Notes under the pieces: model-generated
Told to the model about the DNA's origin: nothing
What the model saw: the letters and a program-made list of their open reading frames with translations, nothing else
The model's database searches: none
From: an uncultured Halobacteriales archaeon
GTDB lineage: Archaea; Thermoplasmatota; E2; JACPAO01; JAHFTW01
Length of the DNA: 64,000 bases
Direction of reading: 5' to 3'
NCBI GenBank assembly: GCA_964643795.1
Contig: CAZXUC010000003.1
Span: 13,549 to 77,548 of the forward strand
Translations under genes and position numbers: made by a program
Shown: piece by piece, positions 1-64,000 of the stretch
Layout: each line of letters starts with the position of its first letter
How positions within the stretch are numbered: position 1 is the first letter of the stretch

Positions 1-1789
1 ACTTGCGCGGTCCCAGGATGATGAGCAACTCCTCGGCCCGCGTCACGCTGACGTTCAAGCGCCGGTGGTCCTCGTGCGGTTTGGCTGGATGAAGCGTCGT
101 GAGGTCGAAGAGGATGGCCTTGCGTTCGTTGCCTTGGAACGCATCAACGGTGGCCGCCGTCGTCCGCGTGAAGGCGGCGAGTCTCGCGTTGCTGGCCACC
201 GTCTCGCGGAACAGTTCGGCTTGCGCCCGGAACGGGGCGATGTAGCCGAGGTCGGAGGGGTCGAACCCTTGCTTGACGAATTCCCGCAGCACCTTGAGGG
301 CGAGGTCGAGGTGCGTCTGGTTGGTCCGCGACGTACCGGCCGGCTCGGACCGATTGCCAGCGACGTGTCCGGTATCTATCCACACGACGGGCGACGTGAG
401 CGGCGTTCCGAACAACTTCAGTTTGGCGGGCTTCCCACTGCGCGCCGATGAGACTTTTCCCCCGTAGATGGCGTCCTGCGACCACTCGTAGATGGCGGGG
501 TGGCAGCGGAACTGTGCGTCCAAGAGGACCGAGAGGTCGGGCCGCAGCATCTGCATGAGTTCGAAGTGGCTGCGCTTGTAGTTCTCATCGTTGCGAAACG
601 ACCAGGCGCGTACGATGGGCGGAAGTTGGAGGGGGTCGCCGACTAGGACGAGGCGGCGGGCGACGGCGTGGGCGATGGCAATCTTGGGGAACGCGTTCAT
701 GCCGGCCTCGTCGACCAGCACGTAATCGAACGGTGGCACTTCCTCGTTGAGCTGGTCACACACTACGAGCGCGCTTGCGAGGGCGTCGAGAGTCATTCCA
801 ACGATGGGGTGACGGCGCTGGAGGTTCTCGAAGAGGGGAAGTTGCTTTTCGCGTGCTGCTGGGTCCTCCCCATCCTCAAGCGGCGAAGGGCGGAATTCAC
901 CGACGCGTCGATTGATGTGGGCGAGGTCGGCGGCGACTTTGCTGGATTCGCCGAGGCGCACCATCTTGGCTTCGAGCGACTTGTCGCCGCGCAGCGCCTT
1001 GCGAAGCGCGTTGTCGATGGCGACGTGGGTGTGGCTGGTGACGAGGACAGTGCGACCGCGCGTGACGGCTTCTTTCAGGAATCTGGCGATGACGGTGGTC
1101 TTCCCCGTCCCGGGCGGGCCTTGGACTAGGAACACGCCCCGCTCGGGGAGGTTCAGCGCCAGACGCACCGCGCGGGCTTGAGCAGGAAGCAGGCCTTCGT
1201 CCTTCCAACCCGGAATCGATTTGTCGATTAACTTTGGCAAGTCGAGCGGCGACGTAAGCTCGCCCATCGAGCGAAATCTCCGCTTCACGACGAGGAAAGC
1301 TTTGAGCAGGTTCCGGTACAGCGTCGCGCTCGTCGCGGGTCGCAGAATAATCTCGTACCCCTTGCGCAGCCCAGCCCACTCAGCTCGGTCGGCTTCTAGC
1401 TCCAACACGGAGCCGGCCTTCCGCGTGACGTCGACGTTGACGGCATCCTTCGAGTCCAGCTTGGCGTCAGTCGGAAACGCCTCCAGCCGACTGCCCTTCA
1501 CGATCCAGCGGTCCTTGCCGCCGACGAGTTGAACGCGTAACCTGGCACCGAGGGGTCCGCGGTGGGCATCCTCGACGATGGCGCGCAACTGCTTGGCTCC
1601 GTCGCCTTCGAGTTCCTCGACGCGGATCTCTTCCTGCAGCGCCTTGAGGTGTTCGTCGAAACTCGGCACGCGCGGGTCCACGATGGGACTGACTTGCAGA
1701 GCGTGACAATTCGAGCAGCAGGTGACGAGGGCGGCGCCGAAGCGGACCAAAATGGCTTGGCCTCCGGTGCACGCCTTGCATCCTGTCAT
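1..1789 (-). CDS. Superfamily-1 helicase (Upf1/DNA2-like, AAA_11/AAA_12 type) with N-terminal CxxC...CxxC zinc ribbon; 3' end runs off the left edge
   Basis: Own minus-strand translation from ATG at 1789: MTGCKACTGG...CCSNCH. Motifs: Walker A LVQGPPGTGKT, DYVLVDEAG, LVLVGDPLQLPPIV, VDAFQGNERKAILF, LNVSVTRA. Missing from the ORF track because no stop lies inside the window. Confidence 0.85.
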   Translation of the reverse strand, partial: MTGCKACTGGQAILVRFGAALVTCCSNCHALQVSPIVDPRVPSFDEHLKALQEEIRVEELEGDGAKQLRAIVEDAHRGPLGARLRVQLVGGKDRWIVKGSRLEAFPTDAKLDSKDAVNVDVTRKAGSVLELEADRAEWAGLRKGYEIILRPATSATLYRNLLKAFLVVKRRFRSMGELTSPLDLPKLIDKSIPGWKDEGLLPAQARAVRLALNLPERGVFLVQGPPGTGKTTVIARFLKEAVTRGRTVLVTSHTHVAIDNALRKALRGDKSLEAKMVRLGESSKVAADLAHINRRVGEFRPSPLEDGEDPAAREKQLPLFENLQRRHPIVGMTLDALASALVVCDQLNEEVPPFDYVLVDEAGMNAFPKIAIAHAVARRLVLVGDPLQLPPIVRAWSFRNDENYKRSHFELMQMLRPDLSVLLDAQFRCHPAIYEWSQDAIYGGKVSSARSGKPAKLKLFGTPLTSPVVWIDTGHVAGNRSEPAGTSRTNQTHLDLALKVLREFVKQGFDPSDLGYIAPFRAQAELFRETVASNARLAAFTRTTAATVDAFQGNERKAILFDLTTLHPAKPHEDHRRLNVSVTRAEELLIILGPRK

Positions 1790-1865
1790 GCTCGCGGCAC
1801 TTGGGGGGTCGATATGAGGCCGTTGGGCCGCCCGGTGGCAAATTGGGCCGGTGTGCCGTAGAACT

Positions 1866-2043
1866 GGAGGCCTGGGATTTCACACATTCACACAGATTTA
1901 GGTCCTCAGTGGGTGCGCCCTTTCACGCGGAGGTCGCGGAATCCCGCGGAATCGTTTCCGCGACTTTCGCGTTCTCCGCGTGAGGTGTAGTGCGTTGCGC
2001 GCGAGTACACAATCTGTGAATTTCTGTGCAATCCCAGGCCTCC
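1866..2043. repeat. P-type long-hairpin MITE-like element (178 bp), followed by a degenerate T tail to about 2110
   Basis: Terminal inverted repeats GGAGGCCTGGGATTTCACA / TGTGCAATCCCAGGCCTCC. Internal arms CACGCGGAG-GTCGCGGAA...TTCCGCGAC...CTCCGCGTG. Near-identical copy at 41900-42077. Confidence 0.8.
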
Positions 2044-2115
2044 CACACTACGGCCTTCCATCCAACCTGGACCGGCGACCGGCACACCCATCAACCTCCG
2101 CCCGACTGCGACCCC

Positions 2116-2907
2116 GTGGCCGACCCGGTGCGCACCGCCTTCGACGCCGCCAACGGCATCCTCATTGTGACTCTGGCGCGCCCGGAAAAGAAGAACGCCC
2201 TCGACCTCGAGACGCTCGGCCTTCTCCAACAGGCTATCGAACGCGCCCGCGACCATGAGGCAATCCGCGTCGTCGTCCTCGCAGCGGAGGGCGACATGTT
2301 CAGCGCCGGCGGCGACATCCAGGTCATGAAGCAATTCGCCGGCGATGCCATGGCGACACTCGACCGACTGCGCCGCGGCTTGAACCGGCTCGTCACCCTG
2401 ATTCACGAATTGCCGAAACCAATCGTCGCCCAAGTCCAAGGCAACGCGTACGGCGCCGGAGCAATCCTCGCCTTCCAATGCGACCTCGCCGTCGTCGCCG
2501 ACGACGCCACGTTCAGCCTGAGTTTCCGTCACGTCGGGCTCATTCCGGACACGGGCGGAACGTGGTTGCTGCCCCGAGTCGTGGGATTACAGCGCGCGAA
2601 ATACCTGGCCTGGACGGCCGCGCCCTTCACCGCCGCCGAAGCCGTCGCGTGGGGACTCGCCTTCAAGGCCGTTCCAAAGACGCAACTGGAAGGGACAGTC
2701 CGCAACCTCGCCGCCGCCCTCGCCGACGGACCCGCCGCGACGCTGGGCCTTGCGAAGCAGGCGTTCCAACGCAACCTCGACGCCCCTCTTGCCGAAGCGC
2801 TCGACCGCGAAGCCCGCCTGCAGGCCGCTACGTTCCTCACGAAGGAGCACGCGGAGGGGCGCGACGCCTTCTTCGAGCGGCGGAAACCGGACTTCCGGAA
2901 GCAGTAG
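2116..2907 (+). CDS. Enoyl-CoA hydratase/isomerase (crotonase family)
   Basis: ORF 2026-2907. The N-terminal 30 codons lie inside the repeat, so GTG 2116 is preferred. Motifs: ILIVTLARPEKKNALD, AAEGDMFSAGGDI, QGNAYGAGAILA. Confidence 0.85.
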   Translation: MADPVRTAFDAANGILIVTLARPEKKNALDLETLGLLQQAIERARDHEAIRVVVLAAEGDMFSAGGDIQVMKQFAGDAMATLDRLRRGLNRLVTLIHELPKPIVAQVQGNAYGAGAILAFQCDLAVVADDATFSLSFRHVGLIPDTGGTWLLPRVVGLQRAKYLAWTAAPFTAAEAVAWGLAFKAVPKTQLEGTVRNLAAALADGPAATLGLAKQAFQRNLDAPLAEALDREARLQAATFLTKEHAEGRDAFFERRKPDFRKQ

Positions 2908-2980
2908 TCGCAGAGGAGCGAGGATGATGGAGCCAGCGCGCACCGGCCCAACCGTCAACGCCCCCGCGTCAACCAACCGA

Positions 2981-3050
2981 CCGACCGGGGATTACGGAGA
3001 TTTCGGGGACACTCGGTCACATCCCGTTCCGCGAAATCCGCTGCCCGGGG
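2981..3050. repeat. W-type short repeat (CCGACCGGGGATTACGGAGATTTCGGGGACACTCGGTCACA...)
   Basis: Second copy at 7191-7275 (CCGACCGGGGGTTACGGAGATTTCGGGGAGACTGGGTCACA...). Confidence 0.65.
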
Positions 3051-3114
3051 TCGAACGGGCGTCCGGGTCGGGTGGCGCCAAACGCCCTTTGAACCATGGC
3101 CATGTTGGGTCGCC

Positions 3115-3999
3115 GTGGACATCCGACGCGTTGCCGTCATCGGGGCAGGGACAATGGGGGCCGGCATCGCGCAGGTATGCTGCCAAGCCGGGTTCGAGAC
3201 GCACCTCGTCGACGCCGACCCAGCCGCGCTCAAGCGGGCCGTCGGACGCATCACGGAATTCTGGGACAAGGGCATCGCGAAGGGCAAGACGACGCCGGAG
3301 CAGAAGGAGGACTGGTTGCGCCTGCTCAAGGCTGAACCCGACCTGCCGACCGCGGCGCGGACGGCTGACCTCGTCATCGAGGCCATCCCGGAAATCATGG
3401 AACTTAAGCGGAAAATCTTCTCGGAGCTGGACCACAATGCGCCCAAGCATGTCATCCTGGCCACGAACACGTCGAGCTTGAGCGTCAAGGAGATTGCCTC
3501 CGCCACGAAGCGGCCGGGACAAGTCGTCGGTTTGCACTTCTTCAATCCCGTCCCGTTGATGCAGCTCCTGGAGATTGTCCGCCACGACGCGACGGACTCT
3601 GCTGTGCTCAAGGCCTCCCATGATTTCGGGGCCAAGCTGGGCAAGACAACCATCCTCGTGCGCGATTCCCCGGGTTTCGCCACCAGTCGCCTCGGCATTG
3701 TGCTTGGCAACGAGGCGATGCGCATGCTGGACGAGAACGTCGCCTCCGCGAAGGATATCGACACGGCGATGAAACTTGGCTACGGGCACCCGATGGGGCC
3801 GCTGGAACTCTCCGACCTCATCGGCCTCGACGTGCGACTCAACGTGGGCGACTACCTCTACAGCAAGTTCGGCGGCGAGCACTACAAGTCCCCGCACCTT
3901 CTCCGGAGGCTCGTTGCCTCCGGAGCAGTCGGCAAGAAATCCGGAAAGGGATTCTACGATTGGTCGAGCGGCCAACCCAAGGAGCGCCAACTGCCATGA
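3115..3999 (+). CDS. 3-hydroxyacyl-CoA (3-hydroxybutyryl-CoA) dehydrogenase
   Basis: N-terminal Rossmann motif VAVIGAGTMGAGIA; HFFNPVPLMQLLEIV; PGFATSRL. GTG start. CCCTTTGAA box about 28 nt upstream. Confidence 0.9.
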   Translation: MDIRRVAVIGAGTMGAGIAQVCCQAGFETHLVDADPAALKRAVGRITEFWDKGIAKGKTTPEQKEDWLRLLKAEPDLPTAARTADLVIEAIPEIMELKRKIFSELDHNAPKHVILATNTSSLSVKEIASATKRPGQVVGLHFFNPVPLMQLLEIVRHDATDSAVLKASHDFGAKLGKTTILVRDSPGFATSRLGIVLGNEAMRMLDENVASAKDIDTAMKLGYGHPMGPLELSDLIGLDVRLNVGDYLYSKFGGEHYKSPHLLRRLVASGAVGKKSGKGFYDWSSGQPKERQLP

Positions 4000-4856
4000 A
4001 CCCACCGACGTCCGCGGGACCTGGGCGCTCGACGCCGGCACGCACTACGCCTACGCCCGCCACGCCTACCCCGTCCAAGCCTACGCCCTCGACGCCGTCG
4101 ACCAGTGCGCCCATCGTCTTGAGCCGCGACGAAGGGCGTGTCCGCATCCTTACCCTCAACCGGCCCGACCACCGCAACGCTCTCGACGCCGCAATTCGGA
4201 CGGAACTCATCAAGGCGCTCCGCACGGCGGAAAGCGATACGTCCGTCGGCGCCATTGTCCTGACCGGTGCAGGCTCCTCCTTCGCAGCCGGCGCCGACTT
4301 GCGCGAACTGCTTGCCAGGAGCTCCGACGAACAGCTGCATTTTCTTGAGCCTCCTCACATCTATTCCGTCATTGAACAACTGCGCAAACCCGTCGTGGCC
4401 GCGATTAACGGGCACGCTCTCGGCGCCGGACTCGAACTTGCCACGGCATGCGACCTGCGCGTATGCAGCGACAAGGCGAAGCTCGGCCAACCCGAGATCA
4501 ACCTCGCCCTCATCCCCGGGGGCGGAGGCACGCAACGGCTCGTCCACATGGTCGGACGCGGGCAAGCCAGCCGGTTGGTCTTGACAGGCGACGCCATCTC
4601 TGCGCAGGACGCAAATGCAATCGGCCTCGTCGACCTCGTGGTCCCGGCAGAAGTTGTCCTAGCGGAATCCGTTCGCAGCGCCGGCTTGATGGCCCGCCAC
4701 GACCCCGTCGCCCTCGACGCAGCCAAGCAGGCGCTGCACGCCGCGATGACCGAGACCTATGCGGAAGGATTGACGCGGGAGATAGACCACTTCGTCCGCC
4801 TGCATGCGCGCGACGAAGTGAAGGCCGCCATTCGAGCGTTCCTGGAGAAAAAGTAG
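3996..4856 (+). CDS. Enoyl-CoA hydratase (crotonase) with Pro/Thr-rich N-terminal extension
   Basis: ATG 3996 overlaps the upstream TGA (ATGA). Motifs: ILTLNRPDHRNALD, GAGSSFAAGADL, INGHALGAGLELA. Confidence 0.85.
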   Translation: MNPPTSAGPGRSTPARTTPTPATPTPSKPTPSTPSTSAPIVLSRDEGRVRILTLNRPDHRNALDAAIRTELIKALRTAESDTSVGAIVLTGAGSSFAAGADLRELLARSSDEQLHFLEPPHIYSVIEQLRKPVVAAINGHALGAGLELATACDLRVCSDKAKLGQPEINLALIPGGGGTQRLVHMVGRGQASRLVLTGDAISAQDANAIGLVDLVVPAEVVLAESVRSAGLMARHDPVALDAAKQALHAAMTETYAEGLTREIDHFVRLHARDEVKAAIRAFLEKK

Positions 4857-4857
4857 G

Positions 4858-5736
4858 ATGCCGCAGGTGCCCGAACGAGCAAGCATGACCTCGTGGCGCC
4901 ACGCCGGCATCCCAGTCATCGACGCTCACGTCCACGTCAACCGCTTCGACCTCATGACGCCCGGCGCGCAAGCCGTCATCCGCTCGAATCCAAGTTTCCC
5001 ACAGATGGAGCGCTTCGTGTCGGACGCCCACGCCTTCCTAGCCCACATGGATAAAGAAGGAATCCAGAAATCGTGGCTCATCAACTACTGCGCCAAGGCC
5101 GTCATGGGTTACGGTTGGGAAGTCAACGACTGGGTAGCCCGCTACGTTCGCGCGGATCCGAACCGTTTGATGGCTGTGGGAGGCTTCGACCCTCGCCACG
5201 ACGGGGACGGCGCAACGGCCGCCCAGAAATTGCACAGACTCGGCATCAAGGCCGTCAAGATCCATACCGTCCACCAACACCTCGCCCCCGACGATGTGAG
5301 ACTCGATGGGCTGTACGGCGCGTGCGAAGATGTCGCGATGCCCGTCATCTTCCACACGGGCACGAGCCGTTTCCCGGGTGCCGATAACTCCTTCGCCGAC
5401 CCGACGCCCATCGCCGCCGTCGCGCAGGAGCACCCAAAGTTGCCCATCATCATCGCGCACGGTGGACGCCCCGACCACACGGACGCGGCGCTGCGGCTCC
5501 TGTCGAGGTTTCCCAACACGTGGCTTGACGTCTCGAGTTGTCCACCAAAGCGGCTCGCGGATTACTTCGGCGACCTCGGCAAACTGGCCAAGCGTACGTT
5601 GTGGGGAAGCGATTGGCCAGGACCAGGTGTTCCGGGCATGGCCGCCAACGTCGAGGCGTTCCTCGCGCTCGGCTTGGGCGACGACGTCAACCGTGCCATC
5701 CTGCACGGCAACGCAGAGCGTCTGGTCAGGACTTGA
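4858..5736 (+). CDS. Amidohydrolase-2 family metal-dependent hydrolase (TIM barrel)
   Basis: IDAHVHVNRF near the N-terminus, IFHTGTS, IIIAHGGRP, WGSDWP. Starts 2 nt after the upstream stop. Confidence 0.75.
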   Translation: MPQVPERASMTSWRHAGIPVIDAHVHVNRFDLMTPGAQAVIRSNPSFPQMERFVSDAHAFLAHMDKEGIQKSWLINYCAKAVMGYGWEVNDWVARYVRADPNRLMAVGGFDPRHDGDGATAAQKLHRLGIKAVKIHTVHQHLAPDDVRLDGLYGACEDVAMPVIFHTGTSRFPGADNSFADPTPIAAVAQEHPKLPIIIAHGGRPDHTDAALRLLSRFPNTWLDVSSCPPKRLADYFGDLGKLAKRTLWGSDWPGPGVPGMAANVEAFLALGLGDDVNRAILHGNAERLVRT

Positions 5737-6526
5737 CTGGGAAGTGAGCCTGCAACCATCCGAGCAAGGCGGCGTTGAACTCATCGGCGCGCTCCATCGG
5801 GACCAGGTGGGCCGCCTTCGCGATGACCTCAATCTTTGCCCCGGTGATGCCGTCGGCCATCACCTGTGCTGCTTCCCGCGGAGTTACCTTATCCTCCTCC
5901 CCCACCACGACGAGCGTAGGGCATGCGATGTGGGGTAATCCGGGTCGGCGGTCCTTGCGGTCGCGCAGTGCGGCTAACGCGGCTAGCACGGATTTCTTCG
6001 GTTGCCGCATCATCATGGTGCGCACTTCGTCGGCAAGTAGTGCCCGCTGCGTCCGCGTTTGCGCCGTGAGCAGGTTGGGCAGCATCGCCTGTGCCACGAC
6101 GCGGACGCCGTAGACGCGAACGTCTGCAATGGTCGCATCGCGCTTGGCGCGGGCCTCCTCCGAGTCAGGCTCCGACCGCGTGTCGCACAAGACGAGGCCC
6201 TGCAGTTTATCTGGCGAGGACGCTGCAAGGGCGAGGGCCACGTAGCCGCCCATGCTGAAGCCGACGACGATGCACTTGGCGATTCGGAGATGGCCAAGCA
6301 GCGTCTGCACGCGCAGCGCCATGGCGTCGATGGATTCCTCCGGTTCATCGCCGGCGAGTGGCGCGCCGCCATGGCCGAACCCCGGCAGGTCGATGGCCAC
6401 GACGCGGTAGCCGGCACCCGTCAATGGCCCGAGTTGCATCCTCCACATGAGGCGGTCCAGGGGGAAGCCATGCAGCAGGACGACGGTGGGGCCGTCGCGG
6501 GGGCCCAGGACCGCGTGGGACAGCAT
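5726..6526 (-). CDS. Alpha/beta-fold hydrolase (3-oxoadipate enol-lactonase-like)
   Basis: MLSHAVLGPRDGPTVVLLHGFPLD, nucleophile elbow GFSMGG. The longer ORF to 6787 reads into an AT-rich promoter and a repeat. Confidence 0.8.
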   Translation of the reverse strand: MLSHAVLGPRDGPTVVLLHGFPLDRLMWRMQLGPLTGAGYRVVAIDLPGFGHGGAPLAGDEPEESIDAMALRVQTLLGHLRIAKCIVVGFSMGGYVALALAASSPDKLQGLVLCDTRSEPDSEEARAKRDATIADVRVYGVRVVAQAMLPNLLTAQTRTQRALLADEVRTMMMRQPKKSVLAALAALRDRKDRRPGLPHIACPTLVVVGEEDKVTPREAAQVMADGITGAKIEVIAKAAHLVPMERADEFNAALLGWLQAHFPVKS

Positions 6527-6686
6527 CGCGGGCCGATACGGGAGGGGGGACTTGAAGGGATGCGGTGCCTCGCGTGCGCCGCAAGCCAATAAAACTAGCA
6601 AACCCCAACCACAGACGACGCCCACCCCGGCGGCGGACTGCGGTTCGGATTCTAACGCGGTTCGGGGGTAGCATCCTGCGTACTCA

Positions 6687-7309
6687 CCTTTTCCGCAGAT
6701 TGCGCAGATTACGCAGAACGTTGCAGTCGCCTCGTGCCGGTGCAATCTGCGACCGGTCCCGACCATGCCAGCAATGCGGCGAGCCAATGGCGCGCCACGT
6801 TCGAATCAGTCTTCGACGGGCCCCGACTTCCGCCGGCGACGTGGGCGAGGCGATGAACCAGAAACGTCAAGTCAATGCTCGCGGCGATGCGCGCCGCCCA
6901 CACGCGTAGGCCGCGGAACCACGCGGAACGCCGTGGGCCTCGGCGTTTTCCGCGCGCTCCGCGTGAAGAAAGGGAGGCAGGGGAGTCCACACAAACCAGG
7001 GATAAGAAATGGTCCTCGTGGCAGGGCCGAGGTCGAGATTCTGTGAAAATCCGTGCAATCCCAAGCCTCCCACACTACGGCCGCGGCGTCAACCGGGAAC
7101 CCGTGAACGACGCCCCTGCCGTCGGCGGACTGCGGTAAGTCATGTGACAGCGGTTCTGAACACGAGCGACCTCGCCAGTCTAGCGACCATCCGACCGGGG
7201 GTTACGGAGATTTCGGGGAGACTGGGTCACAGTCAGTTCCCCGTAATTCTCGGAATCCTCGGTAGGGCGTGGGGGTCGTTCTGCGTAATCGTCGAAATCT
7301 GCGGAAAGG
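6687..7309. repeat. Composite non-coding element, copy A (modules Q-mid-S-P(98 bp)-T-W-Q'), bounded by 31-32 bp terminal inverted repeats
   Basis: Left end CCTTTTCCGCAGATTGCGCAGATTACGCAGAA (6687-6718). Reverse complement of the right end (7279-7309) is CCTTTCCGCAGATTTCGACGATTACGCAGAA. The interior is homologous to 37383-37793 and, inverted, to 31759-32130. Confidence 0.8.
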
Positions 7310-7320
7310 ACGAAGAGGCG

Positions 7321-8124
7321 TTAGCCGAACTTCGGCGTCCGCTTCTGCACGAAGGCCGTCGTGCCTTCCGCGAAATCCTTGGTGCCCGCCGCCGCTGCGA
7401 TGAGGCCGCGTTCAGCGTCCAATTGGGCAGCAAAGTCGTTGGCCAGTGTGGTCTCGAGCAGGCGCTTCGTCGATTCCCTGCTCATGGCGGCCCAGCTCCC
7501 CCACTTGCGCGCCACCTCGACAGCCCGCGCGACGAGCTGCCCGGCTGGTACGATTTCATCAAGCAGGCCGATGCGGTGGGCATCGTCGGCGGCGATGACT
7601 TCGTTGCCGAAGAAAAAGCGCCGCGTGCGTTGCTCGCCGATGAGTCGCGGCAGAAGCCACGTTGACCCGCCGTCCGGGCTGAGGCCGATGCCGAAATACC
7701 CGGCGGCAAAGCGCGCGTCCGGGCTACCGATGCGAGCGTCGGCGACGAGTGCAAGTCCCAGACCGCCTCCCGCAGCGGCGCCATTGACGGCTGCGACGAC
7801 GGGTTTGGCGCTGGCATGAAGTTCGAGCAGCAATGGGTGGAGTTCCGCCGTCGTATCGAGCACCCATTGCGTCGCGTGGCCTTGCGCGGCGGCCTGCTGC
7901 ATCTCCTTGACGTTCGCGCCGGCGCAGAACGCCTTGCCTGCGCCCGTGAGCACGATGGCGCGCACGCGTGCGTCCTCGAGAAGGCCGATGATCGTATGCC
8001 GGATGTGCCACATCGTCTTCGGGTCCAGGGAGTTCATTGTCTCGGCTTGCGCAAAGGTGACGACCGCGACGCCTCCGCCCTCGTGGCGGACGTGGACCAG
8101 TTCGGCTTTGAGCGTGGCAGGCAT
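7321..8124 (-). CDS. Enoyl-CoA hydratase/isomerase
   Basis: VAVVTFAQAETMNSLD, GAGKAFCAGANV, VNGAAAGGGLGLAL. Confidence 0.85.
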   Translation of the reverse strand: MPATLKAELVHVRHEGGGVAVVTFAQAETMNSLDPKTMWHIRHTIIGLLEDARVRAIVLTGAGKAFCAGANVKEMQQAAAQGHATQWVLDTTAELHPLLLELHASAKPVVAAVNGAAAGGGLGLALVADARIGSPDARFAAGYFGIGLSPDGGSTWLLPRLIGEQRTRRFFFGNEVIAADDAHRIGLLDEIVPAGQLVARAVEVARKWGSWAAMSRESTKRLLETTLANDFAAQLDAERGLIAAAAGTKDFAEGTTAFVQKRTPKFG

Positions 8125-8206
8125 GGCGCGCGCATTCTCGGGTCGGGTGTAAGAGCCTGCCTAGGATGTGCGCACGGTTTGCCAACATCGCCAAACGACG
8201 CCCATT

Positions 8207-8539
8207 TCACGGCTCGCAATGGCGCATGAGCCCAGCCAGGCAGTGGTCGACGAACTCGTCTGATGCCTGGCCAACCTTGCTGCCGAGGCGTTGTACTGCA
8301 ATGGTGCGGACCTGCCCCAGCTTCACCCACGACGGCTTGGCCACGACCCCTGGCGGAACGAGCGCTGATAGGGGAAAACCCAGGCGCTGCGGTGCCGTCG
8401 TCATGGGGAACGAGATGACCGTTCCTGAGCGGGAGTTGAAGTGCCCGTTGCTCGCGACGAGCACCGGTCGGCGGCCCGCCTGCTCGTGACCGAGGGTCGG
8501 CTCCAGGTCCGCCCAGTGAATGCTTCCTCGTTCGATCAT
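8207..8539 (-). CDS. mazF: MazF/PemK-family toxin (mRNA interferase)
   Basis: 110 aa. RGSIHWADLEPTLGHEQAGRRPVLV...SFPMTT...VKLGQVRTI matches the PemK pattern. 4-nt overlap with the upstream antitoxin. Confidence 0.85.
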   Translation of the reverse strand: MIERGSIHWADLEPTLGHEQAGRRPVLVASNGHFNSRSGTVISFPMTTAPQRLGFPLSALVPPGVVAKPSWVKLGQVRTIAVQRLGSKVGQASDEFVDHCLAGLMRHCEP

Positions 8540-8775
8540 CCGAACACTTCACCCTTGAAGCGCTCCTCGGCGAAGGCCACTTCCTCGACCGGGTCGAGCT
8601 GGGCCAGCATTGCAAGGTATTCGGCGTCCCGCTTCGCCTTCGCCTGCCGGGTCGCCTGATTCCGTAGCGCGGCCTCGATGGCGGCGCTCCGGCTCGCGAA
8701 CTCGTGCTTCTTGACGCGGGCATCCAAGGCCTTCACAAGGGAGGAATCCAGGCTGACGGCGACCTTCGTCTTCAT
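8536..8775 (-). CDS. Ribbon-helix-helix (CopG/MazE-like) antitoxin
   Basis: MKTKVAVSLDSSLVKALDARVKK...SRSAAIEAAL fits an RHH fold. ATG 8775 chosen inside ORF 8536-8850. Confidence 0.75.
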   Translation of the reverse strand: MKTKVAVSLDSSLVKALDARVKKHEFASRSAAIEAALRNQATRQAKAKRDAEYLAMLAQLDPVEEVAFAEERFKGEVFG

Positions 8776-8806
8776 GGTATGACCATAGTATGACGCCTGG
8801 TATGAA
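8776..8806 (-). promoter_or_regulatory. Putative mazEF operator/promoter: three GTATGA repeats spaced 11-12 bp
   Basis: GTATGA at 8777-8782, 8788-8793 and 8800-8805 (plus strand), directly upstream of the antitoxin ATG. Confidence 0.45.
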
Positions 8807-8862
8807 GGTTGTGGACGGGCCTTGGCCTGTCGGTGACCAATCTGGACCACCCGGACTCGAGC

Positions 8863-10257
8863 CTAGCCGAGGTTTACGTTGACGTTCTTGACGCGGGTGT
8901 AGAAGCCCATTGCGTCTTTCCCTTGCTCGGCGCCGATGCCGGATTTCTTCCAGCCAGTGAAGGGCGTCTGCGGGAACGTGACGGGGAACTCGTTGATGGA
9001 GACCATGCCGCACTCCAGGTCGCGAGCAATGCGGTGGGCCGCGCCGAGGTTCTGCGTCCAAACGCCGTTTAGCAGGCCATAGTCGCAGTCGTTGGCGAGT
9101 TTCACCGCGTCGTCCGGCGTCGCAAAGGGCATGACGCTCAAGACTGGGCCAAAAATTTCCTCCCGCCACACGACGTGGCTGGACTCGACGCCGGTCAGGA
9201 TGGTGGGTTCCACGAAAGCGCCAGCTGCGAGGGCTGGGTCGGCGGGGGCCTTCCCACCGAGAGCGACCTTGGCTCCCTGTTCGACGCCCTTCTCGACGTA
9301 ACCGAGCACCGTCTTTCGTTGTCCTTGGCTCACCATACTTCCGACGCGAACACCTTCTTGGGTTCCGGGTCCGACTTTCCACCCCTTCGCCTCCGCGGCG
9401 ACGGCTTCGACGAGTTTGTCGTGGATGGATTCGTGCACGATGAGGCGGGAACCGGCCCAACACATCTGGCCGGCGTTCATGAAAATCCCGAAGCAGATGC
9501 CCTTCGCCGCTTTCTTGAGGTCGGCGTCGGGGAGGACGACGTGGGCGCCCTTGCCTCCGAGCTCCAACGTGACGGGCGTGATGTTCTCCGCAGCCGCCTT
9601 CATGACCTGGACGCCGGTTGCAACCGAACCCGTGAGGCTGATTCCATCGATGCCCGGGTGTGAAGCGAGGCGGCCGCCGACCTCGCCACCTGGGCCGGTG
9701 AGGACTTGCAGGACGCCCTTGGGGAGTCCGGCTTCTTCGGCCAGTTTCGCCCACTGCAGGAGACTGAGCGGCGTTAGGCTTGCAGGTTTCGCGATGACCG
9801 TGCAGCCCGCGGCCAGCGCTGGCGCGATCGAACGCACGGCAAGTTGCAGGGGGAAGTTCCACGGCACAATGTGCCCCGTGACGCCAAGGGGTTGGCGCAG
9901 CGTGTAGCCGAGGCGGTCACCGGGAACGGGAATCGTAGAGCCCTCGAACTTGTCGCTCCAACCCGCGAAGTACTCTAGCGTCCACGCGGCGAAGCGGACG
10001 TCCCCTGTGGCCTCTTTGATGGTCTTGCCGTTGTTGCGTGACTCCGTGAGGGCTAGGTCCTGCGCGTGTTGATACGTGAGCGCCGCCATTTTTTGCAGGA
10101 TTCGGCCGCGCTGTGCTGGATCCATCATGCGCCATTCCTTCGATTCGAACGCCGCGCGCGAGGCCTCGACGGCTTTGTCGACGTCGTCGCGAGTGCCGCG
10201 CGGCACTTGCGCCAACACTTGGCCGGTCGCGGGGTCGTGGACGGATTCAGACTGCAT
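8863..10257 (-). CDS. NAD(P)+-dependent aldehyde dehydrogenase
   Basis: 464 aa. LELGGKG, FMNAGQMCWAGSR (catalytic Cys region), EEIFGPV. Confidence 0.9.
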   Translation of the reverse strand: MQSESVHDPATGQVLAQVPRGTRDDVDKAVEASRAAFESKEWRMMDPAQRGRILQKMAALTYQHAQDLALTESRNNGKTIKEATGDVRFAAWTLEYFAGWSDKFEGSTIPVPGDRLGYTLRQPLGVTGHIVPWNFPLQLAVRSIAPALAAGCTVIAKPASLTPLSLLQWAKLAEEAGLPKGVLQVLTGPGGEVGGRLASHPGIDGISLTGSVATGVQVMKAAAENITPVTLELGGKGAHVVLPDADLKKAAKGICFGIFMNAGQMCWAGSRLIVHESIHDKLVEAVAAEAKGWKVGPGTQEGVRVGSMVSQGQRKTVLGYVEKGVEQGAKVALGGKAPADPALAAGAFVEPTILTGVESSHVVWREEIFGPVLSVMPFATPDDAVKLANDCDYGLLNGVWTQNLGAAHRIARDLECGMVSINEFPVTFPQTPFTGWKKSGIGAEQGKDAMGFYTRVKNVNVNLG

Positions 10258-10330
10258 GCCCGCGGCTACATGGCGCTTGATGAAAAGCGTGCGGGGTCGC
10301 CACCGTGCCGGTCGAGGCTGCGCGACCCGC

Positions 10331-10340
10331 CTTTTTATCG
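10331..10340 (+). promoter_or_regulatory. TATA-like box (CTTTTTATCG) for proS
   Basis: Only AT-rich patch in the intergenic region. Centre is about 29 nt upstream of ATG 10365. Confidence 0.45.
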
Positions 10341-10364
10341 GGGTTGGCCCTCGGCGCGCCTGCC

Positions 10365-11819
10365 ATGCCCGCCACAGCCGTTGCCAAGTCCAAGGACTTC
10401 ATGGAGTGGTACAATGAAATCGTCGAGGTCGCCGAACTGACGGACAAGCGGTACCCCATCAAGGGCATGAACATTTGGCGCCCGTACGGCCAGAAGATCA
10501 TGTCGCGCATCGACCAGTTCACGCGCGACGAGATGGAGCGGACGCACCATGACGAAGTCTCCTTTCCGCTCATGATTCCGGAGAAGTTGTTCATGAAGGA
10601 GTCGGACCAGATCAAAGGTTTCGGTGCCGAGGTGTTCTGGGTCACGCACGCCGGCGATAATAAGTTGCCCGACAACGAGCGCTGGGTCGTCCGCCCCACG
10701 TCGGAGTGCGCGATGTACGAGATCTTCCCGTTGTGGATTCGGTCGCACAGTGACCTCCCGCTCATGACGTACCAGATCTGCAACGTATTCCGTTACGAGA
10801 CGAAGCAGACGCGCGCCTTCATGCGAGTGCGGGAGATTCATTTCTTCGAGGACCACTCCGTCTTCGCCGACGAGAAGTCCGCCCGCGAACACGTCGCCCT
10901 CGACCTCGACATCGTGCGCAATGTGTACGCCAAGATCGCCCTGCCGGCACTCTACTCGAAGCGGCCAGATTGGGACAAGTTCCCCGGCGCCGTCGACTCC
11001 ACGGGGGCCGACGTCATTATGCCTAGCGGACGCACGCTGCAATGCGCGACTGTGCACTACTACGGCACGAACTTCGCGCAGGCGTACGACATGAAGTTTG
11101 AATCGGAGACGGAAGGCCACAAGCTCTGCCACCAGACGACGTATGGAATGTCCGAACGCCTCGTCGGAGCCGTCGTCGGTTGCCACGGCGATGACAACGG
11201 ACTCATCATGCCGCCCCAGATTGCTCCCATCCAAGTCGTCATCGTGCCCGTGCTCTTCAAGGACGGAAGCGAGCCGGTCCTCGCGCAGTGCAAGGAGGTC
11301 GCTGAGCGGCTGAAGAAGGCGGGCTTCCGCGTCGAATTCGATACGCGCGCCAAGACGTCAGGCGAGAAGTACTACCACTGGGAAGTCCGAGGCGTCCCGC
11401 TTCGCCTAGAGATTGGACCGAAGGATGTCGAGAAGAAGTCCGTCTTCGCTGCCCGGCGCGACATGGGCAAGGAAGGCAAGAAGCCCATCGCCCTAGTGGA
11501 CTTGGAGCAGGGCGTCACGGACACTTTGGCGTCAATCCACACGGCTCTGCTGGAGCGACAACTCGCCTTCGTCAAGACCCGCATCAAGCACCCGAAGACC
11601 CTGGACGAGGCAAAGACCTTGGACCAGGAAGGCCAGAAGTCGGGCACGGGATTCATCCTCGCCATGGCCATCTGCTCCGACACGTGCGCCGCGCAGGTGG
11701 AGAAGGGCCTCGATATCAAGACGCTTGGAGTCCCCGTCGATGAACAGTTCCCGGCGGCACCATGCGGCGTCTGCGGCAAGCAGGCAAAGGACACGCTGCG
11801 GTTCGCGCGCACGTACTAA
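10365..11819 (+). CDS. proS: Prolyl-tRNA synthetase, archaeal/eukaryal type
   Basis: SKDFMEWYNEIVEVAELTDKRYPIKGM..., class II motifs (FRYE, VREIHF), C-terminal zinc-binding-like ...APCGVCGK...Y. Confidence 0.92.
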   Translation: MPATAVAKSKDFMEWYNEIVEVAELTDKRYPIKGMNIWRPYGQKIMSRIDQFTRDEMERTHHDEVSFPLMIPEKLFMKESDQIKGFGAEVFWVTHAGDNKLPDNERWVVRPTSECAMYEIFPLWIRSHSDLPLMTYQICNVFRYETKQTRAFMRVREIHFFEDHSVFADEKSAREHVALDLDIVRNVYAKIALPALYSKRPDWDKFPGAVDSTGADVIMPSGRTLQCATVHYYGTNFAQAYDMKFESETEGHKLCHQTTYGMSERLVGAVVGCHGDDNGLIMPPQIAPIQVVIVPVLFKDGSEPVLAQCKEVAERLKKAGFRVEFDTRAKTSGEKYYHWEVRGVPLRLEIGPKDVEKKSVFAARRDMGKEGKKPIALVDLEQGVTDTLASIHTALLERQLAFVKTRIKHPKTLDEAKTLDQEGQKSGTGFILAMAICSDTCAAQVEKGLDIKTLGVPVDEQFPAAPCGVCGKQAKDTLRFARTY

Positions 11820-11826
11820 CCATACT

Positions 11827-11891
11827 AACCACGAATTTCACGAAGGCCCACGAAACGGACCGTTTCGTGCCAATTCGTGAAATTCGTGGTT
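11827..11891. repeat. R-type hairpin (AACCACGAATTTCACGAA ... TTCGTGAAATTCGTGGTT) just after the proS stop; possible terminator or stabiliser
   Basis: Arms of about 32 nt, near-perfect complementarity. The same AACCACGAATT word is arrayed at 57177-57300. Confidence 0.8.
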
Positions 11892-11918
11892 CCGTAGTGG
11901 TTCATCGCGTCGCGGCCG

Positions 11919-12071
11919 TCAGCGCTTCTTGCCGACCTTCCCATCGTCCTTCTTCTCGACGCCTAACGGCTTGGACATCTTTGCCAATTCCTTCAGCAGC
12001 GCCATCTTGTCGGCGGCTGCCTTGTCGTTGTCGGCTCGCTTCACGTCGACCTTCTCGGGACCGGGGGCCAT
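11919..12071 (-). CDS. Small Lys-rich protein (50 aa), unknown function
   Basis: Own translation: MAPGPEKVDVKRADNDKAAADKMALLKELAKMSKPLGVEKKDDGKVGKKR*. High third-position GC. BRE/TATA-like CGAAAAGCCCTTGAGG centred about 26 nt upstream. Below the ORF-track length cutoff. Confidence 0.45.
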   Translation of the reverse strand: MAPGPEKVDVKRADNDKAAADKMALLKELAKMSKPLGVEKKDDGKVGKKR

Positions 12072-12091
12072 GGCTGCGATTCCACGGCCTT

Positions 12092-12107
12092 CCTCAAGGG
12101 CTTTTCG
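12092..12107 (-). promoter_or_regulatory. BRE/TATA-like motif (minus strand CGAAAAGCCCTTGAGG)
   Basis: Resembles CGAAAACCCTTATC upstream of the transporter gene at 40392-40405. Spacing fits a leaderless start at 12071. Confidence 0.4.
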
Positions 12108-12199
12108 CTCCCGGTTGGCCGGGGGTACGGCACTCGTCGATTCGTGACGCCACCGGCCGACGGCGAAGCAATCAAGAGGACCAGCCCGTTGCCGACATC

Positions 12200-12445
12200 A
12201 TGGCAGTCAATGTGCTCGGCATCGTGTTCTTGGCAATCGGTTTCCTCGCTGGCATGATTGGCCTCGGCCTCATGTACTTCTCCGTCGAGGACGAAGGGCG
12301 AAACCAAGACGGATGGTTCTTCAGCGACGCCGAACGCACCGACGAGAACATCCAACGCCACGAGGCGGGCCGCATCGTGTTCATAGGCGGCATCATCACG
12401 GCCACCGTCGGCGCGATTCTTGCGGCCGTCGGGCGTCCCGATTAG
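12200..12445 (+). CDS. Small two-TM membrane protein with acidic loop
   Basis: MAVNVLGIVFLAIGFLAGMIGLGLMYF-SVEDEGRNQDGWFFSDAERTDENIQ-...FIGGIITATVGAILAAVG. ATG 12200 chosen inside ORF 11762-12445. Confidence 0.5.
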   Translation: MAVNVLGIVFLAIGFLAGMIGLGLMYFSVEDEGRNQDGWFFSDAERTDENIQRHEAGRIVFIGGIITATVGAILAAVGRPD

Positions 12446-12569
12446 AGTCGAACGCATTTGCCAGCTGACGAACCCTAGCGCCGCTGACCAGTACTACCCT
12501 TGATTCTACGGGGCAGACCACCCCAACAACCACCCAAATCCTCATCTGGCCGCGCACCACCTCGCTGGC

Positions 12570-14417
12570 ATGAAGGTCTTCCTGGCCTCCGTCCTGCTGC
12601 TCAGCATCACGGCGGGGTGCCTATCCAGCAACGGGTCCCGTGATGACGATGTGGCCCCTGACTATCCGGCATGCGTCCACCCGTATCCATGCGGCAACGA
12701 GTGGCCCGCTGGATTGGCTGGGCCTTTTGCATACGACGGCCCCACATCAGTCGAGGTCGCGAGCCACGATGGCGTCATGCTGCGCGGGTGGCTGTTCACA
12801 CCTACGCTGCCCGATGGACTCGGCGCTCCGACGATTATCACCTCGACGCCCTACGTCGGCCTGAACACCAATCCGCCCGGCGCGCAGGAGGGCGGCTTCG
12901 GCTTGTTGGCGCGCTGGGTCGAGGCCGGCTACGCTGTCCTTGCGATGAGTGTGCGCGGCACGGGCGTTTCGGACGGCTGCTTCGAGAACAAGGGGGCGAC
13001 GGAGCAAGCGGACCAAGCATTCCTCGTCGAATGGGCGGCGGCGCAACCCTGGTCCAATGGCCGCGTGGCCATGGCTGGAACTTCGTATCCCGGTACGACG
13101 CCATTCATGGCCGCCATCCAGCAGCCACCCCACCTCGTCGCCATTATGACAAATGGTCCCGTCACTGACCCCTATACTGAGTTGCATACGCCGCAAGGTG
13201 CCTCGTACACGATGGGCGGGGCCTACGAGGCGGGCCGACGGGCGATTGTTACGTTCGCGCAAGCGAATGCCCAGACCACAGAAGGCCTGCCTAACGCCGT
13301 GGCGACCACGATGGAACGACTCTGCCCGGAACTTGCGACGGTCCTGCTGGGTGCGCAGAGGGGCCACTTCACGGACGACCGAAACGGCGCGTTCTGGCGC
13401 GAGAGGCAAATCATCTACGGCTTCCCCAACATCACGGCCGCCGTCTTCATTTCGCATGGCTTGCAGGAGACGGCACATCCCTTCCAGGAAGACATTGCAT
13501 GGGAGGCGCTTCGGCTGGCGCCGAAGCGGATGCTGCTTGGCCAATGGGACCACGAGTACCCCCGCGTCGAGGATTGGCAGGGCGTCATGATGCAGTGGCT
13601 CGACTTCTGGTTGAAGGGACTCGGCACGCCCGCCGACGCCGGCGTCGGACTCGTCCAGTATGAAGACAACACGGGCGGTTGGCACAATTCGACGACTTGG
13701 CCGCCGGCGGAGTCGGAACACAATGCACTCGTGTTGCAACAGAAATTCATGTGGGGCCTACCGCACGCGGGGAACGAGTCCCGCTCGTTTGTCCCAGCGC
13801 CGCCACTTCCGCGCGCCACCACGGGAGCCCCCCGGGAGTACCTGTGCGAGGCCCCACTCTCCACTGCTGGCGGCATTGAACAACCGGTGCGGGCACTTGT
13901 CTTCAAGACCCCGCAAATGCCTGGGGACGTGACGTTGGCTGCCGGCAATCCGTACGTGGTGCTGGAGATGCGAAGCGACCAGCCGAGTGGCCTCTTTTCA
14001 GTCCACCTCTATCGGCTGCGGCCTGGAGAGGCTTGTGCTGATTCGCGCTTACTGACGTTCGGTTCCGTGGACCTGCGATTCCATGCGGGCAACCTACAAG
14101 GAACGGACTTTCCTACGGACGCGACGCAGACCGTGCGCGTTGACCTCAACAACATGGCCGAGGTCCTGCAACCCGACGACGGGCTTGGGCTCGTCCTCAG
14201 CTACGGCGACACAATCTCTGCGGACGAAGTCGCCAACCCACTCGGGGACGACAGGTTCAGCCGCAGCGGCCAACCGGCCTCCCCCACGCTCACCATCGAC
14301 ACAGGGTTCACCGCCACTAATTGGTCCGCCTTGGGGCTCCCGGTCGTTTTTGGCGGAGTGGCGTACATGGGTGGCCCCCTCTTCGACGAAACTGAGCGGC
14401 CGTTCACGCCGGCGTGA
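12570..14417 (+). CDS. Secreted lipoprotein, CocE/NonD-type (S15 X-Pro dipeptidyl-peptidase-like) hydrolase
   Basis: Lipobox LSITAGC; VRGTGVSDGCF; GRVAMAGTSYPG (GxSYxG nucleophile). Confidence 0.75.
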   Translation: MKVFLASVLLLSITAGCLSSNGSRDDDVAPDYPACVHPYPCGNEWPAGLAGPFAYDGPTSVEVASHDGVMLRGWLFTPTLPDGLGAPTIITSTPYVGLNTNPPGAQEGGFGLLARWVEAGYAVLAMSVRGTGVSDGCFENKGATEQADQAFLVEWAAAQPWSNGRVAMAGTSYPGTTPFMAAIQQPPHLVAIMTNGPVTDPYTELHTPQGASYTMGGAYEAGRRAIVTFAQANAQTTEGLPNAVATTMERLCPELATVLLGAQRGHFTDDRNGAFWRERQIIYGFPNITAAVFISHGLQETAHPFQEDIAWEALRLAPKRMLLGQWDHEYPRVEDWQGVMMQWLDFWLKGLGTPADAGVGLVQYEDNTGGWHNSTTWPPAESEHNALVLQQKFMWGLPHAGNESRSFVPAPPLPRATTGAPREYLCEAPLSTAGGIEQPVRALVFKTPQMPGDVTLAAGNPYVVLEMRSDQPSGLFSVHLYRLRPGEACADSRLLTFGSVDLRFHAGNLQGTDFPTDATQTVRVDLNNMAEVLQPDDGLGLVLSYGDTISADEVANPLGDDRFSRSGQPASPTLTIDTGFTATNWSALGLPVVFGGVAYMGGPLFDETERPFTPA

Positions 14418-14446
14418 CCGTGGCCTCTCCTCGTCGCCGGGCGTTT

Positions 14447-14737
14447 GGAGGCCTGGGATTGCACAGATATCCACAGAACGTGACCTCGCGCCGTGCCGCG
14501 TAGCCCGGTCCGCCGATTTCGCCGCTGACGCCGAACACGGTCGTCCCGCCATCGGCGAAATAGGCGTCATCGGCGGATTGGAGGTCGTTTTCGGCTGGAG
14601 AGGCCGAACGAGGCAGCGAATCTGTGAGGCTCTGTGAAATCCCAGGCCGCCCACACTACGGCCGACGATCTCGTAAAGCCGCCGCAACCTGCTTCAACCG
14701 CAAACCGTAGACGACGCCGCCGGCGGACTGCGGTAAG
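14447..14737. repeat. P/T-type element with a different internal core (CCGCCGATTTCGCCG ... CGGCGAAAT... hairpin)
   Basis: GGAGGCCTGGGATTGCACAGA ... TCTGTGAAATCCCAGGCCGCC, then T tail CACACTACGGCC...GGCGGACTGCGGTAAG. Confidence 0.75.
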
Positions 14738-14763
14738 CCAAGTGAAAGGGGCTTCGAAGGCGG

Positions 14764-15492
14764 TCAACCAATCGAATTCCCAACCAGGATGAACCGGCCA
14801 TCCCGCCGCGTCTGGGCGTGCGAGAAGACCAGCCCCTTCAATTTGCCCGTGCGTTCCAGGTGCGTTCCATCGCAGGGATAGGCGCACACGCCGTCGATGC
14901 GCACGGCTTCGAGGACCTCAGGCCCGGGGAACGCGTCGGGTGGATCGAAGTTCTGCGGCGTGAGGACCTTCGCTGCGGAACCACGGGGCCAATGTTCCCT
15001 GGTCACAGGGAAGTCCTGCGCCGCCCACTGCAGGACGCGCTTGCGCACCGCGGCAAGTATGTCGGGAGTGACGGCGCGTTGCAGTTCAAAGCGGAACTGG
15101 CCGCCGCCCTTGACTTCCGGGTCGGCGACCAGCGGCGGAGCCTTCGCCTGAGCGAGCGCCGCCAAGGCGAGGTGCATTGCCGTGTGGCCGCGACTTGCCG
15201 CATCGCGCCGCTCGCGGTCGAGTTGGCATTGCGCGGTCTCCCCGACGTCCGGCCGAGTGCCTCGCAGTTCGTGCCAGAGCATGCCGTCGCGCTCGAAGCT
15301 GCGCATCATACGGCGCTTCTCGCCGCCGACCCACACCGTGCCCTGGTCCTGCGGCTGACTGTGCCGATATGTTCGACTCGTCGGCGCGAACAGCGAGCGG
15401 TCAACGGCGAAGGCGCGCCCGCGGACGGCAATCACCTTTGCCAGCGCAGTCGAGCGCCGTAGCTCCGTCAACCACAGCCGCTCGGTGCCCAC
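14764..15492 (-). CDS. AlaX-like tRNA editing protein (Thr/Ala-tRNA synthetase second additional domain)
   Basis: HTAMHLALAAL (HxxxH) and CAYPCDGTHL (CxxxH) zinc motifs. 242 aa. Confidence 0.75.
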   Translation of the reverse strand: MGTERLWLTELRRSTALAKVIAVRGRAFAVDRSLFAPTSRTYRHSQPQDQGTVWVGGEKRRMMRSFERDGMLWHELRGTRPDVGETAQCQLDRERRDAASRGHTAMHLALAALAQAKAPPLVADPEVKGGGQFRFELQRAVTPDILAAVRKRVLQWAAQDFPVTREHWPRGSAAKVLTPQNFDPPDAFPGPEVLEAVRIDGVCAYPCDGTHLERTGKLKGLVFSHAQTRRDGRFILVGNSIG

Positions 15493-15623
15493 GCATCATC
15501 CACGAAGGAAGGGCACCTGAAGCCAGCGGTCCGGCGTCGGGCTCCTCGCAACGAGCTTAGTGGCTTCGTGAAACCAATCCGTCGCCGAGCGAGCTTATAG
15601 CTGAGCGGCGGCAATGGCGGAAC

Positions 15624-16472
15624 ATGGCCGGTGGCGTGCTCAAGGGATTCGGCGGCGTGTCCCTTGCGATTGGACTTGTTCTCTTGCTCGTCGGAATCGC
15701 TGCAGTCGCGTATGCCGCAAACAACGAGGAGCAGAACGAGGACCAAGGCCTCTTCCGCGACTCGCAGGAATCTGACGAGAACCAGGGCATTATGTACGGT
15801 GGCGCCGCGGCTGCCGCGGTGGGCCTCATCGTGACCATCATCGCCATCATCCTGCTCGTCTCGGGCGGAGCGCGCAGTCAGAACGAGACGAACCGGGCAA
15901 TCGCCGAGGCGCGCCCAAGGAATGATGCGAAGGAGCCGCCGGGAACCATGCACGAGGTCCCGGTGTCGTGGGCCGCCGGCGAAGAACCCCGTAGCAATGC
16001 CCGGCCATTCATCGCCATCGCGGTCGTCGTCGCCATCATCGTCGCCATCTTCTTGCTCATGGTCACGACCGGAGTCGTCGAGACGGACGGGAACGGCGTG
16101 TTCGGGCCGGCGGGGAAGAAGGAACTTCTCAACGAAACGAAGTCGGGCACTCTGGAGGGAGCTTACACCGTCGGCATGTACTCGGAAGGCGCCGAATCGG
16201 GGAGCTTTGTTATTCCCAGGGGAACTGATACCTGCACGCTGACTCTGACCTGGGAAACCGAGTCGTTAGGAGGCGCCAACCAACTTCGCATGTCGCTGGT
16301 GGACGACGAAGGACAACTCCTGGGCAGGAACGCCGGGAGTTCGCCCATCCTAATCATCGTGGAGCGGAGCGACTTGGGTGGTACGACGGCCACGTACACG
16401 GTCTCGCCTGCAAGTTCGACCACTTACGTCAACCGCCAGCCGTTCGAAATCCAAATTGTTTGCATGGGGTAA
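15624..16472 (+). CDS. Membrane protein: two-TM acidic-loop module + third TM + extracytoplasmic beta-rich domain
   Basis: Hydrophobic segments LAIGLVLLLVGIAAVAY, AAVGLIVTIIAIILLV and FIAIAVVVAIIVAIFLLMV. TATA-like CTTATAG about 30 nt upstream. Confidence 0.6.
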   Translation: MAGGVLKGFGGVSLAIGLVLLLVGIAAVAYAANNEEQNEDQGLFRDSQESDENQGIMYGGAAAAAVGLIVTIIAIILLVSGGARSQNETNRAIAEARPRNDAKEPPGTMHEVPVSWAAGEEPRSNARPFIAIAVVVAIIVAIFLLMVTTGVVETDGNGVFGPAGKKELLNETKSGTLEGAYTVGMYSEGAESGSFVIPRGTDTCTLTLTWETESLGGANQLRMSLVDDEGQLLGRNAGSSPILIIVERSDLGGTTATYTVSPASSTTYVNRQPFEIQIVCMG

Positions 16473-16534
16473 GGCGCAACGAAGCTTCCTCCCCGCAACG
16501 GCACCGCTATGACTAGGCGCGGTTTCGTCGCAGC

Positions 16535-17314
16535 GTGGCCGCTAGGGAAGGCATCTGCGGGCGACACGCCGTCCATCAAGCATTGAAGAGCGGGCGCGAA
16601 GTTCACTCCATCCTCATCAGCAAGGAATCCGATCAAGACCCGCGGCTGCGCCCCATCAAAGACGAAGCCTCGCGCCGCGGCATGGGCATCCAATACGTCA
16701 CGGAAGCCGACCTCGTCCGCCTCACCGGATTCGCCGTGCAAGGCGTCGGGGCCATCGTGGCACCGCTTGCCAATTTCAGCGTCAAGGACCTAGCGGCCGG
16801 CCCACGCCGTGATGGGCGCGAGCCGTTTCTCATCGCCGTCGACGGAGTCGAAGACCCGCAAAACCTCGGAGCCATTGCACGCAGTGCCCTCCTCGCCGGT
16901 TGCGACGGGATGATTGTCCCAGAACGCGGCACATCCTCCATCGGAGCGGGCGCCATGAAGGCCTCGGCCGGAGCTTTCTCGATGCTCCCAATCGCGCAGG
17001 TCGCAAGCCTCGGGACCGCACTCGCGTCGCTGCGACGTGAAGGAGTCTGGCTCGTCGGCGCCGACGCAAACGGCGGCAAGGCGCCATGGAAACTCAAGCT
17101 CACCGGCGCCATCTGCCTCGTTCTCGGCTCCGAGCATGCTGGATTGTCGAAGCAGACGCTCGAAGCCCTGGACGAACGCGTCTGCATCCCGACTCCGGGC
17201 GGCGACTTGAGCCTCAACGTGAGTTCAGCGGCAGCGGTCCTTTTGTTCCAAAGGGTACAGCAAAGCGCCGCAGGGGCTAGCCAAGCACGGGCCGTTGTCA
17301 ATAAGTCCAAGTAG
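16535..17314 (+). CDS. SpoU/TrmH-family RNA 2'-O-methyltransferase (RlmB-like)
   Basis: EDPQNLGAIARSA, LVLGSEHAGLS, IPTPGGDLSLNVSSAAAVLLF. Confidence 0.85.
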   Translation: MAAREGICGRHAVHQALKSGREVHSILISKESDQDPRLRPIKDEASRRGMGIQYVTEADLVRLTGFAVQGVGAIVAPLANFSVKDLAAGPRRDGREPFLIAVDGVEDPQNLGAIARSALLAGCDGMIVPERGTSSIGAGAMKASAGAFSMLPIAQVASLGTALASLRREGVWLVGADANGGKAPWKLKLTGAICLVLGSEHAGLSKQTLEALDERVCIPTPGGDLSLNVSSAAAVLLFQRVQQSAAGASQARAVVNKSK

Positions 17315-17335
17315 GCGACCCGTTCGTCGCGCATC

Positions 17336-19012
17336 ATGCAGCGGTCGTTTTCCCTGTTCTCCAAGGGGTTGTTTACCATGGTCGCCCTCTTGCTATCCGT
17401 GTCCATGCTGGCTTCGGCAGGTTCGTCGCCGACGTTCGGCCAAAGCGGCGCGCCAGTATGGCAAGAGGATCCCGCTCCCAGCGGACTCACTGGCGCCAAC
17501 CAAGCTGGCGAACCCACCATCGGGATTCCGTGGGACTCCGGGGCCGTCATGTACATGGCAAACGAGCACGTCTTTCGCATCACGTACACCGAGAATGGCA
17601 GCACAACCTGGGAGCTCGTGACGCCCGATCTCGCCGGCGGCCTCGTCGGCGGGGGAATCCCAAACTTAGACCCCATGCTGCACTCTGACCCAATCACGGG
17701 GCGCACCTGGGCCGGGGGGCTGCTCACTGCCTGCAGTCTCATGTATTACACGGACGACGACGGCGAGACGTGGGACCAGACCGGTAACATGTGCGGAATC
17801 TACGGCGTCGACCATCAGACGATAGGCTCCGGCCCATGGACTTCCGCGCGGCCCCCTGGCGCCCTCTACGAGCGGGCCGTCTACTATTGCGCGCATGGCG
17901 AGGCCATCGACACCCCACTCCCGCTCTTCGCCGCCGCGAGTCCGACGGCGTGCCTTACCAGCCTCGACGGCGGCGTCACTTGGGGCCCTCCTGTACCTTG
18001 GGTTGGCGGCTGCGGCTCGCTGCACGGACACGTCAAGGTCGGACCGACGGGTTTCGCGGCCGTGCCGGATGCGGACTGCTCCGTACTGTCCGGCGAAGGC
18101 GGCGGCACTGCTCCTGAGTTTGCCGGTTTTGCCTACTCCGATAACAACGGGGCAACCTGGATGAGTCGCACCGTTGCCGGGTCAACGCCGAATCAGCCTT
18201 TCGACAATCCTGGACTTGACTTTGGCCACGACGCGGGTTGGCTGTGGTACGGCCAGGCCGCCGACAACGGCGCATTCGTGGCTTTGTCGAAGGACAACGG
18301 CTTGACCTGGGAAGACATCGGCGCCGGCATGGGCCAAAACGCCACGACATGGCTCGATGTCGGCCGCCTGCATGACCCGCCAATCGTCGCCGCGACGTTT
18401 GCCAAGGTCGTCGCGGGCGACGACGATCGCGTCGCCTTCTCCTTCCTCGGCGTCGAGGAGCCTGCCGACGGCAAGTCCCTCCCTGATCCTCACCAGTGCA
18501 CGGAGAAGCAAGAGCTCCTCATCTGGCACTACTACGTCGCCATGAGTTACGATGCCGGCCTCACGTGGCGCGTCCAACGCCTCACCGCGGACCCCGTCCA
18601 GATCGGCGGCATCTGGCAGGGCCAGGTCCCCGGCGACCAGGACCCCGCCCGGTGGTGCCGCAACCTCCTGGATTTCAACGACATGGACATCGACGCGCAG
18701 GGTCGCCTCTACATTTCCTTCGCCGACGGCTGCACCGGCGACTGCATCGAAAAAGGGACCAAGGCCTCGTCGGGCTACCGCGACGACTACGCCACCATGC
18801 TCCGCCAAGTAACCGGCAACGGCCTGTTCGCTGGGTTCGACGTCGCCCCGCCTGGAAACGTGACCCAGGAACTTGAGCCAGGTTACGTCAACGTACCGGC
18901 ACCCAACACCGCAACGCAGACGGACGGGGGCAAGGAATCTCCCGGCCCGATGTTCGTCGTCGTGTTGGCCCTCATGGTAGCCGTCGTCATGCTGCGCCGG
19001 CGCAACGCTTAG
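17336..19012 (+). CDS. Secreted BNR/Asp-box repeat (sialidase-fold-like) protein with C-terminal PG-hydrophobic-RRR anchor
   Basis: Signal peptide. Asp-boxes YTDDDGETW, SLDGGVTW, SDNNGATW, SKDNGLTW, SYDAGLTW. C-terminus PGPMFVVVLALMVAVVMLRRRNA. Confidence 0.75.
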   Translation: MQRSFSLFSKGLFTMVALLLSVSMLASAGSSPTFGQSGAPVWQEDPAPSGLTGANQAGEPTIGIPWDSGAVMYMANEHVFRITYTENGSTTWELVTPDLAGGLVGGGIPNLDPMLHSDPITGRTWAGGLLTACSLMYYTDDDGETWDQTGNMCGIYGVDHQTIGSGPWTSARPPGALYERAVYYCAHGEAIDTPLPLFAAASPTACLTSLDGGVTWGPPVPWVGGCGSLHGHVKVGPTGFAAVPDADCSVLSGEGGGTAPEFAGFAYSDNNGATWMSRTVAGSTPNQPFDNPGLDFGHDAGWLWYGQAADNGAFVALSKDNGLTWEDIGAGMGQNATTWLDVGRLHDPPIVAATFAKVVAGDDDRVAFSFLGVEEPADGKSLPDPHQCTEKQELLIWHYYVAMSYDAGLTWRVQRLTADPVQIGGIWQGQVPGDQDPARWCRNLLDFNDMDIDAQGRLYISFADGCTGDCIEKGTKASSGYRDDYATMLRQVTGNGLFAGFDVAPPGNVTQELEPGYVNVPAPNTATQTDGGKESPGPMFVVVLALMVAVVMLRRRNA

Positions 19013-21012
19013 CCTGGATTTTCGCGTCTCGGGGGCCGTTACGGTTTCTCCCTGCTCAGATGGGCGACTTCTCCTGAGCTGGTAGGCCAGCCACCCGGGT
19101 TTCCGTAACGGATGGTAGTGAAAACGCCGTCCGGCACGTAGCGCCAACCGAGCCCCATTCACGGGCGCGGCCGCGCCTCTCTCGGAGGGCCAAAGCTTGG
19201 CGTGGACCCTCCGCCACGATCAAACCGCAAGCCATTACTACCATCATTCCATTACGGCCCTACGTGAAGGGAACGCGAGCCTACTTCGAGCACCCGACTC
19301 ACCTCTTGCAGCGGCGCTACGAAGCGTTGCGTGCCCTGGTCGTCGACAACGAGGAACTCGAAACCGCCGCGAAACGCTTCGGCTACAAGCCCGAGAGCCT
19401 GCGTGTCCTGCACTCCCGCTTCCGAAACGGCGACCTGGACCCCTTCATGGCCACCGGCATCCCAGGCTCCCCCCCACGAAGCCGCCCCGAAGCCACCCGC
19501 GAAGCCGTTCTCGAAGCACGCCGGCAAGGCTTGAGCATGGAAGAGATCCCCGCCTACGTCGCCGACAATGGCATCAGCATCTCACCCATGACCGCCTGGC
19601 GCATTCTGCGCGACGCCGGCATCCAGCGCCTCCCGAAACGCAGCGCCAAGGACCGCGCCCCCACCCTTGCGTCAACCATGGCCGACGCCGACCAAGTCGA
19701 CTTGACAAACCGCGTCATCGATTGCCGCGCGCCCCTCGTCTTTCTCTTTGCGCCCCTTCTGCACGAGATGCGGCTCGATGATGCAATCGCAGCTGCCAAC
19801 TTCCCCGGAACCAACCAGATTACCGCCACCGCCAGCATGCGCAGTCTACTGGCCCTCAAACTCCTCAACCGCCCACGCAAGAACCACGTTGCAGCCATCA
19901 GCGACGACGAAGGATTTGGGTTGCTGGCCGGCCTCCACGTCTTGCCGAAAACTACCGCGCTGAGCACCTACTCCCACCGCGTCCCCGACCAATCCATCCG
20001 CACCTTACAGGAAACCTGGGCCCAACGATTCGCGCAAACCCAACACTTCCCCTCCGCCAGCTTCAACTTCGATTTCCACGCCATCCGGCACTACGGCGAA
20101 TCCTCCGCCCATCTGGAAACCAACTACGTGCCGCGGCGCAGCCAAAGCGTCCCGAGCATCCTCGTTGCCTTCGCCCAAGAAGCCACCACGCGCACCCTCG
20201 TCTACGCCAACGCCAACCTCCTCAAACGCGAAAAGAACGCCGAGATCCTGGCGTTCGTCGAGTACTGGTACAAAGTCACCGGCACCTACCCGAAGGAGGT
20301 CGTCTTCGACACGCAGGGCACCACCCACGAAAGCCTCGCCAAACTCGACCAACTCGGCATCACCTTCATCACACTCCGCGAACGAAGACCCAAGGAAGTC
20401 AAACGCCTCAACTCCCTGCCCGACGATGCGTGGACACGCATCGAGCTCGACGCACCACAACGCAAGTGGCGCACACCCCGCATCGTCGACGAAAAAGTCA
20501 CCGTCCAGGACTACCCGATCCCCATCCGCCAGATTGCCCTGCATGACCTCGGTCACGACGAACCCACCCTGCTCTTGACCAACGACACCCGGCGTGGACC
20601 CGCCAAACTCTTCGAGCGCTACACCCAACGCACCCCCATCGAGAACTCCATCGGCGAACAAGTCGGCTTCTTCCACGTCGACGCCCTCACCAGCGACGTC
20701 CGACTCAAAGTCGACCTCGACGTGACGCTCCGCGTGATTGCCAGCAACGCCTACCACTGGCTTGCGGGCCACCTCAAAGGCTTCGAGGCCGCCACGGCCG
20801 CCACCATCTGGCGCACCTTCCTCGACCGCCCGGGCAAGGTCATCCTCACAGACGACACCATCACCCTCCAGGTGCGCCGCTTCGCCCAAGCCCCCACCCT
20901 CCTGTCCTCCCCCCTTCTCAAAGCGACCCCTCCCATCCCCGGGCTAGGCAACCGGCGACTCGCCCTTCGCCTCCTGTAGGCCGTAACGGGGGGTGTCACG
21001 CGAAAATCCAGG
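19013..21012 (+). mobile_element. Intact IS element (about 2.0 kb) with 32-bp imperfect TIRs and 4-bp TTAG target duplication
   Basis: The left end CCTGGATTTTCGCGT (19013-19027) is the reverse complement of 20998-21012. A second matching block CCGTTACGG sits 23 nt in from both ends. TTAG lies at 19009-19012 and 21013-21016. Confidence 0.85.
19264..20979 (+). CDS. DDE-type transposase (IS4-superfamily-like; family not assignable here)
   Basis: 571 aa. N-terminal HTH (LSMEEIPAYVADNGISISPMTAWRILRDAG). Candidate acidic residues in FDFHAI, VVFDTQG and YTQRTPIENSIGEQ (Y-x2-R-x3-E signature). Confidence 0.8.
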   Translation: MKGTRAYFEHPTHLLQRRYEALRALVVDNEELETAAKRFGYKPESLRVLHSRFRNGDLDPFMATGIPGSPPRSRPEATREAVLEARRQGLSMEEIPAYVADNGISISPMTAWRILRDAGIQRLPKRSAKDRAPTLASTMADADQVDLTNRVIDCRAPLVFLFAPLLHEMRLDDAIAAANFPGTNQITATASMRSLLALKLLNRPRKNHVAAISDDEGFGLLAGLHVLPKTTALSTYSHRVPDQSIRTLQETWAQRFAQTQHFPSASFNFDFHAIRHYGESSAHLETNYVPRRSQSVPSILVAFAQEATTRTLVYANANLLKREKNAEILAFVEYWYKVTGTYPKEVVFDTQGTTHESLAKLDQLGITFITLRERRPKEVKRLNSLPDDAWTRIELDAPQRKWRTPRIVDEKVTVQDYPIPIRQIALHDLGHDEPTLLLTNDTRRGPAKLFERYTQRTPIENSIGEQVGFFHVDALTSDVRLKVDLDVTLRVIASNAYHWLAGHLKGFEAATAATIWRTFLDRPGKVILTDDTITLQVRRFAQAPTLLSSPLLKATPPIPGLGNRRLALRLL

Positions 21013-21266
21013 TTAGACCCAGCGTCATCGCGCGGAAAATCAGTGGCGGCAGCCGGTCCGTCAAGGGAGCCCAGGTCCGGGCCCTCTTGACCAGTGTCCT
21101 GCAGAGCCTCCGGCTCCAGGGACAAGACTTCCTCCAGGGGGCGGGCCTCGGTCCACCCCCGACCCCAACCTCAGACGGCTGAGTTGTTACGCCTGGAGCG
21201 ACTGGCTCGATTGCATCATTGGTTCGTCGACGAACGGGGAAGTCTGAGTACGTGGAGGCAACTGTG

Positions 21267-21752
21267 ATGAGCATGAATCCCTTGGCCATTGCCCTGCTCG
21301 TGCTGGCCATGGCGGTTGCCGGCGCCGCTACGCCGGAGTCGACGCCAGCAGGATTCGGCGCAGCAGGTATCATTGAGACGGCATACCCGTGTCCGGACCT
21401 CATCCGGAGCGGCCTTGATTGTCCCATCGTGCTTGTCCTCGATTCAGAGGCCTGCCAATCGGTGCTGTGCGATGCGAATGTCGCGGAGTTGCAGATGCTG
21501 GCGACGCTTGACGGCCTCTGCGCCGTAGGTCTCGCGCCAGCCACGTTGGAATCGTTTTGCCCTGCTGCTGCTGCTGCTGCCGCCGCTGCTGCGGCAATCT
21601 TGGCTGACGACGTTCCTCACTGCAACGCTCCCCGAGCAAGCGTCGAGATTCCCGTGTGCTATATCCGTGAGGCCCCTGATGAGGGTCGCGTCGGTTTGAC
21701 GCCGCCTCCCCCTATGCACGAGCGCCACCCTGGGCGCGTAACAGCGCCGTAG
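21267..21752 (+). CDS. Small secreted Cys-rich protein with an 11-Ala tract
   Basis: Signal peptide MSMNPLAIALLVLAMAVAGAA. About 10 Cys. GCN x11 at 21564-21596. Confidence 0.45.
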   Translation: MSMNPLAIALLVLAMAVAGAATPESTPAGFGAAGIIETAYPCPDLIRSGLDCPIVLVLDSEACQSVLCDANVAELQMLATLDGLCAVGLAPATLESFCPAAAAAAAAAAAILADDVPHCNAPRASVEIPVCYIREAPDEGRVGLTPPPPMHERHPGRVTAP

Positions 21753-21920
21753 CCGTCCAGCTGGCGGGCCTCTCGCCTGCATGCACGTGAGCCCCACATG
21801 CGTATCAACGCAAAACCCAGGCATCGCTTCGCCTCGAAATATAAGCCGGTCGGGAAATGCTGATGTGTATGTGTTTGTGTGTCGGTTTTGGAGTCGGTGG
21901 TCGATTCCGGAGACACCAAC

Positions 21921-22625
21921 ATGAAAGCACAAGCAATCTGCGCAGCGGTCCTTGCCGTTTTGGCCATCGCAACGCCTGCCGAAGCCTCCCTTGAGTCCTG
22001 CGATCTGGTCGAGGTCAAGTACGTAGAAGGCGCTTGCATCGCAACGCCTGCCGAAGCCTCCCTTGAGTCCTGCGAGGACATCTTTAAGGCCCAGGGCCGG
22101 TTAGAGCTCGGGTTGGGCCTCGGTGGGGGCGCCAAGGAAGTTAACTGCACGTTCGATCATCTTCCCATCATCGGACCGATTACCGGAGATCCGACGGCTG
22201 ACAACGCCAACGTCAACGCGCACGCCAGCGGATACGACGAGTGCACCAGGGACAAGTACACTCTCACCTATGAAGGGGGGGAGCACTCGTGGTACAAGAT
22301 CTACTTCCAGGTCACCGCGTGGAGCGGGGTCCAGTGGGACAGTGAGGGCTTCGTGGACTGGTCGATGAGCGGCGAGCTCTATGGAGACTTTAGTGGCCGG
22401 TATGCCTCCGCCGAATCGCAGTACTACGAAGAAGGCAAGAGTTACGTGGACGGCGTGGCCGACTCCTATACGTACTTTGAGGAGTCCTGGACCCCCATGA
22501 CGGTGCATGTCGGATCCAGCGCGAGCGTCGACGCGCATGCCAGTGTGGTGAGCAAGATCTCGAGCCGAGATGTTGCAGGCTTCTACGCGTCCTATGAGTG
22601 CACCAAGCAGACCGCTTCATCCTAG
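21921..22625 (+). CDS. Secreted aromatic-rich protein, unknown function
   Basis: Signal peptide MKAQAICAAVLAVLAIATPAEA. Contains an in-frame 72-bp duplication. Confidence 0.5.
   Translation: MKAQAICAAVLAVLAIATPAEASLESCDLVEVKYVEGACIATPAEASLESCEDIFKAQGRLELGLGLGGGAKEVNCTFDHLPIIGPITGDPTADNANVNAHASGYDECTRDKYTLTYEGGEHSWYKIYFQVTAWSGVQWDSEGFVDWSMSGELYGDFSGRYASAESQYYEEGKSYVDGVADSYTYFEESWTPMTVHVGSSASVDAHASVVSKISSRDVAGFYASYECTKQTASS
21965..22075 (+). repeat. Perfect 39-bp direct repeat, period 72 bp (in frame), inside the CDS
   Basis: CATCGCAACGCCTGCCGAAGCCTCCCTTGAGTCCTGCGA at 21965-22003 and 22037-22075. Duplicates the peptide IATPAEASLESC. Confidence 0.9.
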
Positions 22626-22646
22626 GTGGGCAACCAGGTTTAAGTC

Positions 22647-24077
22647 ATGACACGCGTCGGCCCTAGCATGTGGTTCCGGGCTCTTCTTCCCTTCTTTCTC
22701 GCCAGTGTCTCGCTGGCCGGCTGCATGTCCAGCCCGGGCTCGTTCGAAGTCCCTGAACTCACAGCCGGAACGCAGGCTACCTACGAAATGTGGGGGTTAC
22801 CCGTGGCGCCCTGGGGCGGGCACGTTAGCAACGCCCAACACGATGGCGAGTCGCTGCTTCCCGCGCTGGGCGAGAACATCCGGGTATCCATCGACGGCCC
22901 GTATTGCACGCTTGACCACGGGGGGAAGCGATTCTGCGAGGCCTACGTGATGCGGTACGAATTGGAGCGTTCCGGAGAATGGCACTTCCTCGGCGAGCAA
23001 CTTGCCACCGCCGTTTCCGGATTACTGTCATCGCATGGTGCAATTGTCAAGGGAAGGAGGACCTTCAATGAGACGGGCACGATTGCGGAGAGCACCAGTG
23101 TGGTGTGGGTTGATTCCTTCCGACGCGGCTCGGTCGATGCGTTCGGGGCCCTGCTGTATTCCGGCACCGCGGTCCAGGGCTCGACATGGCAGTCGCCATC
23201 GGTGCGCTTGCTGCCCGGGGTACCCGCCGAACCATTGGTAGCCAAGGTTGCGTGGAGCGGGAAGTCAGCGCACCTGGACTTCGGGCACGCCGACCACGTT
23301 GACCGCTCGTACGCTGTTGAACTGGATGCTGCGTGTCCATTTCCGGCAGCCGTAGAAAGCAAGCGTCCGGATGGGAGCTATGCGCTGACTGCCAAGCGCG
23401 TTGACTGCACACTGGGCGCCGGGCCAGCCCTGGCCCTGATTCCGGGGGAGCTCGCACTCGAAGGCATCAACCCGCGCCTAAGGCCGGTCAATGAGGTGCT
23501 CGGTGCCAATGCCCCAGGGCGGGGATTCCAGCCCGGCATTGCGCGCTTGGGCGACATCCTCGACGCACTGGAAGCCGACATCCCGGAGGCGTGCCCCGAC
23601 AGCCACTGCAATGTGGCGACCATCAAGTACGAACCAGGAACCCGACCCAACCACACGATCCTCGGGGTCGCGCTGGGCTCGACGCCGGTCGACCGATGGA
23701 CGCTTTGCGTCTTGAATGGCTCGTGGACCCAGGTGGTCATCGAGTGGAGCGGCTCCCAGCATTGGACGCAGGAAGTAGGTCCGTGCAGCTACCTGCCGGG
23801 CACTAGACAGTGGAGCGATGCGCGGGTGCTCGACATGCGAGGCCTCGAAAGCGACCTGGCAAGTTTCTCGCCTTCTGGGAAACTCTGGTATGAGCTGCGG
23901 ATCCTTCTCGACCCGGGCGACCCCAGCCAACTGCTTGCCACCGTCGGTCCCTTCAACGGCACCGCTTCCGAGTCCTCCGTGACGTTCATGGATCCGCCAC
24001 TGTGGTGGTCCGCGGCATTCGATGGGTTCCTCACGCAGGCGAGATGGCCGACCAGGCTCCTCGAAGAACCGACCTGA
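22647..24077 (+). CDS. Lipoprotein, unknown function
   Basis: Lipobox SVSLAGC. 476 aa. No recognisable catalytic motif. Confidence 0.6.
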   Translation: MTRVGPSMWFRALLPFFLASVSLAGCMSSPGSFEVPELTAGTQATYEMWGLPVAPWGGHVSNAQHDGESLLPALGENIRVSIDGPYCTLDHGGKRFCEAYVMRYELERSGEWHFLGEQLATAVSGLLSSHGAIVKGRRTFNETGTIAESTSVVWVDSFRRGSVDAFGALLYSGTAVQGSTWQSPSVRLLPGVPAEPLVAKVAWSGKSAHLDFGHADHVDRSYAVELDAACPFPAAVESKRPDGSYALTAKRVDCTLGAGPALALIPGELALEGINPRLRPVNEVLGANAPGRGFQPGIARLGDILDALEADIPEACPDSHCNVATIKYEPGTRPNHTILGVALGSTPVDRWTLCVLNGSWTQVVIEWSGSQHWTQEVGPCSYLPGTRQWSDARVLDMRGLESDLASFSPSGKLWYELRILLDPGDPSQLLATVGPFNGTASESSVTFMDPPLWWSAAFDGFLTQARWPTRLLEEPT

Positions 24078-24330
24078 GGCTTCGTCTCGAGGACGCGGGC
24101 GAGTCCCGCAGAATGTGCGAGGATTTACCCCAAGAATGCCGTTCCAGAGGCCCAACCTGGCCAATGACCAAATGCGGAGGTGCCGTCCAACCCTACGGGC
24201 CAGACGACTATCCCCGGTCGCGGGCAGGTCCAGGTTCGGGGGCCATTTCCGGAATCCCGGAACCGGCCCTCTCCTTAGGAGGGAAACCCGCTGGCTCCAG
24301 GAGGCAGAAATTACACGGCAATGGACCGGC

Positions 24331-24927
24331 ATGGCAGAAAACCCACTACACCTTCCGGCCCTGGGCGAAACACAGCGGCGAATTGTGGAGATCTTGGACA
24401 ACCGTCCCGGCACATCCATCCGTTATCTTGGCCGATGCCTTGGAATCAAGCATGCCTCCGCCACGTATGCGGTCAAGCAACTGCGAAAGAAGAAGGTCGT
24501 CCAGCAGCACAAGGATGGACGCATCGCGCGGAATTATCTTGCCGAGGACATTCGTCGGGACCGCAGCACTCTCCTGATGCCGTTGCTGCGAGACGCCAGG
24601 AGCCGGAAAATCATGCACCTGCTGCACAAACCATCTTCAGGCTCCCAGTGGACGATTAACCGTCTAGCCACCCAATCCACCGCGACGCATGCGTTCACAA
24701 TGCGGACTCTTGAATTCATGGCCAGCCATGGCTTTGTGGACTTGGAGGTTCGGCCTGACTGCCGAGTGGCACGCCCGCACTCAGAATTCGCGGCCATCCT
24801 CAAAAAGCTGGAGACAAGCCAAAGCAACCTGGAAACGCCTGTAGCAATTCGGCAGCCTGCGACTCGCCCGGACGAAGCATCATCAGATGGGAGCATGGAA
24901 GCGCAGCTTGGCGCTGGCTGCCACTGA
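24331..24927 (+). CDS. Winged-helix transcriptional regulator (apparently two wHTH-like halves)
   Basis: LGETQRRIVEILDNRPGTSIRYLGRCLGIKHASATYAVKQLRKKKVV fits an ArsR/MarR-like wHTH. ATG 24331 chosen inside ORF 24022-24927. Confidence 0.6.
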   Translation: MAENPLHLPALGETQRRIVEILDNRPGTSIRYLGRCLGIKHASATYAVKQLRKKKVVQQHKDGRIARNYLAEDIRRDRSTLLMPLLRDARSRKIMHLLHKPSSGSQWTINRLATQSTATHAFTMRTLEFMASHGFVDLEVRPDCRVARPHSEFAAILKKLETSQSNLETPVAIRQPATRPDEASSDGSMEAQLGAGCH

Positions 24928-25291
24928 GTTGAAGGGACTTCTCACAGCGCAACCCGCGCATTTCCTGCCGCTGCAGCAACGTTTCCACCGGGCAAAGCTG
25001 GGGCGGCCATGCACCCTCGCCACTCGGCAATGGTGCCCTTGCGTCGATGCCCCAAGTCTGTATGGCCGGTACCTCGGCATGATTGACGCCGGATGGGCTA
25101 GCGGCCGACAGCAAGGAGACGGGCAGGCCGTGCTCAGCGAAGGAATCTTCGCCATTGATTTCTACATGGAATTGGAAGCGCTGGAGGAACCGGCGCCGTT
25201 CGATGGCGTTTGGATTTCGCTAGAATCTTGCTCGTTCACCTTTGAAGACGCGCCGACGGTTCACGTTCTGGGCGGCTCCAAGGACTATGAT

Positions 25292-25516
25292 TCATTCATC
25301 CGCTTTGAGCCCGGGACAGCAACGCCCCATCCAGACGGATTGCCTTAGCGCGAGGAGCCTCGGTGGCCTGGCAGCGGCGACCCGAGGCAGTGGATTCCAA
25401 CCGGGACGGACGCCCATGTAGCAATAGGGCGCGTGTTGACCAAACAGGCAACCTGCGAACGTGCAAGCCAGGGCTGCGGAGGCGACAAGCAACGCCAACG
25501 TGATCGGATCCTTCAT
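25292..25516 (-). CDS. Possible small lipoprotein ORF translationally coupled to glyS (doubtful)
   Basis: ATGA overlap with the glyS stop. MKDPITLALLVASAALACTFAGC has a strong lipobox. The mature part has weak coding character and overlaps a convergent ORF. Confidence 0.3.
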   Translation of the reverse strand: MKDPITLALLVASAALACTFAGCLFGQHAPYCYMGVRPGWNPLPRVAAARPPRLLALRQSVWMGRCCPGLKADE

Positions 25517-27366
25517 GCCAACCTCTTGCTCAAGGTCTCGACCAACGCTTCGACCTGGACGCGCATCTGCTGCGTCGTGTCCCGGTCGCGCACAGTGACG
25601 GCGCCATCCTTCGCCGTCTCGTTGTCAACCGTGATGCAAAACGGCGTCCCGACCTCGTCCTGGCGAGCGTAGCGGCGGCCGATGGACCCGGACTCGTCGA
25701 CGTCGGTCAAGATTCCGGCGCCACGCAGAGTCCATTCAATCTCCGCTGCCTTCCCGGGCAGGCCATCCTTCGACGTGAGCGGCAGGATTGCGACTTGGAT
25801 GGGTGCGACGTGCGGGCTGAGTCGGAGGCGAGTGTATGGCTCGCCGTTCTTTTCGCCGGACTCGTAGGCATGCTCCCAGCACGCGTACATGATACGGTCG
25901 ACGCCGAAGGAAGGTTCGATGACGCACGGGATTGCGCGCGTCCCCTGTACGGTGACTTCGAGCTCGACGACTTCGTAGCAATCGGCGGGGATGGTCACGT
26001 CGCGACCCTTGTGCTGGATTGTCATCGGTGCCGTAGCCGGCTGGCGGGAGAGTTCCTTCTCGGTCAACAGGTACCTATCGTTACGCGAGGCCCAATCCTT
26101 CGTTGCCAGCCCACGCGCTTGGGCTTCCTTGGCGTAGGGGCCGGCCTCGTCCAGGAGCCAAGCCGAACGCTTTCCCTCTTGCTTCAACGTCGGGAAGAAC
26201 TTCTTCGACGGGACGAATGCCTTCGCCTTGAACGTGAGTGCCGGCACTTGCGGTGCGACATAACGCAAGAAGTCCGGGTTCAGCTTCCGCGTTGGCGTGC
26301 CGGTCCACGGATCGATCGCCTCGGACCCCGAGTGTTTCGCATGCTGCGTCAAGTCGTAGTTGCCGCGGTCCGCGATTCCCACGCACTCCACCCAACCGTA
26401 GCGTTCCGATTGGAATTCGGCGTCCCAGCAATCGAGGGCGTAATGCGCCATCTCGTCCTTGAGGTGTTGACGGAAGTGCATGCGCGTCGGGTCCAAGCCG
26501 GCGGCGACGAGGAATTCCTGGGTGCGGGCGAGCCAATACGCGAGGGCTTCGTTCGCAACCATCTTGGTCTTGACGGCCTCACCGAACGTCGACTCGCGCG
26601 GCTTCTCGTCGGAATTGGAGACAAACATCGCCTTGCGCTGCGCAACCTCCGAGAACTTAGGGTGCGTCTTCGCGGCGGGGTCGTAGAAGACCTCGGCCTC
26701 CATCATGTTGAACTCGCGCAGGCGCAGCATGCCTTGCCGGGGACTGATTTCGTTGCGATTCGATCCCCCCAACTGCACGACTCCGAAGGGCAGCCGATCG
26801 CGGAAGTGGCGGAACAGGAACGGGAAATCAACGAAGATGCCCTGCGCGGTCTCGGGCCTAAGGTAGCCGACGCGGCCGGAACCTGGGCCAATCTCGGTCT
26901 CGTTCATGAGGTTCTGGCGGACGGTGGGCGTGAACCCGGCGGCCTTTGCGCAATTCGGGCACTTGGGCTTGCGTGCGGCGAGTTCCGTGTCGATGTCGGG
27001 CGCTTTCAGGGCACCGGCGTTCCCAGTGAATCCAGCGGCGGCCACGAGATGGTCCGCACGTAGCGGGGCCTTGCAGGACAGGCACGAGACCAGGAGATCC
27101 GTGAATTCCCCGACGTGGCCGGATGCGACGAGGACCGCTTCGGGCGTGACGCGTGGGCAGAATATCTCCGCCATGGGCGTGTGTTCGCGGTGCACGAAGA
27201 TAGTGCGCCACAGGGCCTCGAAGCGCTGCTTCATGACGGCACCCAACGGCCCGTAATCGTAGAAGCCGGCGGCGCCGCCGTAGATGTCGTAGGCCGGCCA
27301 GAGGAATCCGCGCCGCTTCGCGAGGTCCATGACGGCATCGGTCTTGTCAGCCACGACGCGGGCCAA
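25513..27366 (-). CDS. glyS: Glycyl-tRNA synthetase, archaeal/eukaryal dimeric type
   Basis: LAKRRGFLWPAYDIYGGAAGFYDYGP, RPETAQGIF and FRNEISPR class II motifs. TTG 27366 is the longest start. GTG 27354 sits 26 nt below a CTTTAAG box. Confidence 0.92.
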   Translation of the reverse strand: MARVVADKTDAVMDLAKRRGFLWPAYDIYGGAAGFYDYGPLGAVMKQRFEALWRTIFVHREHTPMAEIFCPRVTPEAVLVASGHVGEFTDLLVSCLSCKAPLRADHLVAAAGFTGNAGALKAPDIDTELAARKPKCPNCAKAAGFTPTVRQNLMNETEIGPGSGRVGYLRPETAQGIFVDFPFLFRHFRDRLPFGVVQLGGSNRNEISPRQGMLRLREFNMMEAEVFYDPAAKTHPKFSEVAQRKAMFVSNSDEKPRESTFGEAVKTKMVANEALAYWLARTQEFLVAAGLDPTRMHFRQHLKDEMAHYALDCWDAEFQSERYGWVECVGIADRGNYDLTQHAKHSGSEAIDPWTGTPTRKLNPDFLRYVAPQVPALTFKAKAFVPSKKFFPTLKQEGKRSAWLLDEAGPYAKEAQARGLATKDWASRNDRYLLTEKELSRQPATAPMTIQHKGRDVTIPADCYEVVELEVTVQGTRAIPCVIEPSFGVDRIMYACWEHAYESGEKNGEPYTRLRLSPHVAPIQVAILPLTSKDGLPGKAAEIEWTLRGAGILTDVDESGSIGRRYARQDEVGTPFCITVDNETAKDGAVTVRDRDTTQQMRVQVEALVETLSKRLA

Positions 27367-27511
27367 GTTTGCACGGCTTAAAGCGGTGGGGTGTCAAACC
27401 TGCCCGCCCTCACGGCGCCAGGGGCGCCGCGAACAGCCAGTGGCGGACGCGACCAAGACGAACCCGAAAACCGGAGCAGTCAGTCGTCTCCCTCCCAAGA
27501 GCTTTTCTACA

Positions 27512-27533
27512 TTGGACAACTACCACTGTCCAA
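27512..27533 (+). promoter_or_regulatory. Inverted repeat TTGGACA-N8-TGTCCAA abutting the start codon of the wHTH gene (putative operator)
   Basis: Read directly. The ATG at 27535 follows 1 nt later. Confidence 0.5.
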
Positions 27534-27534
27534 C

Positions 27535-27903
27535 ATGGCAAGACCTGCCGCAGACCTGCCGCCGCATTGGGACCTGACCCTTGCGCACCGAATCCTCGGC
27601 AAGGCCAGCGACCTCGACCGCAACGTGCTGCTTACCCTCATCGGCCGGCCGGTGCGCTTCAGCGAGCTGGAGCCCCTCCTGCGCGGCCGCAGGAAAAACA
27701 ACCTCACCCAGGCCATGGCCCGCCTGGAGTCTGAAGGGCTAATCCAGGCGCGCCTGAACGCTCGCCGCGACCCTCCCGTCCACACCTATGAGTTGACCGC
27801 GTTCGGCATCCTAGTCATCCGAAACCTGATCGCGCTCGAGAACGCCACACAAATCCCCGACCTGCTCCGTCGCCTCGATGCTGCAGCCGCCGCGACTGCG
27901 TGA
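27535..27903 (+). CDS. HxlR/MarR-like winged-helix regulator (cassette 1)
   Basis: RFSELEPLL...NLTQAMARLESEGLIQARL...PVHTYELTAFG. Paralogue of 63188-63556. Confidence 0.7.
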   Translation: MARPAADLPPHWDLTLAHRILGKASDLDRNVLLTLIGRPVRFSELEPLLRGRRKNNLTQAMARLESEGLIQARLNARRDPPVHTYELTAFGILVIRNLIALENATQIPDLLRRLDAAAAATA

Positions 27904-27912
27904 GGCGACCCG

Positions 27913-28353
27913 ATGACGGAAGCGTTCCCAGGCAACCCACGGGACGTCATCCATCCGCACCGGTTCGAAACGGCCGGCTACCTGCTTGCTACGAGCGCGC
28001 CGTGCACGCGCATCGTGGCGGACGAGGTGCGAATCGTGAAGCGGACATTGTATGCCCTCACATCGGGACACGCGCCGCCCGTCTCGCGACCAAGATCCTG
28101 GGTGCTCGCAATCCTTGTCTGCCCGGGCGACACCCTTGCCGGGATCGCGCCTTGGGTGCGCAGGCTCGCCTCACGGGACCGGGAACGAGTGTATGTGTAC
28201 TTTCACCCAGATACCGACCAAGTGGCGGCCTTGGCACCCTGGTACAAGGCCGGCCTCGACGACCCCATCACGAGCCTAGCCCAAGACTTCCGGTCCTTCC
28301 ATAAGTCGTTCGGCGCCCGGATGAACCTGCAAACCTACCTTGACTTCCGCTGA
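27913..28353 (+). CDS. Unknown 'CPGDT-motif' protein (cassette 1)
   Basis: 146 aa. SWVLAILVCPGDTLAGIAPW...ALAPWYKAG. Paralogue of the partial ORF at 63553-64000. Confidence 0.6.
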   Translation: MTEAFPGNPRDVIHPHRFETAGYLLATSAPCTRIVADEVRIVKRTLYALTSGHAPPVSRPRSWVLAILVCPGDTLAGIAPWVRRLASRDRERVYVYFHPDTDQVAALAPWYKAGLDDPITSLAQDFRSFHKSFGARMNLQTYLDFR

Positions 28354-28383
28354 ATGCTGCTGAATGGTGCTGATGCAGGTGGG

Positions 28384-29070
28384 TCAACGGTGACGCAACT
28401 GCGTGGAGCCACCGCCGGACGCCGACGCCGATCCAGGCGCCACGAGACGAACCGCAACTTCGGCTTCCAGGAGGGGGAACGTGGTGGCCAATTGTTCCAG
28501 CAGGTCCCCCACGGCGTCGGCGTAGTCTGCGCGGATGCGATTGACGGCGGGCGCGTCAGGGTCATCCGGCAAGAATTCCGGGGGGGCAAGCACCACGACC
28601 GTGGGGACCCCGATGCTCCAGTGGGCAAGGACGGCTCGTCCGCCTCGGCTGCGGCCTTCCGGGTCGTTATGCGTCAAGTGCTCGTACAGTGGATGCGCGA
28701 GGAGGAGGTCATCGAGTTCTTCATTGCGCAGGAAGCGCGCCATCCAATCCGCCACGAGGTCACTGGGTGCCAGCCAACCAGGCGCGTCCGGGCAGGGCAC
28801 GACGAGCAATGCCTCGTCCAGCGTCGAGGCCAGGGACTCCCGGCGGAACCCTGGTTTCGGCACGACGCGCAAGGCCGCCCCGCCGCCGTGCACCGCGAAC
28901 GGCAGGTCCGCTTCGTCCCAGAACGGCTCAGCCGCGACGAGCCGAATCGAACCCGCGCCGACGCAGTTCGCGTCACGCAGGGGCGCCGTGGCAGCCGCCC
29001 ACGGTCCTTTCATTCCACCGGGCCGCGTGCGCCTCGAGGGTTGCTTGTCTGGGCGCTGCTTGCTCCGCAT
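28384..29070 (-). CDS. Unknown protein coupled to the upstream amidohydrolase
   Basis: C-terminal 228 codons of ORF 28384-29439. ATG 29070 overlaps the upstream TGA by 1 nt. The protein-like part runs LRDANCVGAGSIRLVAAEPFWDEADLPF...LLEQLATTFPLLEAE. Confidence 0.55.
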   Translation of the reverse strand: MRSKQRPDKQPSRRTRPGGMKGPWAAATAPLRDANCVGAGSIRLVAAEPFWDEADLPFAVHGGGAALRVVPKPGFRRESLASTLDEALLVVPCPDAPGWLAPSDLVADWMARFLRNEELDDLLLAHPLYEHLTHNDPEGRSRGGRAVLAHWSIGVPTVVVLAPPEFLPDDPDAPAVNRIRADYADAVGDLLEQLATTFPLLEAEVAVRLVAPGSASASGGGSTQLRHR

Positions 29071-30167
29071 CACGCGTTCGCCTTCGGTTCGACGGGATCG
29101 GCGCCGGATCCGAGGATCGGCTTGGGTTCGAATCCGGGCTTTCCGCTGCGCGCCATGGCCCATGGTACGTCGGGGAGGACGATAAGGTCCGCGGCCGCCC
29201 CGACCTTTACGGGGAGCGCCATCGGGAGGCCGGCGAGGCGGCGCCCGTTCCAAGTCGCCATGCGCAGAAGGTCCGCGACGGGGATTTTGGGATACCAGGC
29301 CGCAATCTGGGCTAGTTCGGCAAACAGGTTGCCGTCGTGGAGCATCCCGTTGTCGGTCCCCACGGCGAGCGTCACGCCAGCTGCCAGCATCCGGTCGACG
29401 GGCGTCTTCAGCCCATAGTGGGCATTGCTGCGGGCGCACACGACGACCGGTACGTCTTCGTCCGCGATAGCCTCGAGGTCGCCACGCGTCGCCTGCGTGC
29501 AGTGGACGAGGAACGCGGGACCCAAGGCCAGAATGTCCTCCATGGGTTCACGCTTCGCCTCGCTCACATGCAGGGCCAGGGGTTTGCGCGCCTTGCGAGC
29601 GGCGTCGGCCCAAGACTCGGCGTCGCCCGCATCCGGAAAATCTCGCAGCGCGGAGAGCCCGATGCCGTGGACTTTGGCGAGCAGGGATTGAGCCTCGTCC
29701 GCAGCGAAATCGGGCTTCTTCGGCCGACCGTAGATAATTGGCTCGACCGCCAAACCGTTCGTGGCCCCGGCTTCGGCCCCGGTTAGGGCTGCGAGTAGGC
29801 GCACGCCTTCGATTCCGCCTTCCCGGAAATCCATGAAGCGCGCCGTCCCGACGGCCGCCATCTCGGTGACGTAGCGCTGGATTCCTCGTTGGACTTCGCC
29901 GGTATCGGCGTGGGCCAAATGTCGTTGCTTCCAGCCACCGGGCCCCACCAATTCAGCGACGGTGCCAGGTTTGCCGGGGAAGGAGCGCAGGAACGCGTCG
30001 GCCACGTGCGTATGGCTGTTCACGGGTGCTGGGACAATCCAACCCTTGGCCGTCGGCTTGGATTCTGGCTTGCCTTCGCCTGAGCCGACGATGCGGCCCG
30101 CTTCGACCTCCACCCAACCCTCGACGACTTCCTCCTTCAGGAGGATTCGGCCGGCAAAGAGGGGCAC
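29070..30167 (-). CDS. Amidohydrolase-superfamily protein (chlorohydrolase/deaminase-like)
   Basis: PAPVNSHTHVADAF (HxH), LALHVSE, LVHCTQ, AVGTDNG. Confidence 0.8.
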   Translation of the reverse strand: MPLFAGRILLKEEVVEGWVEVEAGRIVGSGEGKPESKPTAKGWIVPAPVNSHTHVADAFLRSFPGKPGTVAELVGPGGWKQRHLAHADTGEVQRGIQRYVTEMAAVGTARFMDFREGGIEGVRLLAALTGAEAGATNGLAVEPIIYGRPKKPDFAADEAQSLLAKVHGIGLSALRDFPDAGDAESWADAARKARKPLALHVSEAKREPMEDILALGPAFLVHCTQATRGDLEAIADEDVPVVVCARSNAHYGLKTPVDRMLAAGVTLAVGTDNGMLHDGNLFAELAQIAAWYPKIPVADLLRMATWNGRRLAGLPMALPVKVGAAADLIVLPDVPWAMARSGKPGFEPKPILGSGADPVEPKANA

Positions 30168-30225
30168 GGCGGGGCGAGCGGGAGCGGCGACAAAGCCTTG
30201 ATGGCTAACGCCATTGCCACGGGCG

Positions 30226-31704
30226 ATGCCCGAACGCTACCTGCTGGCCGTCGATGCCGGCACGACTGGCATCACGGTGCTGGTCCTCGATACGGGGCAA
30301 GAAGTCAAGGCCCGCGCTTACCGCGAGGTGCCCTGCACGTTTCCGAAACCTGGTTGGGTGGAGCAGGACGCCGCCGTCATCCGGGACACGGCCATCGCGA
30401 CGATGCGGCAGGCGATGAAATCCGTGCGGGCGGCGCCGAGAGACATCGCCGGCATCGGGATAGCAAACCAACGCGAGACGACGGTGCTGTGGGGACGGCG
30501 CACGGGCGAACCGGTGGCCCCCGCCATCGTTTGGCAAGATCGCCGTACGGCGACGCGATGCGAAGGGCTGCGGGCGGATTGGCAGGAGACCGTACAACGC
30601 AGGACCGGCCTCGTGCTTGACCCCTATTTCTCGGCCACGAAGTTGGAGTGGCTGTTGCGCACTGCCCGCCTGGAACGACGCGCCGCGACGGGCGGCCTTG
30701 CCTTCGGGACGATCGACACGTGGTTGTGCTGGAGTCTCACTGGCGTGCAGGCGACGGACCCGACGAACGCCAGCCGAACGCTGTTGTGGGACATTCATCG
30801 CAGTGCGTGGGACGCAGAACTCCTCGAGCTCTTCGGCATTCCGGCATCCGTCCTGCCTGAGGTAAAGCCATCGAGCCACGTAATCGCGACGACCAAGGAG
30901 AGCGCCTTTGGCGCCGAAATTCCCGTCGCCGCCCTCGTCGGCGACCAGCAGGCCGCGCTCTTCGGGGCGCGCTGTTTCTCGGCCGGCCAAGCCAAAAACA
31001 CGTACGGCACGGGTTGCTTCCTGTTGCAACACACGGGGAGCGAGGCTGTGGCCAGTACGCACGGCCTGCTCACGACGCGCGCTGCCAGCATTGACTCCAC
31101 TCCACGCTTCGCCTTGGAGGGTTCAGTCTTCACGGCGGGGGCCGCAATCCAATGGCTGCGCGACCAATTGGGCATCGTCGCCTCGGCTCCCGAGGTCGAT
31201 GAGCTCGCGATGCAAACGCCCGACTCTGGCGGCGTCATCATGGTGCCGGCCTTCGCTGGCCTCGGAGCGCCGCATTGGGACGCTGACGCGCGCGGCGCGA
31301 TTCTGGGCTTGACGCGGGGCGCAGACAAGCGCCACGTCGCGCGTGCGACCCTGGAATCCATCGCGTTTCAGACGGCCGACGTCGTCCAGGCAATCGAATC
31401 GGACTCCGGACAGACCATGCCTGAGCTCCGAGTGGACGGCGGCGCCTCGAAGTCCGCGCCGCTGTTGCAATTCCAGGCGGACATCCTGCAACGCCCCGTC
31501 GTCCGCCCCGGCAACATTGAGACGACGGCCATGGGTGCGGGGTTGCTTGCGGGCCTCGCCGTCGGGTCGTGGAAGATGGCGGACCTGCGTTCGCCGCCGG
31601 AGAAAGAGACGCGCTTCAAACCCGCCATGAGCAAGGCAGATGCGGCGGGCAAGTTGGAGAAGTGGCGGGCAGCTGTGACGGCCGTCCAGAGCTTCAAGCC
31701 GTGA
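30226..31704 (+). CDS. glpK: Glycerol kinase
   Basis: YLLAVDAGTTGITVLV, IANQRETTVLW, FGTIDTWLCWSLTG, GDQQAALFG. The longest ORF starts at TTG 30214. Confidence 0.92.
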   Translation: MPERYLLAVDAGTTGITVLVLDTGQEVKARAYREVPCTFPKPGWVEQDAAVIRDTAIATMRQAMKSVRAAPRDIAGIGIANQRETTVLWGRRTGEPVAPAIVWQDRRTATRCEGLRADWQETVQRRTGLVLDPYFSATKLEWLLRTARLERRAATGGLAFGTIDTWLCWSLTGVQATDPTNASRTLLWDIHRSAWDAELLELFGIPASVLPEVKPSSHVIATTKESAFGAEIPVAALVGDQQAALFGARCFSAGQAKNTYGTGCFLLQHTGSEAVASTHGLLTTRAASIDSTPRFALEGSVFTAGAAIQWLRDQLGIVASAPEVDELAMQTPDSGGVIMVPAFAGLGAPHWDADARGAILGLTRGADKRHVARATLESIAFQTADVVQAIESDSGQTMPELRVDGGASKSAPLLQFQADILQRPVVRPGNIETTAMGAGLLAGLAVGSWKMADLRSPPEKETRFKPAMSKADAAGKLEKWRAAVTAVQSFKP

Positions 31705-31758
31705 GTGTCGCGTCCGCCAACGCCGCAATTCCAGCGTTCTCGAATCTGGCACACATGG

Positions 31759-32130
31759 CTTACCGCAGTCCGCCGACGGCGTCGTCCACGGGTTCCACGT
31801 TGACACCGCGGCCGTGGTGTGGGAGGCCTGGGATTGCACGGATTTCCACAGAATCTTGACCTCGACCCTGCCACGAGGACCATATCGTATCCCTGGTTTC
31901 TGTGAAATCCCAGGCCTCCCTTTCTTCGGCCGGTGTGAATACGGCGCGCGGCGACGCCAGCACCGTCAAGGCGGTTGGAGTTCGCGCGGCCATCGACGTC
32001 GCCGGCGGAAGTCGGGTCCCGTCGAAGACTGATACGAACGCGGCGCGCCCGTGGACGACAGATTGCTTGCGTGACCGGGACCCGTCGAAGATTGTACCGG
32101 CACGTTGCGGCTGCATCCCGCCCCACTTTC
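31759..32130. repeat. Composite non-coding element, copy B (inverted: T-P(98 bp)-mid)
   Basis: CTTACCGCAGTCCGCCGAC...GGAGGCCTGGGATTGCACGGA...TGTGAAATCCCAGGCCTCC, then a mid region whose reverse complement aligns to 6740-6900 and 37450-37630. Confidence 0.8.
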
Positions 32131-32153
32131 CGACCTAGTCCCCGGTCCGTTGC

Positions 32154-33533
32154 TCAGTTACCAGCTCGCTTCTTCGTCACTTTCGAGGTCGTCGCGTGGC
32201 CTTTCAACGCCTCGCCCAGGATCTCCATCGCACCATCGATTTGAGACTCGTTGACGACGAGCGCGGGGATGAATCTCAGGCTTGACTTGCCGCATGCGAG
32301 CGTGACGAGCCCGCGCTTCCAGCAACCAATCTCGACCTGGTTGCGCATCTTGTCGTCCGGTTCGCCGTCCTTGTCCACGAACTCCAAGGCGCGCATGAGG
32401 CCGAGGCCGCGGTGGTCCCCGATGGACTTGTGCTGCGCGGCGAACTCGTCCAGCCATTTGGCCAAATGCTTGCCCATCTTGGCCGAGTTCTCGACGAGAT
32501 GCTCTTCTTCCAGGACGTCGAGCGTGGCCAGGCTCGCCGTGCACCCGAGGACGTTGCCGCCGTACGTATTGGAGTGCTTGCCCTGCTCCTTGAAGTCGAG
32601 GGACTTGCGCATGACGCAAGCGCCGATGGGGTAGCCGGAGCCCATGGCCTTAGCGAGCGTAGTGATGTCGGGTTGGACGCCGAAGTGCTCGGAGGCGAAC
32701 CATTTCCCTGTGCGACCAAATCCGGTCTGGACTTCGTCGGCCACGAGGAGGATGCCGTTGTCCTTGCACACCTTGGCGAGCATCTTGGGGAACATCTTCG
32801 GCGGCACGACGTAGCCACCTTCTCCCTGCACGGGCTCCCAGAAGCAAGCCGCCGTATCACTCGGCGGGAGAACCATGTCGAACAAGAGTTCGATGTGCTC
32901 GATGGCGCGGTTAGCGAGTTCCTGGGGTTCATCGTATCCATCGATGCCCCACATGTTGCGGTAGGGATTCGGGAACGGCGTATGCACGACGCCTGGCATG
33001 CCGGGGAAAAAACCCTCCTTATGCTTGCGTTTGGAGGCGGTCAAGGCGAGGGCACCCTGCGTCCTGCCGTGGAACGCGCCGAGGAACGCGAGGAACATCT
33101 GTCGGCCGTTGGCGGCCTTGGCGACCTTGATGGCCGCTTCGTTGGCTTCCGTCCCTGACTGTGTGTAGAAGGTCTTCGTCGGCCCTTTGATTGGCACGAT
33201 TTTCCCGAGACGTTCCGCGAGTGCCACTTGCTGCTCGTAGTAGAAGTCGGTCCCCGCGAAGTGGATGAGCCGCGCCGCCTGGGCTTGGATTGCGGCGACG
33301 ATGCGGGGGTGCGAGTGGCCGGTGTTGAGCACACCTATGCCTGCCGCAAAGTCGAGCAGGACGTTTCCGTCGGCGTCCTCGATGACGACGCCACGTCCGG
33401 CGACGGCGCTCACGGGAGCAGTCTTCGTGGTGGTGGCCAAGACGGCGTGGTCCCTGGCCACGATGCCTCGGGTGCGGGGGCCAGGCATGGCAGTGCGCAG
33501 GATGGGGCGAGTCTCCTTTCCGGTGATGGTCAT
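32154..33533 (-). CDS. Class-III pyridoxal-phosphate aminotransferase (4-aminobutyrate/omega-aminotransferase-like)
   Basis: 459 aa. GTEANEAAIK, LVADEVQTGFGRTG, TLAKAMGSGYP. Confidence 0.88.
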   Translation of the reverse strand: MTITGKETRPILRTAMPGPRTRGIVARDHAVLATTTKTAPVSAVAGRGVVIEDADGNVLLDFAAGIGVLNTGHSHPRIVAAIQAQAARLIHFAGTDFYYEQQVALAERLGKIVPIKGPTKTFYTQSGTEANEAAIKVAKAANGRQMFLAFLGAFHGRTQGALALTASKRKHKEGFFPGMPGVVHTPFPNPYRNMWGIDGYDEPQELANRAIEHIELLFDMVLPPSDTAACFWEPVQGEGGYVVPPKMFPKMLAKVCKDNGILLVADEVQTGFGRTGKWFASEHFGVQPDITTLAKAMGSGYPIGACVMRKSLDFKEQGKHSNTYGGNVLGCTASLATLDVLEEEHLVENSAKMGKHLAKWLDEFAAQHKSIGDHRGLGLMRALEFVDKDGEPDDKMRNQVEIGCWKRGLVTLACGKSSLRFIPALVVNESQIDGAMEILGEALKGHATTSKVTKKRAGN

Positions 33534-33677
33534 GCAGGTCTCCTACGAAATCCGCATTGGTCATGTAACAGAGGAAACGGATAGTCCTGTCGGTGATGCC
33601 ATGGGCCCGCCCTGCGAAAATCGTGATGGCGCCGCCTTATGAGGCTGCGAAGCCCGACGGCCCTCGGCAGCCCGACG

Positions 33678-34949
33678 TCACTCATACGCCAACGCCTGGA
33701 TGGGTTGAATCTTGGTGGCACGGCGCGCCGGAAGGAATCCCGCAACGATGCCCACGCCGATACCAATGGCAACCGAGATGCCAATCCACGAATAGGGCAG
33801 GACGACCTGCACCCCTTCGGAGGCGAACACCCCCTTCACGATGCCGATGCCCCCGGCAATCCCAAGGGCGATGCCAAGCAGGGCCCCGACGAAGCCGATG
33901 ATGATGGATTCGAGCAGGAACAGCAGGAGAATCTCCCGGTCGCGGGCGCCGATCGCCTTCATGACGCCAATCTCCCGCGTGCGCTCCGTGACGGAGACGA
34001 GCATGATGTTCGCGATGCCGATGGAGCCCACGACAAGGCTGATGCCGCCGATGGCCCCGATGAAGATGGTGACCTGCGAGAAGGCGCTACTGATCTGCCC
34101 CTGGATGTCGCTCGCCGTGTCCACCGCAAGCTGCTGATCCTCGACCTTAAGCAACCGAGCATCGGAGGCGTCCTTGACGTACGTTTCAGCGCGGTCGCGC
34201 ACGTTGCCGACATCGCGAACGGATGCCGCGATGATGGTGAAGCCGTTGTACACGCGGCTTTCTTCACCGGTGTTTGGGCTGGGCCGCGTCGTCGCGTAGA
34301 ACGGGTCGACGGGGACGAAGACGCGAGTGTTTCGGTCACCGAAGAACGTGGAGTCTTCCGCAAGGACGCCCGCCACGGTGGCGTTCAGGTCTCGTCCATC
34401 GGGGAAGCGGATTGTGACGGTGTCGCCGGGTGCGATGGCTGCGCCGCCTGCGCCGGCCAGGAGTTCCGCGATGTCCCAGCCGAGGACCAGCTGCGTCTGG
34501 CCCAGGACGAACGGACCCCCGGTGGCATAATCTACCGGCTTGCGCAGCTCGTCTGCTTCGGGGACGGTGGCGCTGAGGCGTTCGTACGTGAGGTCGTGGC
34601 CTTGCCACGTCAGGCTCGTGGCCGGGATATCGACGAAGACCGTGACGCGTTCGACGCCAGGGATGGCGGCCAGGCGTTCGCGGTCAACGTCGGTAAAGAT
34701 GTTGCAGAATTGCTGGCAATCCGGCGGCCCCTGGCCGAGCGGTGCTACGCTCGAGTAGACGTAGATGGTCTTCTGGTCGATGGAATCGAACTCGCTGACG
34801 ATGGAATCCTCGAACGACTTGCCCAGGGTCACGACGGCCAGGACAGAACCGACGCCGATGACGACGCCCAGGATGGTGAGGAGGCTGCGCACCTTGTGGC
34901 TCCACAGGGAGCGAGATGCCATGCTGATGGCTTCAGGGAGGAACATCAC
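33678..34949 (-). CDS. ABC transporter permease, MacB/FtsX-like
   Basis: N-terminal TM, large periplasmic-type loop, then C-terminal FtsX helices. REIGVMKAIGA motif. Confidence 0.85.
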   Translation of the reverse strand: MMFLPEAISMASRSLWSHKVRSLLTILGVVIGVGSVLAVVTLGKSFEDSIVSEFDSIDQKTIYVYSSVAPLGQGPPDCQQFCNIFTDVDRERLAAIPGVERVTVFVDIPATSLTWQGHDLTYERLSATVPEADELRKPVDYATGGPFVLGQTQLVLGWDIAELLAGAGGAAIAPGDTVTIRFPDGRDLNATVAGVLAEDSTFFGDRNTRVFVPVDPFYATTRPSPNTGEESRVYNGFTIIAASVRDVGNVRDRAETYVKDASDARLLKVEDQQLAVDTASDIQGQISSAFSQVTIFIGAIGGISLVVGSIGIANIMLVSVTERTREIGVMKAIGARDREILLLFLLESIIIGFVGALLGIALGIAGGIGIVKGVFASEGVQVVLPYSWIGISVAIGIGVGIVAGFLPARRATKIQPIQALAYE

Positions 34950-35653
34950 GCCACCCCCGGCGTCGCCCGGGTCTTGTCAATGAGGCCATCCTTGAACTGC
35001 ACGGTCCGGCTGCTGTAGGCGGCCATGTTTTCGTCGTGCGTAACTTGGATGATAGTCTTCCCCGCACGATTTAGCTTGACGAAAAGCAGCATGATGTCGC
35101 GGCTGGTGCTTGAATCCAAGTTCCCCGTTGGCTCGTCCGCCAGCAGGATGGGCGGGTCGAGCGCGAGGGCCCGGGCAATCGCCACGCGTTGCTTCTGGCC
35201 TCCGGAGAGTTCGTTGGGGCGGTGCTTCATGCGGTCCCCCAGGCCCACGTCCGCGAGCAGTCGCTTGGCGCGGGCTTGGCGCTCTTTGCGCGGAACACCG
35301 GCAATGGCCATCGGCAAGACCACATTGTTCAACGCCGACAGGCGCGGCATGAGGTTGAACGATTGGAAGACGAAGCCGATAGTCTTGCGCCGCATGAGGG
35401 CGCGTTGGTTCGAGTCGAGGCCATGGACGTCGCGGCCCATTAGTCTGATGGCGCCGCCATTTGGAGCGTCGAGGAGGCCGATGAGGTTGAGCAGCGTGGA
35501 CTTACCGGAGCCCGACGGGCCCATGATGCTGACGTAGTCGCCGGCCTTCACGTCAAGGTCGACGCCACGCAGGACCGCGAGTTCCTGGTCGCCGGCAGGG
35601 TAAGATTTCTGCAGGTGGCGCGTCTGGACGGCAAAGGCCATTGCCCCGGTCAA
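34946..35653 (-). CDS. ABC transporter ATP-binding protein (MacB/LolD-like)
   Basis: GPSGSGKST, LSGGQKQRVAIARAL, LLADEPTGNLD. 4-nt overlap with the permease. Confidence 0.9.
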   Translation of the reverse strand: MTGAMAFAVQTRHLQKSYPAGDQELAVLRGVDLDVKAGDYVSIMGPSGSGKSTLLNLIGLLDAPNGGAIRLMGRDVHGLDSNQRALMRRKTIGFVFQSFNLMPRLSALNNVVLPMAIAGVPRKERQARAKRLLADVGLGDRMKHRPNELSGGQKQRVAIARALALDPPILLADEPTGNLDSSTSRDIMLLFVKLNRAGKTIIQVTHDENMAAYSSRTVQFKDGLIDKTRATPGVA

Positions 35654-35666
35654 GGCTGTGGGGATT

Positions 35667-36296
35667 TCAAGGTGAGCGGTGGGGCGTGGGTTTGCGCCCG
35701 CTTGCCATCGCTTCGCGCCAGCCCGTGATGCGCAAGTGGGCGATGATGGGCAAAAACAGGTCCCCCATCCGGAGGCCCTTCGGCGTCAAGGTGTACTCGA
35801 CACGGACGGGGACCTCGGCGAACGCCTGGCGGGCCACGATGCCCTGCGCTTCCAATTCTTTGAGCCGTTGACTGAGCGTCCGACTGCCGATGCCACGCAG
35901 GCCCTCCTTCAATTCGTTGAAGCGGCGAGGTTGCCGCATGCGCAAGAGGAAGCAAATCTCGATGCTCCATTTTTGCAGCAGGGGGTTGAGGGCCTCGACG
36001 CTGAGCTGCACCTCCCGCTCCAAGCCGCCGAACCCGGTGAGCCAAGTGACGACCTGGTCCATGGCGACGCGGTGCCCTTCAGCCAATTCATCGAGAAACG
36101 AGTCGAGGCGGCCGATCATCATGGCATTGGCCTCCGATTGCTCGTTGGGGGAACGTGTGGGCGCCACATCGGACGACGCGGGCGTCCTGGGGGCTAGGGG
36201 GTCGACCGCCGGGGTCGGCTGCGCGGGAGCCTTGGTATCGCCAGGGATACCTGGCTTCTTGCGGGGCACTGGACTCCTTATACACTTCCGTTGCAT
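35667..36296 (-). CDS. HxlR-family winged-helix regulator (maximal ORF; internal start at 36122 would give 152 aa)
   Basis: KWSIEICFLLRMRQPRRFNELKEGLRGIGSRTLSQRLKELEAQGIV...VEYTLTPKG. The Pro-rich N-terminal 58 aa are uncertain. Confidence 0.7.
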   Translation of the reverse strand: MQRKCIRSPVPRKKPGIPGDTKAPAQPTPAVDPLAPRTPASSDVAPTRSPNEQSEANAMMIGRLDSFLDELAEGHRVAMDQVVTWLTGFGGLEREVQLSVEALNPLLQKWSIEICFLLRMRQPRRFNELKEGLRGIGSRTLSQRLKELEAQGIVARQAFAEVPVRVEYTLTPKGLRMGDLFLPIIAHLRITGWREAMASGRKPTPHRSP

Positions 36297-36374
36297 ATGT
36301 TACTTCCGTCCTGAAAGCAGTGGGTCAGTTTGCACCTGCTTCCAGAACGAGTCCAGAGGGAGAAACAGAACAGC

Positions 36375-37370
36375 ATGGAGTCACGAGTTGCCAGTCAAAG
36401 GGTTTCACAGGAGCTAGCGCACGCCAGCGAACCAGAGCCGGTCCAGGCCGCGGTCGCCGAAGTCGCGAAGGGCTCCGACCCGTTCCCGTTCCACCAGGAC
36501 GCTTGGTACCACAAGGCCACCGTCCTCAGCGTCGTCTTCCTGCCCATCCTAGCGATTGGCTACATGATTTACAGTCTGTGGGGCGGCGCCGTCGGCTGGA
36601 TGCAGATTGGCCTCCTCCTCGGCTTCTGGGCCTTCACTGGCCTGGGCATCAGCGTCGGGTACCACCGCATGCTGACACACCGCGCCTTCGAGGCCCGCCC
36701 CGTCACGCGCTTCTTCCTCCTCGTCGCGGGAACAATGTCTTTGCAAGGCCCGCCGGCCGACTGGGCGGCCACCCACATTCGCCACCACGCCAAGGCCGAC
36801 CGCGAAGGCGACCCGCACAGCCCTCTCGAAGGATTCTGGCACGCTCACACGGGCTGGCTTGTCCGTGACCGCTTCGTGCGCGACGGCCTCGCCCACGACA
36901 AACTCATGCTCGATCCCGTCACGGCCTTCATCCAGAAGACCTGGGTCGTCTGGGTCGTCCTGACCTTTGGCCTGCCAGCCCTGCTTGGCTACCTCATCGC
37001 CGGCACCTGGTGGGGCGCCCTCGACGGCCTCGTCTGGGGCGGACTGCTGCGCGTCTTCATCGGCCACCACATCACTTGGAGCGTCAACTCCATCACGCAC
37101 ATGATCGGCACGCGGCCGTTTGCCACCACCGACCAGGCGCGCAACAACTGGCTCATCGCCTTCCTCGGCTGGGGCGAAGGCTGGCATAACAACCACCACG
37201 CCTTCCCGCGCGCCGCCTACATCGGCATGCGCTGGTACCAGATTGACATCGGCGGCTGGCTCGTGGCCTTGCTGCGCGTCACGCGGCAAGTCCGCAACGT
37301 GTGGATGCCGACGCGCGAAGAGCGCAAGGCGCGCTTGGCCCGCAACGTCCGCGCGAAGAGTGCGGCCTGA
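36375..37370 (+). CDS. Membrane fatty-acid (acyl-CoA/acyl-lipid Delta9-type) desaturase
   Basis: Three His boxes: GYHRMLTHRAF, HIRHHAKADREGDPHSP, HNNHHAFP. Alternative TTG start at 36330. Confidence 0.85.
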   Translation: MESRVASQRVSQELAHASEPEPVQAAVAEVAKGSDPFPFHQDAWYHKATVLSVVFLPILAIGYMIYSLWGGAVGWMQIGLLLGFWAFTGLGISVGYHRMLTHRAFEARPVTRFFLLVAGTMSLQGPPADWAATHIRHHAKADREGDPHSPLEGFWHAHTGWLVRDRFVRDGLAHDKLMLDPVTAFIQKTWVVWVVLTFGLPALLGYLIAGTWWGALDGLVWGGLLRVFIGHHITWSVNSITHMIGTRPFATTDQARNNWLIAFLGWGEGWHNNHHAFPRAAYIGMRWYQIDIGGWLVALLRVTRQVRNVWMPTREERKARLARNVRAKSAA

Positions 37371-37382
37371 GCCCACCTTTTC

Positions 37383-37793
37383 CGCAGATTTCGTGCACCA
37401 CCTTTTCCGCAGATTACGCAGATTTCGCAGAGCGCTGCGGTCACCGCGTGCCTGTGCAATCTGCGACCGGTCCCGATGCTTCGAGCAATGCGGTAATCCA
37501 AGGGCGCGCCGCGGCCGTAGCCATCTGCGAGTGGACCCGCCAAACTCCGACGACGTCGGCGGGCACGTGAGGAACCAACCTTGACTCGATGATGGCGGCG
37601 CCGCGCGCCGCAGTCACACCCATCGAAGAAAGGGAGGCCTGGGATTTCACAGAAACCAGGGATGCAAAATGGTCCTCGTGGCAGGGTCGAGGTCAAGATT
37701 CTGTGGAAATCTGTGCAATCCCAGGCCTCCCACACCACGGCCGCGGTGTCAACGTGGAACCCGTGGACGACGCCGTCGGCCGACTGCGGTAAG
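37383..37793. repeat. Composite non-coding element, copy C (Q-Q-mid-P(98 bp)-T)
   Basis: CACCTTTTCCGCAGATTTCG...CACCTTTTCCGCAGATTACGCAGATTTCGCAGA; GGAGGCCTGGGATTTCACAGA...TGTGCAATCCCAGGCCTCC (37633-37730); tail ...GGCCGACTGCGGTAAG. Confidence 0.8.
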
Positions 37794-37837
37794 CCATGTG
37801 GCCGGTGGCTTCGAAAACGAGTGACGGCGCGAGGTGC

Positions 37838-38515
37838 CTACGCGGCTTCGTGCACAATCTTGACCTTGCCCAAGACGATACTGACGGTCCGCATTGCCTT
37901 GATGGGCACGTCATGCCTCTGCTCCAGGTCGCGCCGTCGCACCCCTTTGTTGAGGAACAGCAGTACGCCCTGGACGGTGACCTTCATCGACGCCAGCGTG
38001 TTGAGGAGGCTGTCCATCGTCCGCCCGGTCGAGAGCACGTCATCGACTAACACGACGCGGTCGGCTGGCCCGACGCCGTTGATGTGCAGGCACGCCTCGC
38101 CGTAGCCCGTCTCGCAGAACGCGACCTCTTCGCCGGGCAGCCCGTATTTTCGCTTTCGAATGATGCCGTATGGGATTCCCGTCGCGAGGCTCAACCCCGC
38201 AACAAGCGGGAGTCCCATCGCTTCAGGGGCGAGCAGCACGGTTGCCCCCTCCAGTTCCGGCTGTCGCTTCGCCCAATCGACCCAAGCGGCTAGAAGAGGC
38301 GTATCAGTGCGAGGGACTCCGTCCGTCAGCGGGTGAATCAGGTACGCGTATCCGTTGCGGTCCATGACCTGTGCCGATTCCAAGGACGCGTCGATGAGTG
38401 CGTCCCCCTTGCTCCTGAGTGTTGGGGCGGCCGCACTCGTGGCGGACCTGGCTGGCGGGGCGGGATGGGCTGGAGGGGCGGCAGAGCCGGAGGGGGCCAC
38501 GGGGGCGGGCGTCAT
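37838..38515 (-). CDS. hpt: Archaeal-type hypoxanthine/guanine phosphoribosyltransferase with Pro/Ala-rich N-terminal extension
   Basis: YAYLIHPLTDGVP, GIPYGIIRKRKYGLPGE, VVLVDDVLSTGRT (PRPP loop). ATGA overlap with mfnA. Confidence 0.85.
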   Translation of the reverse strand: MTPAPVAPSGSAAPPAHPAPPARSATSAAAPTLRSKGDALIDASLESAQVMDRNGYAYLIHPLTDGVPRTDTPLLAAWVDWAKRQPELEGATVLLAPEAMGLPLVAGLSLATGIPYGIIRKRKYGLPGEEVAFCETGYGEACLHINGVGPADRVVLVDDVLSTGRTMDSLLNTLASMKVTVQGVLLFLNKGVRRRDLEQRHDVPIKAMRTVSIVLGKVKIVHEAA

Positions 38516-39699
38516 TCCAACGCCGTCCCAAGGGCCACGAGGAACTTCCCCACGACGTCGCGGCTGACGTGGGGGTTGACGACGATGCGAATCGCCGAGA
38601 GGCGCGGCACGATGTTGACGCGGAACCCAAGCGTCTGCAACCGAGCCGACAGATCCTGGGGGTCCTCCGCCTTGAACGTGACGACGGCAAGGTCGGGCAT
38701 CGCCACGAGTTCGACTCCCATCGCCTGCAGTTGGGCAGCGAGGTACGTGGCGTTGTCGAGGCAGGTCTCCGCTAGGCTTGCGAATCCGCTCCGGCCCAAG
38801 TGGCGGTGCACCGCCCACGCCGCCGCGACGGCGGCACCTGGGCGCGTGCCCATGAGGGTACTCTGCGTCAAGCTCGAGACGTAGGGGGATTCGACCGCCG
38901 TCAATTCCCAGTCTGCGCCGTCGCGCACGACGAGGGCGCCGCCGGGAATGGTCGCCATGCCCATCTTGTGCGGGTCCATCGCGACGCTCCAGACGCCTGG
39001 CAGGTCGAAGTCGAAGGGCACCGCCGTCCGGTTTGCCTGCGCCAAGAAGGGAATGAGATAGCCGCCATATGCCGCGTCGACATGCAGAAGGACGCCCTTC
39101 TTCTTGCAGGCCGCGGCCATGTCCGCGATGGGATCGATGAGGCCTAACTCAGTCGTGCCCGCGACGGCGACCATGAGGGCGGTATCCTTGCCACAGGCTT
39201 TGGCCATGTCTGCCGCGACGGTGCGGTGGCCCGGTCCTGTGTCGACGGTCACCAGTTCCATTTCGAGGAGACGCGCGGCCTTCTGGAAACTGAAATGGCC
39301 TGCCTCGGAGACGACGAGAGAGCGGCGTCCAGTCTTCTCGCGCGCGAGCCAACAGGCGAGGATATTCGCCTCCGTCCCACCGGTCAGGTACCGGCCAGAT
39401 GCCTCGCCGGGGGCGTGCAGCAGGGCCTTCAGGTCGTCGAGGACCTCACGTTCAAGCCGGGCGGTGCCGGGGAAATGACCTGGATCGCCCAGGTTGGTCT
39501 CTAGGAATTGAGCGTGAGCTTCAGCGGCCACCTCGTGGGGGGACGTGCACATCGACCCGAGAATTTGCCCCGTTGCGAAGGAGAAATCCTGCGCCTTGGC
39601 CTCCTTGAGTGCCTGCCGGACCTTGCGTCGGTTCCAGCCATCTTCCTGCACGACCGGGCCACGGGCATTCCTGATAAAAAGGAGGGCCCGGCGGGCCAC
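38512..39699 (-). CDS. mfnA: L-tyrosine/L-aspartate decarboxylase (PLP-dependent, MfnA type)
   Basis: ILGSMCTSP, FLETNLGDPGHFPGT, TGGTEANILA, HVDAAYGGYLIPFL, DPHKMG. Confidence 0.88.
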   Translation of the reverse strand: MARRALLFIRNARGPVVQEDGWNRRKVRQALKEAKAQDFSFATGQILGSMCTSPHEVAAEAHAQFLETNLGDPGHFPGTARLEREVLDDLKALLHAPGEASGRYLTGGTEANILACWLAREKTGRRSLVVSEAGHFSFQKAARLLEMELVTVDTGPGHRTVAADMAKACGKDTALMVAVAGTTELGLIDPIADMAAACKKKGVLLHVDAAYGGYLIPFLAQANRTAVPFDFDLPGVWSVAMDPHKMGMATIPGGALVVRDGADWELTAVESPYVSSLTQSTLMGTRPGAAVAAAWAVHRHLGRSGFASLAETCLDNATYLAAQLQAMGVELVAMPDLAVVTFKAEDPQDLSARLQTLGFRVNIVPRLSAIRIVVNPHVSRDVVGKFLVALGTALE

Positions 39700-39878
39700 G
39701 GCGGACCAGGGCGGACCCTCGCCAATGATGTGTTGCCTGGGAATTGGCCTTGATTCGATTCGGCAAAGCGCTCAAGAATCCGGGAATTCCCGTTGCTCGG
39801 CCAAAACCCTGCCCCCAATGGTTTCACCAACCTCTGTCCGACGTGCCTTAAGTGCGACCGGAGGCTGCTTCGTCAGCC

Positions 39879-40205
39879 ATGGCTGCTAACCTGCTATCCG
39901 CCCTCGCCTCCGCCGCCGTCCTTGAGCGCTGCGCCAACCGGGACGCATCCTTCCTGCGCGTGACGCCACGATTCCTCTCCCACGCCGAAGAGACGGGCCT
40001 TCGCCTGCGCATGAACGGCACGGCTTCGCACTCCACCCACCCTGCGCATGTCCTTGCCGCTGCGCTTGCGACGTGGGACGACTTCCACCGCGACCCGAAC
40101 CAAGGCGCAACGATGCTCGTCGACCTTCTCGAGGCGCGTGGCCAGCTCGGTGCGCTGCGCCCAGTGTTTCCTGCGCTCGAACAATTCACGCCGATTGCCG
40201 CGTGA
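39879..40205 (+). CDS. Hypothetical protein
   Basis: ORF 39852-40205, ATG 39879 preferred. No motif recognised. Confidence 0.3.
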   Translation: MAANLLSALASAAVLERCANRDASFLRVTPRFLSHAEETGLRLRMNGTASHSTHPAHVLAAALATWDDFHRDPNQGATMLVDLLEARGQLGALRPVFPALEQFTPIAA

Positions 40206-40304
40206 GCTGCCAGATTGCCGCGTGACCCCGTCGGAAAGGTTATCACCGTTCCCCAAGTCGGCCGCCCGCCCAGGAGGGCTCCACCTCCTTGGCACCCCAA
40301 ATTT

Positions 40305-40376
40305 GCCGCCTTAGCTTAGCGGTGGAGCGGCGGACTGTTAATCCGCAGGTCGTCGGTTCAAATCCGACAGGCGGCG
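40305..40376 (+). tRNA. tRNA-Asn (GTT)
   Basis: Hand-folded cloverleaf: acceptor GCCGCCT/AGGCGGC, anticodon arm GCGGA-CTGTTAA-TCCGC, T arm GTCGG-TTCAAAT-CCGAC, discriminator G. No encoded CCA. Confidence 0.9.
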
Positions 40377-40391
40377 CTAGTTCTTGCCAAC

Positions 40392-40405
40392 CGAAAACCC
40401 TTATC
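40392..40405 (+). promoter_or_regulatory. BRE/TATA-like motif CGAAAACCCTTATC
   Basis: Lies 16 nt after the tRNA-Asn 3' end and about 20-27 nt upstream of ATG 40423/40429. Confidence 0.4.
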
Positions 40406-40422
40406 GCAGCCGAACCGGTGCG

Positions 40423-41775
40423 ATGGCGATGGAAGGTCGGCCGGCACCGGAAGGGCGCGCATTCTTCTTCGTCGTCGCCCTCGGCGCGGCCGCCGGCCTA
40501 GGCGCCTGGTGGACCTACCCCCATCTTACCGCAGGCTCAGGCTCGCTCCACCTCATCCTGCTTGTCGCGGCTCTCGCGGTCTTGGGTCTTCCCGTCTTCA
40601 TGGCCGAAGGAGGCCTCGGCCAATTCCGCCGGCGCAACGTCGTGGATGCATTCGGACCGGGCCCGATGCGCGCCGCCGGTGCCTTCGTCGCCGTGAGTGC
40701 GGTGCTTGCAGCGGCGCTCGTTGCGGTCGTCACAGGATGGGCGGGCCGCATCGTCATCGAGTCGTTCCGCCCGGATTTCCTGGCCGATCCAGGCCGCGAG
40801 TTCCGGCTCTTGTCGCAGGGCAGCGACGCCATGCTCGGAGCGGCAGCCGTCCTCGCCGTGGCCGCCTTCGTGACGGCGCGCGGCATTCATCGCGGCGTCC
40901 GGCCCGCCGCCGTCATCGCCCTGAGCGCGATGTTCCTGCTCCTTGCCGGGCTCGTAATCTACGCAAATGTCCTTTCTGGCGCAACGCGGGCGCGCTCCGA
41001 CTATTTTTCGCCTGACTTCACCGGCGTGGCGGGCGCCGACTTCGTGCAGGCGGCACAGCAAGCGCTCCTCGTGGTAGCGGTCGGCGTTGGCTTGGTCGCG
41101 ACCCTCGCTGGGAACGGTCCTCACGACCGCAAACTCCCGCGCAAAGCCTTCGCAGTGGCCCTTGGCGCCGTCGCAGTGGTCCTGGCAATCGGCCTGTTCC
41201 TCGTCCCGCTGGCGGCGCACCATGACGCGGAATTGTCCGGGTCGGATGCCGTCTTTGGCGGGCTGTTCACCACCGCGCCTGAACTATTCGCCATGGCAGG
41301 CGAGTCAACCGGCGCCGTCCTCGCGGGGGCATTCTTCGCGGCGCTCGTTGCCTCCGGCATCGCAGCAATCCTGGCGCTCCTCGAGGTCCCCGTGACGTTC
41401 TTGATCGACCGCTGGCCTGCCTGGGGCCGACGCCGTTCTGCTCTGCTCGTTGCAATGGTCGCCTACCTCATCGCCATCCCCCTGGCATTCAGCCGCGCCC
41501 TCGTTGCCGACTCCGTCGTCATCCTCAGCGCCGTCCTGATTCCGCTGGGCGCTCTGCTGTTTTCCCTGCGCGTGGGCTGGGCGGGCCCAGGCATCCTCGA
41601 CGGCTACAACGTGGGGGACGCTCAACACAAGGTCAGCCTTCTCCTGCACCCTTGGTTGCGTTTCGTGACTCCAATCCTGTGCGCCTTCCTCGTCATAGTC
41701 GGCGTCATGGCCTTCTTCGCAGAGACCGGTTCCATCGAACGCGGAACCGGCGGTTTATGGTCATGGGTCCCGTAG
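40423..41775 (+). CDS. Multi-pass membrane transporter, divergent sodium:solute (NSS/SNF-like) family
   Basis: AAAGLGAWWTYPHLTAGSGSLHLILLVAALAVLGLPVFMAEGGLGQF resembles the NSS TM1-TM2 signature. About 11-12 hydrophobic segments. Confidence 0.6.
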   Translation: MAMEGRPAPEGRAFFFVVALGAAAGLGAWWTYPHLTAGSGSLHLILLVAALAVLGLPVFMAEGGLGQFRRRNVVDAFGPGPMRAAGAFVAVSAVLAAALVAVVTGWAGRIVIESFRPDFLADPGREFRLLSQGSDAMLGAAAVLAVAAFVTARGIHRGVRPAAVIALSAMFLLLAGLVIYANVLSGATRARSDYFSPDFTGVAGADFVQAAQQALLVVAVGVGLVATLAGNGPHDRKLPRKAFAVALGAVAVVLAIGLFLVPLAAHHDAELSGSDAVFGGLFTTAPELFAMAGESTGAVLAGAFFAALVASGIAAILALLEVPVTFLIDRWPAWGRRRSALLVAMVAYLIAIPLAFSRALVADSVVILSAVLIPLGALLFSLRVGWAGPGILDGYNVGDAQHKVSLLLHPWLRFVTPILCAFLVIVGVMAFFAETGSIERGTGGLWSWVP

Positions 41776-41783
41776 CACCACAC

Positions 41784-41867
41784 GCGGGGGTAGCCAAGCC
41801 CGGCCAACGGCGCCCGACTTAAGATCGGGTTCTTCGTGATTCGTCGGTTCAAATCCGACCCTCCGCA
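41784..41867 (+). tRNA. tRNA-Leu (TAA), class II with long variable region
   Basis: Acceptor GCGGGGG/CCTCCGC, anticodon arm CCCGA-CTTAAGA-TCGGG, T arm GTCGG-TTCAAAT-CCGAC, discriminator A. The variable arm pairs poorly. Confidence 0.8.
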
Positions 41868-41899
41868 TTTTCACTTCGCTTCAATCGCGCAGCAGAACT

Positions 41900-42162
41900 G
41901 GAGGCCTGGGATTGCACAGATTCCTACAGATTCTGGTCCTCAATGGGTTCGCCCCTTCACGCGGAGGTCGCGGAACCCCGCGGAATCGCTTCCGCGACTT
42001 CCCGGTTCTCCGCGTGAAGTGTAGTGCGTTGCGTGCAAGAACACAATCTGTGAATTTCCGTGAAATCCCAAGCCTCCCACACTCCGGCCGACAGTCTCGC
42101 GATTCAAATCGTGCATCAACCGCAAACCGTGCACCACGCCCCCGTCGGCGGACTGCGGTAAG
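41900..42162. repeat. P-type long-hairpin element (41900-42077) plus long-form T tail (to 42162)
   Basis: Roughly 85-90% identical by eye to 1866-2043. The tail ends ...CCCGTCGGCGGACTGCGGTAAG. Confidence 0.8.
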
Positions 42163-42236
42163 CTCCCGACCCGGGGCTTCTAACAGGGCACCGTCGTGCA
42201 AGCACAAATGAGGGAATTACCCCTCGGCGGGTCATC

Positions 42237-42875
42237 ATGCGCCGCTTCGTCACGGTCAGCCACACCGCGCAATCCGACGGGAATTGGCACCTTAATGACC
42301 TCTCCGCCGGCGCCGGTCGCATCGACCTCCTGTGCCGCAACATCCAGGCCGCCTTCTTCCTCAGCCACGGCCTGCGCGAAGATGTCGAGTTCTACGGCGT
42401 GTGTGCCGCGTCGCCCATCCGCCAGAAGACCGTGCGCATCGCGGGCGCCAAGATACAGATGCTCCACCCCGACGAACGCTCGACGGCGGCGCGACTCCAG
42501 CAGGCCCTCAAGGATTCCTGGTCCGTGCCAGATTGGAAGGAAGTGCAAAACGGATTATCCGTCGCGCGCTTCGGCCTGGAAGAGCTCCTCGTGGACCTCC
42601 GCGGCAAAGGGACCCTTGTCCTGCTCGACCCTGACGGCGAACCCGTCGACCAGTGGACTCCGCCAAAGGACCCGATTCTGTTGTTGAGCGACCACGTCCC
42701 ATTCACGAAGGCGGAGTACAAGACCCTCGACGCGGCTGGAGCGCAACGCGTCAGCCTCGGCCCACATTGGTACCACGGCAACCACGCGATTTCTGTCGTG
42801 CAGTGGTGGCTGGACCGCCATCACGCTCCGGTCTCGGCGGATCCACGCAACGCCCCGAAGGCAGCGCAACAATGA
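42237..42875 (+). CDS. trmY: tRNA (pseudouridine54-N1)-methyltransferase TrmY (SPOUT, DUF358)
   Basis: GRIDLLCRNIQAAFFLSHGLREDVEFY and SLGPHWYHGNHAISVV match the remembered MJ1640 pattern [27 protein letters not shown] ... SLSPLELHANHCITII. Confidence 0.88.
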   Translation: MRRFVTVSHTAQSDGNWHLNDLSAGAGRIDLLCRNIQAAFFLSHGLREDVEFYGVCAASPIRQKTVRIAGAKIQMLHPDERSTAARLQQALKDSWSVPDWKEVQNGLSVARFGLEELLVDLRGKGTLVLLDPDGEPVDQWTPPKDPILLLSDHVPFTKAEYKTLDAAGAQRVSLGPHWYHGNHAISVVQWWLDRHHAPVSADPRNAPKAAQQ

Positions 42876-43029
42876 ACGCGCCGCGCTGACCGTGCCAGAG
42901 TACATGGCAAGCGGGTCGCATTGTCCACGATGCACTGCCGCGTTCAACCCGGCGTGCCGCTCGCATTGGCCACTCTACTTCGAACCGCCGTATTGATGGA
43001 CGCCGTCGTCGGCATCGAGGTCCAAGCAA

Positions 43030-43108
43030 CATCGGTGGTCATCGGTGACATCGGTGGATGGGTGGCGCGCAACGCACCGATCCACCGATGCCACTGATTT
43101 CACCGATG
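43030..43108. repeat. U-type word hairpin (CATCGGTG x3 ... CACCGAT x3) in a convergent intergenic region
   Basis: ACATCGGTGGTCATCGGTGACATCGGTGG...CACCGATCCACCGATGCCACTGATTTCACCGATG, read directly. Confidence 0.75.
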
Positions 43109-43111
43109 CGG

Positions 43112-44434
43112 TTATGGACGCCTTCGTACCGAGACCGGCGCGACCGTGGCTGACCGCGACGCCCGCTGCGGGGGCGGCGGGGCCATCATGGCCTGCATCC
43201 ACGGCCGCCCCATCATCCAGACGGCAATGCTGCAGAAGACGTTCGTGAGCAGGATGACGACGGCCGCATACGAACCGAAATCCTTTGCTTCAGGAAACTC
43301 GAAGACCTGGAATGGTACCTGGCTGAGGGCGGCGGCCGCCAGTCCGAGCGGGAACATCGCGCCTACCGCGAACTGGTCCACGCGGGCCACCTTGGAGCGC
43401 CAGAACACGATGGCGGTGCCCCAAAACCTGCCTGCAATGACGGCGGCTGTCAGCAGGAGGCCGACCAGGAGGAAGCGCGGTTGCTTGAGCACCTCGAGGT
43501 CGAGCACGACGCCCAATCCGACGAAGAAGAAGGACCGAATCAAGAACACCACTTCGTGATGGAATCCTGCCAGAGTCTCGGTAAAGACCGGGACGGCAAG
43601 CGGTCGTGCCTCGCCCGTGCTGCGCTTGGGACGTCGCGTGCTTGCTTCCACGAAGGCCTCGGTCTTCTTGCTGTTGCCGATGACAAGGCCGAACGCCAGC
43701 ACCGCCATGGGTCCAGAGCCATCGAGGTGTTCGGTCACTGCATGCAGGAGGAACAACGCCGCGAGCGTCAGGACGTACTCGTAGCCATGCACGAGGCGCG
43801 AAGAGAGGATGCGGCTCCACAGGAATCCGGCCGCGGTTCCGGCCACGATGCCGATGGAGAAGACGAGGAAGAGTTCACGCGCGAATTCCCCTGGAGCCGT
43901 GAGTTGGAACTTGATGGCCGTGGCTAGCCCGTAGACGCCAACGATGACGAGCACGTCGGACACGGCCGCTTCAATGGAGACGACGGTCACGGTGTTGTGT
44001 TCGACGCCGAGTTGCCGAATCATGGGCATGACGATGACGGCGCCTGCGCCACCGAAGGCCATGCCGAGAAGCAGCGCGTGCAGGACGGGGAGCCCCGCAA
44101 CGAAGTGGCCGACGGCGGCACCAAGCAGCGCGGTCGCAGAGAAGACGAGGACGGCAAGCAGGGCGCCCTTGGCAACGCCCGTGCGCAGGTCACGCATTTG
44201 GATTTCGAGGCCGCCGTCGAAGAGGATGAGGATGATGGCGATGGTCCCGATGAGGGGGCTGAGGTTACGGAAGCCTTCGACGTCGACAAAATGCAAGAGG
44301 GGTCCCAGCACGACGCCGAGGACCATGAGGAAGAGCACCTCCGGCAGGCGGAAGCGCCGGAAGCCAAGGGCCGCGAGGAAGGCACCGCCGATGATGACCC
44401 CCACGGCGACCAGGAGGGCTTCGGCGTCTGCCAT
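43112..44434 (-). CDS. Cation:proton antiporter (CPA1, NhaP-like)
   Basis: 440 aa, about 12 TM. LPEVLFLMVLGVVLGP, LILFDGGLE. Confidence 0.85.
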   Translation of the reverse strand: MADAEALLVAVGVIIGGAFLAALGFRRFRLPEVLFLMVLGVVLGPLLHFVDVEGFRNLSPLIGTIAIILILFDGGLEIQMRDLRTGVAKGALLAVLVFSATALLGAAVGHFVAGLPVLHALLLGMAFGGAGAVIVMPMIRQLGVEHNTVTVVSIEAAVSDVLVIVGVYGLATAIKFQLTAPGEFARELFLVFSIGIVAGTAAGFLWSRILSSRLVHGYEYVLTLAALFLLHAVTEHLDGSGPMAVLAFGLVIGNSKKTEAFVEASTRRPKRSTGEARPLAVPVFTETLAGFHHEVVFLIRSFFFVGLGVVLDLEVLKQPRFLLVGLLLTAAVIAGRFWGTAIVFWRSKVARVDQFAVGAMFPLGLAAAALSQVPFQVFEFPEAKDFGSYAAVVILLTNVFCSIAVWMMGRPWMQAMMAPPPPQRASRSATVAPVSVRRRP

Positions 44435-44520
44435 CCAGAGGCCAGAATCGGAGGGGGCTTAGACTCTTCCTGCGCTCTTCACCCGAGGGAGGGCATCCTT
44501 GCCACGACCCCCATGTCGGC

Positions 44521-44590
44521 ACGCGGAACGCACGGAACCGCGCGGAAAACGGCAGGACGGTTCGTTCCGCGGGTTCCGCGGGTTCCGCGT
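44521..44590. repeat. S-type word hairpin (CGCGGAAC words / GTTCCGCG words)
   Basis: ACGCGGAACGCACGGAACCGCGCGGAA ... TTCCGCGGGTTCCGCGGGTTCCGCGT. Confidence 0.75.
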
Positions 44591-44647
44591 GTAAGTCCTT
44601 GGGCGGAAGCGGCTCCTTGTTCCTATCGCCGGCGTAGTGGGCGACGC

Positions 44648-45808
44648 TCAATAGACTTCCAACAGCATCGCGAACCCTTGCCCGCCGCCGACGCACATCG
44701 TCTCGATGGCAAGCCCGCCGCCCTTGCGGTGCAGGTTGTTGATGATGTGGCTCGCAATCCTGGTCCCAGTTGCGCCGAGCGGATGCCCGAGGGCGATGGC
44801 TCCGCCGTTCGGATTTACGATATCCTCCGGTACGCCGAGGGAACGGATGGAGGCGAGCACTTGGCTGGCGAACGCCTCGTTGATCTCGAATTGATCGATG
44901 TCGGCGAGTTTCACGCCCGTCCGTTTGAGGAGCTTCTGCACGGCGGGGATGGGACCGATTCCCATGACCTCTGGCTCGACGCCCGCGACGGCTGCTCCCA
45001 CGATGCTTGCCTTCGGTTCCAGGTCGTGTTCCTCCGCGAATTCGGCGCTCGTGATGAGGCTCATCGCGGCCCCGTCTGACATTTGGCTCGCGTTGCCGGC
45101 CGTCACCGTGCCGCCCACCGGCAGGAATGCGGGTTTGAGCGTAGCCGTCGCCTCGTACGTCGAACCGTACCGGATGCCTTCGTCCTTTGCCACCACGACA
45201 GGCCTTCCGTCTGGCCCGGGGACGGTGACGGGGATAATCTCGCCGTCGAAAAGGCCGGACTTCTGCGCGGCCTCGGCGCGGTTGTGCGACCGCACGCCCC
45301 ACCTGTCCATGTCTTCTCGCGTCACCGTGTAGCGTTTCGCCACTTCCTCGGCGGTGAGGCCCATGGCGTTGTAGTACGTCTTGCGGCGGTCCCACATGCG
45401 GGGATTGACGTAGAGTTCTGGCGTCATTCCCACCATCGGAATGAGGCTCATCGTCTCGACGCCGCCGGCGACGATGCACTCGCTCCAACCTTGCTGAATC
45501 TGGGCATGGGCGACGGCCATCGCGTAGGCCGAGGAGGAACAGAATCGATTGATTGTTGCGGCGCCGGATGAATCAGGAAGCCCGCCGAGCAGGGCCACTT
45601 GACGCGCAACGTTGTACCCCTGCGGCCCCTCCGTCATTGCGCAGCCGATGAGTGCGTCCTCGACTAACTTCGGGTCCAACTTGGTGCGCTTCAGTAGGCC
45701 CTCGATGCACCACGCACCTAGGTCGTCGCTGCGGGTCTTCGCGAAGGCTCCCTTGAAGGCGCGGCCGATGGGGGTGCGTACGGCGTCGATGATGACGGGG
45801 TCGTCCAC
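44648..45808 (-). CDS. Acetyl-CoA C-acetyltransferase (thiolase)
   Basis: INRFCSSS (active-site Cys), NPNGGAIALGHPLGATG, CVGGGQG. Confidence 0.92.
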   Translation of the reverse strand: MDDPVIIDAVRTPIGRAFKGAFAKTRSDDLGAWCIEGLLKRTKLDPKLVEDALIGCAMTEGPQGYNVARQVALLGGLPDSSGAATINRFCSSSAYAMAVAHAQIQQGWSECIVAGGVETMSLIPMVGMTPELYVNPRMWDRRKTYYNAMGLTAEEVAKRYTVTREDMDRWGVRSHNRAEAAQKSGLFDGEIIPVTVPGPDGRPVVVAKDEGIRYGSTYEATATLKPAFLPVGGTVTAGNASQMSDGAAMSLITSAEFAEEHDLEPKASIVGAAVAGVEPEVMGIGPIPAVQKLLKRTGVKLADIDQFEINEAFASQVLASIRSLGVPEDIVNPNGGAIALGHPLGATGTRIASHIINNLHRKGGGLAIETMCVGGGQGFAMLLEVY

Positions 45809-45868
45809 GCCGGGCGAATCGGGTGCCAGGAGAAAAGCGGAAGGGTGGGAGTTCGGCCTGGCACAGGG

Positions 45869-45885
45869 GCGACCTCAACCTTGAA
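45869..45885 (+). promoter_or_regulatory. Conserved motif GCGACCTCAACCTTGAA (putative BRE/TATA) upstream of propeller gene 1
   Basis: Identical 17-mer at 49827-49843. Both lie about 24-25 nt upstream of the ATG. Confidence 0.5.
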
Positions 45886-45909
45886 AGCCCAGAAAGCGAG
45901 TCGGGCTCG

Positions 45910-48192
45910 ATGGTCTGGTCGGCGGGGCCCCGTACGCTGGTCGTAGCCACCTTGCTCATGGTTGGCGGGTGCGCGCCGGCGGCCGAGGGGGATTGGTTGC
46001 AACCGGGCGGCGATGGAATGGGTACCGGTCAAGCCCAGGGGGACGGGCCTGCCTACCGCGATGTGGCGCTTTCCCTGGACATCCCTGGAGCGGCTGGTTG
46101 CGGGTCATGCAATGACGTGCCTCGCCCCTTGATTGTAGCGGATTCCATCTTCGCGCTCGTGGTGACGGACCTCGGCGGCATTGCGTCGCGCGTGACGTCG
46201 ACGCTGTTCGAGATCCCCCTCGACACCGGCCTTCCTGTCGAGCGAGCGTCGGTAAGCTCCCCCCAGCGCGACGTTGCATGGCTCACAAGTGACGGCACTT
46301 GGGTCTTCATCGTCACCCAGCAGGAGGCCCATGGATACTCGCTCGAAACACGGCGCCTCGAATGGACAACCCCGCTCCGGCCGCACGAGGAGATTTCACC
46401 ATCCCTCCCGCCTGGCGCCGAAATCCTGAATGCGGCGCTCGAGCAAGCTGTGCGTCAATCATGTGGACCACCGGCGGTGCACAACGGAACGCTGCTCATC
46501 GCATGCATCTGGCGGCTAGGCGTCGTCCCCGACCTCGTCCCGTACGTCGTAGGCCTACGCAATTCGACGGGGGCGCTTGTCGCTGGACCCTATGAGTCGC
46601 GCTTCGGGCCGCTCTCGCACCAGGAATTCATGGCGGACCCTCAGGCTCTCGCCAGCTATTGGGCGGACCAGGCGGCCTTCGGCCAGAATTCGCCTGCGCT
46701 CGCGGTTGTTCGCGGCGTGGCCACGGACGGTCGCTACGTTACAGTGGCGATCGACGTCCCAATTCGGACCTCTACAGCGATCGAGGAGGCCCCGGATTAC
46801 GGGCTGTGGCGCCTGTGGGTCATCGACATGGCGGCGTCGGACGCACCGTTGGAAGGCCAGTGGGTCTTCGACGAAGACACCGATCAAGTCTCCCAGGGAA
46901 CAAATTTCCTTTCGGCGCCCACCATCGTCGGCCCGGACGTGCTCATCGCCCACAATGTCGTCCACCGGTTCCGCCTCGCCCGCGCTGATCCCATCGCCGA
47001 CCACCAGGAGTCGAACAACCTGCGCGATGGCCAAAGCCTCGAATTCGATCAGGGCGCCGGGCTTTCCGTTGCGGGCGGGCACCTCGTGGCTGGAATCGCG
47101 CACCGCCTCTACCGGTTAGATCCCAACCTGTTCCCCATGTGGCGCTACGACCTGGACTCGGGTCAGCGCTGGCAACCCCAGGGGCTGGTCTCAGCAGGCG
47201 AAACCGTGTACGGAGTGAGTGCAGGTTCGAACGAGCTGTCCACCATCCACGGGGTCAACGCGCAGACCGGGGAGCCTGTTTGGGACTTCCCCATGGACCG
47301 CGGCCGGCGCGTGGGCATCGCCGTGAGCGACGGGGTCATGGCGATTCAGGGGGTTTGGGGCAACATCGTCGTCCTTGGCCGACTCCCCTTGTCAATCCAG
47401 CCCGAAGTAGAAAGGACGGAGGCCTATCCTCAACCCGGAGAGGTCGTCCGCGTCGATCTCGGGGAAACTGGCCCGGGCGCATTTGGCCCCGCAACGGAAT
47501 TCCGGGCCGAGTGGGGCGATGGCGAAGTGGACAACTGGCAGGCGGGTCCAGTGTTCCGCCACGTGTACTCCGATGCTGGCGACATGGAGGCTCGGTTCAC
47601 GGCACGAAACGCCCAGAACCAGACATCCTCCGAGGCCATGACGTTCTTCGTCGGCCAGTACCCGCCCGGACAACGCTTCTGGAACGACCCCCTCGACGAG
47701 CGCTACCAGGAGCAATTCTACTTCGTTCTCGGTCTCTTGGCCACCGCCATCATCGCCCTCGTCGGCTTCTATCGGGTCGGACGCAAGCGGCGCCGCCTGG
47801 ACCATGAACTGCGGGACTTAGAAGCCGAGTACAAGCGTCTCGTTGACGATCCGGCGAGCTGCGACTCGATGCTCTCCGAGAAAAAAGCAAAGGCGCGTTC
47901 CCTCTTCTTGCAGAAGAAACTGGAGGAGGCGCACTCGAACTTCCTGGAGCGCCGCATCGACGAATTGCGCCAGGGTTTGCGCGTCTCGGCCGTCGACGAG
48001 AAACTCAAGTTCCTCCCCCACGGCATGGTCCAACACCTGCGCCGCCTACTGCACGACGGCAAAATTGACGCCTGGGAGCGCAGCCACTTCCTCGACGCAT
48101 TGGAGCGGGAGACCACCTTGAACAAGACGCAACGGCAGCAAGTGCGATCGCTCGTCGAGGGATGGTTCGCAAGGGATGCTCAAACGCGGTGA
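45910..48192 (+). CDS. Surface protein: signal/lipobox + PQQ-like beta-propeller + PKD-like domain + TM + conserved cytoplasmic helical domain (paralogue 1)
   Basis: MVWSAGPRTLVVATLLMVGGC; DWLQPGGDG; PVWDFPMDRGRRVGIAVSDGVMAI; PQPGEVVRVDL...WGDGEVDNWQ; TM FYFVLGLLATAIIALVGFY; C-terminus ...LKFLPHGMVQHLRRLLHDGKIDAWERSHF...VRSLVEGWF. Confidence 0.75.
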   Translation: MVWSAGPRTLVVATLLMVGGCAPAAEGDWLQPGGDGMGTGQAQGDGPAYRDVALSLDIPGAAGCGSCNDVPRPLIVADSIFALVVTDLGGIASRVTSTLFEIPLDTGLPVERASVSSPQRDVAWLTSDGTWVFIVTQQEAHGYSLETRRLEWTTPLRPHEEISPSLPPGAEILNAALEQAVRQSCGPPAVHNGTLLIACIWRLGVVPDLVPYVVGLRNSTGALVAGPYESRFGPLSHQEFMADPQALASYWADQAAFGQNSPALAVVRGVATDGRYVTVAIDVPIRTSTAIEEAPDYGLWRLWVIDMAASDAPLEGQWVFDEDTDQVSQGTNFLSAPTIVGPDVLIAHNVVHRFRLARADPIADHQESNNLRDGQSLEFDQGAGLSVAGGHLVAGIAHRLYRLDPNLFPMWRYDLDSGQRWQPQGLVSAGETVYGVSAGSNELSTIHGVNAQTGEPVWDFPMDRGRRVGIAVSDGVMAIQGVWGNIVVLGRLPLSIQPEVERTEAYPQPGEVVRVDLGETGPGAFGPATEFRAEWGDGEVDNWQAGPVFRHVYSDAGDMEARFTARNAQNQTSSEAMTFFVGQYPPGQRFWNDPLDERYQEQFYFVLGLLATAIIALVGFYRVGRKRRRLDHELRDLEAEYKRLVDDPASCDSMLSEKKAKARSLFLQKKLEEAHSNFLERRIDELRQGLRVSAVDEKLKFLPHGMVQHLRRLLHDGKIDAWERSHFLDALERETTLNKTQRQQVRSLVEGWFARDAQTR

Positions 48193-48453
48193 CCCGTCCC
48201 GCTCGTGTTTTCCTTGTTTGCGCCGCCTACCTACGACAGGTGGAGGACGAGCGTGTTGCGCTCGACGTCGCGTGGCCAGTAGGTGCCGCGGCGAAACGCC
48301 CCACTTCGTAGCCCAAGTCTTGGCACCCTCCCCCCCACCGGCTATCTCTCGAACGCACCAAGCAATCTGGCGGTCCGTCAGCTTGACCACCCTGCTGATG
48401 GACGCCCGCCGATAAGCAAGGCTGCGACATAATTGTTGGACGCCACACATCAT
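48193..48453 (-). pseudogene. Orphan resolvase/transposase-type HTH ORF (possible mobile-element remnant)
   Basis: ORF 48046-48453. KLTDRQIAWCVREIAGGGEGAKTWATKWGVSPRHL fits the LTxxQI...A..GVSxR HTH pattern. The rest is Arg-rich and overlaps the 3' end of the neighbouring gene. Confidence 0.3.
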
Positions 48454-48473
48454 ATCCGCCTCAACGGTTAAGA

Positions 48474-49775
48474 ATGGGGCCTTTTGTCTCGCCCACGGTG
48501 CTGCCGATGCGTGAGCTACGAGTGTCCATTGCCTGCCTTGTGACTACCCTGGTTGCGTTCTCGGGTTGCGCCGAGGACGCGGCGACAAACGACGACGATT
48601 CCGGGTCCCTTGGGGCGACTCTCGTGCTGTCGGACGTCGCAGGCGACGCACGGGAGCCAACCGACGTCTTGGGCGCGACCCTCAGCGAAACGCCGGAATC
48701 CCTAGTCATCGAGATTGCAGTTCCGACGCTGCCTCAGGATTTCTCGACCTGGATGCGCTCCGACCTGTCCTGGCTGTGGATGGACGTATGTTGGGGTGAC
48801 CAGGGCAGCGACCCGGATCGGCCAGAATTCGAAGCCTGCGCCGGCCTCACCATCGACAACTCGGGCCCGGTTGCAGACGTGCGCGCGCACTTCGGCGTGT
48901 ACGACGAGGAGGGCTGCAACGACTGGTGGTGGTGTGAATGGAGCGTCCCATACGAACTGACGCCTGGCACGCCGGGCAAGGTCGTGATCACGGTGCCCCG
49001 TGCGTTGTTGCCCGCCGGCGACCAAGGGGACAACTTGACCACGCCCGTGCTGTACAGTAACTCGGCCTACGATGCGGGAGCCCTAAGGTCCACCAACTTG
49101 CCGAGATACTTCGCCGGTGTCGACGCTCCGGTCGTCGGAAATCGGTACGCGTCCGGCCCACCGACGGAGGGCACACGGGAAAAGGATACGTCCACGCCCG
49201 GGGCGGACTTCACGTTCCGCACGGCACGAACGGCGTCGACATTGCCCGCCTCGTTGACCATCATGCAGGACCAAGCCGGCGACGTGGCTGCCGCCGGTCG
49301 AGTCCGAGCCGACCTGGACATCACGGCAGTGGACCTCGAGCCGACCGACAGCAGCCTGACTTGGCGCATCACCGTAAGCGAGGTCGGGCCGGCTCCAACG
49401 CATGCGTTCTACGCGTCGCTTGGAATCGGCACGACCGTCTTGGAAGCCTGGTACAACGCCGTCGGCGGCGTCTTAAGTGGACCAGGCGGCGGTTACTGCA
49501 CCCCCGGATGCAACGGCTACACGGATTACCCCATAACGGTGGAATTCGAGCCGGGGTCGCCGGGTGCCATCCTGGTCTCAATCGCGAAGGCGGACTTGCC
49601 GGATGATCTCTATGAGCACCGTGTAAATCTCGTGGACTTCTACCTGTACGAAGGAGACGGGACTGGCACCTGGATGCTGCCGGTACCACTACCGGCGTTT
49701 GCTTCGGCCGGTGTGTATAGCCCCGGCGATTGGGCGTGGGGCGCCGAGCCCGTGACGTACGGCGCGGCGGCGTGA
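48474..49775 (+). CDS. Lipoprotein, unknown function (partner of propeller gene 1)
   Basis: Lipobox LVAFSGC. 433 aa. Trp/Cys-rich segment CNDWWWCEW. Confidence 0.65.
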   Translation: MGPFVSPTVLPMRELRVSIACLVTTLVAFSGCAEDAATNDDDSGSLGATLVLSDVAGDAREPTDVLGATLSETPESLVIEIAVPTLPQDFSTWMRSDLSWLWMDVCWGDQGSDPDRPEFEACAGLTIDNSGPVADVRAHFGVYDEEGCNDWWWCEWSVPYELTPGTPGKVVITVPRALLPAGDQGDNLTTPVLYSNSAYDAGALRSTNLPRYFAGVDAPVVGNRYASGPPTEGTREKDTSTPGADFTFRTARTASTLPASLTIMQDQAGDVAAAGRVRADLDITAVDLEPTDSSLTWRITVSEVGPAPTHAFYASLGIGTTVLEAWYNAVGGVLSGPGGGYCTPGCNGYTDYPITVEFEPGSPGAILVSIAKADLPDDLYEHRVNLVDFYLYEGDGTGTWMLPVPLPAFASAGVYSPGDWAWGAEPVTYGAAA

Positions 49776-49826
49776 CCTGGCGACGAACGCGATGCCCCGA
49801 GGTACGCATCACGGCAAGGTGCACGA

Positions 49827-49843
49827 GCGACCTCAACCTTGAA
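49827..49843 (+). promoter_or_regulatory. Conserved motif GCGACCTCAACCTTGAA upstream of propeller gene 2
   Basis: See 45869-45885. Confidence 0.5.
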
Positions 49844-49868
49844 GAAGTCGCCAGGGAAGTCGGGGCCA

Positions 49869-52115
49869 ATGGTCGGTCGCGTGGTCGCGCGTTGGCAGGT
49901 TGCACTAGCGGTGGCACTGGTGGGGGCCGGGTGGGCTCCCGCGGTGCAGGCGGATTGGTTGCAAGCCGGCGTGGACGCGCAGCGCACCGGTTACACGGAT
50001 GAGAACGGTCCGGCCTGGAGCGATGTTGCGTACACGCTGGCCCTGAACGTCTCTAAGAACCAGGAGCCGCCAGTGTCGATCGCAATCGTCGCTGGCAAGG
50101 CGTACGTCGGGGCTTGGAAATGGCCAAGCCATTCAACCATCTACGAGATCGAGCTCGGGACGGCGCAATGGCGTGAATTCGCGCGGCCAATCGTGGACAA
50201 CCCGCTCTCCGCGGGGCCAAATGGCGGGTACGAAACCCGGGCGCCCCTCGAGTTCGCAAGCGACGGAGTGCATTTTTTTGCTCTCTTCGACCCGGGCGAG
50301 GTCCAGGCCTTCGACCTTTCCACGGGTGACCTGGAATGGAAACTGCGCATTACCAATGCGACGGTCCTGCACGATGCAACATGGCCAGTGACGAATCTGG
50401 ACCCTGGGCAGCCTTGCCGTCGTGGCTCCGAACTGGCACTGGCCAACGGAACGCTCTATGTCGCCTGCGACATCAACCAATCGACGGCCGTGGCCGTTTC
50501 AGCCATCAATATCACGGCGGGGCGGCTCGTTTGGACCCACGTCCTGCAAGCGGCCGGCGCGCTCTTGCTTCCGACGCCCAGCCCTTTGGTTTACCCCACG
50601 GGTCTTTCAATCCTGGGAGAGGTGGTGGTCGTGGCAACATACTCGGGCCCCCAGGCAGGCGGCACAACCGGAACGACGGCCGTGGACCTGGAAGCTGCTG
50701 CGTCGTCGTACCATGCCTTGCTCCGGGCGGGCAGGCCCGTGACCGGTGTTCCAGAGCAATGGGTCGGGCACGAGGAGTGGTGGGCCCAAGGCCCGCGAGG
50801 AGCGGTAAGCAACTGGCCACCTCCGGCCACGGGCAATGGCGTCCAGGTCTTCCTCGAACTGGAAAGATTGATTTTGCGTGATGCCGGCAACACGTCGCAA
50901 GCGAACGCCAGAGCGGTGCCATTCCGGCCAGTGGCGGGTGCGCCGGAGACCCCGGATCCAGGTAGCGGTTTTGTCTTGGCCCCCGAAGGGCTCTACGCCA
51001 CCAGCCAGACCGGAATCCACCGCCTGGACGAAGGCTATTCGACTCTGCGCTCCTGGACGCTGCCCCTAGGAAGCCAATGGGCTCCCGGGCCTCTGGTGCG
51101 TACTGGAAATGGAATCATCCTTGGTAGGACAGGTCCTGCCGGCGCTGGCTTCCTCGATCCGCACCCAGGCCTGCAAGCCCTGGAGGCCGTGACGTTGCGC
51201 CCGCTGTGGAACCACTACAAGGACGCCACCTTCGCGTTCGCCGTCTCCGACGGACTCGCCGTGTTGTGGTCGTACGATGGCGTGCTGCAGGTACTGGGGG
51301 CGAACGAAGTTTCGCTTCAGCCCGTGCTCCGCGTTTCGTCACGCATCCCGCAACCGGGCGACGTGGTGCGCGTCGACCTGTCAAGGTCGCACGCAGGAAC
51401 CGGCTCTTTCGGACCTCCCACGGAATTCAAGGCAAACTGGGGCGACGAAACCGAGACGGATTGGCAGGCGAGCCCAATCTTCGAGCACCGGTTCCTTGAT
51501 TCACTTGACGCTGACGCGCGGTTTTTCATCCGCAATGCGAACCAGACTTCGTCCCAGGCCGTGCTTTTTCGCGTCGGCGGCGACCCCGACCTGACGTACC
51601 TGCAGCAGCAGTTCTCGCAAGAGAACCAGGAGCGGACGTTCTTCTTCCTTGGTCTTGTCCTCACCGCTTTGGGTGCCGTTTTCGGGTTCTGGCGCCTGCG
51701 GGCCAAACGCGGCCGCCTCCAAGAAGAACTCGACGCCATCACGGCTGCATACGAGCGCAACAAGGACAACGCCACAGCCTGCGAAGCGGCGCTAGCAGAA
51801 CGCCGTGCCCATGCCCATGGATTGGCCGTGGACGGCAAACTCGACGAAGGCCAAGTCGCGCTGCTCGAACGCCGCATTGAGGAACTCCTCGGACGCCTCC
51901 GCCTCGGCGCCGTAGATGCACGCCTACACTTCCTGCCGTATGGCATGGTCTTGACGTTGCAGCAGATCCTCAAGGATGGCCAAATCAATGCGTGGGAGCA
52001 TCGCCATTTCATCGAAGCGCTAGACGGCGAACGCCTGCTCGCGGCGGGCCAGAAAAAGGAAGTCAGGACGCTCATCGATTCGTGGTTCCGAAAAGACGCG
52101 GGGGCGATGCCGTGA
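49869..52115 (+). CDS. Surface protein: signal + PQQ-like beta-propeller + PKD-like + TM + conserved cytoplasmic helical domain (paralogue 2)
   Basis: MVGRVVARWQVALAVALVGAGWAPAVQADWLQAGVDAQRTGY; PQPGDVVRVDL...WGDETETDWQ; TM FFFLGLVLTALGAVFGFW; C-terminus LHFLPYGMVLTLQQILKDGQINAWEHRHF...VRTLIDSWF. Confidence 0.75.
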   Translation: MVGRVVARWQVALAVALVGAGWAPAVQADWLQAGVDAQRTGYTDENGPAWSDVAYTLALNVSKNQEPPVSIAIVAGKAYVGAWKWPSHSTIYEIELGTAQWREFARPIVDNPLSAGPNGGYETRAPLEFASDGVHFFALFDPGEVQAFDLSTGDLEWKLRITNATVLHDATWPVTNLDPGQPCRRGSELALANGTLYVACDINQSTAVAVSAINITAGRLVWTHVLQAAGALLLPTPSPLVYPTGLSILGEVVVVATYSGPQAGGTTGTTAVDLEAAASSYHALLRAGRPVTGVPEQWVGHEEWWAQGPRGAVSNWPPPATGNGVQVFLELERLILRDAGNTSQANARAVPFRPVAGAPETPDPGSGFVLAPEGLYATSQTGIHRLDEGYSTLRSWTLPLGSQWAPGPLVRTGNGIILGRTGPAGAGFLDPHPGLQALEAVTLRPLWNHYKDATFAFAVSDGLAVLWSYDGVLQVLGANEVSLQPVLRVSSRIPQPGDVVRVDLSRSHAGTGSFGPPTEFKANWGDETETDWQASPIFEHRFLDSLDADARFFIRNANQTSSQAVLFRVGGDPDLTYLQQQFSQENQERTFFFLGLVLTALGAVFGFWRLRAKRGRLQEELDAITAAYERNKDNATACEAALAERRAHAHGLAVDGKLDEGQVALLERRIEELLGRLRLGAVDARLHFLPYGMVLTLQQILKDGQINAWEHRHFIEALDGERLLAAGQKKEVRTLIDSWFRKDAGAMP

Positions 52116-53191
52116 AGGCGTGGCCGCTGCTCATCATGGCCGTCGTCGCGGGTTGCCTTTCACCGCCAAAGGGCGGCGACGTCGTTCCCGCTGATTCCGA
52201 TCTGGATTTCCTCGTTGGCGACGACCCGGCGTCCCGCACCACTGCCGCAGCTCCACGTTGGGCGACGGGTGAATGGTGGCAGTACCACGTGCTTCTCCAC
52301 TATACGGGCGCGGAATACGACGTCACTCGCGTCGTGGCCGGTCGCGATGGCGACAACTACACGGTCGGGATGCCGCTGGAGGATTGGGAGGCCATGGGCG
52401 ACAACGTCATCGGCTACCACTTGCCAGGCTTGGGCGATGTCCGTGTGAGTGACCTCATGTACGAAGTCCATGACCTGCCCTACAAGCTTCTTGACTTTCC
52501 CCTCCAAGCCGGCGATTCCTGGCAGGCGGGGTTCGAGTTCAGCGAGGTCATCGTCACAGTGGAATCAGCCGATGCCGCGGGCGCCGTGATGCGCGTGGAG
52601 AAGATGTACGAACAGGCCTGGGGTCCGGTCGCGGCGCCCGTGACGAACCGCGTCCTAGGCGATGTCTACACGGCACGCGCCGAATATGATGCAAGGCTGG
52701 GCGAGGTCCGTTTGCTCGACATTCCGGGCTACGCCCGCGTCGAGGTCGTTGACCACGGATACGGGTTCGAGGGGACGGTGCGCGTCCCGCGCAACCAAGG
52801 AATGCCCTTTGTCAACGGTCGGATTGCGGGCTTGCCGGATCGAAACGACCCGACGCACCCGATCACGGGCGAAGCCCACGTGGAAGACGTCTATGATCGG
52901 ATGGCGCTGACCCTCGGCGCCGGATCGCTTGCGTTCGAGGGGCAGCAATCGACGGGCTACTACAAGGAAACGGCACGCGGGCCCGATGGGGAATACGTCC
53001 TGGAGAAAGTGCCGCCAAACACGGCACTGGAATTCAAGCACTTCTCCGTCGAACGGCCCGGCGGCGCTTGGACGTTCGAACACATCGCCATCGGCCCCGG
53101 TGGCGCCCAGTCAGAGGCGTTCGCCTATGAGATTCATGACGTCACGGTCCCTGGTCTCCAGGTCACGCGACCGGCATGGCGGACGGCTTGA
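52112..53191 (+). CDS. Lipoprotein, unknown function (partner of propeller gene 2)
   Basis: GTG 52112 overlaps the upstream TGA (GTGA). VKAWPLLIMAVVAGC has a lipobox. Confidence 0.65.
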   Translation: MKAWPLLIMAVVAGCLSPPKGGDVVPADSDLDFLVGDDPASRTTAAAPRWATGEWWQYHVLLHYTGAEYDVTRVVAGRDGDNYTVGMPLEDWEAMGDNVIGYHLPGLGDVRVSDLMYEVHDLPYKLLDFPLQAGDSWQAGFEFSEVIVTVESADAAGAVMRVEKMYEQAWGPVAAPVTNRVLGDVYTARAEYDARLGEVRLLDIPGYARVEVVDHGYGFEGTVRVPRNQGMPFVNGRIAGLPDRNDPTHPITGEAHVEDVYDRMALTLGAGSLAFEGQQSTGYYKETARGPDGEYVLEKVPPNTALEFKHFSVERPGGAWTFEHIAIGPGGAQSEAFAYEIHDVTVPGLQVTRPAWRTA

Positions 53192-53283
53192 GCACCGCCA
53201 CGAGAAACGCGCCGGCCCTTCGCGCCTGACTGTGACCGCACTCAACTCGCTTCCTTCAAACGACGGTCCGCCATAATCGAAGC

Positions 53284-54207
53284 GTGGCCGACCCCGGCAA
53301 ACCCGCTTTTCCACCGGGCCTCGCCGTCGCCATCGCCGTCATCTCCGTCTCCTTTGCGGCGCCGCTCTTCCGCATCGCCGACGCGCCCGCCGTCACGGCT
53401 TCCTTCTGGCGGCTCGCGTTTGCCGTGGCACTCCTCCTTCCGTTCTCCGTCTCCGCGTGGCCGAAGTGGCGAGCTTGGCCTGCTGCTGATTGGCGCATCG
53501 TGGCACTCGCGGGCCTGGCACTCGCATTCCATTTCGCGGTCTGGGTGCAAAGCCTTCGCTACACGACGGTCGCTGCGAGCACTTGCCTCGTGACCCTGCA
53601 AGTAGTCTTTGTCGCTCTCGGCGGCCACTTCTTCATCGGCGACCGGCTGAGTCGGCGGGCTTGGGCGGGCGTCGCAGTCGCCGTCGCCGGCGCCGTGGCC
53701 ATCGCGGCCGCTGACGGCTCCATCGCGCCGGATTCGCGGCGGGCCCTGCTGGGCGACGCGTTGGCGCTCGCCGCGGGCCTCGGGTCGGCGGTCTACATGC
53801 TCATCGGGCGGAGCGTGCGCAACCGGCACGGCCTCGTCGAATACGTCGTCCCCGTATACGCGGCGGCGGCCCTCGCCTTGCTCTTCGCGTTGCCGTTCGT
53901 CGCCCAACCGATCACCGGAGGCGTGTCAGCGCGCGTCTTCATCCTCTTCGTCCTCCTCGCGGCCGTCCCGATGCTGGGTGGCCACACGATGGCGAACTGG
54001 GCACTGCGCTACATCCCCGCCCACACCATCGCGACCTGGATCCTCCTCGAACCCGTCGGGGCGGCGCTGCTGGCCTGGGCAATCCCCTCGCTCCACGAGG
54101 TGCCGTCGGCGTGGGTAGTCGTGGGCGGAGCGCTGGTCCTAATCGGCGCGGCCATGACGATCACGAAGCGCGTTGGAAGCACGGTTGCCGCTGCGCCAGC
54201 AGGTTGA
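53284..54207 (+). CDS. EamA/DMT-superfamily transporter
   Basis: About 10 TM segments in two EamA-like halves. 307 aa. Confidence 0.8.
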   Translation: MADPGKPAFPPGLAVAIAVISVSFAAPLFRIADAPAVTASFWRLAFAVALLLPFSVSAWPKWRAWPAADWRIVALAGLALAFHFAVWVQSLRYTTVAASTCLVTLQVVFVALGGHFFIGDRLSRRAWAGVAVAVAGAVAIAAADGSIAPDSRRALLGDALALAAGLGSAVYMLIGRSVRNRHGLVEYVVPVYAAAALALLFALPFVAQPITGGVSARVFILFVLLAAVPMLGGHTMANWALRYIPAHTIATWILLEPVGAALLAWAIPSLHEVPSAWVVVGGALVLIGAAMTITKRVGSTVAAAPAG

Positions 54208-54245
54208 GGTACGCGGGGCGGCGCGCCCAGCCCCTGCCGCGGCCC

Positions 54246-54493
54246 AGTCGCAGAACTCACAGAACCCGCAGAAGCGGTGCTGTGCTTTCTGCGACCGGTC
54301 GTTCCGCGGGATTCCGCGGCCTCCGCGTGACGAGGGCAGGCTCGCCGACAAACGTCGGGCCGGCCAAGCCGGACATTGCTGGTGCGCTTCGAAGGGAACG
54401 GCGCGGTTTCCGCAGATTTCGCAGATACCACAGATGACGAGTGGCAGCCACGCGGCTGTCCAGTTCTGCGAAATCTGCGGCATCTGCGGAAAA
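54246..54493. repeat. Composite of shared modules, ending in an 87-bp Q-type hairpin (54407-54493)
   Basis: TTTCCGCAGATTTCGCAGATACCACAGATG ... TTCTGCGAAATCTGCGGCATCTGCGGAAAAG. The upstream part shares ...TCTGCGACCGGTC... and, inverted, TCACGCGGAGGCCGCGGAATCCCGCGGAAC with other copies. Confidence 0.75.
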
Positions 54494-54538
54494 GTTGGGA
54501 AGGACCGCGCCGCAGCAGCGACCTTGGAGACGTCTCGA

Positions 54539-54967
54539 CTACGTTTTGCACGGAATGCTCGACAGCACGGCCGTGATGGCCTCGAGCGCCCGCATGTGGC
54601 GAAGTGCTTGCAGCATAGGTCCGGTAAGGTGAAGACGCCCAGTGAGGAGGGCCTTCCGCTCCGTCAATTCACCCCGTTGCACGGATGCGAAGACCTTGTA
54701 GTCCCCGGAGACGACGAACGTCGGCGGCGGGATGCCGTCGGCGACCGAACCGAAGTCGTGGCCCACGCGGTAATCTGCCAGTCCCTGCTTGTCGAAGGCG
54801 GCGTACATGAATCCGTAGGCGCCCTTCGGGGGGTGCAAGATGATGGTGAGGAGGCTGAGTTCGACGCCCTTCAGCGCCGCATGGACGCGCTTGTCCGTCT
54901 CGATGAGGCGCAGCGCCTGCTCCGCCCACGACTCCGACAGGTAGGAGACCTGCACCGCGTCCGCCAC
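54539..54967 (-). CDS. SCP2 (sterol-carrier-protein-2) domain protein
   Basis: 142 aa. C-terminal ...GELTERKALLTGRLHLTGPMLQALRHMRAL fits the SCP2 fold pattern. Confidence 0.75.
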   Translation of the reverse strand: MADAVQVSYLSESWAEQALRLIETDKRVHAALKGVELSLLTIILHPPKGAYGFMYAAFDKQGLADYRVGHDFGSVADGIPPPTFVVSGDYKVFASVQRGELTERKALLTGRLHLTGPMLQALRHMRALEAITAVLSSIPCKT

Positions 54968-55080
54968 AGCACAGCACGACTTGAGGGTGACGACCAGGGT
55001 AGCCGGTCGGACAAGGCCGGACCTCGGGGTGCCACGGGATGGTGGCTGTAGGTTGTCCGCTCTCTCGCACCGAATCGTTC

Positions 55081-55428
55081 ATGTCTCAGCGGCGAGTGGT
55101 CGAGTCCATGAGCGGCTCCGTTGCCACCGTAACCGACGCAGACTTTTCCACCTTCACGACACAGCCAGGCGTCGTCCTCATCGACTTCTGGGCGCCCTGG
55201 TGCGGCCCCTGCCGCCGCGTCGGCCCCGTTGTGGAGCAGCTTTCGACCGAGATGCCGGCCGTCAAGTTCGGCAAACTCAACACCGACGAGAACCAGGCCA
55301 CGGCCGCGCAGAACGGCGTCATGTCCATCCCCACCCTGATGATCTACAAGAACGGCCAGAAGGTCGACCAAGTCGTCGGCGCCGTGCCCAAGGAAATGCT
55401 GGTCGCGGCCCTCAAACGCCACGCATAG
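55081..55428 (+). CDS. trxA: Thioredoxin
   Basis: VLIDFWAPWCGPCRRVGP (WCGPC), PTLMIYKNGQKV. Confidence 0.9.
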   Translation: MSQRRVVESMSGSVATVTDADFSTFTTQPGVVLIDFWAPWCGPCRRVGPVVEQLSTEMPAVKFGKLNTDENQATAAQNGVMSIPTLMIYKNGQKVDQVVGAVPKEMLVAALKRHA

Positions 55429-55507
55429 GGCGACAACCCCGCGCGGCTCCCTGATTGGCCGGTCGGAGTTTGCGGACCGGGCCATAGCGCCTTTAAGTAA
55501 ATCCTCC

Positions 55508-56383
55508 GTGGAACGCCTCGTGGCCCTCCGCAGCGTCGTCGTGCAACCGCCGCCCAAGGCCGCGTCGCCTGCCACCCCTGCGGCCGGCCCGCGCCGCACC
55601 GTTGTCGCTCGCGCCGGCCCGCCGCCCCACGCCCGAGGGCGCTTTGCGGACATGCTGGCGGGCATCGTGGGCATCCTGCTCCTCGTTGCAACAATCGGCC
55701 TCGTGCAGGTCCTGCCTGAGGACGAGGTCATCCTGCCGCAGTTCACGCTGTTCTTCGTCCACCAGGAGGGCGGGAGCAGGAATTCCACGACGGACATCGT
55801 CTTCACGGAGGCGCCACCCAACAACGTGAAGACCTACGCATTCGAGGTGCCGGACAACGCCTTCGAACTCGTGGTGCGCATGAGTTTCACCGACGACATC
55901 GCCGCGAGCCTGCCGGATCGGTTCCGCATCGAGATCCTCGACCCGACAGGCGACGTGCGGGGCGGAGAGGCGTTGGCAACAAGCGCGCCGCCCACCACCT
56001 TGCCACCGCCAGACCAATTTACCTACGTTGCGACGCCCACCACCGTCGTCCACCGCATCTCCATCGCCGTCGTGCCGCCCGACGAGATCGTGCCCGGGAC
56101 TTCGGCCGACGAGACGCAGGGTGAGGTGCTCGATCGAATCGCGCCCGACCACGTCGTCGAAAGCGCGGGGACGTGGACCGCGCGCATCACCCTCATCGAA
56201 GCGGGCGACTGCCCGAGCGCTGACCAATCGGACCAGAACCGCGTCTTGGCTTGCCGGCTCGACGCGCAGGACGGAGAGGACCACGGCAACGCTGTCACGT
56301 TGGAGGCCTTCCTTGTGAGCTACTTCGTGCCATGCGTCCAGCTGCTCGACGCCAAAGTCCTTGCGACCTGCCTAACCACGTAG
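55508..56383 (+). CDS. N-terminally anchored surface protein, unknown function
   Basis: Basic N-terminus, TM MLAGIVGILLLVATIGLV, beta-rich ectodomain (…FRIEILDPTGDV…GTWTARITL…). Strong TATA CCTTTAAGTAAAT at about 55480-55493. Confidence 0.55.
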   Translation: MERLVALRSVVVQPPPKAASPATPAAGPRRTVVARAGPPPHARGRFADMLAGIVGILLLVATIGLVQVLPEDEVILPQFTLFFVHQEGGSRNSTTDIVFTEAPPNNVKTYAFEVPDNAFELVVRMSFTDDIAASLPDRFRIEILDPTGDVRGGEALATSAPPTTLPPPDQFTYVATPTTVVHRISIAVVPPDEIVPGTSADETQGEVLDRIAPDHVVESAGTWTARITLIEAGDCPSADQSDQNRVLACRLDAQDGEDHGNAVTLEAFLVSYFVPCVQLLDAKVLATCLTT

Positions 56384-56432
56384 GGGAATCCTCGCTGTCG
56401 CCTTGGCGGGTTCCGTTGCGGCCGGGAGTACT

Positions 56433-56473
56433 CACCGTAGATTCCGCACCGTAGATTCCACGCGGTATATTCC
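56433..56473 (+). repeat. V-type tandem 14-bp repeat (CACCGTAGATTCCG x2 plus a degenerate third copy containing TATATT)
   Basis: Read directly, upstream of the 56524 gene. Confidence 0.6.
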
Positions 56474-56523
56474 GGACCTGCAAGCTCTATATGCTGGGAC
56501 CGTCACCGCCCACCTGAGCACCC

Positions 56524-57156
56524 ATGGTCGCCACTGACACCTTGGTCGGCATCGTCGGCGCCGCCGTCCTCTTCGCGGTGATGGCGGGCGTCTTCGTGTA
56601 CGAATACAACAACACGCCCGAAGTCAACGGCGGAGGCAACGGCAACAACGGCGGCAACCTTAGCTTCGCCGAGCAGTACCCCTTCCTGGATCCCGTTCAG
56701 GACATCGACGGCGACGGCACTCCTAACGGCGTGGATGATGACGTCGACGGTGACGGGGTGTCGAACGCCAGCGACAACGAGACCGTGGTTGGTCCGAAAT
56801 CGATTGGGAGCGGCTCGCTTGGCCCCCAAGTCGGCGACGTCGTCGCGCCGTCGGTCAGCCTTCAATTCATGGTCGGCAACGGGTCCAGCCATGTGACGGC
56901 GACCATTACGGTTAGCTCCGCCGCCAGCCAAGGGCCGGTCACCGGAAACTTCCAAGTCATGCTCGTGGACCCGAGCGGGGCGACCGTGGCCACGGCCAAC
57001 TCCGCGGCGCCGTTCACGCAGACTTCCTTCACCTTGGAATCTAAGATGGACTCCGACCCGGAGCCGGGCACGTGGACCGTGCGCATCTCGCAAAATTCCG
57101 CGGGCTCCGGCGGAAACGTCGCGGGCACGGCGACGATCCACTACGGCGACCACTGA
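56524..57156 (+). CDS. N-terminally anchored surface protein with Asp-rich Ca-binding-like repeats
   Basis: TM LVGIVGAAVLFAVMAGVFV; DIDGDGTPNGVDDDVDGDGVSNASDNE (thrombospondin-type-3-like); C-terminal ...VMLVDPSGA...GTWTVRIS. Confidence 0.6.
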   Translation: MVATDTLVGIVGAAVLFAVMAGVFVYEYNNTPEVNGGGNGNNGGNLSFAEQYPFLDPVQDIDGDGTPNGVDDDVDGDGVSNASDNETVVGPKSIGSGSLGPQVGDVVAPSVSLQFMVGNGSSHVTATITVSSAASQGPVTGNFQVMLVDPSGATVATANSAAPFTQTSFTLESKMDSDPEPGTWTVRISQNSAGSGGNVAGTATIHYGDH

Positions 57157-57176
57157 GCCGACCGCGGATTCCACCG

Positions 57177-57300
57177 AACCACGAATTGCAGCGTCTCCGG
57201 AACCACGAATTGCACCGGAACCACGAATTTCACGAAACCGCGTTTCGTGCGGTTCGTGCAATTCGTGGTTAGGCCCGTGCGCGTGAGGGAATTCGTGGTT
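57177..57300. repeat. R-type array: AACCACGAATT x3 (direct) then AATTCGTGGTT x2 (inverted), with a central hairpin
   Basis: Word copies start at 57177, 57201 and 57219; inverted copies at 57260 and 57290. Fills the convergent gap before the pelota stop. Confidence 0.8.
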
Positions 57301-57316
57301 AGGCGGGCGTGAACGA

Positions 57317-58369
57317 CTACAGTTTGAACCGCAGCAACGCCGCCAGTCCACCCATCCTCTCGAGCCGCATCCCAGCTTCGTGGCTTGATGCGACAATCGT
57401 AATCGGCACCCGCAGGCTTTCTGCGTTGCGCAGCATGGTATCATGTTTGCCGGAGCGCACGATGGTGTCGCTCACGATCAGTTGATCGACGGCGCCCGCA
57501 TCGAGCGCCGCTGCGACGGCTGCGGGTCCATAGGTCGCCAGCCCATCGCCCTTTGCAACGCGGGTGAGGAATGCTTCGACGAGACGCGTCTCGACTTCCA
57601 CACGGTGGTCCCGGCTGACGCGCTGCACGAGGCCGTTGCGGACCGCTTCATGCAGCCCGGCCCTTCCGCCATGCGCAGTCCCGTCGCTTGCGAGTCCTGC
57701 GGCGGCATGCGGCGCCTTCCGCTTCGCGTACTCCACGAACTCCTCCCGCCACCAACCGGGTCCGACGATGAGGCAAGGCGTAGTCGGGTCGGGTCGGAAA
57801 ATTTGCAGCGACTTGAGGGTCTCCGCGTAGAAGTCCTGCTTCGCCTGCTCGGCGCCCGCAAAACGCTTGCCCTGGCCGCCCGACGGAAGCGAACCAAGCA
57901 TCTGTAGGCCATACGACTTGAGCAAGGCGAACTGGGCTTCGGAGTCATCGATGGCGAGGAGGACGACCTTCGGCGTCTGCGTCGCCTGCACGGCGTCCTC
58001 GATGAGTTTGAGGTGCCAGGTCGCGATGCCGTGGCGCTTCTCGATGACGACGTCGGAGCCATCGCCACGCAGGATGAGCGTGTGGTGGCGCCCGTGGTCT
58101 TGGGGTCCGGTCTCAATCGGTCCGAGGACGCGTAAGTGATCGTCGAAGTCATGCCACTCGACGGATTCGGCGCGCACGCCGAGGCGCATGCCGCGCTTCT
58201 CCATCTTCGTGTCGCGAATCTTGTCGCCCGTCGATTCCGCGGTGCGCTGCGTGTCGGCGGTGACGCGGTCTCCGCTCTGGATGAGGTTGCGCAGCGTCCA
58301 CAAGTCGTCGAGCGAGTCGAGACGGAGATGCACGACGCCTTCTCCCAACTCCTTGCGCAACAGCCTCAT
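57317..58369 (-). CDS. pelA: Pelota (Dom34 homologue), mRNA surveillance / ribosome rescue
   Basis: MRLLRKELGEGVVHLRLDSLDDLWTLRNLIQSGDRVTADT... 350 aa, with an eRF1-like domain layout. Confidence 0.9.
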   Translation of the reverse strand: MRLLRKELGEGVVHLRLDSLDDLWTLRNLIQSGDRVTADTQRTAESTGDKIRDTKMEKRGMRLGVRAESVEWHDFDDHLRVLGPIETGPQDHGRHHTLILRGDGSDVVIEKRHGIATWHLKLIEDAVQATQTPKVVLLAIDDSEAQFALLKSYGLQMLGSLPSGGQGKRFAGAEQAKQDFYAETLKSLQIFRPDPTTPCLIVGPGWWREEFVEYAKRKAPHAAAGLASDGTAHGGRAGLHEAVRNGLVQRVSRDHRVEVETRLVEAFLTRVAKGDGLATYGPAAVAAALDAGAVDQLIVSDTIVRSGKHDTMLRNAESLRVPITIVASSHEAGMRLERMGGLAALLRFKL

Positions 58370-60468
58370 GTCCCTGGCTCCGTCGACCGATTCGCGTCAT
58401 CGCCATCAGCGTCCGGCTTCTTGGCGGACAGGCCATCAATCTGGACCGGGCCCGCCGGCAGGACCCCTTGTGCCTCCTCGATGGCGACGCCGAAGCGTTC
58501 GGCCAACAACGCTGCAGCGTCATTCGGGTCCATCGTCCCCGGCATGATGCGCAGTGACTCCTTCGCGAATTTGGTCAACGCGGCCTTGCCGCCGGCGACG
58601 AGCTTGACGTGAGCCTTGACGGGCGCCGCTTCGTTGGCCGGCACTGGGATGCCGTCCGGGCGCAAGGTGATGAGGCCGACCCAACACTCCATCGGTAGGT
58701 CCTCCTCCGCGTTGCGGCGGCCATGGATGATCCAGGCGCCGCGGGGCACGAATTCCCCGGAACGCGGCGTCTTCGAGACCTGCTGAGCCGTAACCCAATA
58801 TGCGCTCGCAGAAGCACCCTGTCGCCACGCGCGGCTCGACACGGCGGCGAATTGCGCGGCCGCTCGCAAATCCTCCGGCGCGAATGCGTCTGCGCTCCCT
58901 TCGGCTGGGCGCAGGACCACGCTGGGCGCGCCGTGGGCGTCCGCGTGCACGTAGCGGTCGCCGTCGCGCAGGTATTTCTTCACGACCTGGTCATTCTGCG
59001 GCGCATTGCGTCCCCCGACGGCGATGAATCCGCTGGGCGTCAGGGTCCAGCGGTATGATTCGAACCAGAAGTGCCTGCTCTGCCGTTCGACGCGGACGGG
59101 GGCGACTCCGAAGGCGTCGAGGCCTTTCGCGTCGATGGCTGCAAGCCGGCCTTCCGCGTCGCGTCGCGCCGTGGCGGCGCCTTCGCGCCGGCTGCGCGCC
59201 TTCTTGGCGACGGCGAAGCGGGCCTCCGCATTGTCCTGGACGCTGAGCCGCAGGTCAACCTCGACCTTGCGTTGCCTCCCCGTCGTGTCCGCCAGGAGGA
59301 AAAGCGCGCTGCCTTCGTGGGGGCGCAACTCCGGCACCTGCAGGGCCACGGGGTTCCCCTCGGCGCGCCCCTTGGCGAGGACTTCCTCCACTTGCATCCA
59401 ACTGCGGCCCTTGCGGGCTTGGTTCAGTTCATCAAGCAAGCGCTGCACGTCGTGGAAGCTCGCGAAGATGGCTTCGCCGTCCCGCTTGGCCTCCGCTTCC
59501 TCCGCTATGAAGCCGGCGCTGGCGGCGTCCATCATTTTGAGTTGCTGCTCGACTTTCCCTCTCGCCTCATCGAAGCGGGCGCGGCGGGGGTCGTCGGGTT
59601 CCTCGTCGCCTTCTTCGCCGCCGGCGCCGCGGTACAAGATATCGAGTGCGTCGCGAAACGTCGGGGATTCCTCGTGGCTGAACTTAGGTGCTGGGTACCG
59701 CATCATGACGAACGGTACGGCGTCCACGGGCTTGCCGTCCTCGTGCACGACGGCGGGGGCGAGGTCGTTGCGCGTAATGTCGGTGCCGAGGGATTGGATT
59801 GTTTGGTGGACGGCCTGCCACTGGCTGCTCGTGAGGTCCGCGATGAGGGTCTTCTTGTCTATGCCGCACCGCAGGCACAACTCCTCACCCCACAAGGGGC
59901 CGAATCCGAGGTTTACTGCGAGGAAACGGACGAGGTCCTTTGACCCCTCGGAGGCAGTCTGCAGGGCCGCGACGTCCATCGCAAAGGGTAAGCTTGCCCC
60001 AGGCGGTGGCAGGTAGGGTTCGCCCTTGCGTAGGCGTCGCGCGCCGTGATCTACGCCGCGCATCGGGAGCTCGATGACGCCATTCTTATCGAGCAACAGG
60101 AGGTTTCCGTCGCCAAACAGTTCGAAGACGAGGCTGTGGATGCCGTCGCCGCGTTCGAGGTCCATGCGGATGAGGCGGTCGAAGCCGACTTGGTGGAATG
60201 CTCGCACCCGCGCGTTCTCGAGGGTGGTGCGCAGGATCTGCGCGACCATGCTGGGCTTGTCTGGGTTCGCTGGCGGGCGCTTTGTCGCGGTGATGAAACG
60301 GCCGAGCTCGAAATAGACATCCACTTTTCCCGTGCCCTTCCGCCGCACCCGCAGCAGGACGGCCTCTTTGCCCGGCTGATACGCCTTATCGAGGCGTGCT
60401 CCGACGAGGAGGGGGGCGAGTTCCGCGGCCAAGGCAGCCACGTCGACGTTCGTCATGCCCTGCTTCAT
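58366..60468 (-). CDS. NFACT-family protein (Rqc2/NEMF/FbpA homologue)
   Basis: 700 aa. N-terminal NFACT-N pattern (DVAALAAELAPLLVGARLDKAYQP...LVFELFGDGNLLL). C-terminal DUF814-like ...YVHADAHGAPSVVL. Confidence 0.88.
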   Translation of the reverse strand: MKQGMTNVDVAALAAELAPLLVGARLDKAYQPGKEAVLLRVRRKGTGKVDVYFELGRFITATKRPPANPDKPSMVAQILRTTLENARVRAFHQVGFDRLIRMDLERGDGIHSLVFELFGDGNLLLLDKNGVIELPMRGVDHGARRLRKGEPYLPPPGASLPFAMDVAALQTASEGSKDLVRFLAVNLGFGPLWGEELCLRCGIDKKTLIADLTSSQWQAVHQTIQSLGTDITRNDLAPAVVHEDGKPVDAVPFVMMRYPAPKFSHEESPTFRDALDILYRGAGGEEGDEEPDDPRRARFDEARGKVEQQLKMMDAASAGFIAEEAEAKRDGEAIFASFHDVQRLLDELNQARKGRSWMQVEEVLAKGRAEGNPVALQVPELRPHEGSALFLLADTTGRQRKVEVDLRLSVQDNAEARFAVAKKARSRREGAATARRDAEGRLAAIDAKGLDAFGVAPVRVERQSRHFWFESYRWTLTPSGFIAVGGRNAPQNDQVVKKYLRDGDRYVHADAHGAPSVVLRPAEGSADAFAPEDLRAAAQFAAVSSRAWRQGASASAYWVTAQQVSKTPRSGEFVPRGAWIIHGRRNAEEDLPMECWVGLITLRPDGIPVPANEAAPVKAHVKLVAGGKAALTKFAKESLRIMPGTMDPNDAAALLAERFGVAIEEAQGVLPAGPVQIDGLSAKKPDADGDDANRSTEPGT

Positions 60469-60498
60469 GCCGATTCTCTCGTTCTACGACGTCCCGCC

Positions 60499-60508
60499 TT
60501 TTTTAAAT
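60499..60508. promoter_or_regulatory. Shared bidirectional TATA box TTTTTTAAAT between the NFACT gene and the divergent membrane-protein gene
   Basis: Only AT-rich patch in the gap. Centre is 26 nt upstream of GTG 60530 (+) and about 36 nt from ATG 60468 (-). Confidence 0.5.
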
Positions 60509-60529
60509 GGTCCTCGCCTCGCTCGCGTC

Positions 60530-61687
60530 GTGGCCAAGGACGGCGATAAAGGGGAAGACGGGGAAAATTACGAGTTCCTCCCGCCCGACTTCGACGAGGA
60601 CGCCTTCATCCACAAGGAAATGGTGTCCTACAAGACCACCGTCATCCTGTTCCTGTGGGGCATCCTCGCCGCCCTCGTCAGTTGGGGCATCTTCGCCGGA
60701 ATCGGCGGAGCAAAGAGCGGCTGGAGTCTTGGCCTGCTCGTCTGCGCCCTCATGGGCGGACTCCTGAAGTGGATTTTCCCGCGCTTCAAGGCTGACATTA
60801 AGCACTTCGGGCGCCGCGAATGGCTCGGCACGGCGGCGCTGTTTTTCTTCACGTGGCTGTCGTTCTTCATCCTCGCCATCAATCCACCAATCTCCGATTA
60901 CGCTCCTCCTCGCGTCGCGATTTACGCGGCACCACCCGTGCAGCAGTCGGGCGGCGATGTCACGCTGGACCTCTTCTTCGAGGACAACGAGCGCGTGGCG
61001 GACTACCTCATGCAGTTGAAGCTTGGACCCAACGACCTCACCGACCCGTCCCGGCTCATCGATCGGGGCAAGGGCCACTTCCAATACACGGCGACCGCCC
61101 TTCCGCCGGGCAATTACACGGTCTTCGCGAGCGCCACCGATGGCGGGGGCCGGCAAACCAATACGGAATCATCCTTCCAAGTTGTCGCACAACCCCTGCG
61201 CGTCTTCCTGCCCGACGCTGGCACGCTCGATGCGCCAGGCGATGCGGTCACGGTCCAGAGCGCCGGAGACATCCCCACGTGCATCACGAAGAAGAAAGTC
61301 GGCATCACGAACGAACCCTGCATCCGCATCGTCCGCCTCGAGATGTTCGACCGCGCGACCCCGACGGCAGTGCCCATGGAATGGTCGGTGAGGGATGGTG
61401 CGTGGCACGCGAGCGCGAACTTCGCCGGGTGGCAAGCGGGCAACAACTCGTTCAAGGTCGTGGGGGAAGTGGTGGATGGCTTCCACGGGTCGGAACGCAT
61501 CGATGGCGGCGACCTCATCGCGGCCGGGCCCTTCACGGTAACCGTAACGGCGCCCCTTGGGAGCTTCGTCCCAACCGAGATCAAGCAACCAAACGCGCCG
61601 TTGCGCAGCGTCCCGGGCATGGAATTGGGAGTCCTCGCCTTCGCACTGTTGGCCCTTGCGGTCGCGGCAAGGCGCCGCCAGGAGTAG
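60530..61687 (+). CDS. Membrane/surface protein with N-terminal TM bundle, Ig-like ectodomain and C-terminal PG-hydrophobic-RRR anchor
   Basis: ORF 60455-61687; GTG 60530 preferred from TATA spacing. TMs ILFLWGILAALVSWGIFAGIG, LGLLVCALMGGLL, AALFFFTWLSFFILAI. C-terminus PGMELGVLAFALLALAVAARRRQE. Confidence 0.6.
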   Translation: MAKDGDKGEDGENYEFLPPDFDEDAFIHKEMVSYKTTVILFLWGILAALVSWGIFAGIGGAKSGWSLGLLVCALMGGLLKWIFPRFKADIKHFGRREWLGTAALFFFTWLSFFILAINPPISDYAPPRVAIYAAPPVQQSGGDVTLDLFFEDNERVADYLMQLKLGPNDLTDPSRLIDRGKGHFQYTATALPPGNYTVFASATDGGGRQTNTESSFQVVAQPLRVFLPDAGTLDAPGDAVTVQSAGDIPTCITKKKVGITNEPCIRIVRLEMFDRATPTAVPMEWSVRDGAWHASANFAGWQAGNNSFKVVGEVVDGFHGSERIDGGDLIAAGPFTVTVTAPLGSFVPTEIKQPNAPLRSVPGMELGVLAFALLALAVAARRRQE

Positions 61688-61784
61688 ACCGAACCATACT
61701 GGTGCGGCTCTCGGCGCCGGAGGGGCGCAATCAAGCGGGAATCCGACAGGAACGGTTTTCTATGCTGGAGTCCACGCTAAAATC

Positions 61785-62834
61785 ATGCGCTGGATTGCGA
61801 TTATGCTCGTTGTATGCCTTGCCCTTGCGGGGTGCCAGGCCAAGAAGAGTGACAAGAACGACGCCGAAACCGGGACGAACACCTCCGGGGGCGGAACGGG
61901 AACCGGCACGGGGACGGGGACGTCGAGCGGGACGAACACGGGCGGACCTGGCCTAGGCACGATCACCCTGAATTTCACGCGCTCCACGCCGAACGGCGCG
62001 GTGCCGCTTGGCGTCAATTTCACACTCGAAGCGACGTTTGCGCGCGCAGGTTCGTCGGCACCGCCGTCGGGCGCCTCGTGGACCGTGACGACCGTCGCGG
62101 TGGGCGGCAACGATTCCTTGAACGCGAGCGCCCCCGCGATGCTGACGGGAACAACACTACCCGTGAACTTCACCCTCAACTTCACCGTGGCCGGCAACTT
62201 CTCGGTTAAGGCCAGCATCAAGGCACCCGGCTACGCGCCGAGCAACAAGACCATTCTCGTCGCAGCGATTGAGGGTGGACCTGGTGCGCCCATCTTCTTC
62301 GACGGCGCGGAAGGCGATGCGAGCCAGTGGACCATCACGGCATTCGTCTACATCAACGGGAATTTTCCGGCCCCAGCCAACAACAACGATGAATACGAGA
62401 CCACGCAAACGCATCCGGACGGCGGGTGGACACAGGGGACGACGCAATTCCACGCGGGCGCCAAGTCTTGGGGCACGACGTACCCCGACAATCTACGCAC
62501 ACGCATGACGAGCGCCCCGTTCGAAGTGCCAGCTTCGGGCGCGACGCTGTCGTATTGGGTCAAGGGTGGAGCCGAAGAAAACAACGTCGACGGCATCCAC
62601 GTGCTCACCGGCGCGTCTCCCACCGCTCTTACCAAGGTGGCGTACCACACGGCCGTCATCGCGGATTGGACCGAATTCAGCGTTCCTCTGTTGGCGGGCC
62701 CCACCGTCGTGCAGTTCCGCTTCGACTCCGACGTCGGATGCAGCAATGAAAGCCCCCCGCCCCAAGGAGGCGCCGCGTGCGCCGCCGGCTGGGACGGCGG
62801 CGGCATGTTCCTGGACGATATCCTCGTCAAGTGA
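61785..62834 (+). CDS. Lipoprotein with Thr/Gly linker and beta-rich domains, unknown function
   Basis: Lipobox LALAGC. Linker TGTNTSGGGTGTGTGTGTSSGTNTGG. ATG 61785 chosen inside ORF 61557-62834. Confidence 0.65.
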   Translation: MRWIAIMLVVCLALAGCQAKKSDKNDAETGTNTSGGGTGTGTGTGTSSGTNTGGPGLGTITLNFTRSTPNGAVPLGVNFTLEATFARAGSSAPPSGASWTVTTVAVGGNDSLNASAPAMLTGTTLPVNFTLNFTVAGNFSVKASIKAPGYAPSNKTILVAAIEGGPGAPIFFDGAEGDASQWTITAFVYINGNFPAPANNNDEYETTQTHPDGGWTQGTTQFHAGAKSWGTTYPDNLRTRMTSAPFEVPASGATLSYWVKGGAEENNVDGIHVLTGASPTALTKVAYHTAVIADWTEFSVPLLAGPTVVQFRFDSDVGCSNESPPPQGGAACAAGWDGGGMFLDDILVK

Positions 62835-62920
62835 ACTGCCGAAATCCACCAAGGCCTGCACGAATCGACCGTGGCGAGCCTCGGCTCCGCCGCCCCGGTG
62901 TTGTTACTCCCTTCTCCTAA

Positions 62921-62993
62921 TGGGCCATTTCGGATTTGAACCGAAGGCTACGAGTCCCGAACCCGCAAGGTTACCAAGCTACCCCAATGGCCC
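62921..62993 (-). tRNA. tRNA-Pro (CGG)
   Basis: Hand fold of the reverse complement: acceptor GGGCCAT/ATGGCCC, anticodon loop TTCGGGA, T arm TTCGG-TTCAAAT-CCGAA, discriminator A. No CCA. Confidence 0.85.
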
Positions 62994-63156
62994 GTTGGAG
63001 CGGGCGACTCGGGAGTGGTATTTGGGTGTAGCGTTAGCCAGGTGGCGATTCAGCGCTTCTGGCTCGCGGCCGGAATTCAAGACGTGCAACCGATACCTTA
63101 GCGCACTCCGCGCCGGGTCCCCGTAGGGCAAGGCACCACCCTCGCCTAGGCTCATG

Positions 63157-63186
63157 TTTATATCCGATACGTAGCCATGGCTACGT
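63157..63186 (+). promoter_or_regulatory. TATA box TTTATAT (63157-63163) plus perfect 18-bp palindrome ACGTAGCCATGGCTACGT (63169-63186), a putative operator
   Basis: Read directly. The palindrome ends at the start codon region (GTG 63185 / ATG 63188). Confidence 0.55.
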
Positions 63187-63187
63187 G

Positions 63188-63556
63188 ATGAAGGTCACGT
63201 CCTTTGCCGGGGAAGTACCGGAGCGGAATGCGGAGTTCCACCTGGCGCATCGCCTCATGGCCGCGGACGGAGACCTCGACCGCCGGGTGCTTGGCACTTT
63301 GGTCGGGCGGCCGCGCCGGTTCGCCGAACTCAAGCCACTGCTTGGCAAGCGCACCGAGGCGAACTTGACGCAGGCCCTGCAACGCTTGACGCGTGACGGC
63401 CTCATCATCCAGCGCGCCGCCGACTGGGACGACCCAAGCATCAAGACGCATGAACTCACTCCACTCGGCACGCTCGTCTTGTACCACATCGTGGAGATGG
63501 ACTTCGCGGCGCGGGCGGCCCGCCTGGGCTCCAGCCTCGCCGCGGCATCCGCATGA
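63188..63556 (+). CDS. HxlR/MarR-like winged-helix regulator (cassette 2)
   Basis: RFAELKPLL...NLTQALQRLTRDGLIIQR...IKTHELTPLG. Paralogue of 27535-27903. Confidence 0.7.
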   Translation: MKVTSFAGEVPERNAEFHLAHRLMAADGDLDRRVLGTLVGRPRRFAELKPLLGKRTEANLTQALQRLTRDGLIIQRAADWDDPSIKTHELTPLGTLVLYHIVEMDFAARAARLGSSLAAASA

Positions 63557-64000
63557 CTCCCGTGCCCCCCACGTTCCGGGACGTGGTGCAAAAGCATTGG
63601 CGCTCGACGCCAGCCTACGTCGTGGCAAACGTCCCGCCGTGCCTTGGCCTGCGCGACCAAGCAATCCTGCCGAAGGGGCGTCGCTACGAAGCCACCGCGT
63701 TCGGGGACTTGGCGAGCATCACGCCGCCGAAGAGCTGGGCCATGGCAGTCATCCTCTGCCCCGGGGACACACTCGACGACGTCGCCGCCTGGGCAATGCG
63801 GCACAAAGTCGAGGATGGCAACCGCTCCCTCTTCTTCCACGTGGCCGGCGTGGACCTCAGGGCGGCATTGGCTCCTTGGCGCGAGGCCGGCTACGGGTTG
63901 CCGTTGTTGGTGGAAGTGGAGACTTGGCTCGACATGGCTCGCGTTCTGGGCCAACACTTGAACAACACGATCCTCCGCGACCACACGGCGCCAGGCTGGC
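63553..64000 (+). CDS. Unknown 'CPGDT-motif' protein (cassette 2), 3' end off the window
   Basis: Own translation: MTPVPPTFRDVVQKHW...SWAMAVILCPGDTLDDVAAWA...ALAPWREAG... ATGA overlap with the regulator. Not in the ORF track because there is no stop in the window. Confidence 0.6.
   Translation, partial: MTPVPPTFRDVVQKHWRSTPAYVVANVPPCLGLRDQAILPKGRRYEATAFGDLASITPPKSWAMAVILCPGDTLDDVAAWAMRHKVEDGNRSLFFHVAGVDLRAALAPWREAGYGLPLLVEVETWLDMARVLGQHLNNTILRDHTAPGW

Follow-up and report, generated by a model that had tools for sequence, protein, structure and literature searches.

Two genes in the window, the whole 64,000-nucleotide stretch of archaeal DNA analysed here, encode proteins with a propeller, an Ig-like domain, a transmembrane (TM) helix and a tail, and each gene is followed by one for a putative lipoprotein. 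The original prediction read this arrangement as a tandem duplicated module acting as a receptor or signal-transduction device, which raises the question of how the two pairs are related and what their products might do. The propeller genes are referred to as A and B and the lipoprotein genes as C and D, and the features of the locus are as follows:

45869..45886, + strand: 17-mer GCGACCTCAACCTTGAA, with core CCTCAACCTTGAAA, ending 24 nt before the ATG of A
45899..45915, + strand: second common block AGTCGGG-N4-ATGGTC, at -11 to -5 and across the start codon of A
45910..48192, + strand: gene A, ORF of 760 aa encoding a propeller/Ig/TM/tail protein (signal peptide at residues 1-~26, DWLQ motif at residue 28)
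~45997-47379, within A: eight-bladed BamB/PQQ-like propeller, residues ~30-490
47422-47652, within A: Ig/PKD-like domain, residues 505-581
47707-47784, within A: TM helix, residues ~600-625
47785-48189, within A: cytoplasmic six-helix domain, residues 626-760
48206..48222, + strand: T-rich stretch GTGTTTTCCTTGTTTG directly 3' of the A stop codon, a possible archaeal terminator as read from the sequence
48459..48472, + strand: element variant CCTCAACGGTTAAG, upstream of C
48474..49775, + strand: gene C, predicted lipobox lipoprotein, 433 aa as called
49827..49844, + strand: identical 17-mer GCGACCTCAACCTTGAA, ending 25 nt before the ATG of B
49858-49874, + strand: block AGTCGGG-N4-ATGGTC for B, from an alignment of the two upstream regions
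49869..52115, + strand: gene B, 748 aa, architecture identical to that of A (Ig-like domain starting at residue ~493)
~51627-51701, within B: TM helix, residues ~587-611
51702-52112, within B: tail, residues 612-748
52112..53191, + strand: gene D, predicted lipobox lipoprotein, 359 aa, MKAWPLLIMAVVAGC

Locus layout and upstream elements

The four ORFs agree with the positions originally given, and the lipoproteins predicted behind each propeller gene were recovered. When tested against the lipobox pattern [LVI][ASTVI][GAS]C, the N-termini of C (...LVAFSGC) and D (...MAVVAGC) both agreed, each after a basic n-region and a hydrophobic h-region, and both products are thus predicted prokaryotic lipoproteins with AFSGC and VVAGC, respectively, as lipoboxes. 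The true start of C is probably the ATG at 48507, giving MRELRVSIACLVTTLVAFSGC. The GTG start of D overlaps the TGA stop of B (GTGA), an overlap already pointed out in the original prediction, and D is therefore probably translationally coupled to B. A minus-strand ORF in the gap between A and C (48046-48453), HTH-like by eye and without a Pfam match, was discarded. None of A, B, C or D matched the anti-phage defence models of PADLOC. The host looks archaeal, judged from a Pelota-like gene and an NFACT gene in the window and from the homologues in Thermoplasmatota MAGs.

The identical 17-mer noted previously at about 25 nt before both ATGs is found in exactly 2 copies in the window, with 0 expected by chance. 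It occupies the expected BRE/TATA site of a leaderless archaeal mRNA and, judged from this position, may act as a promoter; at related loci, canonical TATA boxes lie 16-21 nt before the ATGs. The AGTCGGG-N4-ATGGTC block may likewise represent a promoter-proximal or initiation region. A pattern built post hoc from the sites upstream of A, C and B, CCTCAACNNTKAAR, had 3 matches in the window compared to 0.01 expected, all on the + strand and directly upstream of one of these three genes. The four genes probably form three transcription units (A, C and B-D), and as the CCTCAAC-NN-TKAA element heads each of them, co-regulation of the three is suggested. The 10-mer CAACCTTGAA was rejected as a general promoter consensus: it has seven one-mismatch matches elsewhere in the window, and the few of them that were checked against the ORF list did not obviously precede genes on the + strand.

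A and B are old members of a large family

The A and B ORFs proved significantly similar at both ends, with 40% sequence identity (E 5e-80) over the C-terminal 386 aa and 29% (E 2e-9) over the N-terminal ~200 aa. They have the same layout, and the five common features listed in the original prediction are all present, in agreement with the proposed paralogy and domain order. Each protein ranks about 25th among the best 150 listed matches of the other, which indicates that A and B are ancient paralogues. The C and D lipoproteins showed no detectable similarity to each other (BLASTP E 0.83). Given the age of the A/B paralogy and the lack of a relationship between C and D, the locus is thus not a tandem duplicated module.

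The family was revealed by an exhaustive HMMER search, which returned at least 697 representatives (50% identity clusters) at E<=1e-3 and 166 at E<=1e-30. Word-indexed searches missed it, with full-length A returning only A itself and the tail alone returning nothing, the parent protein included. In the best 150 of the 697 HMMER matches, for which the architecture was inspected, nearly all proteins were 700-800 aa long with the Ig-TM-tail block at the C-terminus. Short matches considered as stand-alone tail proteins were rejected, as most start inside the ectodomain and are evident fragments; P0143 (182 aa) has a short N-terminus followed by a TM helix and tail. Genome loci were scanned using a 5-sequence C-terminal alignment as the query, and nine out of nine GTDB loci belonged to Thermoplasmatota or unclassified euryarchaeal MAGs, with up to about 10 family copies per genome (in one MAG). 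A metagenome scan gave only 3 short loci. The family has so far been found only in Thermoplasmatota-type archaea.

The extracellular propeller

The AF2 model of full-length A (pLDDT 87, pTM 0.76) contains 32 strands between residues 52 and 490 at high pLDDT, which make up eight four-stranded blades. Using Foldseek, the propeller was matched to BamB (E 4e-12, TM 0.70), Rv3035 (E 1.7e-11, TM 0.67) and the eight-blade designed protein Tako8 (TM 0.75). The PQQ-like blades proposed previously are thus clear by structure, while being marginal in Pfam, where PQQ_2 (PF13360) scored 27.6 bits in B, equal to the cutoff of 27.6, and 14.8 bits in A. When a 60-sequence family profile was used in a word-indexed search, only generic BamB/PQQ proteins were retrieved, up to E 2e-23. 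In bacterial envelopes, the BamB/Rv3035-like propeller fold is used as a platform to bind proteins or ligands.

The originally predicted signal sequence and DWLQ.G.D..TG motif are kept across the family, and an extracellular Cys pair is conserved (C185/C199 in A, C183/C200 in B). The mean pairwise identity of the propeller is 22%, and its length ranges from 394 to 466 aa.

A constant Ig-TM-tail module

The PKD-like segment of the original prediction is sub-threshold in Pfam, with PF00801 and PF18911 scoring 20.9 bits (cutoff 23.5) and 19.7 bits (cutoff 27), respectively, in A and giving no match in B; in the AF2 model of A, residues 505-581 are predicted to form a beta-sandwich at a pLDDT of ~97. 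As predicted, a single TM helix was found, followed by RKRRR, which together with the signal peptide and the extracellular Cys pair agrees with the proposed N-out/C-in topology. An invariant Gly (120 of 120 sequences) lies on a face of the TM helix that is made up of small residues, the others being at i+4, i+7/8 and i+11. Mean identity amounts to 45% in the Ig-like domain, 43% in the TM helix and 44% in the tail, the last as expected from the conservation claimed for it, and there are almost no indels. The family-invariant residues (P507, G582, G608, R691, D716, E723 and W752) all lie within this constant module.

The tail of ~135 aa was modelled by AF2 as a compact six-helix domain (pLDDT 93, pTM 0.81), at odds with the coiled-coil-like heptads suggested earlier. 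It had no significant match in Pfam, NCBIfam, PDB sequences, PDB folds or BFVD folds (the best Foldseek match to PDB folds had an E of 1.8), and the original prediction was thus correct in finding it unrecognisable; nor, with no match in any library, did it turn out to be a known domain with a trivial role. The tail domain resembles nothing known, and the family is undescribed. No Pfam or NCBIfam matches to HisKA/HATPase, REC or Pkinase were found in A, B or 36 family tails, and the tail contains no catalytic-looking or nucleotide-binding motif that would point to an output mechanism.

An identity with SHOCT or TerB was considered for the tail and rejected in view of the Pfam scores, hhalign and Foldseek. 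In SHOCT (PF09851), a Gly and a Glu are conserved within a pair of helices (PMC3581485), and the tail similarly has two helix-(D/E)G-x-(I/L)-x3-E-helix elements, whose DG...E motifs also resemble TerB-style (PF05099) motifs. SHOCT is a two-helix unit of about 30 aa; it was matched in 2 of the 36 tails (best E 0.028), and neither the consensus tail nor the two putative repeats gave a match. TerB was matched in 6 of the 36 (best E 0.003), the consensus tail scoring 14.6 bits against a cutoff of 24.4, and no TerB structure was found among the Foldseek PDB matches of the tail. The internal repeat of the tail was not significant (hhalign 8.6%).

Genomic neighbourhoods and lipoproteins

A neighbouring lipoprotein gene was found at about 4 of 16 other family loci, and the lipoproteins represent three sequence-unrelated families, one of them encoded upstream and not downstream. 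The adjacency of propeller and lipoprotein genes, to which the original prediction attached weight, is thus largely not conserved, and direct tandem paralogues are a commoner theme. A homologue of C (26% identity, E 3e-12) is encoded immediately upstream of a family gene in locus L005, and D had no homologue in any fetched locus. Neither C nor D had a match in Pfam, NCBIfam or PDB, and no Pfam or PDB sequence matches were found for the 'X' type lipoproteins of L019/L002 either. Remote homology among C, D and the 'X' type was rejected, as only the signal peptides aligned in BLASTP and hhalign, and no convincing extra lipobox ORFs were found in the gaps of L003, L004 and L006-L013. In about 16 neighbourhoods no conserved partner gene was found, the contexts being housekeeping and differing between loci.

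Possible roles of the family

The original interpretation as a whole is partly supported. A and B are old paralogues within a large multigene family of type-I surface proteins that span the membrane once. The best reading, to which we give about an even chance, is that the family serves in binding or reception at the cell surface by means of variable heads and a constant tail, with signalling as a putative further function. Each protein consists of a fast-evolving, eight-bladed BamB/Rv3035-like propeller outside the cell and the constant Ig-TM-tail module. The variable heads may bind different extracellular partners, with the putatively co-regulated neighbouring lipoproteins as candidates, and the constant TM helix and tail may drive homo- or hetero-oligomerisation. 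A single conserved cytoplasmic partner would be the docking site of the tail, so that extracellular events would be coupled to something inside the cell.

A true signalling receptor, in which a ligand bound by the propeller shifts the oligomeric or conformational state of the TM helix and tail to control a cytoplasmic effector, e.g. a transcription regulator, with the paralogue expansion as a sensory repertoire, is possible but doubtful. Receptor families typically pair a variable ectodomain with a constant cytoplasmic domain and have many paralogues in each genome, as is the case here, and to this extent the original reading as a receptor or signal-transduction device is plausible. The tail residues R691, D716 and E723 are charged and invariant, and indels are not tolerated. 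Furthermore, the order of propeller, Ig-like domain and TM helix recurs in Bacteroides hybrid two-component sensors (HTCS) among the Foldseek matches, and bacterial BamB-like propellers are fused to Ser/Thr kinases (P0158, P0172). Against this reading, no kinase, cyclase, HAMP, DNA-binding or other known output domain was found, no regulator, conserved signalling gene or cytoplasmic partner gene adjoins the family members, and the Foldseek TM-scores to HTCS sensors are only 0.11-0.20. Somewhat unlikely, in our estimate, is a bolder version, in which the Ig-TM-tail module would define an unrecognised class of archaeal single-pass receptors, running from variable heads via a glycine-zipper TM helix to a six-helix signalling or docking fold. 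If true, this class would give archaea an equivalent of eukaryote-style receptor families that relies on neither two-component nor chemotaxis systems, and CCTCAAC-NN-TKAA would mark a regulon including lipoprotein co-receptors.

Propeller plus PKD is also the classic make-up of archaeal surface-layer and expanded adhesion-type surface proteins, and the heads are multi-copy, fast-evolving and often tandem, as would suit purely structural envelope, S-layer-type or adhesin proteins with the tail as an anchor aiding insertion or lattice formation. We regard this as unlikely: a 135-aa cytoplasmic domain with twice the conservation of the ectodomain and with invariant polar residues goes beyond the needs of an anchor, an S-layer usually consists of one or two abundant proteins and not of about 10 divergent paralogues, and no YVTN or S-layer Pfam signature was found. 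It is very unlikely that the proteins are membrane-tethered extracytoplasmic enzymes, such as a PQQ-dependent dehydrogenase or a tetrathionate-hydrolase-like catalyst, even though Foldseek matched tetrathionate hydrolase (E 5e-11, TMt 0.63) and methanol dehydrogenases (E ~1e-10). The non-catalytic BamB and Tako8 gave much higher TM-scores (0.70-0.75) than the dehydrogenases (~0.4), PF01011 matched only a fragment in B (profile positions 497-580 of 595, E 0.038, 13.1 bits, cutoff 26.7) and had no match in A, and conservation within the protein is lowest in the propeller (22% identity, variable loop lengths), unlike in a domain bearing an active site.

As a variable-head, constant-tail surface family, these proteins bear on a little-known subject, namely how, other than by two-component and chemotaxis systems, surface and cytoplasm are linked in wall-less or S-layer-only archaea, e.g. 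Thermoplasmatota. Besides being multi-copy within genomes, the family is abundant in metagenomes, and conservation is highest in a cytoplasmic domain whose confidently predicted fold has no relatives among known families or solved structures, i.e. a new domain to name and characterise. If the tail is a signalling or cytoskeleton-coupling module, the family would represent a new archaeal transmembrane communication system; if not, it would still be a useful marker of surface diversification in Thermoplasmatota.

Comparison with known systems

BamB and Rv3035 are, like the heads of A and B, eight-bladed and extracytoplasmic, at a sequence identity of about 12-14% to the A/B propeller. Both are stand-alone bacterial propellers without an Ig-like stalk, TM helix or cytoplasmic domain, and BamB itself is a lipoprotein, whereas A and B carry a TM helix and tail instead. 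The BAM machinery is, to our knowledge, absent from archaea. Rv3035 serves as an envelope scaffold and binds a lipoprotein, FecB, at a Kd of 27.5 nM (PMC13041763), a pairing that parallels the lipoprotein genes adjoining A and B.

The Bacteroides HTCS proteins BT4663 and BT4673 share with A and B one or more extracellular propellers, an Ig-like domain (Y_Y_Y), a TM helix and a cytoplasmic module, but the structural match to A is confined to the propeller (TM 0.11-0.20). Both HTCS and propeller Ser/Thr kinases have recognisable kinase or response-regulator outputs, which the A/B tail lacks.

Archaeal surface proteins with propeller and PKD domains are thought to be mediators of cell-cell interaction (Jing 2002, Structure 10:1453, on Methanosarcina mazei; cited in PMC10354927 and PMC5498576). 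These proteins resemble A and B in being archaeal and secreted, in having a propeller followed by PKD/Ig-like domains, and in forming expanded paralogous families thought to mediate surface interactions. They have seven-bladed YVTN propellers, often with several PKD or beta-helix domains, and a conserved module of TM helix and cytoplasmic domain is not known to have been described in them. In contrast, the A/B family has an eight-bladed PQQ-like propeller, and the constant Ig-TM-tail module is its defining feature.

Gene organization and paralogy

Two propeller genes, A and B, are each followed by the gene of a lipobox lipoprotein, C and D, respectively:

45910–48192, + strand: gene A, propeller protein of 760 aa
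48474–49775 as called, + strand: gene C, lipoprotein of 433 aa, lipobox AFSGC
49869–52115, + strand: gene B, propeller protein of 748 aa
52112–53191, + strand: gene D, lipoprotein of 359 aa, lipobox VVAGC

All four ORFs lie where they had originally been placed, and an independent gene call on a publicly available assembly of this DNA (Logan SRR6868923) recovered all four identically. The GTG start of D lies on the TGA stop of B (GTGA overlap). By sequence, A and B are clear paralogues, with 40% of positions identical in the C-terminal 386 residues (E 5e-80) and 29% in ~200 N-terminal residues (E 2e-9). The feature is real and was for the most part correctly described, including ORF coordinates, paralogy, the upstream 17-mer and the lipoboxes. 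The duplication that gave A and B is not recent, since each ranks only around 25th of 150 in the BLAST list of the other, behind proteins from other genomes. The called start of C (48474) puts 11 extra residues (MGPFVSPTVLP) before a canonical signal peptide, MRELRVSIACLVTTLVAFSGC. That peptide begins at an ATG at 48507 with GGTG 7 nt upstream; this ATG lies 34 nt past the upstream motif and is more probably the start of C than 48474.

The window has a G+C content of 61–67% and is presumed to come from a member of the Thermoplasmatota. Its other products include a Pelota-like protein (eRF1 domains 1 and 3), an archaeal-type RNA methyltransferase and an NFACT protein. At 40305–41867, a sodium:neurotransmitter symporter (SNF) gene (40384–41775) is tightly placed between tRNA-Asn(GTT) and tRNA-Leu(TAA). 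Two adjacent unannotated proteins (55508–56383 and 56524–57156, both + strand), lacking Pfam matches above threshold, each have a hydrophobic helix near the N-terminus (residue ~49 of the former ORF as listed, ~5 of the latter) resembling, by eye, archaeal class III (pilin-like) signal peptides, and the second protein carries Asp-rich DxDxDG-type repeats, DIDGDGTPNGVDDDVDGDGV.

Upstream elements and probable transcription units

Exactly two copies of the 17-mer GCGACCTCAACCTTGAA are present in the 64 kb, against none expected by chance, ending 24 and 25 nt ahead of the ATGs of A and B, and a second block, AGTCGGG-N4-ATGGTC, is common to both genes at the start codon. As A and B are old paralogues, a 17/17 match outside coding sequence implies selection or conversion and not a leftover of duplication. 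The degenerate core CCTCAACNNTKAAR has three matches in the window compared to 0.01 expected, a statistic that is optimistic because the pattern was derived post hoc from the same sites; each lies immediately 5' of one of the genes A, C and B, on the + strand. In related loci a canonical TATA box occurs 16–21 nt ahead of the ATG, so that the element sits where a BRE/TATA of leaderless mRNAs would be expected. A T-rich run, GTGTTTTCCTTGTTTG (48206–48222), begins 14 nt past the stop of A and may be an archaeal terminator, in which case A would be a transcription unit of its own. We infer three co-regulated units: A, C and B–D.

Domain architecture and the constant module

Pfam annotation was marginal, with PQQ_2 exactly at threshold in B (27.6 bits) and below threshold in A, and PKD matching in A only, below threshold. 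An AF2 model of A, built from a 60-member family alignment, was confident (pLDDT 87, pTM 0.76), and predicted eight blades formed from 32 strands (residues ~52–490), a beta-sandwich (505–581), a single 45-residue helix crossing the membrane (600–644) and five more helices up to the C-terminus. An N-out/C-in topology is fixed by three features: a signal peptide, two conserved Cys residues on the extracellular side, and RKRRR directly after the TM helix.

Conservation was compared between the domains of 60 full-length family members.

Mean pairwise identity and length variation of the domains
Propeller: 22%; 394–466 aa
Ig-like domain: 45%; small variation, 73–86 aa
TM helix: 43%; essentially none
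Cytoplasmic tail: 44%; essentially none

All family-invariant residues (P507, G582, G608, R691, D716, E723 and W752) are within the constant module formed by the Ig-like domain, TM helix and tail. The TM helix has a Gly in 120/120 sequences, followed by small residues at i+4, i+7/8 and i+11, which together make up one helix-packing face, suggestive of TM–TM association.

The tail was originally described as having coiled-coil-like heptads. Modelled alone with 43 homologues it instead formed a compact six-helix domain (pLDDT 93, pTM 0.81) and not an extended coiled coil. The statement that this domain could not be recognized was borne out: no relative was found in Pfam or NCBIfam (where C and D also had no match), among PDB sequences (best E 0.06, coiled-coil noise throughout), PDB folds (best E 1.8, TM ≤ 0.45) or BFVD folds (best E 0.77). 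Two helix-DG-x-(I/L)-x3-E-helix elements, not significant as an internal repeat, had raised the suspicion of SHOCT or TerB. Both were rejected, as SHOCT matched 2/36 tails (best E 0.028) and TerB 6/36 (best E 0.003), with the consensus tail scoring 14.6 bits against a TerB cutoff of 24.4. LapA_dom matches in 25/36 tails probably reflect no more than the TM helix with the basic stretch beside it, which are exactly the matched region in the one tail for which it was reported.

Distribution and genomic context of the family

In an exhaustive HMMER search with a profile of the Ig–TM–tail region of A and B, representatives of 697 clusters at 50% identity matched at E ≤ 1e-3; the number falls to 356 with a limit of 1e-10 and to 166 with one of 1e-30. 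Among the best 150 of the 697, nearly all were 700–800 aa long and had the matched region at their C-terminal end; most shorter matches begin within the ectodomain and are evidently fragments, an assignment that does not include the family protein P0143. The named relatives of A and B are all from MAGs, either Thermoplasmatota or unclassified euryarchaeal ones, and among GTDB representative genomes the family is present in four MAGs. One MAG, SMAG_U7947 (DATDQL01, Thermoplasmatota), encodes ~10 copies on six contigs (L003, L005–L009), several in direct tandem, which is a strong lineage-specific expansion.

The reading of the locus as a tandem duplicated two-gene module could not be upheld, as C is not related to D (E 0.83) and lipoprotein adjacency was the exception across about 16 other independent loci. 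In L019/L020 and L002, a tandem pair of family genes precedes one or two lipoproteins of a third, unrelated type, and in L005 a C-type lipoprotein lies directly upstream of a family gene; the remaining loci had no neighbouring lipoprotein, their neighbours including DUF5655, a ribosomal operon, a convergent acyl-CoA dehydrogenase and small membrane proteins. The case for a lipoprotein partnership is weak. Directly adjacent tandem paralogues, often with a 4-nt overlap, were the commoner theme (L002, L003, L007, L009, L019, L021), and no cytoplasmic partner gene recurred across the loci.

In L014 the family gene is overlapped by a DUF5655 gene directly downstream (2509–2925), and a homologue occupies the same position in L011 (695–1051); this is a recurrent, not a universal, neighbour. 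In L019, tyrosine integrase (128–1174) and serine resolvase/recombinase (10827–11903) genes flank two tandem family genes and two paralogous lipoprotein genes, a block that may sit on a mobile island. The family protein P0008 is followed by two small paralogous multi-TM proteins of 105 and 121 aa (L017 5167–5863; L018 7554–8250) and preceded by a 228-aa protein (L017 2068–2754); the 228-aa and 105-aa proteins had no Pfam match. Downstream of a family gene in L008 (7197–8229) are a membrane protein of 222 aa and an ORF of 123 aa, the latter resembling, by eye only, an ArsR-type winged-helix regulator.

Functional interpretation

In Foldseek comparisons, the head of A matched BamB (E 4e-12, TM 0.70), mycobacterial Rv3035 (TM 0.67) and the designed Tako8 (TM 0.75), with PQQ dehydrogenases lower (TM ~0.4), and the family profile brought up BamB-family proteins (best E 2e-23). 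The closest structures to the modelled head are thus non-catalytic eight-bladed scaffolds; that the proteins are enzymes is highly improbable. A head of the BamB/Rv3035 type would serve as a binding platform, and the conservation of the Ig–TM–tail module speaks for assembly through the TM helix and for a specific intracellular interaction that is itself conserved. A purely structural role appears quite unlikely, and a true signalling receptor, somewhat less unlikely, is still doubtful; the module may serve signalling, mechanical coupling or assembly alone. The best-supported picture is that of a family of variable-head, constant-tail archaeal surface proteins, for which a generic binding or docking function is about as likely as not.

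For Rv3035, binding to the lipoprotein FecB (27.5 nM) and a scaffolding role for an envelope enzyme have been described (PMC13041763). Surface proteins combining propeller and PKD domains are a known archaeal theme, as far as the work of Jing (2002) is represented in PMC10354927 and PMC5498576. Genuinely new are the constant Ig–TM–tail module and the large unnamed archaeal family with its novel cytoplasmic domain.

Follow-up and report, generated by a model that had tools for sequence, protein, structure and literature searches.

Positions 57177-57300 of the window, which is the whole 64,000-nucleotide stretch of DNA analysed here (C3:13549-77548 of the host genome), carry a short word, CACGAATTN, arrayed in tandem and then mirrored. 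This hairpin, locus R, is situated between two convergent genes, 56524-57156(+) and 57317-58369(-), and has a core at 57199-57273 and doubled outer termini (GGAACCACGAATTGCA / AATTCGTGGTTAGG). The question raised by this locus is what such a hairpin is and by what it is maintained. The initial annotation had seen it as one of several hairpins of different words, which could act as terminators or stabilisers, or might form a diversifying family recognised by one protein. We found that these hairpins share their arms with cassettes that encode a PF13366 nuclease, that the gene is inherited together with its arms, and that hairpins are gained at new sites.

The host genome (G000; 2.78 Mb in 62 contigs, ~64% G+C, 88% complete) contains about 200 word hairpins, the arms of which consist of two to three tandem nonamers followed by the same words mirrored. 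A relaxed detector returned 196-205 hairpins, with ~380 forward and ~360 inverse arrays. Nearly all words follow one nonamer unit, C-R-C-N-G-A-W-N-N, composed of a 7-nt word and two free bases, which replaces the core GA(A/T)T(T/C)(T/C)C previously read from the window. The exceptions to C-R-C-N-G-A-W are CACGAAT, which is off at one position, and the word of family W (CGGRGATTN), which is off at another. Of 258 word pairs, 187 have their units 9 nt apart and 23 have them 10 nt apart, the remainder being mostly multiples, and the arrays are oriented inward (forward, then inverse) at 136 sites versus a single site in reverse order. The largest word families are CGCGGAA (S), with 54 copies, and CGCAGAA, with 44. 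Using a strict word-agnostic scan, in which any 7-mer must occur twice within 25 nt and its reverse complement twice no more than 200 nt further on, we detected 143 loci, compared to 0-2 in five simulated genomes generated by a 5th-order Markov model. Chance is thus excluded. A search against Rfam covered the arrays with no family.

The symmetry of these elements resides in the words. In 131 strict hairpins with three units on either side, the 7-nt words pair at 92-97%, whereas the 2-nt spacers pair at only 34%, versus 26 ± 2% in shuffled sequences; the mirrored words, but not the spacers, are complementary, so the hairpin is not one continuous stem. Consistently low conservation of the spacers is also seen in aligned copies of the composite modules described below, where the spacer columns are the least conserved. 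Outside the words, each family possesses its own terminal inverted repeat of 3-4 nt, followed by a weak C-rich outer box. The left and right termini are ATC and GAT in family CACCGATG, AAC and GTT in both CACGAATT and CGCGGATT, GGT or AGT and ACC or ACT in CGCAGAA, TTTC and GAAA in CGCAGAT, and ACA and TGT in CGCGGAA, respectively.

All of the loci that the initial annotation had listed in the window were inspected and, apart from the core, V and U, found as described; most are word hairpins of this design, namely those of R, S, Q and W, in addition to a CGCAGAA hairpin at 54244-54298 that it had missed; all are palindromic and are given without strand. A second R hairpin (11827-11891) has 32-nt arms that are 88% complementary, and starts 8 nt past the stop codon of gene 10305-11819(+). 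The S hairpin at 44521-44590, with word CGCGGAANN, comprises three plus three units, and an S-type hairpin at 6906-6968 is nested in a composite element of 623 nt. This composite (6687-7309) is framed by Q arms at 6687-6718 and 7279-7309, and contains, besides the S hairpin, a W hairpin (7191-7275) and a short element of the P type. Its modules are found again at more than 50 loci, and 24-33 copies can be aligned. Q left arms with a duplicated terminus, the head of another copy of the composite, lie at 37383-37440, and a Q hairpin with word CGCAGATNN and termini TTTC/GAAA is located at 54407-54493. The word CGGRGATTN forms another W hairpin at 2981-3050.

The window also holds P-type elements. 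One of them (14447-14651) has a terminal inverted repeat, GGAGGCCTGGGATT, together with CACAGA words and a nested CGCCGAT hairpin (14509-14577). Another (1855-2054) holds a nested ACGCGGAG/CGCGGAA hairpin at 1923-1983, and has a twin at 41900-42077.

Two listed loci depart from the common design. Locus V (56433-56473, + strand) is a direct repeat, CACCGTAGATTCC, present twice with a period of ~14 nt and without a mirrored arm, and was rejected as a member of the class on account of this different period and the direct repeat; with gene 56524-57156 beginning 50 nt downstream, it is a possible operator. Locus U (43030-43108; word CACCGATG) is the sole site in the host genome with the order reversed, an inverse array being followed after 15 nt by a forward array, as if the right end of one element abutted the left end of another. 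It could be the footprint of an excision or a circle junction, or two truncated neighbouring elements.

A long-form search of the host genome, for forward and inverse arrays of one word separated by 150-4000 nt, revealed what connects these hairpins to a protein. Arrays of CGCGGATT (C23:22908-23480), CACCGATG (C13:21098-21525, cognate to locus U) and CGCAGATG (C13:1452-1975, cognate to the Q hairpins) each enclose an open reading frame, at C23:23046-23384, C13:21133-21471 and C13:1586-1924, respectively. All three products belong to PF13366, PDDEXK_3 (E ~1e-36), and to TIGR04256, GxxExxY (E 1e-39), scoring 126-127 bits on the first profile (cut-off 22) and 135 bits on the second (cut-off 35). 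The host genome harbours five intact copies and one broken copy of this gene. The intact copy framed by the R word (C33:10123-10440) sits in an element of ~567 bp (C33:~10000-10570), the termini of which are those of the hairpin at 57177-57300 and are likewise doubled. Moreover, P-type termini frame an intact copy at C21:47431-47763, and the W word of 2981-3050 frames the broken copy at C49:~680-1230. Thus, R, Q, U-type, W and P-type each have a cognate gene-bearing element; counted by word, the six families with a long form of their own are R, Q, CACCGAT, CGCGGAT, P-type and, with its broken gene, W. For the binding or mobilising protein that the initial annotation had suggested looking for elsewhere in the genome, there is thus a candidate, PF13366/GxxExxY, framed by the same arrays.

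A full-length element measures ~420-730 bp, and consists of a terminal repeat of 3-4 nt, three inward 9-nt units, the gene and the mirrored units. Gene-bearing and gene-less copies have only the arms in common. No cognate gene was found for CGCGGAA (S) or CGCAGAA in the 88%-complete assembly, nor any decayed gene remnant inside the composites of the window. In eight archaeal cassettes (L045, L049, L050, L057, L058, L060, L063 and L071), a small conserved stem-loop with the motif GGCCAAC / ACCAAC-N-GTTGG lies ~60-100 nt before the open reading frame, inside the left array in some families and outside it in others; a role as promoter, operator or processing site is possible.

The encoded protein has ~125-150 residues, among which a glutamate (in GxxExxY), an aspartate (in RxDF) and an ExK motif are invariant. 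These residues, E26, D66, E76 and K78, occupy the E...D...ExK positions of the PD-(D/E)XK active site, and the AlphaFold2 model (pLDDT 94, pTM 0.87) predicts a PD-(D/E)XK fold. The solved folds nearest to the model are those of Cas4 SSO0001, λ exonuclease, MGME1 and RecE, each with a TM score of ~0.5, and the protein is thus a Cas4/RecB-like core of the generic kind, with no further domain attached. A sequence search of the PDB gave no match, and searches of PADLOC and PHROGs gave only weak matches to Cas4b or to entries of unknown function. As a bare nuclease domain with no obvious DNA-binding or strand-transfer module, it is not a complete transposase on its own. A survey of the superfamily lists the function of PF13366 as "Unknown" (PMC3424549), and we found no description of repeats flanking PF13366/GxxExxY genes in the searchable literature.

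The framing of the gene by such arms extends far beyond the host genome. At about 20 of 29 archaeal PF13366 loci, the gene lies between forward and inverse arrays, which use at least eight words in at least 10 species. A scan with one genome per species yielded at least 583 confirmed PF13366 relatives, and the best 80 loci come from Planctomycetota, Verrucomicrobiota, Acidobacteriota, Lentisphaerota, Bacteroidales, Gemmatimonadota, Pseudomonadota and others. In 67 testable loci, nearly all of them bacterial, a framing inverted repeat (score ≥30) is present in 88%, compared to 0.8% of shifted control windows. The bacterial arms are also built of three nonamers, with the consensus (A)TC-CRCAGAT(T/G)N, and Bacteroidales use ACGAATT. 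Altogether, the same type of arm, three nonamers, accompanies the gene in archaea and in no fewer than 15 bacterial phyla, a physical linkage of gene and array across two domains of life. The 51 cassettes that could be delimited have a median length of 471 bp, and their inverted repeat reaches ~3 nt beyond the words; a target-site duplication was found at none of the 51.

Gene-less hairpins are few in bacteria, with 0-19 pattern matches per genome tested. The most were found in Salinisphaera sp. PC39 (L126, G048), in which 19 CRCAGAT matches (~17 loci), often paired ~180 bp apart, have no gene in the hairpin, and only two PF13366 genes are present; this organism is cultured, and the system could be studied there. 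In another bacterial chromosome (L147, G044 C1:3352731-3353958), three tandem PF13366 matches of equal score recur at 443-bp intervals and so suggest whole cassettes arrayed head to tail.

In archaea, hairpins and gene tend to occur together. Among the host genome and its relatives, the inward double-nonamer pattern is present in all 13 genomes of the genus (2-197 matches) and in G019, from another genus of the family. It is absent from the 27 other relatives, and the pattern read backward as a control has no match in the 41 genomes. The counts vary strongly between sister species, and so does the dominant word, which is CACGGATT in G008 and CGCGGATK in G010, with CGCAGATT in G019. PF13366 is found in 13 of the 13 genomes of the hairpin-rich genus, with 1-8 copies each, and in 1 of the 28 others; in G019, an assembly 83% complete in 280 contigs, the pattern matches 48 times and PF13366 was not detected. 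A 301-genome sample of the phylum contains PF13366 in 28 genomes and hairpins in eight, all eight of which possess the gene, versus 20 of the other 293, and the backward control again has no match in the 301 genomes. In G138, from another family and an independent lineage, hairpins of word CGCTGAA occur together with PF13366. Conversely, 20 Thermoplasmatota genomes carry PF13366 with few or no gene-less hairpins. As this co-occurrence amounts to only two or three independent lineages, we weighted the physical linkage of gene and arrays more heavily.

A tree of the archaeal proteins, built on the domain core after the array-encoded termini had been trimmed, groups CACGAAT-linked proteins of three species (support 98/97), two CGCAGAT-linked proteins (100/99) and two CACCGAT-linked proteins (89/87). 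Word labels require 17 changes on this tree compared to 21.1 for shuffled labels, and none of 500 shuffles required so few, whereas species labels do not cluster (22 versus 23.3). On a tree of 107 proteins, word classes likewise require 27 changes compared to 32.7 (0 of 300), and the proteins of two phyla that use the rare word CGCGAAT are sisters; with only 103 columns, the trees are weakly resolved. Protein and word thus co-cluster. Comparison of flanking genes showed that some gene-bearing elements are syntenic across species. At one orthologous locus, all units read CACCGAT in G000 and G009 and CGCCGAT in G006, which is a concerted change, and at another shared locus three word lineages occupy the site in three species, one of them inverted. 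Regarding the proposal of a diversifying family read by one protein through a common core, a candidate protein family indeed exists, but the sequences speak for a set of paralogues tied to one word apiece rather than for a single protein reading the common core.

The presence of a hairpin at a given site also varies between species. The orthologous gap of locus R contains the R hairpin in the host genome and a CACGGAA hairpin in G012, whereas in six further species of this genus it measures only 10-40 nt and holds no hairpin; since protein identity to the relatives does not exceed 71% at the locus compared, this is a comparison of gaps rather than of base-level empty-site junctions. The differences in this gap are an insertion polymorphism and not a conserved signal. 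In addition, hairpins are nested within one another and within P-type elements, and modular composites of 470-680 bp occur at more than 50 loci in the host genome, with many contigs ending inside them. Within families, the identity between nearest neighbours is ~0.85, and a few identical pairs are found at different loci.

On contig C11, word arrays 2.9 kb apart were considered as a large autonomous element and rejected, since the enclosed genes are housekeeping genes. There (C11:34186-37141), the left- and right-end modules of a Q-framed composite flank aIF2-α-like and PAC2-like genes, as if a composite had been split or its ends were able to exist alone.

We consider it rather likely that the word hairpins represent multi-copy forms, lacking the gene, within a group of small palindromic elements centred on the PF13366 nuclease, which would read the words and maintain or spread the hairpins. 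The 7-nt words would be the recognition sites of the cognate nuclease, three per arm, with the 2-nt spacers left free, and the gene-less hairpins would be maintained or spread in trans. Because a nuclease of ~130 residues is unable to perform strand transfer, spread would need host repair or replication; it might proceed by RAYT-like mobilisation, by homing-type copying or repair after cleavage, or by hairpin-primed or template-switch synthesis. Alternatively, the hairpins might not spread in this manner but serve as targets in an Ssn-like role (PMC11893778). From sequence comparison, the best reading is probably a nuclease-repeat pairing that resembles REPIN/RAYT or Ssn/SRM but employs another enzyme, the words being its likely recognition sites. 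More tentatively, PF13366 proteins in general might be the sequence-reading nucleases of a hitherto unrecognised class of hairpin-ended elements in archaea and bacteria, each paralogue reading its own 7-nt word (three times per arm, at 9-nt spacing) and excising, copying or homing the cassette and the gene-less hairpins; the co-evolution of word and protein would then have given rise to a natural panel of orthogonal nuclease-site pairs, in which a single archaeal genus is represented by at least 10 words.

This proposal resembles known systems to different degrees. In the REPIN/RAYT systems of Proteobacteria, a low-copy gene is flanked by its cognate repeats, and several such pairs coexist in a genome (PMC3116915, PMC3337134, PMC5581495). 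Similarly, short intergenic palindromes are found here in tens to hundreds, together with a low-copy gene flanked by its own repeat type and with several pairs per genome, and the gene is inherited vertically while the repeat numbers fluctuate. The enzyme differs, being PD-(D/E)XK rather than a Y1 HUH transposase, and the pairing here occurs in archaea as well as in bacteria. Compared to the REPIN, an imperfect palindrome of 20-40 nt tagged by GTAG/CGTC, the arms here consist of three tandem nonamers, and the hairpins lack the GTAG/CGTC end tetranucleotide, ending instead in ATC, AAC, GGT, TTTC or ACA followed by the C-R-C-N-G-A-W units. In the Ssn system, the gene of a GIY-YIG nuclease is flanked by its own NTS/SRM hairpin, the copies of which can number hundreds (Chenal et al. 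2025, PMC11893778); the system is defined by sequence-specific cleavage of single-stranded DNA at this repeat. In both systems, a small stand-alone nuclease gene has its own dispersed hairpin on either side, and repeat variants track nuclease variants; the systems differ in the nuclease, PD-(D/E)XK here, and in the repeat, which here is a periodic word array. As in MITEs and in foldback elements with inverted arms made of tandem sub-repeats, short copies share only terminal inverted repeats with the longer gene-bearing copy, and nesting and lineage-specific bursts are seen; unlike in MITEs, there is no target-site duplication, the partner gene encodes no DDE transposase, and the whole "autonomous" element is only ~470-570 bp long. 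Those intervening sequences of bacterial 23S rRNA that bear a small open reading frame likewise enclose it between inverted arms able to form a long stem. The elements described here differ from them in lying in ordinary intergenic DNA and in encoding another protein family.

The pairing of PF13366 with repeats would represent a third enzyme class, after RAYT and Ssn, in which a nuclease or transposase is accompanied by its own dispersed hairpins, and suggests that such arrangements have evolved repeatedly. It also accounts for the origin of the dense tandem-word palindromes in the intergenic DNA of an uncultured Thermoplasmatota lineage, the label borne by the closest public homologues of the host proteins. 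PF13366 is widespread, with its at least 583 confirmed relatives in many phyla, and a unit of gene and repeat in many bacterial phyla offers a testable function for this orphan family, directly so since the DNA motif is conserved and easily synthesised. If the words are recognition sites, the word-protein pairs would form a natural set of specificity variants. What is new here is the link of the cassettes to dispersed gene-less hairpins, the diversification of words with paralogue clades, and the concerted change at an orthologous locus.

Could the gene be incidental to the hairpins? PF13366 genes might be mere passengers in the loops of pre-existing hairpins, which would be spread by an unrecognised transposase or by protein-free template switching. 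Loops do act as landing sites, as seen for an IS110-family element in a CGCAGAA hairpin and for hairpins nested in hairpins; furthermore, gene-bearing and gene-less copies are alike in the arms only, and the two largest families, CGCGGAA and CGCAGAA, lack a cognate gene in the host genome. Nevertheless, a random passenger is not expected to keep one type of arm over the phylogenetic distance that separates at least 15 bacterial phyla and archaea, and the protein clades follow the words, which makes this explanation improbable.

We hold it equally improbable that the nuclease and hairpins constitute a host-level system of the Ssn/SRM type, in which the hairpins would be genomic targets that are not mobilised and would modulate recombination, DNA uptake or genome stability. 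The layout is like that of SsnA, whose cognate hairpin repeat flanks it and exists in hundreds of copies (PMC11893778), and the gene-bearing copies stay syntenic across species at a low copy number (1-8). By contrast, the insertion polymorphism with different families in the same gap at locus R, the nested insertions, the identical copies at different loci and the uneven counts between sister species (2-197) all look like selfish spread. Target reading of the Ssn type and selfish spread are not mutually exclusive.

The remaining alternative concerns RNA. The initial annotation had placed the hairpins mostly at the 3' ends of genes, a preference that is real but modest: they occupy 65 of 329 convergent, 100 of 1472 tandem and 6 of 330 divergent gaps, and 12 are genic, so that convergent gaps are favoured and promoter-containing divergent gaps avoided, all counts being approximate as the genes (2193, 85% coding) were called by a crude home-made caller. 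Within the 100 tandem gaps, 65 hairpins are closer to the upstream stop and 35 to the downstream start. A T5 tract within 30 nt is found at none of the 100 tandem-gap hairpins and at 1 of 130 convergent sides, and the predicted stability of the sense RNA is not favoured over that of the antisense (44 versus 56). Side by side with this, only 2.2% of the genes in the host genome have a T5 run within 60 nt past the stop codon, and 8.7% a T4 run; oligo-T, the signal commonly used for termination in archaea, thus seems to be rare in this high-GC genome.

Archaeal termination relies on oligo-T and aCPSF1 rather than on hairpins. That the hairpins are host-selected RNA-level elements, either terminators or 3'-end stabilisers, as previously suggested, is thus very unlikely: their enrichment in convergent gaps and near stops, their stable predicted stems (mean MFE ~-33 kcal/mol) and the scarcity of oligo-T after genes would fit such a role, but they lack T-tracts and sense-strand bias, the spacers of their mirrored units are unpaired, the gap of locus R has no hairpin in six relatives, and only ~200 hairpins face ~2200 genes.

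Other mobile elements were examined as partners of the hairpins and rejected. Y1/RAYT (PF01797) is absent from all 14 hairpin genomes, and was found only in three distant hairpin-free genomes; TnpB (PF07282) is absent from the 14 as well, apart from one sub-threshold match in G012, so that both marker genes of IS200/IS605 and PATE-type elements are lacking. None of the multi-copy protein families in the host genome is relevant as an IS candidate. The IS1380-like IS, which is the one DDE IS of the window and the terminal inverted repeat of which is vaguely word-like, is unique to the host genome among the 41 genomes. It is an intact element (19013-21012) with 32-bp terminal inverted repeats (CCTGGATTTTCGCGT...CCGTTACGG), TTAG on both sides and a distantly IS1380-like transposase of 571 residues. 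IS110 was discarded as a mobiliser because its only copy, in the host genome, targets a hairpin rather than mobilising hairpins. This copy (L019, C2:144991-146249), the sole one across the 13 genomes of the genus, lies near the centre of a CGCAGAA hairpin, encodes a DEDD transposase of 337 residues (C2:145068-146078) and is flanked by GACCGGTCGCAGAACGCGCAGAAGC... and ...TTTCTGTGACTTCTGCGACTGG; we take it to resemble REP-targeting IS110 members such as IS621.
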